A stretch of DNA of 62,997 bases, filler included, from Folioceros fuciformis (lineage: Eukaryota), in NCBI GenBank assembly GCA_049999805.1. It is 4 parts of 3 records of this genome, joined end to end, with 100 filler letters (N's around TTAATTAATTAA, not from the genome) between each part and the next. Parts side by side here need not be neighbours in the genome. Positions count along the whole stretch, not along the records: positions 27,967 to 56,015 come from JBNGIO010006173.1; 3 more parts are not named here. One strand, written 5' to 3'. Position numbers and translations under genes: made by a program. The notes under the pieces were generated by a model that did not search any database, was not told where the DNA came from, and was given only the letters and a program-made list of their open reading frames with translations. Shown in pieces: positions 1-62,997 of this stretch (its first letter is position 1; every line of letters starts with the position of its first letter).

Positions 1-118
1 CCTCTATGCCATTCTGCCCCAACTCTAATCTGTCATTGAAACTATTCTGTACAGAGATGCACATGCAATACTTCACCTGCCGAAACGAGGTATACATCCC
101 AACCTCTTTCGACCGAAC

Positions 119-3100
119 TCAAGCTCTCTCCAATCCTGTGGCATCAGGAGAGGTAGGCCGCTTTTGCGTTGGGGAATTTTGTTGAGTTCTTTGCAAGGGC
201 TTCAACTCTTGCATTATATCTGCAAAGGAAGGTCTTGCTTTCGGATCCCTGCAGAAACAAACAGCGAGTTAGGGTTCTTCACTTCTCATTCCTGCGCAAC
301 CTCAACAATACACCAGGTAAACGAACACTTACATTCTCCAACAGGCCTGAATGATAGCTGCAATAGATGGGTCTACAGAATCGGGAATAGGGAGTCGTCT
401 ATGCTGGAAACCAACAGCACCAACGACCTGCCAAAACAATCCCCACCGTGAACATTAGTTGATTTATCACCATGCCTGCACCACGCTTTTTCTCCTACTC
501 AACAAATCACATAACATAATCACCAGTCTTCTCTCACCTGTATGGGACTCAACCCGGCCCAAGGCACTTGCAACGTTGCCAACTCCCACAAGATCACCCC
601 AAAACTGTAGATATCCGACCTGCAGACATAAAACACAGGTGAACAAAGGACGCTCTAAACACAATCCGAAATTGCTTTAGTCAACCCAATAAGAGAGCAC
701 ATACTTTTCATCAGAAGGCTCGTTTCGCAACACTTCTGGCGCCATCCATTCAGGCTGAAAGGTACATAGAGATTAGAGGTTGTGAGTTAAACCGATTAAC
801 CCAAGATATAAAAGATTGACTGAAAAAAACGAGATTTACGAGTGCTGTCAAATTCGAAGGACCTACCGTTCCAGCGCTGGACTTGGATGACAGAAATGTG
901 CTGCTTTTCTGGCGTGATAGACCAAAGTCACATACCTGCACCAAGATGGTGAAGTACATTTGAGAATCGTGCATCAATGCAAACCAAAAAAATATCCAGA
1001 ATTGCAATCCTTATAATTCTAAGTTCTGGAAAAGGCCATCCATACCTTGACAGTCCAATTCTTGTCCACTAACAGATTTGGAGACTTCAAATCCCGGTGC
1101 ACGACAGGAGGGGAACATCTGTGCAGATAGTTCATGCCTTTCACCTGTGCGGAAGACACAACAGTCAGGACCTCTCCTCCAGGCCAGTTAAAGTCATCAA
1201 GCTCTTCTACTCCAACCAGTGAAGAAACTTCTATGCAACGACAAAGCTAACAACAACCACAGCCATATCTCATTCAGGAGGTCTTCAAAAAACAGACCAC
1301 ATCCAGTGCCATGCGGATGCGACGCCGTTCATCCAACTCACGGTTCGGTCGGTGGAGCAGTCTGAACAGACTCCCCCTGAAGACAAAACAATCACATAAG
1401 CATCCAAAGAAATACAACCGTTAACCACAACTCACCATCCTGGTCAAGCCTACTGCCCTCACCTTGGGCAGAATTCTGTAACAATTGACAAATTTGGAGG
1501 CTTCATAACAGCACCCATGAACAACACTATGTTGGGATGCCGAAGCCGACGCATGATAGCAACCTGCATCACGACCAAGACCAATAAGAACATGCAATAA
1601 TATGACCCACGGAGACAACTACATGTAATGGTAGATGGACTAGACCCTTACCTCACTGCGGAACTCTTCTAAAGCCTCAAGCTTCAAATCCTGATCAAGG
1701 AACACTTTCACAGCCACATCCTGCATGTAGTCACAAGCTCTCGATCAATACACAACACCATGAGATATCAAATATATAAGCACCGACTGTACGCTCCAAC
1801 TTACCGAGCCTTGCCAATCTCCTCTATACACTTTTCCATAAGAACCTGCCCATGCACCACAGTATCCAATCATACATATCAGCTACAAGGCCGGGGAATA
1901 CCATCGATCAAATAGCACAAACAGTAACGGCTAAACAAATCTACATGCTGTACAATCATGCCAACTTCACATACCTTGGCCGATTCTCTCTCCAATAGAC
2001 ATGTCCTCCCAAGGAATCTCAAAATCTTCTGCATTTACCAGCATTCGCTTTACAACACTACTTTTTAGAGTGTTGCTCGCTCCTCCAGATTCAATGTAGT
2101 GACGCATATCCTCTATGGCCCACCTTCCCGTATCAACCCTGGGACTTCCATCATCCGGACGACCTGCTTCAACAGGACTTACTTCCAGCTCCTGACCATT
2201 ATGTCCCTCGGGGGTGCCTGCTCCATTCACGCCTTCTGCTGCTCCCTGTCCAACTATCGGCATGTCTTCAACAACGTTCTTGCAGAAACCTTCATCATGG
2301 TCGTCGCCCACATTTCCAACCGGTCCCACCTGTTCTTCTTCTGGCACACCTCTTGCAAACGGGATCTGCCACTTCCCTTCATTTTCAACGGGCAACTCCG
2401 ATACAGTACCATTGGGTTCTATCACAGTTGTTATAAATGCAATGTTAGATACTGCGGGCACACTCACTTTCACTTGTTCACCCGCTGCTCTAGGACTGGA
2501 AACAGCAGAGCTTCCAAGCTCCGGCCGAGCCCAGTCCATCACAGATATACTACTCCCGGCAAAGGGACTTGCTCTATCAAATTGTAAGGGTGACGAGATC
2601 ACAGCAGGTGGAGCAGATAGTCTAGCATCAGGGGGCATTATTTGCCCAGCGTTAGCGAGCAAATCAATCATCCATTCCCTGCAAGATGGCAATGAAATAG
2701 AGAAACAGGTCAGTAAGAAAACAAATTAGATTCACTTTAGATGATGAGCAGAACTGTCAACGCATTGTAAGTAGAAGGTACGAACATTGACTACGACTTA
2801 CTTATCATCACCACATTTGACGACCACCATGGCATCATCTTCCTTTCCACAATAAGAGCTGCCACGGACAAGCCGACAAGACAATCCCACACTGTCTGCC
2901 AAAACCTGCAAAAGTTGAGAGGATGTCAAGATACATTCCGCAAGACCTCACATACAAATAGTCAACATACAAATAGGACGAGTTCCGCTGACCTTAAACA
3001 ATAGTGCACGATGGCGGCAGAGTCCGGTTTTCAGCTTGCCAATGGGTAGCACGATACTGGACACGACCTGCATCACCTGAGCACTACAAGACTTCCAAGC

Positions 3101-5410
3101 CGGTAGAAGAACTTCATCGGATGCAACAGCACCACCCATAACAGATGCAACCATCTTCCCAAGTTTCCTTGCAAGATCAAGAACTTCCGTGCAGTCGTAT
3201 GCAAGACTGACGGCTTTATCCTCCAGCTCACATAGTTCTGGGTCCAAACTCCTATCAACTAGAACAACTTCAAACACAGCGTCCGCCGGATGGACAGAAC
3301 GCAAAGACTCCAGAGGGGGCATGCGACCCAACTCATTGGAATCCGTACACATGCTCCAGACATAGGGACTCATGCCCCATATCTCGAAAAAACCATCCTC
3401 AACATGGTCATCGTAACTGAGACAATTGCTCACCTGAAGACAACAGAACACTACGTTAACAACGAAAATTTCAAGGGAAATTGTAGAATGAGCGACAAAA
3501 GGCTAGCCTGATTTCCACATACCCAATATCTGTAAGCAATTGATTCAATCTTGCTGACTCCCGGCATCATACGTGTACTTCCAATCGGACCCCTTAGATT
3601 GGCAACAAGATCTGGATCATCAATTGCTGCAGCCTCCGCAGCAACACGCAAGGCTAATGCCAATTGAAGTTGGAAATCCTCTTCCGCTTGTTGAAAGTTG
3701 ACACCGCCACTTGCCACAGCCGACAATGCACCACTGTTTGCCACACTCCCGTTTGGGCTTCCTGCAACAGATGCAGCCATAGGACTTCCACCAGTAGAGC
3801 CGCTCGAAGTTCTGGAAAGAACATTAACATCACCCAACGGGAGACCCAGAGAAGGAGTAGATACTGGCGAGGCTGTAGCAACATGTTCATGGTGATGACT
3901 GCACGACTCAGATGCAGCGTGTGTCCAAGAGCGTTGCCCTGAGTCAGAGAGCATATGCTCTCTCATGTCCAGAGAGCAATCATCCCTGTAAGAAAATCTG
4001 GATTGACTGGAACCTGATTCACTGCTATACATACGCTGCTCTTTACCCTTCGGTTGTTGGGATTGAGCATACGAATCACCTGAACTCCTGTACCCTCTGA
4101 AATTAAATTTTCGTAAAATTTGTTGAACTGAAGTACATCCAAGCCGTTGCTGCGAAAACACAAACCAAACCAGTAGTATGCGGTTCAGCTGAAGCGCAGG
4201 CAAGCAAGCAAATAACTGAAGCAACAAGGGCAACATAAGAGTGAGGGCTTGCACATACCAGCAGGCTTTTGCTGCTTCCCTTATTGGAGTCATCTGTAGC
4301 CTGAGATGCATCCGTAGGAACCCTTGGATGTGCATCCGCAGCCCATGGGGACCACCTGCCCTGATCATCTTCGTCGCAGCATCTACCGTCGAGGTCAGCC
4401 TTAGGCCACTCATTCGAATAAGCCCGACTGAGAGAACTCTTATCTGTGTTGATGGACTTGGCGTCGATGGAAGAGCCAATCACGCCAACGATAGTCCCGT
4501 TATCGTCCACGATCGGAGACTTGGTGACAACAGTATCCAATACAACACCATCTCTTCGCAAGCAAGGATAGCGGCCGGTCCAAGAATCGCCTTGACCCAC
4601 GCGGCTGATGATGTCCGCCGCCTCCTTAATGAGCCTGGAAGGGATGAGCACATTGAGCACACTAACCCCAACCACTTCCTCCCCCCTCCAGCCGTACAAT
4701 GTCTCCGCCGCGCGGTTCCTGCACTCAAAGAAGGAAAATGAGAGGTAGCACAAGGTCGTGCTGCGGTTAAGGCAAGAGCGTGGCAGGAGGCCAACCCACC
4801 AAAACGTGATGATTCCTTGCAGGTCGGTGCAAATGACGGCCTGGCCGAAGGACTGCAGCAGATTGAGCTCCCTCACATTGGCGGATTTCCTGAAAGTGGG
4901 CGCGGCCGCAGCCTCCTGCGCCGCCCCGTGCTGCCGTAGCTGGGGATGCTGCTGCTCGTCACCCTCAGCAGCGTGGTTGGGAGTGGCAGGCCGCTGCAAC
5001 TGATGCCTGCGTTGCCTCCGGTCTGCGAGACTCCAGTCCGCTCTTCGGGAGTGAGGGCGGGGGGACTGCGAGCGGCCCCGCCGCTGGCCATCGGAAGAAG
5101 CCAACTGGTCCAGCTGCCGGTCGCTGGGACTCCGCCGCATCCATGGCTCAGATTTCCTGCGGGGTGAATACGCACCATAGGCCGGGTAGCCACCGTGAGC
5201 CGGGTGCAGAGGTGAGCGGCTGGCAACAGAGCCCGAGCGGGGCGAGGCGGCGGAATCGCCCACAAATCTATGCCTGTGGGCGTAAGCGGCGCTGCAGTTT
5301 TCATGGTTGGACAGCAATTCCCACCCTTCCGACTCCAAGGAGGCCGAATACATGTCCACGCCCACGCCCACGCCCTGCCTGAAACCGTTGAAGCGATAGA
5401 GGTCCACCAT
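119..5410 (-). CDS. ANR: PAS + EDR1 + Raf-like kinase (group B3 MAPKKK; ANR/ARK/CTR1L type), multi-exon
   Basis: PAS segment [33 protein letters not shown]1 segment [16 protein letters not shown]...[17 protein letters not shown]; kinase exons [51 protein letters not shown] junctions; stop TGA at 119-121; ATG at 5410 assumed. Confidence 0.9.
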
Positions 5411-7227
5411 CCTACTCCTACCCAACAGGAGCCTGCGAAATGCTCTTGAATGAAGCTAAGCTAGTGATGGCGTGGTGGTCGGCGAATTCAGTCCTTGGAG
5501 TGTCCTGTGAGACGGAGCTGTCCCAAGTCGCATTCACCCCCACCCAACGGCAACACCAACGACAGCGATGCGCGTCGAGTCCAGGCGTCCATGTCCTCCG
5601 TGAGCACAAGCGAGCGGTAGCCGGTGCGGGCCGGGCAGAGCTGGGCCGGAACTCAGTGACAAAGCAGAGCAGAGCCGCAGCCGGGGCGGCCTCTACACGA
5701 GTCACGTATCGGCACAGCGGCCGGGCGAAAGGCAGAGGAAGATGATGGAATCTTGAAGGTAGAACTTGGTGGGGTGGTGGAACTGCGTAGTGGCTGGGCT
5801 CCTGCCCGATCCGTCGCGGTCTAAACCGCCTTTAGAGTACATGTTGCAGACGATAATGACCCTGTCCTTGGGGTTGGCCATGGCAGCAGATCATCCTCCG
5901 GCTAAACTGACCCTGCACTCATCGATCCTCACAGCTCAGCCCCACGGATAGGCACGGACAGCGTGACTCCACTTACCGACTCCTCTGTGTCGGCCCTCAG
6001 GGAGGAGGAGGGGAAGGCAAGGAGGGAACAGGAAGCACCAAGACGCGAAGGGAGAAAGGCAGGAAGGAAGGGCAAGCAGGCTGACTTCGGGGCCACGGCA
6101 CTGTCAATGGTATTATCCTCACACAGCTACGCCTGCATGTCACGACCGCCACACCAGCAACACCAAGAACACAACACGAACAACCAGAAGGCAAAGAAGG
6201 GAGAGGAGGAGCGAAGGCAGCGGCAGACGCGGAGCAGCAGGTGCGAGGTCTCAGAGAGTGAGAGCAGATTTGCAGACCTTGGACGGGCGACCGCGATGTA
6301 CGAGGAGTGTGCGACCGAGGCGGAGCATCGTTCGGTGCCGGATATGGCAAGCGCTTGGTCAGCCTGTCACTGCAACTGTACCAAGGAGCGCACAGTTTCT
6401 TCTCCACCTTCCCACTGGGGCTTCGCGGCACCAGCCCATAGCCTGCTGTCGATCTCGATCTCACTCTCGCTCTGTGTCTCGCTGCCAGTCCCAGTCCCAG
6501 TCCCGCGCCCAGCAGCTGGACGTACACTGCATACGTCAGTCCCTCGCCGGCGCCCACCGGCTCAAACGGGCCCCAGCATCAACTCATCAACTTGCACACT
6601 GCGCACGTCACATGCGTCTTCCCCTCCTCTGGATATTCTCTCTCTACCCCTCCAACTTCCACTTCCACCGCATACAGGCCTTCTACTTTTTACACCAGCC
6701 CTAACTCGTCNNNNNNNNNNNNNNNNNNNNNNNNNNNNNNNNNNNNNNNNNNNNNNNNNNNNNNNNNNNNNNNNNNNNNNNNNNNNNNNNNNNNNNNNNN
6801 NNNNNNNNNNCTGAACACTTTCTCCCCCCATCCCCCTTTCCCGGATTTGTACAATTTCCTCTCCGCCTTTCTTTGCCTTCCACCGCCCCCCACTTGCTGC
6901 GTACCCGACACCTTCCCATCTTCCGTGCTGCCAGATTTGGAGGTCCCAGGATCGTATCACATCTAATAACACCTCCACATGTGCTGGAACCATTCCTTCA
7001 CCGCCACTTCACTTTTGCTTATCCTTTTCCTTTTTCCGTCACTGGATGCTTCATTCAATTGTTTGTTTCTTTGTTTCTTTCCCTGTTTCTCGTCTCCTGT
7101 TCCTGGTTCCGATCCCCAGCAACTGACCCCGCTTCAGAAAGCTTTCTGTCCGTGTCTCTTCTGCTCCCCTCCCTTCTTTGTGCCCTCAAGATCACAGATA
7201 TAGTTGTATTTCCTTCAACAATCAAAG

Positions 7228-10200
7228 ATGGCGGAACGAAGGAAGTCGGTGTCCGAAGTATGCATGCCGGTGAGGTGTCATGTGTACTTGCACTCCCTTT
7301 TCAGTGGAAAAATGTCATGAACTCATAGACAAGTGATGAGGACGGACTATCTTGCAGCCTCCAAGGGAGAGACTTGACCATCCAAAATTCATGGATGAAA
7401 AAGAACCTCCTCGCTACGATGTTATGGGAAAGGTGGATGAAACCAAGAAAGGAGGAATGGATTGTCCATGCAATGGTGCATGTGGGTGCGACGAGGATGA
7501 GTGTGGCTATCAAATTGCTTGGCTGAAATATGACCATCAGGTTTGAAGTGGAATGGAAATGAGCTTAGGGATGAGCTGAGAGACCAGATCAAGTGAGTCT
7601 TGATTCTTGCTCTTGCTCTTCTTGACATGCTCAATAAAATATCATAGGTGTTGCGTTTCTTTGGGTTTTTCAAAGAAGCAGTTGATGAGAGGAGAGAAGA
7701 GAATTGGCGACTACGCAAGTGTACAATCTACTATTACCTTGAAGATGGCACCATACAAATTATTGTAGGACCATTTCATACTCCATAGCCTAATCCAATC
7801 ACAAATGGAGCCTCACTCTAAATGAAACCTAATGTACATATCTTTGCAGGAACCTAAAGAACGGGATAGTGGGCTCTTGCAAGTATGTTTTTCTCTTCTT
7901 TGACTCTCAAGATACAAAATTTTTGTTTCCAAATTATGAAGACTTATGCTTTACACTCACAATCACAACAGGGAGCCTTTCTCAAGAGACATAGAGTGAC
8001 CAAACATCCAGAAACCTCCGAGTGCATCACTTTGGAAGACTTTAAGCTAGGGGGGAACATTAGCATGTATGGATACACAATTCATTTATGCCAATGTGAC
8101 CCCTTCACAAGGGTAAAGACCCCATAATCTTTTTTAACAAAATAATAAATATTGTTGAAAAATAAAAAAAATAAATGAAACATTTTCTAAAAACCAGAGA
8201 TACATGCTAAAACATGGATATGATATTGGTTCTGAAGAAGCCTTCCCAGGGGAACCTATTGAATCTTGGCGCAAAAGTTTAGAACATCATAAAAGTCCAT
8301 ATATTTATAACACGGCCAGGCAACAATTTTTGGACAACGATGGCAAAGTCCTAAGATTTTACTGCATATGGGATGATCGTGAAAGCCTTTATGGTGATCG
8401 TCGCCCTTATGTAAGTACATGATATCATGCCAAAGTCGTAGCCAATGCATTTGTTCATATATAATAATAATGAAACGAGAGCTGGATTGAATTTATATTC
8501 CATGAGATATACCATATCAAATACTTACTCATTAGTAGTGGTAATGAATGATCAAACTATGTTAGCTTTGATTTAATAGATTCTACACTATTTTCTTGGA
8601 GATGATACCATAGAAGTATGTGAAATCAATGAGCGGAACCGAGGAGCTGATCATTATGCAATGTTACTCCAACGATGTAGATTACCAAAAGAAATTCCTC
8701 AAGGCATTATTGGTAAATGTTGAGTACAGAAATAAGTATAGCATGCAAGATTCATTTACTCTGGCTTCAGCTTTAGTTACAGTTGGTTATACATTTTTGT
8801 GCATTCAGGACCGGAATTAGTGGCTCCAAAGCCCAAATCCAAATATTATCATGAGAGTGATTTGCATGTTGGCAGCTACATCAAAATTTATGGGAGAGAT
8901 ATGTTGCTTCATGACTGTGATGACTACACGAGAAATTATTACATGAAAAAATGGAACGTATCAAAGGAGATGCTTGAGCCAGTTTTTGTGCAGGTTTGTA
9001 GAGGATGGATTTAAAGATGTGGTTGGTGATTAAGTTAAGTCACTCAGGAGATAGAATAAAATGAAATATATACCAGGAACTACCTCCTGTGCTAGCACGC
9101 CCAGCAGTTCCACCCCATAATGGATGGGGAAGGATAGAGGATAGCTTGATGAATGTTACTCACTTAGTGCCGCGTGCTCCTTACATTGATTGGGATAAAT
9201 GGATCAACAATGACGGAAAGGTTAGTGAAGCAATAACATGGTGGCTTGATTGATGTTTGCCACCCACCTAGATGGACATTGCTGTTGATAGAGTTGAAAA
9301 GTGGTGCACACTGCAATCACTGCTGCAGTGTTTGAGCTTTATTGGAAAAATGATTGAAGATGTTGATCACAAACTTGAGCCTTCAATGCAAGATCGATTT
9401 ATGATCATTCAGGTATGGTTATAAGATCAAAGCGTTGAAGTAAGATTAGTCGATTGTAAATGAGATGTGATCGGAAGCATATTTGTACTACTGTTGCATG
9501 GACTTCTTGCAATGGTACATTAGTATGGTTTATGAAAGTTGAGTCATTAATAAGTGGAATGTGATAGAGGGATCTCATGTTAGAGCATGTGTTCATTTCT
9601 TTTTTGGTTTAAAATTTTTTTTTTCAAAATTTTATGATGATAGTTNNNNNNNNNNNNNNNNNNNNNNNNNNNNNNNNNNNNNNNNNNNNNNNNNNNNNNN
9701 NNNNNNNNNNNNNNNNNNNNNNNNNNNNNNNNNNNNNNNNNNNNNTCCAACCAACAAACGATACATTGCTAGTGACATGTATGTGGGTGCTGTTATAAAT
9801 TTTCATGACCGAATATTTGAGTTGTTACAAGCAGATGAATTCACATTGAAATGGATGGAGTTGTATCCAAAAGAGTTTGCCAAAGGGAGTTTTGATGCCA
9901 TCATGGCCAAGGTGAGCATGATTGAAATGCTTGGTAGAGCATAGGCATAGGCATCTTTGGAAGACAAGTGACTTCAATCAAGATAAATACTATTGTGCTT
10001 GGTATCAGATAAAGTCTGCGATAAGAAACATGTCGGACGAAGAGCTTGAGGACATGCACAAATCGTTCCCCGACAACCGAACAGGGTAAGGAATTTGAGA
10101 GCATGGATGGAGGGGGGGTTTAAGGAGTGACGTTGTGGAAGGAGGAAGGAAGGAAGGAGTTAATGCGATGAGGTTGTTATGTACGCGTACTTGGAGTGCA

Positions 10201-10367
10201 GGTTGAAGACGTTGATTCCCGTAGCAGACGTGATGAGGAAGGCGAAGATCGACCTTGTGGCTCACGAGTACATCACGCTGGAAAGGCACTTCGGGGAGAA
10301 CAAGGATAAACTGTTTGAGCACATCTACACGACGGTGCAAGAGCTGAGGTTTTCACGAGGTGGTTGA
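7228..10367 (+). CDS. EFHC1: EFHC1/Rib72-like axonemal protein with DM10 domains, multi-exon, one sequencing gap (9646-9745)
   Basis: DM10 motifs DHQ|VLRFFGFFKEAVDE..CTIYYYLEDGT, DGKVLRFYCIWDDRESLYGDRRPY|ILHYFLGDDT, DLHVGSYIKIYGRDMLLHDCDDYTR, DMYVGAVINFHDRIFELLQADEFT; start codon inferred. Confidence 0.88.
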
Positions 10368-11793
10368 TACGCAACTTTTTCCTTTCTCCCAAGTGGCCGG
10401 TGCTGGTCGCAAGTCTTGAACGGAGCCGGTGCACCGGTCCTGCGCAAGGATCTCGGCACGGTCAGCAGATTTGTTTTGTGGCAGCGTGACGCGACAAGAG
10501 ATGTGCAGGCCCTGGCCTGTGCCTGCGCCTCTTCCTGTTCCGTGGCTGAATGATGTTAGATGAGCAGCGCATTAGCGTCTTGAACGGGGCGCCACCTGCC
10601 TCGCTGCGTGCCGCACCCTCTCCAGGGCCTCACAAGCAGCGACACCTGCGAACGGTCCCGGCGTGGCCAGCCGCACGACCACGAACGGGAGGGGCCTAGC
10701 AAGGGTTTGTTTTGTCACGGACTCACGCACGGAGAGGAGGAGGAGGAGGACGAGACGGAGAGGGAGACGGAGACGGCGACGGCGACCTGCTTGCTCTTTG
10801 CGATAAGTCCTGTGCGCAAACCTCATCTGGCCACGCCGACGCTCGCCCCAATTGCGTTTTTTTTTTTTTACCACTTCGAACGGCCTCCATGTGACGTTCC
10901 TGACGCCGAGCAAGCTTCTGCACTTGCAGCCACCACCGGCACCGGCCGGTCGCGTCATCGGCTTCGCACCGGCACCGGTCTCTGGGCCTAGGGGCGTGGG
11001 GGCCTGGGGCCAGGCGAGATCAGATCTCCTTCCGGCGCAAGACTGGGCCAGCCTGGTGAACTGGTGGTTGCTGTGGCCATGTCATGTGCACAGCACGTTT
11101 CACGGTATGTATGTACCACCAAGGTTTCGCGCACTGCACTGCCTGGCCTCGCCTCGCCTCGCCTCTCCAGGACGCATATGCTGATGTCACTCGACAACCC
11201 GAATACTGGGATTTTCTTTCGTCTCCAACCCCCGGATTCCCGCATAACTGCCGGCCACTACCACACCACCAGGGGAAGTAGCATCTCCTATTCGTGACTC
11301 TCAGTGCCTCGACTGCTCCAGAACTGCTCTGCTGCCTGCTGCACCTGCCCTGCACAAACTACATCGTAACTTTTTACATCTCGAATCAACAAATATTCCA
11401 TATACGAAAGACCGTCAAGGCCCCCGCCCCACTGAACATTCACAGTCGCCCGGGCCCGGGACCGGGGCTGGGACCATGGAAGGAAGGGACTTCTTCCCCA
11501 TATCCCCCGGGAGAGCACAAGCAAACAGCTGGGCACCCAGGATGCCATGGCTATAATCGTCCCGATTCCATCACTGGACTCTCTCCCTGACCAGCAGATT
11601 CACGATTTAAGTTAAAAATCTTCCTACTATGTGTACACTTGATGCAAGCCTGCTTTGGATGCCCCGATTCCAACGGCTCTGCAGAGCTACTATGCGAAAC
11701 AGCTACCCAGTACAGGTGTCCGGGAACCGCCCCTGCTCCACCACCGTCTGGACCCAAAACGGGGGATAATCTGGGACTGCGTGATCGGATTCC

Positions 11794-14510
11794 CTACGAC
11801 TCGGTGGCGAATGGCACGCGGACGCAGAGTTGCCCGTGTAGGGTCACTACCGCCGAAGTGCTGTGGGCGTCGATCCTCGAGGGCAAACTGATCACCTGCC
11901 ATACCATCCCCACTAAGCTTTTATCTCACACACGTCCAAACTTGAAACGGACTCGAGACTACAGCAGACAACGGACCAGCACTCACGTGTGCGGGACCAC
12001 CCACCTTCCTGAAGGCCGTCACTCCCCATGGATTGTTCGGGTGCTCTGGCTCGCCCGCAATAACAAGTCTGCCTCCAGCTTCGCACTGAATTCGGACCTG
12101 TTGGCATATGCAACCAAGTGAGACACGCAACCCTACCTTCACCACCACAACTCTGCAAGACAACTAGGGCTAAGGGAAAGTGACACTTACCTCCTCTCGC
12201 ACCAGACCCGGAACAAGTGCATACACTTCAAAGCACTCCGGCTGTTCCACATGTGACCTCCAGACATTAGTACTGCACAAAAAAGTCTAGAACACGATGA
12301 TGTCCCATACAAGACAAGGAGGAAAACACTACGGCTCGTGACCCCCCGTCACTGAGAGGTCCACCACCAAAATCCACAATCGAGTTAAGCTGCCCAAGAC
12401 AAGGCCACAGGCAAACGACACCCGTGGCTTGCTTGTGCACACCACCAAGAAATGCGTGTCATCGACCAACCCAACAAACGCAATCACAAGGTCGACTTAC
12501 CGTTCTGTGCACGTTGATCTTCACCCAATCGGCTGGAGGGCCATCATCCACAATTTTCGGGGTTATCTCGACGAAAACTTCACTCTTGCAAATTTTTGCT
12601 GGACGCTGGTCCTTTGAGTTCTTCTTAGTTACGGGTGAAGCTGAATCATGTTTGTCAGCATCATCCACGCCGTTATGGGCTGACCCACTTTCATCTAGGA
12701 AACATGACCTGTCTCTTTTCGATCCAGATTTCACATCCTGATGTAGAGAAGACACTCCTTTCTTGTTCAACGTACCTGCAGAGCCATGAAACTTCAGCAA
12801 GTCTGTACCCCAGAACCTGATGCCATGAATCTAACTCAACCAGCTAGTCACTAGCAAGCAGTGCCTTCCTAAATTTCTGCACACCTTTCTTTAAAGGCTT
12901 GTCCCGCTTCGCTCCCGTGATTCCAGCACCTTTCTCCTGCTTCATGTGAAGAAGTTGGATCAAGAGCATCGTTCATCTATAACCCATACTGGACAAAGCT
13001 TCCTTAACACAACGACCCGAGTTACCTTGCTCGGTTGGTCTGCAGACTCCCCATTGCCATTGCCTTGACGCGAGTGCCAGCCTTGCATGGCTCGTGCAGC
13101 TGCATCACGTCTGGCTCTGCCTTGAACTCCTCCAGAGGAAGGCTGCAACGGGAAACATACTCACAGATTACCTTTCCAGCCTCTAGGGAACTTGTAAGCG
13201 GCGGCTTGGGTAAGCGTGGTGTCACGAGGCATTCCAAGAGTATGTTCGAATAAGTTTAACAGCTGGCAGGACCTGAGAGGAAGGAGTAGTTGGAGAGAGA
13301 GTCCCCTCATCTTTCGTATTTCCTTGTGATTGCTGCTTAGCTCCTCCAGAGGTGCCTCTGGTTACCTTTTCGTAATCCAAGAGACCCTGATAACATTACA
13401 CAATCAAAGAATCAACGGGGGGTGAATCCGAAGCCAAGCGAAACAAAGGAGGCCTGTTCAAAAGAGAATGAGCAAACCTTCTCATAAAAGCCTCGGAATG
13501 ACCACGATACCGTTGTACATGATCTGCAAACGATTCCAACCAGATATAATGAAACGGAGCTTCCACCGGCTCACAAGGTCAAGATCCTGGAAACCCCCAA
13601 GGAATACACAAGCACAATCCACGAGAGCTTCAATACAATGAAGGATTACAGACTTACTTTGGAGGATCAAACAAGGATCCTACTTTGCGCCACAACTTTT
13701 TGACAGTCACCTGCAAGAGCAGATTGTCAGCAGCTGGTGACAAACCTAGGGCATCTATCACAGTGACACCCGTGTAGGCTGATGTTCCACTGATAGCATG
13801 CAGCGACTCCACACGAACTAACTACTACGACCCTTTACACCCAGGGAAAGGAGTCGTCACAGAAAACCTGTAGCCTTTGCAAATAGAAACAAACCAAACT
13901 CAAACGCGCGACATGGTTGAACACACTGCAGCTCCAGTTGACACGGCGTGAGAGACCAACCTGTTCATAGCCTCCCAGTCCATTCACAGCTCTCCAAAGC
14001 CTGCAAGAAAATAACAAGTCATGTTCTGCTCGTTCACTAATATTCGTAAGCAGTAACAATTGTGGCGATTAGGGTATCAGCTAGGAACGATGGCCAAGTC
14101 TGAAGAGAATTTTGGAGTTTCGGACGTGCTTACTTAAGCCAATTCAGATTTTTCGTATAAAACTTGGGAAGCTTGAACTCAACATTTCTTTGTCTGAAGA
14201 AGTTCTCCAACTCATCAACAAACTCCTGCTGTTCCTCGGGAGTGCCACCGATATCCTCACTGCCCTCTTCGTCATTATCAAGCCTCTCCTCATCCTGAGA
14301 TGTGCTAGTGGGCTCAGGCTGTTCCTCCAGCTCATTCAAGCTCTCTTGCGCAGGCTCATCGGTGTAATCCGTTTCACCGTCATCTTGGGTGTCATCATTG
14401 GAAGGGGGGTTCCCACTGGCGGCCTCATCTGAGTTTTCTACTTCCTCCTGCTCGGAGTCATCGATCCCCCCTTGCAGTTCACTGTCACTCCCATCTTCCG
14501 CTTCTGTCAT
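11794..14510 (-). CDS. ARID/BRIGHT DNA-binding protein with C-terminal HSP20-like (alpha-crystallin) domain (plant ARID3/5/6 type)
   Basis: Acidic N-terminus, then GTPEEQQEFVDELENFFRQRNVEFKLPKFY..LWRAVNGLGGYEQ (ARID); DDGPPADWVKINVHRT, FEVYALVPGL, GRLVIAGEPEHPNNPWGVTAFRK, TSAVVTLHGQLCVRVPF (ACD); in-frame stop just upstream of ATG 14510. Confidence 0.9.
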
Positions 14511-15675
14511 TCCTTCCCACCGCTAAGCCGCCCAGATACTGGCAAGTCTCACACGCTGCTCTTCCACCTGCCAAGGTCTGCCACAGTTAGCTACCAAACA
14601 CTGCAATGAGGGACAACACTTCTAGTGTCCAACAACGGCTACATCCGTACAGCACAGTCCAAGCTTTATCCATGGCGCACAACATGACACAACAAAACCT
14701 CCCAGCTGCCATCGCTCCTACTGTACACCACCTGCCCCGATTCAAGGTTTCGGGAAGATAACAAAATGGACCCGACCCCACACATGGTGATAGCCAGCAG
14801 CGGGGCAAGTAAGGCGCCAGGCCAGCCAAGACGAAGCAATCAGCAAGTCCTTTGAAAAACGCCCTCCTTCAAACAACCCCGCACCAGCAAGTACAATTCT
14901 ACAGCCACACAACAGGCGACGAAAAGCATCAAGCAGCACCCTAGCCGTTACCGGGAGGCCGGAAGTGCAACCCCCTTAGGCGCGGGCGAGAGAAAGCCAG
15001 GGTAGACAGCCCTTCACATTACAACCGCGGCCTGGGGTGTAGCACGAAAATTTGGAGCAACTCCCCCTTCTCAACCCGCAGCTGCAACAGAAAGAAGACA
15101 ATGAAACCTCATTTCCACCCCGAGCCGCGCACACGTCAATTGCGCAAACGTTAACCCGCGACGCAGCAGCAGCAAGCACACCACCCACAGCGCATGCCAC
15201 GGCGCCTACAAGCACCTCAAAATTGGAGCCGCTGTGGGCATACCTCAGCACTCTCCAGCCTCCGGCCCAGCGAGGGCACGGACCGCAACAGGGAGCAGGG
15301 AAGGCTCCGCAAGCGTCAGCCGCGCCGACGCCAACAACACCAGCAAGAGCAGAGCTGAAAAATTGAGACAGGGCAACACACAATGCTCAGCTATGGCGTC
15401 TAGACATCTAGAGGCTACGGGGACCAAGGACCCAGCCTTGCAGTACTGTGCAGGGTCCCAGGCCTACGGGCTAGACAGGAGAGCTGAGCAGAGAAAGCGT
15501 ACAGTGCCAGCTTCGCGAAAATAAAAATGTCTCACCCTTTCCTTTACTAAATTGCATCGCATTTATACTTTTCACTTCGCGGGCGTATTTATTAGGTGAA
15601 GAAGTGTCTCGGTCCAGCAAATGCTGCTCGCTTAACCCTCATCGGGTTAACTAACCAGGAGTACGAAATTCGCTG

Positions 15676-15683
15676 TTTCCCGC
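15676..15683 (+). promoter_or_regulatory. E2F binding site TTTCCCGC upstream of CDT2
   Basis: Exact match to the TTTSSCGS consensus ~190 nt before the CDT2 ATG. Confidence 0.55.
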
Positions 15684-15862
15684 CACAATTTGCTCCCCGC
15701 CTCCAGCAGCTCGCCTCGGGCTGGAGATTCTGTGAATGCGGGGAAGGTGTTTTGCGGCTCTTGCGTCTGCCTTCCTTGAGACATCGATTGAGAGTCGAAC
15801 TTGGGTCATGGAGTGTTCCAAGTCACCGATCTATTTTCGCGAAGATCGGTGATGCTCGAGCC

Positions 15863-18800
15863 ATGGATGTCCTGGAGGAGCCATCTCCGACTGCCTCGAA
15901 GTTTGCCAGGCGGGCCTCGAGGGCATCCATCTTCCACGCCGTGACGGCCAGGGAAATTCGGCATGGTAGAGGTAAGTGGGTGGAATGGTGGCTTGGCGTG
16001 GAACGGTCTGTCGCCTTTCCGGATTTGTTGTCTCACGCATTAAGGGCCTTCTCCCTTTTCAGTCTCGTTGCGCCCGCACCTGGGGAGCCTGTCGTCGGAA
16101 AATGCCGGGGAAGGATCCGGGGTCTTGCAGCTCGATACGAAGGCTGTAGCAGCTCCTCCGCTAGCTATCGCTTTCAGCAAGGTGCTCACTGGAGACGAAG
16201 TTTGCATCCATGGTGGTGTTGTCACATGGCTATCAGTAGCTTGTGTTCGAACTTTATGACTTCAGTAGCGCAGGTGTTGCATTTCTGCAAACATTTTTGG
16301 TTTACCCACGCATTGGATTGGAATTGCAGAGGATAGGAGATGGTCATTACTTGGCCGTCGCTGATGAAGAGGGCCATGTTAGCATACTCAACACACGCCG
16401 TCGGCTGCCTTCCCGTTTGGACAGCGCATGTCGAACCGGTATGAAAACGTCCTCGCTTGCTCCGAGTTGGTACTGGCTGTGTTGTGCCAATCTAGTGTTT
16501 TTGTTAATTGACGCCATCAGTACGCAGACGAGGTTCGGTTGCAGACGTGGCTGGCTCACAGCAACGCCATTTTTGACATCTGCTGGCTGCAGGTGCGTGC
16601 AGGATGTTTGACACGTCCTTTTTTATGTGCTAGGAAATTCGTTATCTGAAGAGTCTAATTATGTCAATGGCAGGATGACACAAGAATGCTGACAGCTTCT
16701 GGAGACCAAACGGTATGCTCGAAGCTCAGGCTGTTTGCAAATTAGGGGGCGTAGGGTCGTGCTCATCTCAAGTGCGAGAGTTTGATTGGACATGCTCAAG
16801 CACAGAGTGATAGCTGTCTGCGTCACCGCTTACAATGTCCGAAATTATTTCTGAGGTAGTGATGGCTCTGCAGGTTCGACTATGGGATGTGGAGACGCAC
16901 AAACGAGTCACAGTTATGAAGGGTCACTCTGGGAGTGTTAAATCTGTTTGTGGTCATCCTTCACAACCAGGTTGGCATCAGACTCGAGGAGAACTACCGC
17001 TTATTGTATGTAGATGTTGCAGAAGGGCAATGCATTTCTTCTTTTCTGTGAACTGTCGCTCTTTTCTTGTGTTCTACGCGAACAGACTTATGCGTTTCTG
17101 GAGCAAGGGATGGAAATATTGCCTTCTGGGATGTCCGGTGTCTTTCGTCGTCTCCGGTCTCCTCTGTAAGGTACTTTGCGTATCTCTGGTTGGTTTATTA
17201 ACTTCTCTATCCCGAATGCAATTACCAAACACATGCTGCTGGCGCCGCGCTCTAGGTGTAGGGCACTTAATTATCTTCCTTTTCCCATTGTGCCACAGTC
17301 CAGTTGCCCTGATCAAAGATGCCCACGTAATTCCCAACCACAAGCGATCCCGACAAAAGGTGCAGTTCCGTTGTTTCTTGTCATATTCTTTAACAAACCA
17401 TATATTTGCATTTGCAGTGGGATGCTTTCGCTACATTGAGTTCATCCTACTATTCTTAACAAGGATGAATGCTGACTGCCACTGATATCACGTGATCACA
17501 GATGAGCGTGAATAGCATAACCGCAGTGCTGTACTTGAAGGACGAATGTCTGCTGGCAAGCGCTGGAGCTGCCGATGGGTGCGTGTCACTTATACTTGGA
17601 ATCGCTAGTGGTTGGTCCCTGAAAGAGTATAAAGCAGGAGTAATCCTCGGTGTCGATTCTTTGCTCTTACACTTTACCTGCAGAGTCTTGAAGTTCTGGG
17701 ACGTCAGAAGTTTGAAGCAGCCTGTCACGCGAAGTCCTGCGCAGGTTCCTAACTCTTCGGTAAGCAAAACAGGTCGCCGCTTGCTGCTCTGGTACAATGT
17801 CAGGAGTGACTTACGCATCGCACCCACTGAGAAGCTTTTGGGGTGGATTTGGCGCCCAGGGCCGTGTGCATGGCATTGCGGGCCTTTCGCAAGATCCATC
17901 TGGCACAAGTATCATTGCTTCCAGCACGGACAGCAGGTTGCATATCTACGTCGTTTCACACTTCACCGAAATGAATCATGTGGTTGGCTAAAGTAGCTTC
18001 TGCTTTTTTCCCCAGAATATACATGTTCGATGTCCTTGCTGCCGAGGAAGGGCATTCCAAAACTTTCTCCGGGCATGTCATCAAGTCCTTCTACATTAAG
18101 GTATGCCTCGTAATCTGTGGACTTCCATAGTGTGGTAGCAATTACTCATGGCATGAACAGGAACTTGGCATCTTCTGCAGGCTGCATTCAGTCCTGAAGG
18201 CAGTCATATTCTGAGCGGCTCCACAGACGGCAATGTTTTCATATGGAAGGTACAGTTACAAACCACGGAATTCGTAGATTTTGCAGTCAGCCTAAAGCTC
18301 AGATGGACAAGTGCTTTCGTCCAGGTGGACGGGCCTGATGATGAGCCGGTTATTCTGGAAGGACATGGAGGCGAGGTCACAGCAGTCGACTGGTACTCAT
18401 CTATTCTCTGAAAAGATTCCTGAGAGCTAAGACCCACATTAACCATTTATGACTACGTGTCAGCAGGTGCCCTACTGACTTCTGCAAAATCGCAACCTGC
18501 TCGGACGATTACACGGTGCGCGGTAGATCCGTCTTTGCGGTCACTTCTCTTTTGGTAATGTTTGACCAAACAGAGACATCGTCTGTGTGCTCGTAGGTGC
18601 GTGTATGGAGCGCCAATGAGGCCCAATTCCAGCTTCAACAGCCGCCCACACACTCAATGCGCAGGAGAGTATGCGCCAATCCCGTTGGAACCACATCTAG
18701 CCTTGAAGCAAGTTGTCCAAACCCCCCAACATTCCATGTGATGCAGGAGGGCAGTAGGCCGAAGGAGAACCTCCCCTGCCACCACAAGGTTGGGACCGTC

Positions 18801-18986
18801 CCAGGGTTAGCAACAGATGCAGAGGAAAAGAGCCCTCTTGTGGCTCTTGACGTGAACTGCGTCAACGGAGCCGAAATTTGCGAGAGGAAAAAAATGCGCA
18901 GTCTGAAGCCTCTTTCCTCCGCTCTTAGCCCAAGTGCCTTGAAACGACAAAGGACTATTGTTGATTATTTCGGTGGTACGTATTAG
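15863..18986 (+). CDS. CDT2: CDT2/DTL (denticleless) WD40 substrate receptor of CRL4, multi-exon
   Basis: [79 protein letters not shown]-terminal QRTIVDYF. Confidence 0.9.
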
Positions 18987-19986
18987 GAATGATGAATCGA
19001 GGAACGCCGTTAAAAGCCCTTCTGCGAAGTAGTTAATTTATTATTTAATAAATCAGTTCAGGTCCGTAGATTCCTGGGTGGGCTGTTGGCTTTATGACCC
19101 ATTTAGCCTCTTTTCGCCCGATACAATTGTGAGCATGTGTACTTGATCAATCATCATATTGACTAGCAGGTATACTTGGTCAGTCATTAAATTGACTTGC
19201 ATGGAAAGAACGTGTATACAAAGTACATCCTCCTTCATTGCATATAACAGTATGTATTATAATACACCATATATATTTTATAATGTAATATATTATTTTA
19301 AATAATTAATATTATATATTTAGTTTAAAATTTATATTATTGATTCAGTAAATATTACTTTTTAGTATCTTGTATAGTTTATCAAAAATAATCGTTTTAC
19401 TCTAAATTAAAGTCAATGTACCTTAACCTCGTGACATAACAAAGTTTAGGAGTAGAAAGAGGAATTCCTCCTTTGCAGTTACATATATTGTCGGTCACAA
19501 TATCACTTTATCAAATTCACATCTTTACACATCTGGATATATTTTAACATTCACACCTTTTGCAAGGAACTATTTTTTTCAAAGAGAACTTATAGGATGA
19601 AGATGTCAAAGATGAAGACCCCCAATGCGCACAGAAGTATGGAATACTGATATGGATAGTGGCTGGACACACATGGTTTTTTTTTGTGAAATATGTACTT
19701 CATACGTGAATATACCTCAGAATCTAGTATACATACCCATATCGTACATAGCCACATCACTGGCCCCACCTTAGTATGTTGTACCCTTTCCTCTATGCAT
19801 CAAGGTTGTGGATCGATGGGGACAAAGAAAGTTTTTTTTAATGGTTCATGCACGATGTTTTTAAGTACGCATTACACAGGAAAAAACCATCGCCATCCTT
19901 GCAACGCCAAGGGTAAACTACTTTTAGGGTTCGTTGTGACACATCGCATCGAAGGGTGATCAGTAGTTAATGAGGACATTTGGAAA

Positions 19987-20081
19987 GAGGAGGACTACCC
20001 CTGCACATGTGACGAGCCTACCATGCCATTATGAGAAAAGAGGAGGACGACCCCTGCATGTGTGTGACGAGCCTACCATGC
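19987..20081. repeat. Imperfect ~40-nt direct repeat pair in an AT-rich, probably TE-derived interval
   Basis: gaggac(t/g)acccctgca...tgtgacgagcctaccatgc occurs twice. Confidence 0.6.
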
Positions 20082-21479
20082 TATTATGTACATGGAGGGG
20101 AGACAGATGTGTACATAGAAGACAGTGAATGATGAACGGCAAGGTCCGCTGTGAACCTTGCATGTAGAGGATGGATGCTATCCACAAACCCTTACCCCAA
20201 CAAAAATGAAAGTAAATGATTGTGAGTGAGAGACAGATCCGAGGACGCCTAGATGGCGCCCTGCAATCGAAGGGGACAGATGTGTTACGGCCAAAAATTT
20301 GGACCACGCAAAACTTTGTATGAAAGCCAAAAATTTGGAGCATATACCACTGCCGCACAAAACTTGATGCGAAAGCCAACGTGACTCCATATGTAATCCC
20401 ATAGTGTGCAGTAGGACAGGACAGCAATGTTTCCATTCCTTTGTTCTTGAGATCCTTATAAATAAAACTAAATTAGTAGTTTTAATTTGATTATGATAAA
20501 TCATTTAAATTTAATTTGGGCATAAAGTATCATTAGCTGCGTACCTACCTCCTTTATTTGGACCCATGTGTGATGCAAGAAGGAGAATGTGTACGGATGT
20601 TTGGAGTGTACGCTGTTTGGTGTGGGTGAGGAAAAGAAAAAGAAATTGTAGATTCCGAGTTTGTGTGAAGACGTTGGGCGGAGCGAGCCAAGGCTTGGCA
20701 CAGTTCACACCGTTGGGCCGCGGCTGGCCCCCACAAAAGCATCAAATGAGAAGATTGCTTTCACGGACTGACAGTAAACTACTGCGCCCTTGTACATACA
20801 TAACGAGCCCAACGTGCTCCCTTTGGGCGCTGTGTGCGAAGTGCCAGTCCGGTGTGGTGCCAGAGAGCCCGCCGCAGCCCGGGTCCCTCGCGTGCGCCAT
20901 AGCACACGGGACCTCGTGTTGGAGCCGCAGAAGTGACGATAAGTAGCAGTCTTAGAGCTAGCCTAGGGCGGCTTGGGATTAGAGAGCCACCGCCTACCTC
21001 TCGGGGTCTCCGGCTTGGTCTTGCTTTGTGTTGCATTGCAGATTTGGGGTTGCTCTCCGCTCTCCAAGATAGGGGAGGTGCCGAGGTGGCGCACCGGCGC
21101 GCAAATTGCTCAGCTGGGCAGCATTGTGGGAAAGAACAGCATAGGTTCTCAATTCGCGCAACCGGCCACAGGAGGAGGGGCGTGGGCTTGGGGCTGGGGG
21201 GATGTGGTTCAGGAATTGAGGCGACAGGTGGATTGCCCGGTTGCTGGTCATGAGCACTTTCAGGCTGAGGCTGTGACGCAGCCAGGCGAGGTCGAGGTCG
21301 AGGTCGAGTTCGAGTTCGAGGGCGAGGCGGACGAGGCGGACGAGGACGAGGGCGAGCCAGTTCGGTTACTCGAGGTTTCGCTCTGCGGCTCCGTCCTCTT
21401 GCCTATGGAGCAAGGCGCAGGAGGTGGGGGAGCATCTGCCATATTTAGCTTCGTGCAGAGCTTCATTGATCGCTCCGAC

Positions 21480-24400
21480 ATGTCCACTACTCAGTCCAAC
21501 CTTACCTCGCGGTCTCAGTCCCCGTTGCCTACCACTCCCATTTCCGCGGCCGGCTCCGTGGCTGGATCGGGGACCGAGGCGCTGGCAGAGGGATCCGCGT
21601 CCCCCTCGCGTTTGGTACCCTCTTCTGCCCGCTTGCAGCATCCCAACAGTGAGACCGCCACTGACCTTCACAGGCAAGACCAGGTATTGCAACCAGTTTG
21701 CTGTTTGCTCCGGATGGTGTGTTGCGTCCCCTGCATTGATGTACGAGGTGTTGGTGTCCGCGGTCCTCCGCAGAGTCTGCCCAGCATGTGATTTTTGTCT
21801 TCCTGTCGAGGGCGAGGACAGAGTAGCAGCAGATACAGGGCACCCTGTAATGCTAACTTGACGTTGCACTTTTTTGGTTCCTTTGACGGAGCTCAGGTGT
21901 GATAGGCATCTGCATCCGGGCTTCATGCTACTTTTGCTAATCTTGCTGCTGCTCAGCACCTACTCCGGCTCCGGTATTTGAGCAACGGTTTCGTTCCTGT
22001 CCCTTACAGAGCCGCTTGGACTACAAAAGTGAAGAGTACAGGCAGTTGTTCCATCTTCCCCCCGAAGAGGTATGCCTTTTGCGGTATTGAAGTCGACTTG
22101 TGCCAGCAGTGTGGCACTTAATTCGAGCGCTCGAATTCAGAAAGTGGTATTCGGGTCTGCAGGTCCTCGTCGAAGATTTCAACTGTGCTTTGCAGAAAAA
22201 GATCCTGCTGCAGGTATTCGTGTTGGATGCACGTCATGGTATGTGCTTTGGAATGTCGGCCCGGTTCCCTGGCTAACTTCTCGTCCTTTCATGGCTCTGC
22301 CTCCCAGGGCCACATGTACCTGTTTGAACGCTATGTCTGTTTCTACTCCAACATTTTTGGATATGAAAAGAAGGTTTCGATCCTACCCAGTCTTGCGGTG
22401 CCACTCTCCTCATAGCTTGGATATGATCAAATTTTTCTCACACCAATGCCTTTGCAGAAAGTGCTCCCTTTGAAGGATGTGACTTGCGTGAAGAAGGCAA
22501 AGACGGCACAAGTGTTCCCTAATGCCATTGAAATAACTGCTTGGGGGAAGAAGGTACGGATACCCTTGGCCCTGCTCATCGATCTTTTGGTTGACAGGGA
22601 TAGGGGAACTGCCAGTCAATCTGACTGCACTGTCTTAGGAAGCTGACAGGTAAAGTTTCCCTCGTGCAGCATTTCTTTGCATCTTTCCTGTCACGGGATG
22701 AGGCATATCGCCTTATTGTTAATGGTTGGTCACATCATAGCGGCTATGCGCGCATTTACTTGGGGTCTCAAGCTTCCCAGACTCCTCAAGGCTCTCCTGG
22801 TCTGGTGAGTTTGTGCTGCCGTGGCCTTACCTGTTGGTTGGTGTAGACACCACTTTCCCCTCTTGTTTTAGTTCAACTTGTAGGTAGATGCTTTGCACCT
22901 GAGTTAATAATGTTTGGCATTGCTGTCCTGTTCACTATACTGAATTGTGTGTCCTCCTCCTCCAGTCCTACCTGCCATAGCAGTGTTGCCTTCAGGGTCA
23001 GCCTCCTCTTAAATCTGATCCTGTGGTAGTTATGATCCGCTAGGAGGACAGGACCCTGTGCTGGCTGACGCCGTATTGATTCTTGCAGCAGTATCTGCTC
23101 TCCTTACCTGTTGAACGGTTTTTGAAGGTGTTTTGAACGCCGGGTGCTTTGCACAATGTTGTGCATTCTGTTGATGTCCTTGCCTATCTTGTCCATGCTA
23201 CAGAGTCCTCGTCCTCTTGGCCCAACACTCTCAGAAGCAGTAGTGTTGGCTTCAGGTTCTGACTCGCAGCCACCTGTCCGATCTATTCTTGGTGATAGTT
23301 TTGGAAGCAGGTAATGTCTTTGATTTCCATGTTATTATGTCTTATGTTACTTATGTTGTAGGTCATGTATTGAAGAGCCTCTTCTCTGCCTCAGGGATAT
23401 TGAAGAGGTTCCGAGCTCAACTGCACCCTCTTTAGCAGATGATGGCGAAAGGGCATCTCCCCAAGATTTGATTGAGAGAGTTGAAGCTGATATCTCTCTT
23501 GAGGGTGTGTCAGATGAGGGCGGTCCGAGTACTAGCAGCCCTTCAATTGGCCATCTCTTGTGGGAAATTGGTGATCTGGAAGCTCCAGAATGTATGAACC
23601 TGTCCTCGTCTTTGCAGTAGTTCGATTTCGTGCTGGAGGGGCTGACATTCTTCTTTCACCTAAATTGTGGCATTGGAAATTGCAGTGCCTACAGTATACA
23701 AGACAGTTGCTGAGTCCGAGTTTCCGGTGAGATCCCTCTCACGCTGCCACTTGCGCATGTGATAGTTTCAGTCATACATGCACTTCAAGTTTATTGAGCA
23801 GTAGTGATGTGTCGATGCCCACTGCTAATATGTTCATGGACGTCGCAGATTGACGTGAAGGATTTCTTCAGGCTTTTCCTGTCAAATGAAGCTGTTGGCT
23901 TCACAGAAATGGTCCACACCAAGTGTGGCGATGAAGGTTTGTCTTTGATTTATTCTGGTACTTGGATAGCTTGTGTATTTAAAAAAAAGCCTGCTTCTCT
24001 CAGTGTTCAGTGCTGTGGTGGAATTTGTAGAGTTCAGTTGTACACTCTGGGAAAAACGACATCAATTTGGGCATGCCCGTGAGATTTCGTTTCGTTACCC
24101 TATCAATTTTGTCTTCGGTAAGAAAGCTGCGACTTCTTGCAAGGAAATTGATTCTATGGATGTTTGGAGATGCTTTCTTGCTTTCTAGTAGTTTGCTCAT
24201 TCCTTTTCCTTGCTGAAGGTCCCAAGGCAACGTACTGTCATGAGACTCAGCGATTTCGAGTTTACAAGAACAGGTCAAATAGCTCCCTAGAATAAGGCGC
24301 TGGCAGCAGTTTAGGGAGAAGCTACACTAGTTTTGGCATCTTGTAATGACAGTCGGATTTTTTGCTTCCAGCCATCTGGTGTTGGAATCTGCTCAACAAA

Positions 24401-25825
24401 TGGCAGACATTCCATATGGGGACTACTTTCACGTTCAGGTTTGGAAGTAAATCTTTTGCATCTTATCATCATCGGTCCCTGGGCCCTTTCTTCCTAATCC
24501 GTATGTGGTGTAGCAGGTTCGATGGGATGTTCAGAGTATGGCTGGCAATGGAGCAACTGGTTGTTTTTTTCGTGTCTCGCTTCATGTTCCCTTCACTAAA
24601 AGGACTGTCTGGAGAAGTATGTGTTTGCTAACTGTTAATTGCTTGTTTGCCTCCCTCACCTTATGTTCTATGCGTGGTTCATCCTGAAGGACACTTTCTC
24701 TAACCTCTTCCCTTCCCAGGTAAGATTGAGCAAGGTACTTTTGATGGGTGTAAAGATGCGTATACAACTTGGATACGGGAGGTAACTGCATTGTGTGTTC
24801 TATTGGACCTGTGCATTTGGGCTCGATTGCATGCTGTGCTAGTGAGATTGATAGTGGGTCCTGGTCAGGCCCATAGGTTGTTAGGAGACTTGCAAGCGAT
24901 GACTAGTATACCGACCACTTCACTCAAGCCTTCGGAATCACTACCCACACCAAGTTTGGAAGATGGTTCGAAAGACCTGCAAGGGTTTGAACATTTGCCG
25001 CATAGGTTGCTGAACCTTGTAGGTACGTATCTAATCGCTAAGCACTATCCCCAGCTCTTCTTGTGTGTCAAAGATTGAAATAAGAGGTTGGATTGTGCTT
25101 GTTGGCCCTGGAGTTGTGGAGAAATGTAAGTCTGTTTGGAACTAAACACTCAGGTGCATTCAACAGACGTTCAGCGACCACTCCCAGAAGGGGACGGGCT
25201 TGAAGGGAGAAGTGGTCGTCTATATCAAGGCTACTCCAGTTCCTCTGCTGGACCTGAGCGTGCTTGTGATGATGCTCCAAGAGCAGGAAGTCCCCTCAAA
25301 AGGGCTCAAGATTTGCCTTCTGGGAGCGAGCTGCGGAGGGGTTTGATCAGTCAGAGGAAACTGGGGGCGATGCATCGGCTTTGGGCAAATTGGTGTCCTA
25401 CGAGTCTGAAGTCTTGGAATCAACTAAAGTTGGTATTGATTTTCATTATCGCGATTTTACTTCTGCAGGTAAAGTTTGTCCCCTCTTGTCAACTTGTTGT
25501 GTCGGTTGTTGAAAATTCATGTCCTGATCCATGAAATGATTGTTAGTAGGTTTGCATAATGGTAGCAGTGGCCAGGCCGCGAGGAGTGCAGTATGTTCCT
25601 GTTGGATATTCAAGCAGTTCTGTGGGGTCCTTGTTTCCTGGGGCCTCTGCCTCAGGCCATGCTGGAGAGGAAATATCTTGGATCGAACAACGAGCCAGGT
25701 TCCTGAGAGACGAAATGGCAATGACTGAGGCACGACTGCAAACTTTGCAACATGATCTAGCAGTATTGAAGATGTACTTCCACCACTTCCACAAGTCCAA
25801 TCCACAGCTGGATTTGGATCTTTAA
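21480..25825 (+). CDS. VAD1: VAD1-like GRAM + VASt (StART-like) domain membrane protein, multi-exon
   Basis: KSEEYRQLFHLPPEE|VLVEDFNCALQKKILLQ|GHMYLFERYVCFYSNIFGYEKK, KKAKTAQVFPNAIEI, HFFASFLSRDEAYRLI; VASt motif DIPYGDYFHVQ; TM segment LVLIFIIAILLLQ; C-terminal coiled coil. Confidence 0.88.
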
Positions 25826-26450
25826 ACCGAGCTAACCAGAGATCACTGCCCGGAAGACCCTAAAATCCTCGTGCAGCAGTCTGACGTGTTAACAGCCCAG
25901 TGATGCCAGCTGAACTTTGGGAATGGCTTCGGAAGGTGTGTATTAACAGTGCTTCATAATGTTAGATTGTACATCTGTCAATGGTGGTACTCATCCTTGT
26001 GCTTAGTAACATTTGGTGGACTGTCATCCAAAGATCCAAGATGTGGGCCTGTGACTGCCGCACAGTCCTCCTTCATCAGGATGTTGGCCCTACAATTGTT
26101 GTTGTCCATGAATTGTAAAGTCTGTAGTCTCAAAACATGTACTCGTAAATCGCAGTCTTCAGTTGAAAGTGAGCATATTGCTTGCATGGCGGAAATTTCA
26201 GTCAGTGGCTGAAATAGTCGTGGCTAGTGCGGGATGGGTTGCAGACAGCAACTTTACCGAGTGATCTGGGAGTGTTGTTGCTGTCGGGCCTTAGATGTTA
26301 TTCCCACTGCAAATTTGAAGTAAACTGAACCATATCTTTATTATGTAAAGTAAAAATTAGAATATCTGGTATATGATGAGTTTACTGGCAAGAATTTTGA
26401 ATATGTAATTATATTAAAAGGCGTTTTGCATGTTTCCTGGTTTTTGAAAG

Positions 26451-26680
26451 AAAGGGCTTGGTTAGACCCGGTGATAACGGGAGACATGAGCTTGGTCAGT
26501 CTTCGTTGGATTTATATTAAAGGGCTTGGTCAACCACCTTGACAACAAGGGACTCGGTTAGTTTTCTTGGGTGATGTATTAAAGGGTCAGGTCATTCACC
26601 TTGACAACAAGAAAAAAGGCGTGGTTAGTCTTCTTTGTTAATGTATTAAAGGTCTTGGCCGGTCTTCTTTGGTGATATAT
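26451..26680. repeat. Degenerate ~63-66 nt tandem repeat
   Basis: Recurring tattaaaggg..tggt..accttgacaacaag..ggttagt(c/t)ttctt units. Confidence 0.6.
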
Positions 26681-27866
26681 TGTAGCATTTCTTGGTCAGA
26701 GGATTTTAATTGCACTATAGGAAGTATTTCTGGGGCAATTGGTTTTCATTGTTGCTTGGGGGCAAGGTTTTCTTTGCATTACAAGTGAGCATTGGCCATT
26801 GTATTGAAAGGCTTTTTTTTGAAGTTTATGAAAACATGCTTCAAGATAATTTACACCATTTAAAAGGGCAAGGTTAGTCTTCTTTAGTACAACTATTGTA
26901 CTGTTCTTTGGGTAAAGGTTTCCATTGCACTACCACCCTTCGCCCAAAGAACACTACAATTACTACAATACTTGCACTTATTAGCCCCTTTGCTCGTTGG
27001 ATAATGTCGTATATAAGATGACGACGATGGCAGACTCAAGCTATAGGTAGTCTACTCATAAACAACTAGAGTGGTACATTTTTTGGACCATGCTATCTTG
27101 GGAGCTATTAGTAGTTTTTAAGCTTAAAGCACCGTGAGACGCGAGCCTTACCTCTGATAGTTTGTCTAACCTCTTTTGAGTAACCCTAAACCATGAAGAA
27201 CTCAAAAAAGTGGTAATCACTTGATTTATACAAGTCACCGATCAATGAAGCATTCTTCTTAAATTTGTCATTAATATACTAGTCAATCTAAATAATTTTT
27301 TTAATAAATCTAAATAAATTTATTAACTAGTAATATTTTTCATATATGTAGAATAAGATAATCCCATAAAGACAAGAGATGGTGAGCTAATCTACTATAG
27401 CTATGTGATAAATTTTTTATTATATTAGATTATAATTTTATTTAATAAAAATAATAAAATAATTTTAATCTCACCATGAAAAGATGTTAGAATGAAATAA
27501 CTAATAGATGCAAAATAACTTCTAATGAACCAAGATCAAGAAGAAGAGACTGATATATACATACATGATTAAAAAGGAGAAAAAAGACAATCACATCTAT
27601 TCTAAAGATAAGGAGGAATAACTTAAAGAGCGCTGAAGACCAAAAGAAAACTAGCCCCCTTAAATATCATTCGCAAAACTACCTATTGCTCCTAGAAAGT
27701 TGGAGCAATAGTTTTGCATAGCGACTAGGTATAGCAAGAAGAAAGAATACTAAACACAATTTGAGGGTCATTGATTTGTGAGAGCTCCATAATATGAGCT
27801 AAATCGTTATTCAAAGCCATATCCACAAACCAATGGACAAAATATGGAGGTCACTGATTTGTGAGA

Positions 27867-27966
27867 NNNNNNNNNNNNNNNNNNNNNNNNNNNNNNNNNN
27901 NNNNNNNNNNTTAATTAATTAANNNNNNNNNNNNNNNNNNNNNNNNNNNNNNNNNNNNNNNNNNNN
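27867..27966. other. Artificial scaffold join (N44-TTAATTAATTAA-N44)
   Basis: Stop-codon linker inside Ns; identical structure at 56016-56115 and 61398-61497. Confidence 0.95.
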
Positions 27967-28210
27967 ACATATTATCATCACCACATTTCTTAACATTCTA
28001 CACATCATCGCCACATTTCTTAACATTCTATCATCGCCACATTTCTTAACATTCTACACATCATCGCCACGTTTCTTAACATTCTACATATCATCGCCAC
28101 ATTTCTTAACATTCTACATATTATCCCCACATTTCTTAACATTCTACATATTATCACCACATTTCTTAACATTGTACATACCATCTCCACATTTCTTAAC
28201 ATTCCACATA
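27967..28210. repeat. ~30-nt tandem minisatellite (catttcttaacattctacatatcatcgcca), about 8 copies
   Basis: Directly visible; produces the spurious MLRNV..IC repeat ORF on the minus strand. Confidence 0.92.
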
Positions 28211-28353
28211 TCATACGTGCGGCCACGAACTTTTTCTTAACATTTTGCATATGATTATTGTGGTGCCTACCTAAACCCTTTTTCTTAACATTCTACATAT
28301 GATTGCTGTGGCGTGTACCGCAAACTTTTTCTTAATATTCTATTTGTGACCGC

Positions 28354-28593
28354 TATGGTGCTTACCACAAACATTTGCTGGTGCCTACCCCGAACATTTT
28401 CTCCTCAAAATAATATGGTGCTTACCACAAACATTTGCTGGTGCCTACCCCGAACATTTTCTCCTCAAAATAATATGGTGCTTACCACAAACATTTGCTG
28501 GTGCCTACCCCGAACATTTTCTCCTCAAAATAATATGGTGCTTACCACAAACATTTGCTGGTGCCTACCCCGAACATTTTCTCCTCAAAATAA
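28354..28593. repeat. 60-nt tandem repeat, 4 identical copies
   Basis: tatggtgcttaccacaaacatttgctggtgcctaccccgaacattttctcctcaaaataa x4. Confidence 0.95.
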
Positions 28594-28805
28594 AAGCCGT
28601 AGCTACATGGCCGAACCTTATTCGAGGTGCAGGGTTAGCTTCAGGTTCGACAGCAATTTCGAATGGCTTCCTAAGGAAGCTAATGTAGCGAGGGGCAGGT
28701 CCCAGGTCCCATAGCGGTCATGACAATTGAGGATATATAGCTTCAGAAAAAAAATATAAAAGAAAACGCCTCCCCCTCTGTCCTCTTTGGTATGCTATAA
28801 TCGCT

Positions 28806-29153
28806 ACATCCTTCGACCTAGCCAGTAAAATGCGCCGGAGTGTTGCATCATCTGTCCCCTGCGTTACAGGCACGCAACAACGCTTTGGACTCATCATACT
28901 AGTACGACTACAACACATCATACCGGGTTCCTTCTGCAATGTGTGTCATTCGCCAGCTGAACTTGATGGTACGCATTACGTGCACTCAAGTAGCACTTGG
29001 AAGCGGGGATCCAGCTCCTCAACCCTGCGCAGGCTTTGCATCAGGAGGACCTTCTCGGCATCGAACTCAAGCTTCCCCCTCTTTACTTTGCATTTAGCTG
29101 TGGTAGTGGAGTCCAGACTTGCCGTTTGCGAAGAATGCGAAGCCCCCAGCCAT
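28806..29153 (-). pseudogene. Truncated tandem copy of the CRAL-TRIO gene (first exon plus start of exon 2)
   Basis: EKVLLMQSLRRVEELDPRFQ|GTDDATLRRILLARSKDV matches EIQQLLRKVRALVTKHDPLSK|DETDATLRRFLLARSKDV of the neighbour with the same intron position; homology stops abruptly at ~28806. Confidence 0.75.
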
Positions 29154-29366
29154 AGCAGCTCCTGAGCCCACGGTTGTCAAACGNNNNNNNNNNNNNNNNN
29201 NNNNNNNNNNNNNNNNNNNNNNNNNNNNNNNNNNNNNNNNNNNNNNNNNNNNNNNNNNNNNNNNNNNNNNNNNNNNNNNNNNNCTTCCCAGCTAGTGTAG
29301 GAACGGCGGGTAGCCACATGCAGTCAAAAGATTGGTGGCCAAACTCCCTTTTACCCTTTGGATGTC

Positions 29367-31003
29367 TCAACTTGAACGTTTTGAGGACCCGTTTGGAATG
29401 AGAGCCTCTTGAAGTGGAACCAAGGGCAATTTCCCCCCCAATGTGTCAGGAAGTTGGTCTTCATCGATGTCCGCCAGAAGAGCCTTCGGTAGCGATTTGC
29501 TACTGAGAAAAACAATCTGCACCCGAATAACAACAAGACATCTCATTTCTCTAAAGAGCGTACACCACGAACAAGTTCGAAAGAAGAAGTTTGCAGAGCA
29601 TGCAAATTACCTTTCGCCTGGTTGCTTTGTCAATGAAGGTGGATATCACCTTCCACCCTCCCCAAAAAAGGTAGGGTGCAGAGAGGAGGTAAAGCTTGCC
29701 CAGGCGCTCAGGATAGTAAGCCTACATAGAGTCCGCAATAGTCAGAACTCGGTATGCATGAAAGCTGTGTCTCGCGGTAGGGAACGGGACATCCAAATAC
29801 CTGAAGGAACTCAAAACTCGTGATGTATCCGCGGATGTCAATGTTCTTATATCCAAATCCTTCCAGGGAGATCACAGCGCAAAACTTCTCCTGTCCAGGA
29901 GGCATACTGCACTCAGTCCAGCCGAACAATGGACTCAGAGGTAGCCTCCGAGACTCCAGGACAAGGCATTCACAAAGCACACATGGCGTCAAGGATTACC
30001 TGGCAATTATTTTGTCCAAAACGAAGACGACGAAACCTGCAAAGGTATTCCAATCAGGTTAGTCACACAATTTTCCAAGAAGCCGGTTAGCAGGTGAACG
30101 GTTCAGGCGATGAGCGCAGCGTGTGAGGGAGGCGGTTATTTAACCGTCCTTCTAAACCAAACTGAAGCTAAAACTGAGGTCTATGTCTAGCCTAAATATA
30201 ATGTGCCTAATAACTCTAAGGTTAGTTCTTAACAGCAGGGATGGCCACACAATTCTCCAACAGTCATCCAGGAACGCATTTTCCAAAAGAGAGCAGCAGA
30301 CTCGTACGTTTGAAGACTTCGAGATCATGAGGTATATGCTTGTCCGCCCTTGCATATACAATTGGCCTGCCTTTCTTATCATGTCCGTGAAGAAACACCT
30401 TCCCAGCTTGGAGCTCGTGTTGGACGACTTCGGGAGGAATGTGGCCGAGGGGCACGAAAGAACGTCTCCACCTCTGATGGGAGACGAACATATCTGCCGC
30501 CTTCTTCACATCCTTCGACCTAGCGAGCAGGAAACGTCGGAGTGTTGCATCCGTTTCGTCCTGCACAGATAGACCAACGAAAATCACAGTGGCTTCAACA
30601 CTGAGTGAGCTGCCTCAGCGTCAATCTTCAACAACACAACACAGCAGCAGACGGCGACGTTCTGGCAGTAAGGACATTTTGGCCAATCCAGAGAACCGGG
30701 GGATAGAATTCCGTGAAGCTCAGTTCTGAGCAAGCTGGAGACCCGAAACAACATCAGCTCAATCACGCGCAGTACCTTCGAAAGAGGATCATGCTTGGTC
30801 ACCAAAGCTCGAACTTTCCGCAGCAGCTGCTGTATTTCTGGATCAGCGTCATCGTTGGGCTCTGAGACATAGCCATCGCACACACTATAGGAATCCGGCT
30901 CCTGCTCTTCAAAATCACTCTGGTAAGCCCGATCCCCCGCATCCGCATCCAGTTCCGGATTCCCCGGCAACGGCATTCCCCTACGCTCATCCTCCAATTC
31001 CAT
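29367..31003 (-). CDS. Sec14/CRAL-TRIO lipid-binding protein, 6 exons
   Basis: DATLRRFLLARSKDVKKAADMF, KVFLHGHDKKGRPIVY, FCAVISLEGFGYKNIDIRGY, PFIDKATRRK|IVFL, QLPDTLGG. Confidence 0.9.
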
Positions 31004-31526
31004 AACTTGTGCACTTCGAATGAGCCTTTGCGCTTACCGCTTTCCCGTATTCCGGCTGAACTCTCGGGCGGTCCATATCTGCCGTAGTATTTTACTGTGG
31101 GATAATTCCACGGTGGCGTTTCGCCTCGACAAGGAAAGTGGAAAGTGCAGTGTGACGTGGTGTCAAACCGTGCTCCCACATTATCAGAGGACCCTGTGGA
31201 TTTTTCTCCTCCACTAAGACAATGGAGCACAGATACCTTCCCTTTCGTATCGAACATATCAGTCTAAAGTCAACCCAGTCAAGCACCCCGGGAAGGGAAG
31301 AAATGGATTGGCCGGGCACCTGCATTACGAAAAGAGGCCTGGTCGTAATCCAAGGCACGGTCACTCTTTGGCACCCTACTTTTCTATAAAACGACCTTCC
31401 TCATCAAAACTGAATCGGAACATGAATTTCATGAACCTAGAAACGGTGCAAAATTGACATGGAACAGCACAACCCCCAGCCTCTGCTGCAAGATTTTCAG
31501 CAAGCACCATGTACAACTCTATGGGT

Positions 31527-33892
31527 TCATGTGGCGTCCATGTTATCAGCGCCTTCTGCACCATCTGCGCCCTCAGTAGAGACCTCCATAGCATCATCTT
31601 GCCCTTCACCCTTCTTGCCTGGCACACAATGCGATGAAACAGGATCCATAAGGTGTGATGAGCATCATATTCAACTGCTATCTGACTTGAACAGATCCAG
31701 ACTTTGACCTAGTCATAGACATTCTACGGACACCGACCTTTCTTCTTCTTCCCACCACCTTTCTTCTTTGCCTTCGTGCCCAAAGCCAACCAGGCCTTGA
31801 TATCCGGATCTTCCACTACTTTAGCGGGCTGTAGTTCTTGCAATGGGTGTCCCGTCACTCTGTCGGAGCCATTGGGCATCAGCAGAACTGTGAACTTTAT
31901 GTGAGCCACCAAATCGCCTGAAAACCCGGTAACATGGTTTGAAAACCAGATCGCGTTAAACAAAACCTCCTCTGGGAAGGGAACGTAAACCAAATTTTCA
32001 CAAAAGCTCAGGAGCTCACCTGGCTTCTCATGTAGCACAGGGTATGGTTGTAGAAGTTCATGGTTCACACACTCAACAAGTCCCAACCGAGCACGCTTCT
32101 CTTCTAAAGCCCTGCCAAAGGCGGAGGAGTACCACTGGTCACGTTGGTGGAGAGTGCACACGGATTTAAGATAAACTGCTAGCCTGAACACACACAAGCT
32201 GACCTTGCTGTGAAGGGCATAAGTGGGAACTTTTGGTTGATCTCACTGAAAATAAACCTTGAGGCCTTCATCTTCAGGTGGTAACTCTTATCCACCGCTC
32301 TCTTATACACAGTAGTTTGCTTTTCATCCAACAACTTCGGCTGCATGGCACATGCACAAAAGCGTCAACGAAACTTGAATTTAACAGACCTGGAGGCAAA
32401 GCACCAAAACTCATGACAAGTGGAAAAGCCAGATACTCTGAACCTTGCCATCACCAGTGCTCATAACAATGTCGATGGCATATACTTCATTCTCTTCAAA
32501 CTCTGCATCATCAACCCTAGTCTCCGGATTTGAAGCACTTAAGATGACCTTGTTGGCATCAATGACAAACTGCTTCATTTGGTGGCTGAGCACCCCTTCA
32601 GCAATCTTGCAATCATAGGCCGCAGCGACCTTTTGCAGGGCTTCTGTCACATCCTTGTTCTGAAAAACGAGACGACAAGCCCGGGACTCAACAATGAGAG
32701 CCTTGATGACGTCTCAACAAGAGAAACACGGCAGAGATGAAGAACCACAGGTTCTGTGACTTAGCACTTATGTAAGTAGGAAACCTGACCTTCTTGCCAG
32801 GTCTGACAAGCCTCAAAGCCACCTCGGCAGCTGTATTGGCAGCAGCAAGGACATCGGCAGCCCTTCCCGTCACGGGGCCCTCTTGAATCAAGTGCGTATG
32901 TGCAACAACAGTCGCAAAGCCATCAATGTGGCATCCCAAGTCACTGTCACACACATAACACAGATTACCACACGAAAAGCAGTGACATGCATCCAAATGA
33001 CGAAATGCAGGAAAATTTGAACACTCACAACAGTGCTACGTCTAATGTTGCAGCCTACAAATAAGTCTCAAGCAGCTGAAGAAACACATACGGCAAATTC
33101 CAAGGCGTACTCACATCTTCGCAATATCACCTGCCTTGACAGTGCTGTCATCGCTTGCTAAGGGTGAGAAGTGGCACACCGTGTTGTTCAGAGAGACGCA
33201 TGTCGGAAATGCAACACCCTTCTCGATCTTTTTCTTGGAGTTTTTGTACACGTTTGCCGTCAAACTACATCACCAAGGACGTGAAGAGAAGCTAAAGCAA
33301 AGCTCACGACAAGCGGTACAGCACAGCCTGTCCTCCCCAAATTCCTCTACCGCACTATGACAAGGAAACGTACTCTTTGATCAAGGAGTCTCCCAGCTCG
33401 CATAAGTCCACGACCTTCGCCCCCGGCACAGACTTGGATACCACCAACTGAAGTGCCTCTGATACAAGAGACAAGCACAAGGTCACAACTTTATCACTGA
33501 ATACACCGAAACATGGAAAACCCTTGTCACCGCTTCCCGCCGCAACTATGCCTAAGATTTTCTCCGTCACCTCCAACAGCTGTAACACAGGAATTGAGGT
33601 GCCTACTACAACAGACTGCTGGGACAGGCAAAAAAGAAAAATTCTGGCGTTGTCCAGAGGAGTGCGTAGCATTGGCCGCCGCCAGCGGGTGACGCGGTCA
33701 GTCTCGGGATATCTCAAACCAAGAGCATCAGGCGGCAATCACCCTAAAATTTCACCACTGCGGCGGTCTGCACTCCTAAGCAGTGTAGGACATCTTACTG
33801 TTGGCAATCTCAGCGGCAAGCTTGTACTTGGTGACAACATCGGCCGAGGAGAGATCGAGCTCCTTCTCCTCCTTCGTCTCGTCGTCCGACAT
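31527..33892 (-). CDS. EBP1: ErbB-3 binding protein 1 (EBP1/PA2G4, M24 fold), multi-exon
   Basis: MSDDETKEEKELDLSSADVVTKYKLAAEIAN, DLGCHIDGF, GVLSHQMKQFVID, HELLQPYPVLHEKPG, KFTVLLMPNGSDR, C-terminal Lys-rich tract. Confidence 0.96.
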
Positions 33893-34286
33893 GGACGACA
33901 TTGCGGCTCAGAAACCCCCGCCGCTGCTGCCCGGTGGGCAATTGATTCACGAGGATTTGCAAGCCGGAGCACAACCAAAATCCTGCCCCACACAGCGTAC
34001 GCCTCACTCCACACTGGCGGAGCCCGCAGCGACCCCCTCGGTACACTACGCAGTGCCCTGTGCAGACTGGCGAGACCAGCGGCAGCGGCGAATGGCGATG
34101 GCGGCTCGCGCTGAGGGAGGAACGCTGTGGCGTGTTGAAGTGAAAGGAACGCCCCTAACGCCGCATAACGGAACGCTGTCCCACCGCCACAGCTGTTCCG
34201 TTTCTGCCGTGCGCTTGAGGTTTACTGCTTCGTTCATCCGGGCCCTGAAACTGTGATTCCATCCACCAGAGTTATCCGGTTCAGGA

Positions 34287-35070
34287 ATGTCAATGGCCGC
34301 CATGGCCACTGCGGCAGCGCAGCTGCCGAGGCTCAGCTGCTGCGCTGCCACCGCTAGCAAGACGAATGCCAGCAGCAGCAGCAGTTGCTGCGCCTCTTCA
34401 CCGTCGTCTTCTTCGATGTTTCCGGTTCACAGGGCGTCAGTGGTTTCTGTAGGCAGACTGGAAGGGAGGCTGAAATTTTCTGGGGTGGCTAGGGCTGTGG
34501 CCACGGAGGACTCTGTGGAGGAGGAGGGGATTGAGAGTGCCACTGGTCTGGAGAATCTGGGGATTTCCCCGAAGGAGGTGCGGCTGTATCCGCAGGGACT
34601 TCAGAAGTACGAGACCATGGCGGTGCTACGGCCTGACATCACCGAGGATCTGCGGCTAGCGCTTACACAGCGCTACGAGGAGGTATTACAGGATGTTTGA
34701 CCGTTTTTCTTCAAGTGGAAGGGCAGAGGAAGTGTTATGCTATCAATTTGGTGTAGGTTTGCTGCTCTGCTTGTGCTCATGGTCCGGGGGCGACATGCTG
34801 GATGGGATCACCTTCTTCATCCCCTGCACTTGTATGCAGGCTATCATTGCTGGTGGGGGGCTGGACGTGGAAATGTTCAACAGGGGCATGCAGCCTCTAG
34901 CCTACAACATCAAGGTTAAGAACATGGGTGGTGTTTCAAGTAGATATCTGGATGGTCTCTACTTGCTTTTCACATACGTGACAGCCCCAAAGGCGCAACT
35001 AGCTCTTCAGCAACGTCTGAATGCAGACGACGATGTCATCCGGTCCACCACATTTAGGTTGAAAGCGTAA
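34287..35070 (+). CDS. PRPS6: Plastid 30S ribosomal protein S6 with transit peptide, 2 exons (34287-34683, 34840-35070)
   Basis: Ser/Ala-rich N-terminus; GLQKYETMAVLRPDITED..RYEE|AIIAGGG..FNRGMQPLAYNIK..YLDGLYLLFTY..DDDVIRSTTF. Confidence 0.93.
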
Positions 35071-36637
35071 GACAGGCTTCTGTCTAGAGGGCTGAAGGGG
35101 TACACAGGAATGGGCCAGTTGAGCATGGCTTTTGGATTGTTTGCCCTCATGTACAGCCGGCTGACCAATTTGTCAAGTCGTGTTTTGTGCGTGTGCTGTG
35201 CCTCTCACTACTTGGCCTTTTTCCATCCGAGTTGCATGGGGTGTGTGAGACAATCTCGCTTACAGTAGTGGAAGTGATTTCATCTTTGTGCGCGAACAGC
35301 TGTGGAAACCTCAAACATCGAACCCGGATTTGAGGGAGATCACGGAATCATGAGATTTTGCCACTGGCCGCACCGNNNNNNNNNNNNNNNNNNNNNNNNN
35401 NNNNNNNNNNNNNNNNNNNNNNNNNNNNNNNNNNNNNNNNNNNNNNNNNNNNNNNNNNNNNNNNNNNNNNNNNNNTTGTCACTTCGCTGCAGGCCAGCCT
35501 GCCGGAGCCAAAGCCAGACCTGTGGCTGAGTGCCTCGTCAGGCAAAGCATGAGGTTACGTCCTATGCGTGCATTGAGGCGGTGGATGTGCCATCCCTCTT
35601 GCTATGCAGTCCTGCCCTGTGAATCATTTTGTCATTTTGAATAGCTACGAAGCATTCCATCGTGACTGCATCACACCTGTTCAGGTACAGTTTAGCGTCA
35701 TTGTTGCGTGTAGGAGTCACTGCTCTTAAATTGGTCGCCAAGGTGGAGGCCTCTTGCCCCGTTCCCAGTTAGTGTATATGGTGAGCCTGTGCTGTTGAGC
35801 ATCATGAAGGTTCTGTATGGTTGTACGAACTCTTCAAGAATGGGGTGAGAAGAAGTCTGCTTGGTGTGTTGTGTTGGTGCACAGGCGAGTAGAGGCAAGT
35901 GTTGTCATTGTTTACTAGTGTGTCAGCCTAGGAGCAGGCGCCATTGCCCCTAATGCCATCCCCTACCCACCCAGTGTACCTCAACCTGGGAGAAGGCGTA
36001 AGTCCTGTGTACGAAAGACTTGCTTGACTTGCCTCATCCGAACCACCTAACGTCGGTCGAAATTTCACCCATGCGTCTGAAAAGTTCACTCGTTTCTACC
36101 TGCGAACAGGTTTCAGTGGTCGACCGCACGCGACCCAACCTTGGAAATCTCACGTTACCCTTCCTAGGGCTTGAGATCCGACTCAAGTCCCCGTAATCTG
36201 TTGAGCGGAGGGACGAAAAAATCGAGGGGGCCGAGGAAGAAGAGAGATAAGAGAGGCGGGGAGGAATGATTTTATAGTAAAAGGAGGAGGAGGAGGGCGG
36301 GCCGCAGGAAAGGGAAACAGATATTGGGTCGGGTCACCCGATATACGTATTTACGAGTGCGTGTGGAGCTGGTCCTGCGAACGGGGACTTTGACCGCTCT
36401 GTAGCGGAGGGTCTACTTTCCGGGGCACATGTGCAGATAAACAAGATATGGATGTCTGCAGTTCGAGAGGCTGACAGTCCAGTTGCCAGTAATTGCACTC
36501 ACAGCGTGGAGAGATGTCGCGCAGGCATCTCACGTCGTCTGTGCATCTGTGTGCGTTTCTGACGACCGGCGTCGAGATCAGGAGGAGCTGATTCTCAGGG
36601 GCGGCTAGCGCCGCTGGAAGCCTTGAAGGCACAAACA

Positions 36638-37060
36638 ATGAATTTTCTCAACCTCCAACGGCAGGCGGGGCCGGATGATGCGGCCAAGGGCATTCCTGGA
36701 GATGCATCTTCTAGCGCTGATCTGTTCACCTCTGTGGCCAGCATTTGGGAGCAGAGAGAGAAGGAACGGGGTAGCCTACCGAGGATGCGGGTGTGGAGAG
36801 AGGACTGGAACAAGAGGGGGAAGAAGCTGAACTTTGGACCTGGAGGAGGGGTGGGAGTCGGATGCGGAGCAGGGATAGGGTTTGCTGTCACGGGAGGATT
36901 AGGAGTTGGAGCTCAGCCTTGGAATTCGCTGAAGTTTGTGTTTGGGATCGGAGCAGGGTGCGGAGTTGGGATTGGGTACGGGTTTGGTCATGGCCTTGGT
37001 GTGTTATGGGATCGCAGGCCGAAAAAGAAGAGCGAGAAACGTATCGTGTTTGAGCTGTAG
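36638..37060 (+). CDS. Small glycine-rich membrane protein with a TGD5-like GxGxGCGxG pattern, intronless
   Basis: FGPGGGVGVGCGAGIGF...FGIGAGCGVGIGYGFGHGLG. Confidence 0.75.
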   Translation: MNFLNLQRQAGPDDAAKGIPGDASSSADLFTSVASIWEQREKERGSLPRMRVWREDWNKRGKKLNFGPGGGVGVGCGAGIGFAVTGGLGVGAQPWNSLKFVFGIGAGCGVGIGYGFGHGLGVLWDRRPKKKSEKRIVFEL

Positions 37061-37328
37061 GCTGGTCTTCGTGCTTGGAAAGGGTGGTTCGCCCACTGCT
37101 ACGGTGGTTGCGGCAATGCTGTGCTATTAAGCTTGTACAATTTGTACAGTCCAAACAGAATTTCAGACTCTTGGGCAGTCTTTTACAAGATGCACAAGAA
37201 TAGCAGCAGCGAAGAGATGGCTTCGGTATCGCTTGCGAGATGAAGTCAGGGAATTTCCATTTGTACGAGTGATGATGTAAGTGTGTATGTATCTACGAGC
37301 TGCAAGTTTTGGGAGGACCATGCCAGAC

Positions 37329-38741
37329 TCAAAGCTTCTGCTCCATGTGCGTTCTCACCACCGAGGTGAGGGAAGGATGAGGACTGGGTCTTTTCATGGA
37401 ACGGGCATCACTCATGCCCTCAGAGTATATCTCTCCGAGCTGCCACCGAGGCCTGAGGTCCAAAAATACGTCTTCTGCCTCGTCCATGGGAGGGGGAGGT
37501 TCGAACAGGCCCATACGGAAATGCTCTGCGCCAGCCCAGGCCACCATAACGCCGTTGTCTGTACACAGCCTTGAAGGAGGACAGACAAGGCGCAGCCCCT
37601 GCTCTTGGGCAAGCTCTGCCAGACTGGCCCTAACAACCCTGTTGGAGGCAACCCCTCCAGACACCACAAGGCACTGGATGTCGGGCTCTAACCTCTTGCC
37701 CCATTCGATCCCTCTGCGGCATTTCTCCTGCAGATGCTGCACAGCAACTCGCTGGAAAGAGGCAGCCACGTCGGCTCGGGCTCTGCGCTCGTCCGGGTTT
37801 GCCTCCGCTAAAGGGACTCCGTCAGTGTTGATCCTCCTGGCGGTTATGGCCAGCCTCACCTGGTTTTTCAGGCCGGCGTAGGAGAAATTGCAGGTCCTGT
37901 TGTTGCGCATAGGTACGGAAAGCGGCAACGCCTGCGGATTGCCCTCTAGGGCTAGCTCCTCCAAAGCAGGCCCGCCCCCTCGCTTGATGTCGAGGCCCAG
38001 CAGGCGGGCCGTCTTGTCATAGGCCTCGCCGATGGCATCGTCCACGGTGGTGCCGAGCTGGATATAGCGGCCCACGCCCTGCGCGAGCAATATGAGATTG
38101 TGACCCCCGGAAACCAGCAGCACCATGAATGGGAAGTGCACGTCCTGATCCGTGAGCCTGACCACCAGAGCATGCGCCTCCATGTGGTGCACGCCTACCA
38201 GAGGCAGCCTGTGAGCCCGTGCAATGCTGCGGGCCTTGCTTACACCGACCTCCAGGCAGGGGCTGAGACCCGGCCCGATCGTGACCGCCACTGCATCCAG
38301 ATCCGCCTCCGTCAGCCCCGCGTTGGACAGCGCCTGGGCCACCACGCTGTCGATGGCCTCTGCGTGGTAGTCCTTAGCCAGGTGAGGCACAACACCGCCC
38401 CACTTCCCCAGCATCTCGGCCTGGGACGCAAGGCACTCGCCCAGTATCCTCCCATCCGTGGTCACCACTGCAGCGCCCGTGTCATCGCAGCTGGTCTCGA
38501 TTCCAAGCAAAACCACCTCTTCCTCTGTTCCCACCTCCTTGCACAACGCCCTGGCCGTTCGGGATACAACCTCCCAATCCGATAGCTTGATGCTACTGCG
38601 CCGTGCCGCAGATGAAGGCAAACGCCTCGTAAAACGGCGCGAGGGAGGCTGGCAAGCGTATCGGGCTGGCGTCATGCCGAGAGGACGCAGCACAGGCATC
38701 ATCCTTGCCACAACCATCCTCCTGCAGAACAACAACCTCAT
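37329..38741 (-). CDS. GCP1: Organellar (mitochondrial) tRNA t6A threonylcarbamoyltransferase, GCP1/OSGEPL1/Qri7, intronless
   Basis: LGIETSCDDTGAAVV, GGVVP, AVTIGPGL, HHMEAHAL, LLVSGGH, DDAIGEAYDK, FSYAGLK, SGGVASN, CTDNGVMVAWAG; Arg-rich presequence. Confidence 0.95.
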   Translation of the reverse strand: MRLLFCRRMVVARMMPVLRPLGMTPARYACQPPSRRFTRRLPSSAARRSSIKLSDWEVVSRTARALCKEVGTEEEVVLLGIETSCDDTGAAVVTTDGRILGECLASQAEMLGKWGGVVPHLAKDYHAEAIDSVVAQALSNAGLTEADLDAVAVTIGPGLSPCLEVGVSKARSIARAHRLPLVGVHHMEAHALVVRLTDQDVHFPFMVLLVSGGHNLILLAQGVGRYIQLGTTVDDAIGEAYDKTARLLGLDIKRGGGPALEELALEGNPQALPLSVPMRNNRTCNFSYAGLKNQVRLAITARRINTDGVPLAEANPDERRARADVAASFQRVAVQHLQEKCRRGIEWGKRLEPDIQCLVVSGGVASNRVVRASLAELAQEQGLRLVCPPSRLCTDNGVMVAWAGAEHFRMGLFEPPPPMDEAEDVFLDLRPRWQLGEIYSEGMSDARSMKRPSPHPSLTSVVRTHMEQKL

Positions 38742-39109
38742 GCGTCACCCTAAAGCTTTCAATTCCCATTTCACGGCTTGACAAATTACATAAACCCAAA
38801 AGCCAGATCGCAGATCCAGGCCTGCTCGCAGTTGCAACTCAATTGTGAGCAAACCACACATGACACACGCAAGAGTGTCATTACGGACTCTTGCAAGAAC
38901 AATTATCACACGATGTTCTCATGGGCTACCGCTACCTAACACCAGGGCTGGCTAGCTTCAAATTGCAACAGCGGAGCTCTAGCCCAAAAAATCACGAAAG
39001 GGAGTCTCCAGACATCTAGACTCGGGCTTCACATCTGCAAAATTGAAGGGCACTATCATGTCGTCGACGCTGTCGCATCACAGTGCTCCAAGGAGTGCGC
39101 CGTCTTGAC

Positions 39110-39307
39110 CTAAACGGGACTGAGGAGCTGCGAAAGCTGCGGCCGGGGCTCTGTGCGCATGCCGATAAAGATGACCAGGGGAATGAATCCGTAGTGCGTG
39201 GCAGTCTTAGCCTTCTTCAGTAACCATGTCGGCCACTCCTTGATCACGGTGTTCAGAGTCTGCGGGGACAGGATGTCCTTCTTGGACCTGGATCCCGGTG
39301 GAGCCAT
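39110..39307 (-). CDS. TOM7: Mitochondrial import receptor subunit TOM7
   Basis: [43 protein letters not shown], the plant Tom7 signature. Confidence 0.95.
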
Positions 39308-39506
39308 GGGGTCCTTCCTGTCTGCCTTCTTGCCTGCAGGCAACACGTGCTTGCCCCGCTTCCTGACCTGGATTCTCACCCCCTTGGCCAGTGCTGCTGC
39401 CTTGATACTCCGAGTGACAACGTTCGCGCGGAAACAAGGAGTAGAAGAAGAAGAAGATTTCTATTGGACCTTAGCGAGCTCATTCAACTTTAACCGTTGT
39501 GCTCGG

Positions 39507-39516
39507 AAACCCTAAA
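39507..39516. promoter_or_regulatory. Telo-box AAACCCTAAA in the divergent promoter of TOM7 and the unknown gene
   Basis: Exact telo-box motif between head-to-head starts. Confidence 0.5.
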
Positions 39517-39610
39517 CGGTGCTTTCCTTGTCTAGGTGCGAAGTAGGGTGCTGAGATTCGAGACTGCTTCGAGTTGGCTTTTCCTCCAGATCCATGCTCG
39601 GTCGGCAAGT

Positions 39611-40419
39611 ATGTGTCATCTGGTGGCGACCCCATTGTCGAGGCCGCACGCCTTCTCTACTGTGGATAGCACGAGAAGATCGTGCTTCCATTGTTCCGCG
39701 GGCCTCCAGCAAGTGCAGCATGTCGGCTCTGTAGCGGCCAGTGTAGGCAGGGATGACTATGCCTGGAATGGCGCATCACTATCCTTGACCGCCCCACCTC
39801 TGGTCGGGAGGTCGGATTCTTTGGGAATGATGATGGGGGTATCTGCAGATGCGCCTGAGGAGATCACGGACGGGTTTAAGTTCTCTGTTAAGGTGATTCA
39901 GAAGCCTGAGGAAAGGAATTCAGGGGAAGGAGAACAGACCGTGCGCTCCTTCTGGGATGCTCTGGGAAGGGCATTTGAGCCTCCTTTCAGGCAATCCGGC
40001 GAGACGACCGCTGTGATCGAGCAGACGGGAGCTTCTCCATCGTTTTTTGGTATCAAGGGTGGAGCGGATCCTGTGCAGTTCGCTTTGGTCAGGTTAGTGA
40101 CAGGTCCTCCTTGCAGCACCCCAGATGATGTACAGCTACTCCCTTTGGCGTTATGAAATAGGAGCTGACATGCCGGCCCGTCTGCAGTGTAGGACTTATA
40201 TTCGTGTGGTGGCTCGGAAACTACTACGTCCCCGATCAAGTGTTCAAGAACACAGTCTTCAGGAACCAGCCGAAAGACAACGCTTTCAGTGTTGATACAG
40301 GGAAAGGCGAGGCTGAAGTTGACACGTCTGAGCAGATTAACGGATCTCGAGCCTCTGGTTTTTCCGACCAAACCGGAAAGCCCAACAAGAAACCACGGCG
40401 CAAATCCAAGCGAAGCTAA
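39611..40419 (+). CDS. Uncharacterised single-pass membrane protein, probably plastid-targeted, 2 exons (intron 40093-40187)
   Basis: AG|gttagt...ctgcag| splice joins two ORFs in frame, giving the hydrophobic segment VQFALVSVGLIFVWWLGNYYVPD; Ser/Thr/Arg-rich N-terminus; basic C-terminal tail. Confidence 0.65.
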
Positions 40420-41092
40420 GAGTTTTAACTCGCACACTCGTTGCACATGTGCACACCTTGACTCCAGTTTCCAGCCCATTCACATTCAGTCCGGTCTCAA
40501 CCCAGTCACTTTTCAGCTACGAAACAACCACCTGTACTTGGACCACCTGCAAGTCGATCACCAACCACAGACGTCTTCAGCCCCACTCGCCTGCGTAGTC
40601 TCATTTCTCATATTCTCTATCGGAAATGGAGCACAGGACTTCAAGGTCTTGCGTTGTAGCGGAGTTACGCAATTGCTGTCCAATCCCCCTTTGAAGGAAC
40701 AGGGACACGGCACTGTCCCTGAACCACAAATTGAACAGGCCATCAGTAAATACTCGAAGCAGCATCCCTCTCAAGAGTGCTTATTGGACAGTCTTTAAAA
40801 TCAGACACAATTATCTGGGAATCACTTCTTACGTTTCTGCTTTCGCGTGACTCACAGGGAAGCACACAGAAAACTGGATGACGATCTAATCTAAAGGATA
40901 TTGATATCGAGCTCAGCCTAGGTTCCCACCTTCATGACCAAGGAGAACAGAGATAGTTTAGCATTCAAATGTTTCTTTGAAGATTTCAATTTGACTAAAT
41001 GACCTACGTCATGTGTGCCAGATGGTGATAAAGCAGACGCCATGGTCGAAGCCGAGGTCTGCCGTTGGCGAGGTCTGCCTTCGCCTAGCTCC

Positions 41093-42527
41093 TTATCCTG
41101 TTTCTCCCTGTGGCGCAGCGTCCAAGACTCCAACTAAACACTTCTCTAACAAAAATTCAGCGTTCACCCATGCATGGTACTTGTCTTAATAATTAGTTAA
41201 GGATAACAATGCCGTGGCCCACGAACAGGTGGACAAATGCATCGCGAGAAGAGGATACTGAATAAAGACGTGCAGTCCCTCCCTGCACCCTTGATCAGCA
41301 TGTCCCGTCCTGTCAAAAAATGGAGCTACAGTTAGCATATTAAAATAGAGCTTCACATACTGTTCGACACGACTGAAAAACAGGATACAAAGGGCAGACA
41401 CCGCACAGTGTTACAATGCACTTGCCACTTAGCATAGTCTGGTTATCGATTCTCCATCGACCACAATGACGCTCTAGGCGCTTCCCTGGGTTTGCTCGGG
41501 TGAGAAAGCCCAGTTTCGGCATTGAGGTTTACTTTGGCTGGCATGAACACAGCTGTGACTTGGACCAAGAGTCTGACAGTTGTTGGGGAGTTTCCAGCTA
41601 AATGGACCGTCTCACCGGCAATGAAAGCACCCTACTGCCCCTTGTGTTGATGTTAACAACTGTGGAAAGAGAAGGGAATTTGGTTTGGATACCTCCAGGG
41701 TGGAATCTGAGGTAAGGCGAGATGTTGTACACACGGCCACGCAGCACAGTCCATGCATCCTCATCAGTGTTGTGGAGCTTTACCTCTTCCATGGAAATGG
41801 GCCTCCTGCTCGACCGACCCTTCAATCCTGTAGCACAGAAGGGTGTTAGGTTGCTACCACATTGAAAGCAGGTCGTCACCACGACGATGAGATCCAAGAG
41901 CAGCCAAACCTGCGAGATCAGCCTTGGTTTGTGTAAGCTTCAGCCAATCCATCTGACTGTAGCCCTTCTCCAGTGGAACTTTTGCTCGTATCTTTGGTTT
42001 CGGAGGAGGCATCAACAACGCTGTATTCGGTGCAGATGCATCATCACCCGCCTGAAGAAATGGGACATCCGGAGCTCTAGCTGCCAGGGCTCTGGGAGAG
42101 ACCTGTAAAGTCTGAAGGTGATCGAATGTATCTGCAGTGGAAGGACCGGCTTCCTCAGCATGTATGCAAGAATCCTGGCTTGAGATAGAGTAGCCAGACG
42201 ATATCCTTGGCATCATGGTCGGCGACTCCAGATCGTCGGTTCTGATAAGATTATTCCCCTGCAACACAAACATTGGTTGATCAAACTTGCACCTATTTCT
42301 GAGCGAGCGGGAAGATCTAAGGGGACAAGCGCCCGCTGTTGCCAAAGGGTAGCAAGAGGTTGATCCTCCTAGTCACAGATCCATGAACTCAAAGGCAAAG
42401 CTAGCCCAGCCCAGCCAAGGACGGGACGGGACTTTCAGGCGGCACGGCCTGTTCCCATCACCCTAGCCATGGCTTCTCTCTACGCAGGGCACGCATCGAA
42501 TCTAACCTTCAGGAAGGAAAAATCCAT
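41093..42527 (-). CDS. RLF: Cytochrome b5-like heme-binding protein RLF (REDUCED LATERAL ROOT FORMATION), 5 exons
   Basis: MDFSFLK|, [67 protein letters not shown]. Confidence 0.92.
41185..41258 (-). other. U12-type (minor spliceosome) GT-AG intron in RLF
   Basis: 5' splice site GTATCCTCT; branch point TCCTTAAC close to an AAG acceptor with no polypyrimidine tract; removal restores F-N-K-Y-H. Confidence 0.88.
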
Positions 42528-43548
42528 CGCAGCTGCTTCTGTGGTCGTCCTCTCCAGCTCAAATTCGTGCAGACCTCGTGAGCTGTGCTACCTCGTGCTG
42601 TGCTCGCTGTAAGGCCAGAGCCTTGTCCGCGTACAGGAAGAAAAGGAGCGGCAATCGCTACAGGTTTCAATATGCAGGCATATTCTGCTGTTCCTCGTTG
42701 TCCCAGTTACGCTTCCACGGACCATGTGCCTTGCGTTTCGAGGACTGATGACTTTAGGTCGTCTGACATGGTGTCCCTCGAAGTCCTCCGAAGTCCTCCG
42801 AGGTACATATTTGTGCCAATCCCCGCTCGTTCCAACAACGCCAAAGAATATGCAAGCTTTGCTTCCAAGAATTTCCGTTGCCATACAATCAGGGCCTCCA
42901 TAACGAGGCTGGCCTGACGATTGTAGCCTCCTATCACGTATGAGCACAGTGTGAACTTTTCTTTGGGGGCACTGGGTTCTGTCGTTACGTTTTCCAGTTA
43001 CTATCAGCGACGAAGGGCACGACTCCCTTGGTTTTGATCGTACTGATTTACTCGTGGTGGGAAGCGTACATTCTCTGAGCGTGATTAGTGTCTGTTCACA
43101 GATGAGGGAGGACTCCTAGGAGGCCTTCACCTGCAAACCCTTCCCCAGAAGAATGGCATGAAATAACTTGTCTGAGCAAGCTAAAACGCCAACGAACGCA
43201 TCGATAGTAGGCCGATGTCTGTATCTCGTGATCCAGTATGTTGTTCGTAATGCACTGACAAAGGACTCCACACAATACCGAGCAACTGCCTGAGGAAGCT
43301 CGATCTTAACCCCTGGCCCCTGTTGGCGTTGGTTAGGATTATGGCATCTAAACTTACAATCTGTAGCGTGTTTTATGAAAACTGGAAATCCCTACGGGCA
43401 AGCGGTAGATGCATGGAATGCACGTCATGTTAGGTGACCCATCTCCTAAACCCTGGAAATTCCCACCCCACCCTGGCCCGTATGGCTCGGAATTGATTTG
43501 TGTCAGGTTCTGGAGTCTCTGCCTGCCCAGGGCTGGTAGAGTGTCGAA

Positions 43549-46051
<2,503 letters not shown>

Positions 46052-46234
46052 ATTGGTGCCCGAGATAAGTTGCTTGTAAAGATCATCAGTGGTTGAAATG
46101 AACAAAACTTGGCTTTGTGGTGCTGTAAGAACAATCCGAGACCCAAAGCCTAAACTAAAAGTAGTCATCCTGCCATCCTCATCAGTGTGTCTAATCAACA
46201 CTTTGACATCAGAATAGATACGTGGGGGATCCAA

Positions 46235-46869
46235 CTAAACAATCTTCTTTGCGCGCGTGGCAGGATTCTCATCGGCCTCCAAAAACATCATAAACACATA
46301 ACCCATGATCCACACGAGGACAAACCTCCAGGGGACCCAGCAGGCAACGCCAAGAAGACTCAGGATCGACCCGATGTATTGGGGATCCTTCATGTACCCA
46401 AACGGAAAACCGGTCACCCAGGGAATATTCTTTCCGAATCGGACTCCATAGTACACACCAGCTTCCCCCAGTAGATCGTAAACTCTGCATTAAGAGAGAT
46501 GCAAGGCCGAAATAGTATGTGAGACGAACGTCCTGAACTAGAGCAAATCGATGATATAAGAAACTCATAGATGAAACAGCAAGCTCACCTGTAGTTCAAA
46601 AATTGGCCTACGCCAAAGAGCATGACGCAGTACCAAGGGGGCATCCTGGTGATAGAAGCAGCAGAGAGCACTGCTAGGATCTGGGCAACCTTAAGGACCA
46701 GCGACACTTCGGCCATGCGGTGGCTGGGATCCACATCTGTCCCGCAAAACTGCACCCATCGTTGCGGATTGGTCCACAAGTACCAGTAGAAGTAGAAGGG
46801 CGCCAATATGAGGGTCCAAACCACCAAATTGTGCCACCCCACGCTCTCCAGAACCGCGAGAATCCCCAT
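46235..46869 (-). CDS. PLMT: Phospholipid (phosphatidyl-N-methylethanolamine) N-methyltransferase, 2 exons
   Basis: PFYFYWYLWTNPQRW..DPSHRMAEVS..GQFLNY|RVYDLLGEAGVYYGVRFGKNIPWVTGFPFGYMKDPQYIGS. Confidence 0.93.
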
Positions 46870-47019
46870 TGCCTGCCCTGAGTCTGCGATCCCGTCGTCG
46901 GGAGATAGTAAGGTACCCCGTGGCAGCTGCTTGAGTCTGGACTGAAATGGGCGGGAACTCGAACCTCTTAGTAGACGTTTCATGATATGCACGTGGCCAT
47001 CTCGCATTTGGCCCTTCTC

Positions 47020-47028
47020 TTAGGGTTT
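47020..47028. promoter_or_regulatory. Telo-box (TTAGGGTTT) next to a site II-like TTGGCCC in the PLMT/mL53 divergent promoter
   Basis: Motifs seen at 47008-47028, upstream of a ribosomal protein gene. Confidence 0.5.
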
Positions 47029-47170
47029 GGGTTTCCGTTAGGCTGCCTATCCTGGAACTACAGCAAGGCGGAGACTAACGAAATGCACGAGAGTGTATGC
47101 TGAACCGGAAGGTGCAGTCACCACAATCGCGGGGACTTGGACACGACGTCGAGCCCGGGCGGGAGGCAGG

Positions 47171-47518
47171 ATGTTTAAGCATTTGTCGCGGGTGAAGATC
47201 GAGTTCAATCCACTGGACCCTCGGTCGTGTTCCGCGCTGGAGTTTCTTGCACAGTGTAACTCCCGGAAGGCGCGAGCTTCCAACCCTGACTGCGAGGTGG
47301 TGGTGAAGCGACGCACCGACAGTCACCATCCCCAGGTCACCATTACATTCATCAACGGCAAGGAAGAGGTGCTGGATGGATCTAAGCTGCCAGCACAGGT
47401 CATGCGCAATCGCATTTTCGAGCAGGCGGAGTTCATGGAGACGGAGCAGCTGTTTAAGGATTCCGGGTTGGACTTGTCGGGCCACCATCCCTCCAGGGAA
47501 GAGCTGCTCAAGAGCTAG
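47171..47518 (+). CDS. MRPL53: Mitochondrial ribosomal protein mL53, intronless
   Basis: MFKHLSRVKIEFNPLDPRSCSALEFLAQCNSRKARASNPDCEVVVKRRTD, matching plant mL53 from recall. Confidence 0.88.
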   Translation: MFKHLSRVKIEFNPLDPRSCSALEFLAQCNSRKARASNPDCEVVVKRRTDSHHPQVTITFINGKEEVLDGSKLPAQVMRNRIFEQAEFMETEQLFKDSGLDLSGHHPSREELLKS

Positions 47519-47974
47519 TAAGATTTCAGAAATTCTTGTTTGCTCGAGTGGAAGTTAGATTTGTCACTCTCCTCGTACTCTATGAGCAACAGGTAAGATG
47601 GCACGAATCACGGCTCCCTACTTCTGGCCCTCACGTTGGGTCTGACTGAAGACTAGTGCAAAACGCTTGCTGTACAATTGTCGTTGTCACTCGAACATGT
47701 TTTGAGCTGAGAACTGAATCCCAGATGTATGTCTGTGTGACAAAAAAACTGGAGCCCACGACGGTATTCGAAGGCATTACACTAGTTTTCAAGCCGTGTT
47801 GGGGCGGTGCCCAGACAAGATATGCCAGGATTGGTGTCCATAACTGATTGATTTGCCAAGTCTAATTCGTTGAAGAAGTCATCGTGCTTTCGATTAGGTG
47901 GCGCTAGAGAGCGCCGTGCCTTCCCGTCTCTAAATCTTTGGCAATACTTGTGAACAGAAAACATGATCGACAAC

Positions 47975-49220
47975 CTAGGCGAACAATTGAGGATTGAGCC
48001 AGTCCCTACGCAGCACAGAATCGTACAAAGGACAAGAGAAAATCAGAGAACCCCACAGATTGTACAACAAATGAGTACAACATAAGCGGAAAATGAACGG
48101 AAGCAGACTAGTCACCCAACCAACACATCCAGCACTTTTAGATGGCATAAAAAAGACATACTTCGAGACATCGTCCAAATGGTCATCAAAATCCACCACC
48201 AGGTGCTCTCTTCCTTCAGAGATGTAGTCCAAAAGGATGCTATTTGCAGTAGCCTCCTTCAGCTGAAGCTCTCCAGAAATGTGCCACCCTTTTGCACTAT
48301 CACGCACAAACAACTGAAACACAAACCCAAGATGAACCCTCAGGGGCAGAGAAAGGGAGTTGCTGCGTTCAGTGTGCGAGGGAGAGGAGGCGAGCAAGCT
48401 AGGGTAACGGTGCTTCAATCAACAAGTTGATGAGTCTTGCAGCCACTCAACTTTCCAATACCTGAGTCACGGGTTTCGTCTTGTTCTTCGTAGTAAGACC
48501 ACCAAGTAGCTCATGATCAAGCTGCAGAGATATTGCCAGAAAGAAAATCCATATTAGATCAGGTCAGCTCTGCTACAGACATAAAGAGGCTAAGAATCTG
48601 TGAAGCTGAACCCTAAACCCAGAATCGGTGTTTGTGCTCACGTCTGACACTTACCAGGAGTATAATGGCCTCGGGACAATATTGTGCTATCTTGTCGCCA
48701 ATCTTGCGAGCAATAGAGTTCACCTCGGTATCATCAAGCAGCTCATTCCCATGGTAGTAGCCGACGATGGCAAGGTCATCATTCTGTGTTTGTAGATATG
48801 CGTCAACCTGTCCAAAAACAAAATGATTGCTGCTCAGTTTACAGCAAACTCATCGTGACTTGAGATCCATGTTATGCCAGCCAAGAGCTCGGAACTGCTC
48901 GAAACTTCGATTCACAAATCCGACAGTGAAAATTTCATGTCCCTCTCAGCTACCTGAGTGAGAGCGAGCTCAAGCATTGGAAGCAGCCCCAGCTGGCCAT
49001 GAAAGAGCGGCACAGCATCAACAACCTCAACACTGCCATTTCCCTCCGCTCCTTCCGGAAGTGTCTCCTGGCCAGTCACTCTTCCAATGAGGACACCGTT
49101 TACGCCACTCGTTTTGTGCTTGAGCGCGTGCAACACAAGCTTGACGTAGGCAGCCTGAGCAATTTTGAACTGGTTGCCATCTCCCGCCAAGACCTTGGAT
49201 TTGGATCCCGGTGGAGCCAT
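47975..49220 (-). CDS. EMC8: ER membrane protein complex subunit 8/9 homolog (MPN-like), 5 exons
   Basis: AYVKLVLHALKHKTSGVNGVLIG, DAVPLFHG..LPMLELAL, IVGYYHGNE, LVVDFDDHLDDVSK|DWLNP. Confidence 0.94.
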
Positions 49221-50290
49221 GGCGTCCTTCCCGGCTGTGTGCTCGCCTACAAACGGCACCTGCTTGTCCCGCCTTTCCCCCTGGATTCCCAAACCCTTTC
49301 CGGTGCCGCCGAGTTTCTGGTTTGGAATGGCAGAGGTGGCTTGCCGCCAAAACTCTGCTACGCAACCTCTTCAACTTCAATTGCAGAGGTCGTAAACATC
49401 AAACGGCGCCGGTCAGGGCTTTCCTCTTTGTGGGGAGCCGAATAGGGTAGACTACCTACTCGCTGTGTGCGGTCGAACTTAGGCGATCCGTGCTCGGCTC
49501 ACTCAGCATAACTCATCAGGTAGCAACCCCATGAACGAGGCCTACTCTTTCGTCGACAGCAGAAGACCGTGCTTGTGTTTCTCAACAAGCTTCTACCAGT
49601 TGCGGCATGTGAACAGTGCCCAGAATGGGCAGGGACAACACCGACGAATAATTCCCTGGTAGCTCCGCTCCAGGCTAGAAGGCCAGATCCCTGGTCTTTG
49701 ATGATGGTCACCGTCTCCGCAGATGCTTCCGAGCAGATCTCCAGAGGAGACAATCAAGCAATGAGCAGAAGACGTACATGATCGCCCCGTCAAGCCTAGC
49801 TTAAAGTAAGACTTCGTCCATAGGAACTCCATTCAGGGCTCCAAACAGAACTATGTACTACATTCTGGATTCCGTGCCCAAGTGCTTCACTTGCTGGGTG
49901 CAAATGAGGAACTGTCTAGTGAAATCGTTGCAAGCTCATCCATTCTTTGCTGGACTCATCTGTTCAATTATTCCTCAGCATTCCCAGCTAATCCTTCACC
50001 GATGACAAGAAATACGTTGGCTAGAATTCATAACCATTTTTATATCTTATAGCTCCCTTTATACATAGATCATATAGATGACCACCAAAATTAGATCTAT
50101 AGGACTTGATTTGTGCACCAAGCTCTTGAGTATGGTCACAACAGCTTTTGTGACTGCATTCATGTTACAGCTAGATTTCCAAATTATCTATCCTAAAACC
50201 AAATAAAAGAATAACCCAATAAAAATCATCCTTGGATAGGACATATGAGGTACAATTGATAGCTTTATACATTCACTATATTCTTAGACC

Positions 50291-50383
50291 TAATCTAATC
50301 TTTGCAATTCTACGTTGTTTTTAGGATAAATGATTTTAATCTAATCTTTGTAGTTCTACTTTGTTTTTAGGATAAATGATTTT
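50291..50383. repeat. 46-nt tandem duplication in an AT-rich intergenic island
   Basis: taatctaatctttg(ca/ta)(a/g)ttctac(g/t)ttgtttttaggataaatgattt x2. Confidence 0.8.
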
Positions 50384-50585
50384 GTTCTATCTTTTTTTAA
50401 TAAAGTCTTGCGTTTCGTTCCTCTCTAGCTACTCTATGTTAGATGTGAGTTCGATGAAAGTAATTACATACCTTTACCAAGGTTGGGTCTGCAAGGCGTT
50501 TGCAGCAGAGGAGACTTTTACAGGCGAGCATCAACACATTGTTTTGTCCCCGTGGTTCACTTGTTCTCTGGCTGCATCCGCAGCC

Positions 50586-52121
50586 ATGGGGGACGAGGCA
50601 AGATTGAACGTGGATGCCAGCCCGGCGGGTGCCACCGATGGAGATGACGTTGTCGGCCAGGCAGTCGCAGCGGCACTCTCTGTGGACGATGCTGGCCTCG
50701 AATACGAGGTCTCAGAGCACAGCAAGAAGGCCAAGGAGAAGCAAGAGCAGCTGGTGCAGCAGCTGCTTATGCGCCGGAGGGCCACGGCTCTGGCTGTTCC
50801 CACCAACGATGGAGCCGTCCGTGCTAGGTTACGCAGCCTGCAGCAGCCTGTCACGTTGTTTGGGGAGCGGGAGATGGAGAGGAGAGACAGGTTGCGGGCA
50901 GTCATGTCCAGATTGGATGCGGATGGTGAGCTGGATAAGCTGGTGCAGGCGCAGGAAGCGTCCGGGGAAGCACTGGCCGCTGCAGCAGATGATACCGGCG
51001 AGGAGGAGAATATGGAAGCCGAGGCCACGCCACTGCAGCTATTTTACACGGAGGGGAGCACGGATTTGCTGAGGTCACGCAAGGAAATTTTGAGGTTTTC
51101 TCTTCCTAGGGCTCGGGACAGGATTGCTCGGCAGAAGAGGAGGAGGGAGGTTCCTGATGAGGATGAGGGCAGGGAGCTGGAGGAGGTGTTGAAAGCTATG
51201 GCAGAAACGGGCATGGACTGCAGCGAGATTGGGGATGACAGGCCATTGTCAGGGTGTTCCTTCTCTCCAGACGCGTCTTTGCTGGCAACTAGTGGATGGA
51301 GTGGGGTGACCAAGGTGTGGAGCATACCTAGCGTACAGAAGACTCTCACATTGAAAGGTCACACCGAACGGGTCACCGGTGTGGCTTTCAACCCGCAGTC
51401 AGGGCGAACGCTAGGGCCTACTGGAGGCAATATTGCCACTGCTTCAGCTGATCACACAGCTATCGTCTGGAGTTTGGAGGGGGAAAGACTTAGGGTTTTT
51501 AAAGGTCATCTGAGCAGGCTTGGCCGAATTGCCTTTCACCCCTCCGGTGCTTATCTTGGCACGGCCAGCTTCGACAAGACCTGGAGACTGTGGGACGTGA
51601 ACACTGGGGTGGAGTTGCTGTTGCAGGAGGGGCATAGTAGAAGTGTGTATGGCTTAGCTTTTCATGGTGACGGCTCGCTGGCAGCGTCTTGTGGACTGGA
51701 CGCTTTGGCTCGAGTGTGGGACATGCGGACGGGCAGAAGTGTTTTGGCTCTGGAAGGCCATGTTAAACCTGTCTTGAGTGTGGATTTTTCACCCAATGGC
51801 TATCATCTCGCCACCGCTGGCGAGGACCATACGTGCAGGGTTTGGGATTTGAGGAAAAGACAGTGCCTTTACGTCATCCCTGCACACTCTTCGCTTATTT
51901 CTCAGGTGAAGTATGAACCGTTCGAGGGTTATTTCTTGGTGACGGCCTCGTATGACAACACTGCGAAGATATGGTCAGCACGGGATTTCAGGCCGGTGAG
52001 AACGTTAGCGGGCCATGAGGGGAAGGTCATGGGGGTGGATGTGACTGGAGATGGCCAGCACATTGCAACTGTTTCATACGATCGAACCATCAAATTATGG
52101 GCTCATGCAAATGTCATTTGA
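50586..52121 (+). CDS. PRP4: U4/U6 snRNP protein PRP4 (LACHESIS ortholog), SFM motif + WD40, intronless
   Basis: AVPTNDGAVRARLRSLQQPVTLFGEREMERRDRLR, FYTEG, SEIGDDRPLS, multiple GH...WD repeats. Confidence 0.95.
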   Translation: MGDEARLNVDASPAGATDGDDVVGQAVAAALSVDDAGLEYEVSEHSKKAKEKQEQLVQQLLMRRRATALAVPTNDGAVRARLRSLQQPVTLFGEREMERRDRLRAVMSRLDADGELDKLVQAQEASGEALAAAADDTGEEENMEAEATPLQLFYTEGSTDLLRSRKEILRFSLPRARDRIARQKRRREVPDEDEGRELEEVLKAMAETGMDCSEIGDDRPLSGCSFSPDASLLATSGWSGVTKVWSIPSVQKTLTLKGHTERVTGVAFNPQSGRTLGPTGGNIATASADHTAIVWSLEGERLRVFKGHLSRLGRIAFHPSGAYLGTASFDKTWRLWDVNTGVELLLQEGHSRSVYGLAFHGDGSLAASCGLDALARVWDMRTGRSVLALEGHVKPVLSVDFSPNGYHLATAGEDHTCRVWDLRKRQCLYVIPAHSSLISQVKYEPFEGYFLVTASYDNTAKIWSARDFRPVRTLAGHEGKVMGVDVTGDGQHIATVSYDRTIKLWAHANVI

Positions 52122-53633
52122 AAACGGGACTTGTGGAGTCTGATCTGATATGCTGCTGCTCTGCAACTTCGTAAGCATATACTTCTGTGACGACGGTCTT
52201 TTTGTTGAGTTCAAGGGTGGTAGAGCGCGATGCCGGAGTATCGGTGATGGAGATGGAGAGCCTGTGACGTTGATCGCCTGTGCGGATGTTGCGCTCCAGT
52301 TCTCCCAACACGTTAGAGTTACAGTGGGAGAGGCGCCGAGAAGGAGGATCAGGCATTGCCGACCCCTTGAGGGATCCTGGGACGCGGTATTCTAGCAAAC
52401 TCAATTTTGATAGAGAGGCTTTGAAGGTTGCTGCTATTAGTCATAACGGTGCAAGCATGACAAGATGTGCATCTGGCTGAAATCGTTGCATGGCAGAGGC
52501 TGATGAGTTGGCTGTCATGTGTATGTGGTCGGATATCTTAGCAGGGAGTAATGTTCCAGACAATGCTCTGAGTGAGCACGCGTTTCAGGCCGTTGCCTCC
52601 GTCTCAAGACACAGTAATCTCTGCTGGATGTATGTCGCTTCAAGAGAGTACAATCCCTGAGCTCTCTGGCAAGGCCAACTATGGATTCACAAGAATCGAA
52701 ATGGTTCACGTGGCCGGTGATGCTGAGCGATGCCTGTAAGTTGGTGTTGCGATGCGGACGATTAAAATTCCTGTGCTGGAGGCTTAAAAAATTGGTGACT
52801 TTCAGTGGGGCACTCTGGGGTGATACGCTCTGATCCTTCTCTCCGAAATTGTCACTGCACTTCCCCAAAGATCCGGAGCACGATGACTCTGTCTCAGGCA
52901 TACGCGACGCACGCGTGACTCGTCTTGAAACCTGCGGGGGTTCCGGAACTGTATTATGCACGAGCTCATGTACACACACGATGGCGGTATCCTTTATGGA
53001 TAAAGGACCTGCCAGGCTACGATGAATTTAGTTGTCGCGCTGCAACCCCTTCAGTCTAGGAGGCAGCTGGCCCCCACACTCCGAGACAGGGTGCCAATTT
53101 AAGCAAGTCGGAACGCATCCACCCCGGCGTGATGGCGACAGCAAGTCGGGGGAGACGGGGGCGGCACACTATATTGGGGAGTAGCAGGGCGACATGGCCG
53201 TCCCACCGAGCAACTAAACGTTTCTTGATTCGTTGCGTGTAAGACTGGTTTTGTGGAACGTTGGTAATGTTCGGATGTCTACGAGCGATGAGTGAGGATG
53301 CCAGCCTTGAATTTGTCGTTCTGGACCTCAAACTTCGAGGTTCCTGTCCTTGTACATGGTCCGCAGCTTCATATTCTGAGAAAAAGCCCACTGCCAAGAT
53401 GATAACATTAGCCACGATGCTTCCTCGAGATTCCTGGCCCTCACGACAAATGATGGAATCAGACATTGGTTTAGCCTATGGGAACGGTAGGAAAGCAAGA
53501 CTTGTCATTCTCATGAATAAGACTGGCACCCGTCCTTCTAGTTGGCAAGGCCGGCAAGCTGATTGATGCATCTCCAGGAGGCATGCTTTGAACAAATCTC
53601 TGTGCTGCAAGCGACCACCATTTTCTCACAGCC

Positions 53634-55833
53634 ATGGGGTGGGCGGAGTCTGTTTGGGCTGTCATCGCAATACTTGTGTTCGGCTCGGTAGGGATCTATG
53701 TGCTGGGATTTAACGTACGCCAGCTTCGGAGCCAGGCAAAAGGCAGGTTGAAGGAGCTGCCTCCCGGCACAACAGGATGGCCAATAATTGGAGAGTCCTT
53801 GAAGTACAACAAGGCCTTCAAGACAGAAAACCCTTTCATTTTCTACAAGGAGCGCTGCACCAAGTCAGCCATCACCATCCTAGCGCCATTTGTCTTCCCT
53901 GCTGGTCCATAGAGGCACTGTGCTGACTAGAAACTATTTGATTTCTCTGTAGGTGGGGAGAGATCTTTTTGACGCACATCTTTGGATCGCCGGTGATTGC
54001 CGTCGTTTCTCCAGAGCTTGTGAAACAGGTGCTTTCCCAAGAAAATTCTGTCTTCGGAGCCAGCTATCCGACCTACGCCAAGCGATTGATGGGCACTTAT
54101 TCTATGATCCACCTGCATGGGGATAGCCACAAGCGCATGCGGCGTCTAATGCAGCCCTTCCTCCAGCCGGACAAGCTGAAAGCCTTCATGGGTACAATTG
54201 AGAGTTTGATCAAGACAAACCTGGAACAGTGTGAACAGCAGGGCGACTTCTTAGTCTATGGCTTGTGCAGGCAGGTAGATAATCCATAAAGCTGTGAAGA
54301 TTGCGGGAGTCCATTTCCTCTCGGTGATCATAGCATCCGGATCTGGCCTCCAGGCATGCACGGCTGACCTGACAATTGTTGCACATCCTTGTAGACTGCT
54401 TTTGACATCATTAACAAGATGATGATGAGCCGGGACAGGGGACCCGACTCTGCAGAAATGTTAAAAGACTTCGATATCTGGAGGTTAGGCATGAAAAGAT
54501 GGCCCCTCAATTTGCCTGGTTCAGCATACAATGCCGCCCTCAAGGTAGCTGCTATTATTTAGTCCGTTCTCCTTCAATCTTCTGAATCACCTCAAATTCT
54601 TGTCAAAGACGTTTTCTGCTAACTCTGGGACTGCAGGCTAGAGCCAGAATCGGGAGAGCAATTGAAAAGCTCTGTGCGGACAGAACACGAAACGGTAAGG
54701 TTGGAGCACATGGGGACTTGGTGGACACCCTTCTGACAGAACACAAGGAAGTGGGAGGGCCACCTTTGAGTAGGCAGCAAGTGGCGGACATGGTTTTCGT
54801 AACGCTCATAGGAGGCCTGGACACTTCAGCTACTACCATGAGTTTTTGCATGATGTTCCTCTTGCAGTACCCTGAGGTTCTTGACGAACTTCGGGTACGT
54901 CTATCTGTTTCATCCATCCTCCTTTCTTCCTGTCAATCTGCGTTAGCAGTTGGTGGGCTCTGCATGAACGCTGAAATGGAATTGAGTCGTGTCTGGACAG
55001 AGAGAGCACCAAGATTTGAGACAGAAGATTGGGGCTAACACTCCCCTGAGCTGGCATGACTTCAAAAGCTTACAATACACACAGAAGGTACTAGCCAGAT
55101 CTATCCAGACCCTACATTGAATGCAAAGCCCTGGAGCTTCACGCATGGGCTCTAGCAGTCATGGTTGAAGACACATCCCGTGTGTTGGTTACAGGTTATA
55201 GACGAAACACTGCGACTTGTGAATCCTGTTCCATCCTTGTTCCGGGCGCCACTCAGAGACACCATTCTTCAAGGCAGGTCAAAGGAATATGTGTCTGAAA
55301 AGTGATCGTGAAAGTGCAACTGAAGCTTACGGTGGTGTCGTTTGTCTACNNNNNNNNNNNNNNNNNNNNNNNNNNNNNNNNNNNNNNNNNNNNNNNNNNN
55401 NNNNNNNNNNNNNNNNNNNNNNNNNNNNNNNNNNNNNNNNNNNNNNNNNGTGGCAGGTAATCCCCCTTCCGTTTGCGTTCAGGAAAGTCCTCTTTTCACG
55501 GTTCAACATTTGATACTCGGCGTTTTCCAACAGTCGCAAAGGCAGCTCGGAGCCGGTGTGATTTTTCTACCCTTTGGATACGGAGCTCGATCTTGCATCG
55601 GAATGGACCTGGCCCGGATGGAAATTGCCTTGTTTCTTCACCACCTTGTTTCAAACTACAAGTAAGCTCTTCTTCCAACCAGAATATTCCCGACTTCCAT
55701 CAATCCTGCTCTAATTCTTGCCGTGGCCATTCGCTTCTACAGGTGGCAGGAAACAGCTCCTTTCTCTGTCACACACTTCCCCCTTGCCAGATTCACTGAT
55801 GGATTTCCGGCACGTCTCACTCGCCTGGACTGA
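53634..55833 (+). CDS. Cytochrome P450, CYP85-clan-like, 9 exons (one mostly inside the gap 55350-55449); apparent 1-nt frameshift in the last exon
   Basis: N-terminal TM, LPPGTTGWPIIGE, I-helix GGLDTSATT, ETLR, heme motif FGYGARSCIG; exon layout typical of the CYP85 clan. Confidence 0.88.
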
Positions 55834-56117
55834 ACCTTCACGGCAACAGAAGTACCCGAATAGCTCGATTCCCCAAAAACCAACCACCCTCAAGTAGAAG
55901 ATTTTATAATAAAATCCATCTAATCTACGCATCACTGACGGAATGGAATAATCTTGGGAAGAAGATAAAGAAAATAATTTACATGTTGCCGTTCAATCTA
56001 TGCTATAATCTACTGNNNNNNNNNNNNNNNNNNNNNNNNNNNNNNNNNNNNNNNNNNNNTTAATTAATTAANNNNNNNNNNNNNNNNNNNNNNNNNNNNN
56101 NNNNNNNNNNNNNNNAG

Positions 56118-56474
56118 TGTTACGCCCTTACGCATTCGGGATTCAGCATTCAATACAGCAACGAACTCCAGCGGGTCAGCAGTAACTACCGGACGCGGAT
56201 TGAGCTACTCCGCGATTGCCCCTGCTGACCTTGTCCCACCAAAGTGATTACGAAGGCTGCGCTTTACTCCCAAGCCCCAACGACCCGACAGCCGAACAGA
56301 CCACCCGCTCCCGCGATTTCCGGTTTCCCGCTCTCGGTTCCCAACCCAGTCGAATCAGCTACCNNNNNNNNNNNNNNNNNNNNNNNNNNNNNNNNNNNNN
56401 NNNNNNNNNNNNNNNNNNNNNNNNNNNNNNNNNNNNNNNNNNNNNNNNNNNNNNNNNNNNNNNAACGTAAGACA
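56118..56474 (-). mobile_element. Putative 3' LTR of a minus-strand Copia element, preceded by a short PPT (GAGGGAG, 56475-56481)
   Basis: Minus strand reads GAGGGAG|TGTCTTACG ... CGTAACA: TG..CA termini with an imperfect inverted repeat; contains a gap. Confidence 0.45.
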
Positions 56475-56863
56475 CTCCCTCGACAGCGTGGGAGCGTGGG
56501 AGCACAGGGATCTTGCGGTCCATCTCTGGATATACAGTATGTATAACATTCGCTCGGATCATTGATTGTTGGCGGCGGTAGATGAGGTACTCCGCCTTTT
56601 AGGCATTGCGTACCGTGTGCAACCTCTCCAGTTGCTACAGTTACTAACTAATGCAGCTCTCCTCCCGCGGGATGCTCCGCAGATTCTGAAACATTGCCAG
56701 GCAATCGGGGTAGGGGGGACACACGATACGATAAGAAAATTTGGGTACCTTTGTGGAATGAAAGCCAATGGTTAGGAAAGGCTGAGGGACCACACAACAC
56801 TCCTATGCAATATGGGGTATATGCACAAGAACATGCACACAGTTTACGCCTAGTGACACTTGG

Positions 56864-56985
56864 GCAGGATGACGTTCCCATAAAAATTCAATGCACTTAC
56901 GCAGGATGACGTTCCCATAAACAGTCAATGCACCGGGGCAGGATGACGTTCCCATAAACATTCAAGGATGACGTTCCCATAAAAA
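56864..56985. repeat. Four copies of (gc)aggatgacgttcccataaa
   Basis: Copies start at ~56864, 56901, 56938 and 56965. Confidence 0.9.
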
Positions 56986-57595
56986 TTCGATAAAGAGAGC
57001 GTGCAGAATATTCTGCTAGCCTCTCTTCAGCTAGGAGAATTCCAGGGAAGAGTTGATAGACCAGATGTTTTCGGGTATAGAAGGATCGTTGAAAACAGGA
57101 CTCTTTCAGGGCTGGCTGCAGCCTGCAGGTGTTGGCTGCCCCTGTTCCATGGAGGGCTATCGTGGCCAGGTACGAGGAGGGCCTAAACTTGTATTCAGAA
57201 TTTCACGAGCAGAGGGCCGCAATGCTGGGTATGACCCTTCGCCACAGGACTAATCGTTTCGCAGGCTGTGACCGTTGTGACCAGCAGGGAATTTGTAGGA
57301 CTACCAAAATCACAGGTTCAAGAGTAGGTTGCTGCTTCGAACCCCTCGACTAGTAAGATCTGACTTAACGTTTCGAGAGGATTAACTATTTGTTCTGAGC
57401 AGGTGGAGATTGATGGCTGCCTGTTGAATCCTTCCTAACTACTGTCTGGTTGCTGGGAAGTCGTACGCTGCATTGGCATCGTCAAGTCACGATGGACCCC
57501 TGAGTGGCCAAAGCATACATCTCCTTCCTCTCTCTTAGGATGTTGGCGTAGTTCCCATTCGTGGATGGAACTATCCCCTTCTCTGCAAGCAAGCG

Positions 57596-57880
57596 CGAGA
57601 CCACTGACACGAAGTCGTTTATTGCAGCCTGATGCCTGCTTTCTGCATCTGCTGTTACAGCTGCGACGCCATCCCTCCTGCGATTTCTAAGCATACCCTC
57701 CAGCTACGCCAGCCCACAACACTGCACCAGGCAGTGTCAAACAATCAAAGACCTGTCTGCATCCTCTGAGCTCCCACACTTTGCATACAGACTACCCAGA
57801 CGGATACCAACAAAGAGACTTTAATGCCCTTACAGGAGCTGCGGCATGCAATACCTTCCCCTAGTGTAGCAGCTCCACCT
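57596..57880 (-). pseudogene. Decayed PLS-class PPR gene fragment
   Basis: Frameshifted pieces GKVLHAA, LYAKCGSSEDA / QVFDCLTLPGAVLWAGVAGGYA*, QQMQKAGIRL, FVSVV follow the MYAKCGSLEDAxxVFD..W..GYA..MQ..G PLS consensus. Confidence 0.7.
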
Positions 57881-58065
57881 TCTGCCCAACTGTGAGATGT
57901 CCATCCCCAGACACTTGCATCTCAAGCTTGAGGAACAAAGGAACACGTTTTGCAGCCGCCTTTGCCCAAGACATGATTTGCAGAGTGCTCTGTGGAAAAT
58001 GTCTTGCAACTTTCAAGAACTTGACTCTTGCACCTAGCTCTTGAAGGCCCGCTCACTGCTCGAGT

Positions 58066-58678
58066 CTACCTCAGACTCTTGGCTAAACCTTCAAAGCTCC
58101 TTGCCAGCTGCTCTCCGTTGATGCAGACCTCACACTTCCCAGCACCGGCGGCTGCCATCCTCTGCAATGTCTCCTCATCCTTTTTTTCTGATTTCTGAAC
58201 GGAAGCGTATCGTGTGGAAGACGAGATATTTGTCGCCGTCTTTCATCGTCTTTACCATGGCCACCGGATCCGTCAGACCGCAATGTGCACCGCCGCTCAG
58301 GAAGATAACAGAAGTATGCTTGCCTAGTGTGGATGCATCCGCAGAAGCTCGCTCTAGAATCCCGTGTACCGAATCCAGACCGCATGAGTAGATAGCGCCT
58401 CCACGGATCTTGGACTATGACGGAAGACCGTTTGGAAGGTTCGCACAAATGAGCGCTCTCTCCACGGCGATGAACGCTCGCTGGCGGAAGAGGACAATGG
58501 ACACGACATCGGGCTGACCATCCGCAACCCGAGTCCGGATGAAGCCGGTGTCGGCTTCGCACACGCATCCCAGCCGATTGCTGAGGGAGACTGCTGAATT
58601 AGCCAGTCTTGGCTTCACATCTGTTGAGCCCATGCGGTAGGACCTGTGGATGACAGAATACGAGGTGACAAGGAGCAT
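58066..58678 (-). pseudogene. Decayed von Willebrand factor A (vWA) domain gene fragment
   Basis: SVIHRSYRM (degenerate DxSxS), NRLGCVCEA..FIRTR, DVVSIVLF, GGAIYSCGL, VIFLSGG, FHTIRF, LQRMAAAGAG..LARSFEGLA; in-frame stop at 58415-58417 and a frameshift near the T-run at 58181-58187. Confidence 0.65.
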
Positions 58679-58820
58679 TTTTCATCGCGTTACAGCCACC
58701 GGCATGACCCTTCTTCGTCCCAGACTCTTTCTTATCTATGGATCCTGTACTCTTGATAGAACTCTGCCCGTGCTTCTCGGGGTTAGGAATGCAAGGATTA
58801 GGCCTTTATAGAGAAGTCAT

Positions 58821-59030
58821 ACAATGTTCCTACACCTACACAAGGGAACATAAGTGTGCTACAATGTTCCTACACAAGGGAACATAAGTGTGCTACAATG
58901 TTCCTACGCAATGGAACATAAGTGTGCTACAATGTTCCTACACAATGGAACATAAGTGTGCTAGGCACACTTCTACAAGAAAATAACATATAAGTCTGCT
59001 AGGCACACTTCTACAAGAAAATGGTACACA
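58821..59030. repeat. 34-nt tandem repeat (4 copies) followed by two ~38-nt derivatives
   Basis: acaatgttcctacacaa(g/t)ggaacataagtgtgct; each unit holds the inverted repeat atgttcc...ggaacat. Confidence 0.92.
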
Positions 59031-59439
59031 AGCCTACACACAAGTATATACAACTTGGTATGCTATAAAGCGGAGCAAGATGCTAGATTGAGCTATGATG
59101 ATTGAAATACTTAAGCGAGAACATTGTACATATAGTGTCCGGATGCGGTTGTAACCGCACTACTGTCGAGTGCTAGCGTAACCGGCAGAATTGCTCTTCA
59201 GCAACTAAAACATTTATCTACCTATGCATGAAACGTACCCTAATAAGTCTTGGTGCTAAAGCCCAATCCGTGGCGCAAGAGTTTCTACTCCAACACTCTC
59301 CCTAGTTGCAGATTCCAGCTTGCTGTGATGGCGTCGATCTCCCACACTTGTCTCAACCTCATCCTCGATCTTCCTGGTGCAGAGGTGGAAGGTCGAAGTA
59401 GCAGAAGCAGGATGCTAGTAGTGGTGGAGCAGAGTCGTG

Positions 59440-61022
59440 CTATCGGAATTGAGGAGCTCCCCCTTTGTGTGCACTGGCAATTGCGAAGGGAATGCTCACA
59501 TAAAATCCTCTGCTCACCAGTCCAATGCCTTCAGTATGCTTGTCATGAAGTGGCTTGGGTAGGCCCTTTGTCAGCAGATCGGCGGTGTTGCCATTCGTGT
59601 TGATGTAACTTAAGGCGACTTGCTCATTGGCCACCACTTGCCGAATGAAGTGGTGCTGGATCTCCACGTGCTTGGTCCTTGCGTGCAGCACAGGGTTGAG
59701 TGTCATAGCTATGGCCGATAGATTGTCGCAAAATAGCTGTGTGGGCTGATTCTGGTCATCGCCTATGTCGTGTAGGAATTGCCTCACCCACTGAATCTCT
59801 TTGGCTGCCAACATTGTTGCCGTGTACTCCGCTTCCGTTGATGAAGTACAGATTGTTTGCATCTTCTTACACGCCCACGACACTGTACAGCCGTTGATGG
59901 CTGTGCAATAGGCTGCTGTAGATCTTCTCGCATCTGGATTTGCCGCCCAATCTGCGTCTGAGAACGAGATTAGAGTGAGCTTGGTAGAGCGGTCACATAT
60001 GTAGAGGAGTCCAAAGGGCTTGGTCTTCTTTAGGTAGCGAAGGATGCGCTTGACGTAGGTCTAGTGAGCCTTCCCTAGGTTCGACAGATATCTGGATACC
60101 ACATTCATAGCTTGTGCAACGTCGGGTCTTGTCCAGATTGAGAGGTAAAGTAGGCTGCCTATTGCCTCGTTGTATAGGATGGCAGACATCTCCATTGATT
60201 CTTCAGGTGTACTGGGTCAATCTGCTGTAGATACCTTCTCTCCTGATGCCACTAGAGTTGATACTAGCTTCGCGTCCTTCATGTTGAATCTCTCCAGCAT
60301 TTGATTTACATAATGTTCTTGATGGATGAAGAAAGAGTGGTCCTCCTTGTTGTGTTCGAACTGTACCCCTAGCGCATACCGTAGGGGTCCCATGTCTACA
60401 ACGTCATACTCCTTTGACAAGAGGTCTTTTACATACTTGATAATCTCGGGACTGTCTCCAAAAGCGAAGTTGTCGTCAACGAACATTGTAGCTATCACGA
60501 ACTCGTCCTTTGTTCTTAGAATGTAGAAGTTGGTGTCGGAGATTGAGGGGAATGAAACCTCACTTCTTCATGTATGTGTCTACAGTTTCGTTCAATACTT
60601 GTGTAGATTGCTTAAGTTCGTAAGTAGACTTGAGGAGTTGGCACACTTTTCTGCTGTCCTTGATGAAGCCTACTGGTTGAAGCATATAGATATCTTCGTG
60701 TAGTGTGCCATAAAAGAATGCCGTTTTGAAGCATATAGGTATCTTTGTGTAGTGTGCCATACAAGAATGCCGTTTTTACATCTACCTAGTGGATGTGTAG
60801 GTGATGATGGGCTGCAAAGGCTAGCAGGATCCTGATTGAGGTTGCCTTCACCACAAGGCTGAACAGTCTATTCTCCTCATAATCAAAGCCTAGTACCTGG
60901 GTGAAGCCACGAGCTACCAGCCTGGATTTGTATCTCGAAATAGTTCCATCGGGGTTGAGTTTTCTTTTGAAGGTCCATTTACAAGAGATTGTTTTGCGTC
61001 CAGCAGGCATGTCGGTGAGCTT
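59440..61022 (-). mobile_element. Degenerate Ty1/Copia reverse transcriptase + RNase H
   Basis: ISCKWTFKRK..RYKSRLVARGFTQ, KTAFFYGTLHEDIYMLQP, MFVDD, DADWAA, SSTEAEY, CDNLSAIA..NPVLHARTKHVEI, ADLLTKGL; multiple stops and frameshifts. Confidence 0.95.
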
Positions 61023-61316
61023 CCTGAAGGATCTCTACAGGAGCTACATGGTGAAGGAGGAGAAGAGGAGACAACGAGGAGAGGAAAAAGAGAGGTCAGA
61101 CTCTCACAATGAGTCTCGAAAGCAAGGGAGCTCAAGGGGGTATTTATACCCTCTAGAAGAGCTCCCTAGGAAGCTTCACAAAAAGCGCACAAGAAGTTGC
61201 GCAAGAAGCTTCCTACATATTAGCTTAAGGTAATCTAAACTAATGATACTTAACTAGACATTAATCTTAGTCTAAACACATTAGTCTAATTACATTGGGC
61301 CTTAATAACCCTACAC
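61023..61316 (-). mobile_element. LTR-like fragment abutting and truncating the RT
   Basis: RT homology stops at ~61022; minus strand shows a TGTAGGG start, a GGGTATAAATACCCC TATA context and a CT-rich R-like region. Confidence 0.45.
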
Positions 61317-61497
61317 TTCCAAGTATTATTGGCTATTAAGGAGCCATATTCGGACTGGACAGATGCTTTCCACTTGCATGTACTAAGGGCTTCTTCTNNN
61401 NNNNNNNNNNNNNNNNNNNNNNNNNNNNNNNNNNNNNNNNNTTAATTAATTAANNNNNNNNNNNNNNNNNNNNNNNNNNNNNNNNNNNNNNNNNNNN

Positions 61498-62926
61498 TAC
61501 TGCTCTAAGAAAGGGCATATAGCCCCAGAATGCAGAAAAAGGCAGCGTGACAGAGCTGCTGGAATATTTAATTCCCAAGGGAGTACCCCTAGCACATCTG
61601 CCTTAGCCACAAGTTCCAAAAATACTTACCTCTTTACTGCCACCTCTGCCTTGGCTACCAGCTCCATACTCCCAGATACTTGGCTCCTTGACTCTGGGGC
61701 CACTGAACATATGACACCAAGAAAGGATTGGTTTTCTGAATATTCTACTCTGGAAGTACCCCTACCTGTTCTCATGGGTGATGATTCTACTCATATGGCT
61801 GTGGGTCAGGAAACCATCCAAATACAAATACAAGACCTCATTGCTCATGTTAGAAACGTCCTACATGTTCCTGGATTATCCAAAAACCTACTTTCTGTGA
61901 ATCAAATCGTCAGTAACCCCAACTCCCAAGTTACCTTTAACCAGTATGGATGTCTGATCCATACAACTACCTCAGATGGCCACGCAAGATGTATACAGTG
62001 TCCTCGTACAGGGGGATTGTTTCCATTGGGCATCGGGATTTCTACACCTGCCCAACCAACGAGTGTAAGCCTCACTGCCAATCTGAACCACAATCTATCT
62101 GCTAGACTCTGGCACCTACGACTCGCCCACTTACACTTCCAAGGAATAAAACGTATGCAAGCTACACATATGGTCGAAGGTCTCCCTGAAAAATTTTCCA
62201 GTGATCTACCCTTATGTGAAGGTTGCTTGCTAGGCAAGCAGCATACTCAACCTTACCCTAGATCAGTGAGCACTACCACTAGTATTCTTGAACTCGTACA
62301 TGCTGACTTGTGTGGCCCTATGCAAACAGAATCCCTCACAGGCAAACTACACATGTTTGTCCTCTTGGACGATTTCAGTCATTACACATTTCTGTCCTTT
62401 CTACGGCACAAGTCAGAAGCCTTTGCCTCCTTCCAGATCTATAAAGCGTTAGTGGAAAACCAGACTGGGAAGCTCATCAAAATTCTTAGAACTGACAACG
62501 CAGGCGAACTTACTTCTCCTGCGTTCGAGGCCTATCTATCCACCCATGGTATTTTGCACCAAAAAATCGTGCCATATGCCCATGCCCAATTAGGCAAAGC
62601 GGAAAGAAGACATCGCTCTCTTATGGAGGCCACTAGGAGCTCTCTTGCCACAGCCGCTCTACCCAACGTCTTGTGGGCTGACGCTGCGGCAACTGCTTGC
62701 TATGTACAAAACCAATGTGGCACCTCCACCCTACCAGACAAGACGCCTTATGAAATCTGGACAGGTAGAAAGCCACAGGTCAGCCACCTTCGCATCTTTG
62801 GTTGTCCGGCTTACAAACATATTCCAACGGAAGGGCGTCGAAAATTAGATCACCGATCTGTGAGACTTACTTTCATTGGCTATGGCGAAAGTGAAAGGTT
62901 ACCGACTACTTGACAAAGCCACTCGG
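61498..62926 (+). mobile_element. Ty1/Copia gag-pol fragment (zinc knuckle, protease, GAG-pre-integrase, integrase)
   Basis: YCSKKGHIAPECRK, WLLDSGATEHM, LWHLRLAH..CEGCLLGKQH, LELVHADLCGPM, LRTDNAGE, GKAERRHRSL, HLRIFGCPAY. Confidence 0.96.
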
Positions 62927-62997
62927 TCACTTTCGCCATAGCCAATGAAAGGTGAAAGGTTACCGACTACTTGACAGAGCCACTCGCAGGGTTACCT

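Follow-up and report, generated by a model that had tools for sequence, protein, structure and literature searches.

A likely old partial duplication of the X–TOM7 head region as the source of the EMC8/9 gene start in Folioceros fuciformis

The window analysed here, a stretch of 62,997 bases from the Folioceros fuciformis genome, carries TOM7 and EMC8/9 (hereafter EMC8) on its minus strand and, on its plus strand, a gene that diverges from TOM7 and that we call X. The gene models and the segments compared between the two loci are as follows.

39110 to 39307, minus strand: TOM7, a single exon of 65 amino acids plus stop (Pfam Tom7, PF08038)
39281 to 39385, minus strand: block A, the TOM7 leader (78 nt) and TOM7 codons 1-9, MAPPGSRSK; one end of the predicted donor segment
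39290 to 39319, minus strand: start-codon core, -12 to +18, identical at 29/30 positions to 49203-49232
39308 to 39610: X–TOM7 intergenic region, 303 nt
39281 to 39865, minus strand: predicted donor segment, 585 nt, comprising TOM7 codons 1-9, leader, X–TOM7 intergenic region and X codons 1-85
39611 to 39865, plus strand: X codons 1-85 within the donor segment
39611 to 40419, plus strand: gene X, divergent from TOM7, with exon 1 at 39611-40092 and exon 2 at 40188-40419 including the stop
40093 to 40187, plus strand: GT-AG intron of gene X, skipped in an RNA-derived contig (run X3, record 9)
47975 to 48807, minus strand: EMC8/9 exons 2-5 at 48655-48807, 48462-48521, 48162-48313 and 47975-48005, from RNA-derived contig joints
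48954 to 49220, minus strand: EMC8/9 exon 1, 89 codons (contig joint 48805/48952, cut +2)
49194 to 49298, minus strand: block B, the predicted copy of block A, now EMC8 leader and EMC8 codons 1-9, MAPPGSKSK
49194 to 49739, minus strand: predicted copied segment, 546 nt, fused in frame to EMC8 at 49193/49194
about 49513 to 49739: decayed X stub, the distal part of the EMC8-side copy

The label TOM7, first given from the sequence alone, was borne out by a Pfam search, in which the product of 39113-39307 matched PF08038 (E 3.6e-18, 65.4 bits, cut-off 27). The domain occupies residues 23-62, which align to profile positions 1-41 of 41, and thus leaves the nine codons shared with EMC8 outside it. 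A protein search returned 30 matches at E ≤ 1e-3, with PF08038 found in all of them; the closest named proteins came from mosses, a liverwort and lycophytes. Aligning the window protein with 13 homologues (14 sequences) revealed 27 invariant columns in the C-terminal core, including THYGFIPL and QLLSPV.

The EMC8/9 label proved equally sound, with the product of 48954-49220 matching UPF0172 (PF03665; E 6.5e-22, 78.8 bits, cut-off 24.4) and exon 1 alone placing residues 18-89 on profile positions 2-63 of 192. Using the joints of one RNA-derived contig (run X3, record 12), we assembled a spliced coding sequence of 663 nt that encodes 220 amino acids, contains zero internal stops and has GT-AG ends at 4/4 introns. 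Its product shares 50-61% identity with each of 5/5 chosen orthologues over 200-214 residues, the alignments starting at residue 16-18, ending at residue 211-219 and extending to the orthologue ends. At the other end of the gene, a single RNA-derived contig (47036-48004) spans both the EMC8 3' end on the minus strand and the whole of an mL53-like gene on the plus strand (about 47042-47518), and the 3' ends of these convergent genes probably overlap or abut.

Gene X, spliced and transcribed, encodes a product of about 237 amino acids that is rich in Ser, Thr and Arg at its N-terminus and has a single hydrophobic helix close to the C-terminus, followed by a tail rich in Lys and Arg. No Pfam family was found for it, and a word-based search for homologues yielded 44 candidates, 0 of them at E ≤ 1e-3. 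An exhaustive HMMER search with X across 1.84 billion representatives gave 2 matches only, at E about 2e-6. One of these, P0079 (257 amino acids), is collinear with X over both exons (E 2e-16 and 2e-15), while the other, P0078 (1858 amino acids), aligns over 7 short stretches. The start of X is most likely at 39611, since the P0079 alignment takes in the stretch ..LTAPPL.., which precedes the MMMG methionines. On these features, the product looks like a lineage-restricted membrane protein. Among 60 metagenome TOM7 loci, mostly moss-like, 0 carried an X homologue beside TOM7 (tblastn with three queries, E ≤ 1e-3), so the X–TOM7 pairing is shown for this lineage only, and X itself may be lineage-restricted.

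TOM7 and EMC8 had been noted to match without gaps over 105 nt, and this similarity was confirmed, with 39281-39385 and 49194-49298 (both minus strand) identical at 80/105 positions (76%) and paired by a self-blastn of the 62,997-base window at E 2.1e-15. The two ATGs, at 39307-39305 and 49220-49218, occupy identical alignment columns as claimed, and the genes do begin with the reported nine-codon starts, MAPPGSRSK in the first block and MAPPGSKSK in the second. Self-blastn of the whole window detected no third copy of the block; the other repeat pairs it returned are short and local or tandem.

The 105-nt extent, although real, is too short, as the duplicated unit measures about 550-585 nt. 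Gapped local alignment joined 39865-39281 to 49739-49194, that is, 585 to 546 nt, in 608 columns of which 359 are identical, 164 mismatched and 85 gapped. The score of 205 compares with a mean of 31.4 and a maximum of 44 across 200 dinucleotide-preserving shuffles, and the bounds were stable when the alignment was rerun in a 5.5-kb context. With the 105-nt block removed, the homology still scored 126 (shuffle maximum 39, n=300), and the part overlapping X scored 99 by itself (shuffle maximum 37). Chance or convergence as the source of the similarity is ruled out by these shuffle statistics together with the self-blastn E value. No homology was seen past either end of 39281-39865 or 49194-49739, where both flanks score 27, which is shuffle level. 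Within this longer duplicate, the 105-nt block is the end that has been conserved best. The sequence-only reading had described a leader and start module passed between two genes; leader and start are included, but the unit amounts to a divergent promoter region together with the heads of both flanking genes, and the two-gene picture is incomplete in that the third gene, X, contributes its first 85 codons.

Both loci were reproduced in assembled contigs from sequencing runs. Run X1 is a DNA run and possibly the source sample, so it does not count as independent support, while X3 comes from a different study and was taken to be RNA-derived because its contigs skip introns (GT..AG / CT..AC ends) where those of X1 do not. 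Block A is covered with 0 differences by X3 record 9 (37000-40089) and X1 record 1 (37000-42028), and block B, likewise with 0 differences, by X3 record 12 (48952-49819, spliced) and X1 record 6 (49174-50256); the X1 contig break at 49164/49174 is bridged by X3 record 12. Record 9 spans an OSGEP-like gene, TOM7 and X, and record 12 extends over the convergent mL53-like gene as well. Both blocks are thus transcribed, in RNA-derived contigs that merge neighbouring genes and so do not resolve mRNA membership. The X4 contigs (organism B) cover neither block.

Misassembly, one of the ways in which the sequence-only reading could have failed, was rejected, since both loci recur in the X1 and X3 contigs. 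No extra X1 contigs at ≥80% likeness fell on either block, where depth is flat at 13.4 and 10.2; this and the presence of two copies in the window disfavour a young high-copy repeat. Older copies, less than 80% identical, may exist elsewhere in the genome, as may another EMC8 gene that starts natively. When metagenome contigs were searched for exact occurrences of a 20-nt core taken from the block, 0 matches were obtained, and comparison of the 585- and 546-nt segments with the 60 metagenome TOM7 loci gave a single 36-nt match (L046, E 2.9e-4), which falls on the pyrimidine run of the TOM7-side segment and was treated as noise.

Elsewhere in the TOM7 neighbourhood, X1 depth reaches 149, against about 13, at about 38013-38080 (region 37934-38400) in the single-exon OSGEP/Qri7-like gene. 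Several contigs match a short conserved stretch only and then diverge, and the pile-up probably consists of bacterial tsaD-like sequences in the same sample.

Comparison of N-termini, which had been suggested as a way to polarise the event, identified TOM7 as donor and EMC8 as recipient. The start pattern MAP..S.K is common to TOM7 relatives in the homologue alignment. The nearest of them, P0001 (75% identical), reads ..GRKAEEAMAPSASNKGKGK, to be compared with the 19 protein letters of leader and start in the window; P0008 starts with MAPRSDSKGKGK, and angiosperm TOM7 with MASK.S.K.KGK. Judged by these relatives, the shared N-terminus is native to TOM7. EMC8 homologues follow a different layout: in 47/47, the Q.AY[VI]K core is preceded at a distance of 5-11 residues by a Met, against 21 residues in the window. 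Neither MAPPGS nor PPGS occurs upstream of the core in any of the 47 homologues (0/47), and the three closest, P0031-P0033, which are ORF calls reading through upstream DNA, have unrelated sequence there.

Gene X provides a third line of evidence. It is only at the TOM7 locus that the unit has two intact genes, X and TOM7; the EMC8 side holds a dead stub of X in which the site aligned to the ATG of X is no longer ATG, frame-breaking gaps have accumulated and the copy ends at X codon 85. The longest ATG-started frame in the stub has 26 codons (49700-49777). The state of X, the TOM7 relatives and the EMC8 homologues agree, and together they support assigning TOM7 as the donor and EMC8 as the recipient. 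The proposal that a local duplication handed a leader and start from one gene to the other is therefore supported, and its direction can be resolved.

The borrowed ATG is, on the predicted gene model, the sole usable start of EMC8. No alternative in-frame ATG precedes one inside the conserved domain, and full-length EMC8 needs the ATG at 49220 because the next in-frame Met sits inside the domain. Within 175 nt of the start, no upstream ATG was found in the TOM7 leader or in the EMC8 leader. X3 record 12 is collinear over 48952-49819, running through the captured ATG and leader with no joint, in contigs that merge neighbours and give no 5' ends. We infer that EMC8 takes both its active promoter and its transcription start from the copy. 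A further EMC8 gene with a native start was not found in the window, and the chimaera appears to be the working EMC8 gene, not an extra new gene. An out-of-frame ATG (..GGA GAT GGC..) lies in EMC8 codons 13-14 (49178-49184, minus strand), 8 residues before the core. As this position falls within the 5-11 range of the homologues, our guess is that EMC8 originally started here and that loss of 1 nt has since put this relic ATG out of frame.

On the basis of these observations, we consider it likely that an old, local, DNA-level partial duplication of the X–TOM7 head region gave EMC8 its start. In this event, about 550-585 bp of the head-to-head region, with X on the plus and TOM7 on the minus strand, would have been copied and inserted 9.9 kb away, in unchanged orientation, at the 5' end of EMC8/9. 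An in-frame join after TOM7 codon 9 would then have led EMC8 to be translated from a TOM7-derived ATG behind a TOM7-derived leader, with transcription probably driven by the borrowed core promoter. On its X side, the copy had no gene body to serve and would have decayed to the stub.

We infer two possible copying routes. In the first, the region would have been duplicated in tandem, one breakpoint lying after TOM7 codon 9 and the other within the 5' end of EMC8, and the second, redundant copy would later have been lost by a deletion beginning at X codon 85; in the other, templated 'filler' DNA would have been synthesised from the nearby template as a break was repaired. The join has the layout that a tandem duplication would yield, with EMC8 body at 49193 directly followed at 49194 by the homologue of 39281. 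The copy shows neither a junction signature nor microhomology nor a target-site duplication.

Divergence between the two copies is unevenly distributed along their length. The identical ungapped columns are as follows.

X stub: 154/229 (67%), JC 0.43
Distal intergenic: 122/191 (64%), JC 0.49
Leader within the 105-nt block: 58/76 (76%), JC 0.28
Nine codons: 25/27 (93%), JC 0.08

In the distal parts, 33-36% of ungapped sites thus differ, and the proximal and distal identities are distinguishable (Fisher p 0.003). Among the nine shared codons, the differences are confined to one; the other eight lack even a synonymous change. To place the event in time, we compared the window with run X7, from a relative roughly 90% identical to it, in which 45/589, 102/713 and 89/1097 letters differ (about 8-14%). 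The X–TOM7 arrangement is kept in X7 record 16, while the EMC8 contig in X7 record 20 includes the nine borrowed codons and ends at 49220. For the leader copy, X7 shows a bin depth of 3.54 only, since its contig stops at the EMC8 ATG. Because the paralogue divergence exceeds the X7 divergence and the X7 EMC8 gene has the nine codons, the capture should be older, several times over, than the split between the window and X7.

The rise in identity towards the ATG, from 64-67% in the distal parts through 76% in the leader to 93% in the nine codons, raises the alternative that the 30-45 nt around the ATG, the nine-residue N-terminus or both form a common control element kept by selection or conversion, with a role in translation initiation, N-terminal processing or mRNA targeting. 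In its favour are the Fisher test (p 0.003), the 29/30 identity of the -12 to +18 core and the conservation of 8/9 codons beside sequence with JC values of 0.43-0.49. However, the signal is short and of modest significance once all windows are counted, and it is explained equally well by separate start-context constraint on each gene or by one conversion tract. Against a common element, too, are the lack of a shared leader fold or Rfam match, the X7 relative in which TOM7 is already altered at codon 7 (39288 C>T, giving Lys as in the EMC8 copy) and the EMC8 homologues, which do without this N-terminus (47/47). We consider a common element unlikely and attribute the high conservation of the core either to ordinary constraint acting on the N-terminus and initiation context or to gene conversion over a short tract.

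The sequence-only reading had further suggested that the shared leader could co-regulate the two genes. The two 105-nt blocks have no common RNA fold (z 0.18 and -2.34, with differing pairings), and no Rfam match was found in 39000-50000 at E ≤ 1. The TOM7-side intergenic region contains AAACCCTAA at 39507-39515, which we take to be telomere-box-like and which is degenerate in the EMC8 copy, and at about 39430-39456 (minus strand, TOM7 side) a long pyrimidine run, mostly deleted in the EMC8 copy. Common regulation of TOM7 and EMC8 is neither supported nor excluded by these sequence comparisons. It is distinctly unlikely that the ATG core acts as a nucleotide-level element coupling the initiation or co-translational handling of TOM7 and EMC8, and that this was the reason why the chimaera replaced the native gene; if true, the core would couple a mitochondrial import subunit with an ER insertase subunit.

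Between the copied segment and a PRP4-like gene, GC content falls to 32-37% over 49900-50500, from about 50% in the surroundings. This AT-rich patch contains a 46-nt tandem duplication at 50291-50382 and a 22-23-nt inverted repeat pairing 50181-50203 with 50360-50382 and 50315-50336. The patch may be a small MITE-like insertion.

Plants offer well-documented examples of gene-fragment capture by Mutator-like elements, as described in the accessible text of one source (PMC4858842), and the copy could in principle have been brought by a fragment-capturing transposon (Pack-MULE-like or Helitron-like) or be a member of a dispersed repeat. Such an origin would gain from the AT-rich patch, which begins about 160 and ends about 760 nt past the distal end of the copy and holds both the small inverted repeat 50181-50203 / 50360-50382 (87%) and the 46-nt tandem repeat. 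However, no inverted or direct repeats flank 49194-49739, the window contains two copies only, no further DNA contigs ≥80% alike fall on the blocks, and the copy lies just 9.9 kb from its source in unchanged orientation, all of which make a transposon or dispersed-repeat origin very unlikely. The reverse polarity, with a module native to EMC8 copied onto TOM7, has no specific support beyond an alignment that is per se symmetric, and it is scarcely credible given that X is truncated and frame-broken on the EMC8 side but complete, with a collinear homologue, on the TOM7 side, and that the N-terminal pattern occurs in TOM7 relatives and in 0/47 EMC8 homologues.

The preferred reading, partial duplication of the X–TOM7 head region, places the event in a known class, that of chimaeric genes formed by partial duplication with capture of a 5' end and promoter. 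As in other 5'-end captures, the homology ends abruptly at or in the heads of unrelated genes, and donor and recipient can be distinguished. In the accessible text of the published reports, tandem-duplication chimaeras of Drosophila yakuba join 5' regulatory sequence, by shuffling, to the bodies of other genes (PMC5460883), partial and chimaeric duplicates are reviewed (PMC3449122), and chimaeric or fusion genes are described in rice (PMC3673630, PMC9199173). The EMC8 case resembles partial-duplication chimaeras in that an upstream region, leader, ATG and first codons are joined in frame to an unrelated body. Unlike them, it has no native-start recipient copy in the window, and it copied a two-headed promoter region, leaving a dead stub of a third gene. 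Moreover, the Drosophila chimaeras, as far as the accessible text describes them, are polymorphisms in a population sample, whereas EMC8 acquired its start long ago, as the mismatch of about 33-36% indicates, and a relative has it too.

Filler DNA consists of a few hundred bases copied from a nearby cis template into another site, with no transposon hallmarks. The EMC8 copy is similar in both respects. It differs in that no junction microhomology is visible at such divergence, at which duplication plus deletion is indistinguishable from templated insertion. Templated 'filler DNA' insertion at plant double-strand-break repair is described in the accessible text of two sources (PMC8871565, PMC5217109). 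Gene families of Schistosoma japonicum, according to the accessible text of PMC3434034, owe their common core promoter and signal sequence to duplication of a 5' end, and thus, like TOM7 and EMC8, combine unrelated bodies with a homologous promoter-proximal region and N-terminal codons. In that text, however, the Schistosoma N-terminus is a functional signal peptide in several genes, whereas here nine residues with no known signal function are shared by two genes, outside both Pfam domains. In the accessible portions of the literature that names both genes, no shared TOM7/EMC8 gene start is mentioned; both mentions of TOM7 in PMC4602282 fall in its references.

These findings suggest that a conserved housekeeping gene, EMC8, swapped its start codon, its leader and probably its promoter for those of a neighbour, which would make the locus a clean, polarised natural example of such an exchange. 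The borrowed EMC8 start has been retained across at least one speciation. For a duplicated bidirectional promoter, the locus would illustrate a case in which the side with a gene body persists and the other decays. It also carries a caveat for annotation, since the N-terminus of this EMC8 is not the orthologue of its counterparts in other plants, and the upstream 'ORF' (49700-49777) represents a pseudogene stub. No long-standing question is opened by the finding, and its novelty is low to moderate.

Elsewhere in the window, paired 44-N runs 12 bases apart were noted at 27867-27966, 56016-56115 and 61398-61497, and 100-N runs at 6711, 9646, 29184, 35376, 55350 and 56364; we read the N runs as masking or scaffold gaps, and none lies near the TOM7/EMC8 duplicate. 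Further short local repeats occur at 26451-26652, 56862-56991 and 62870-62986, and a perfect 60-nt direct repeat is present at 28354-28413 and 28534-28593, 180 nt apart.
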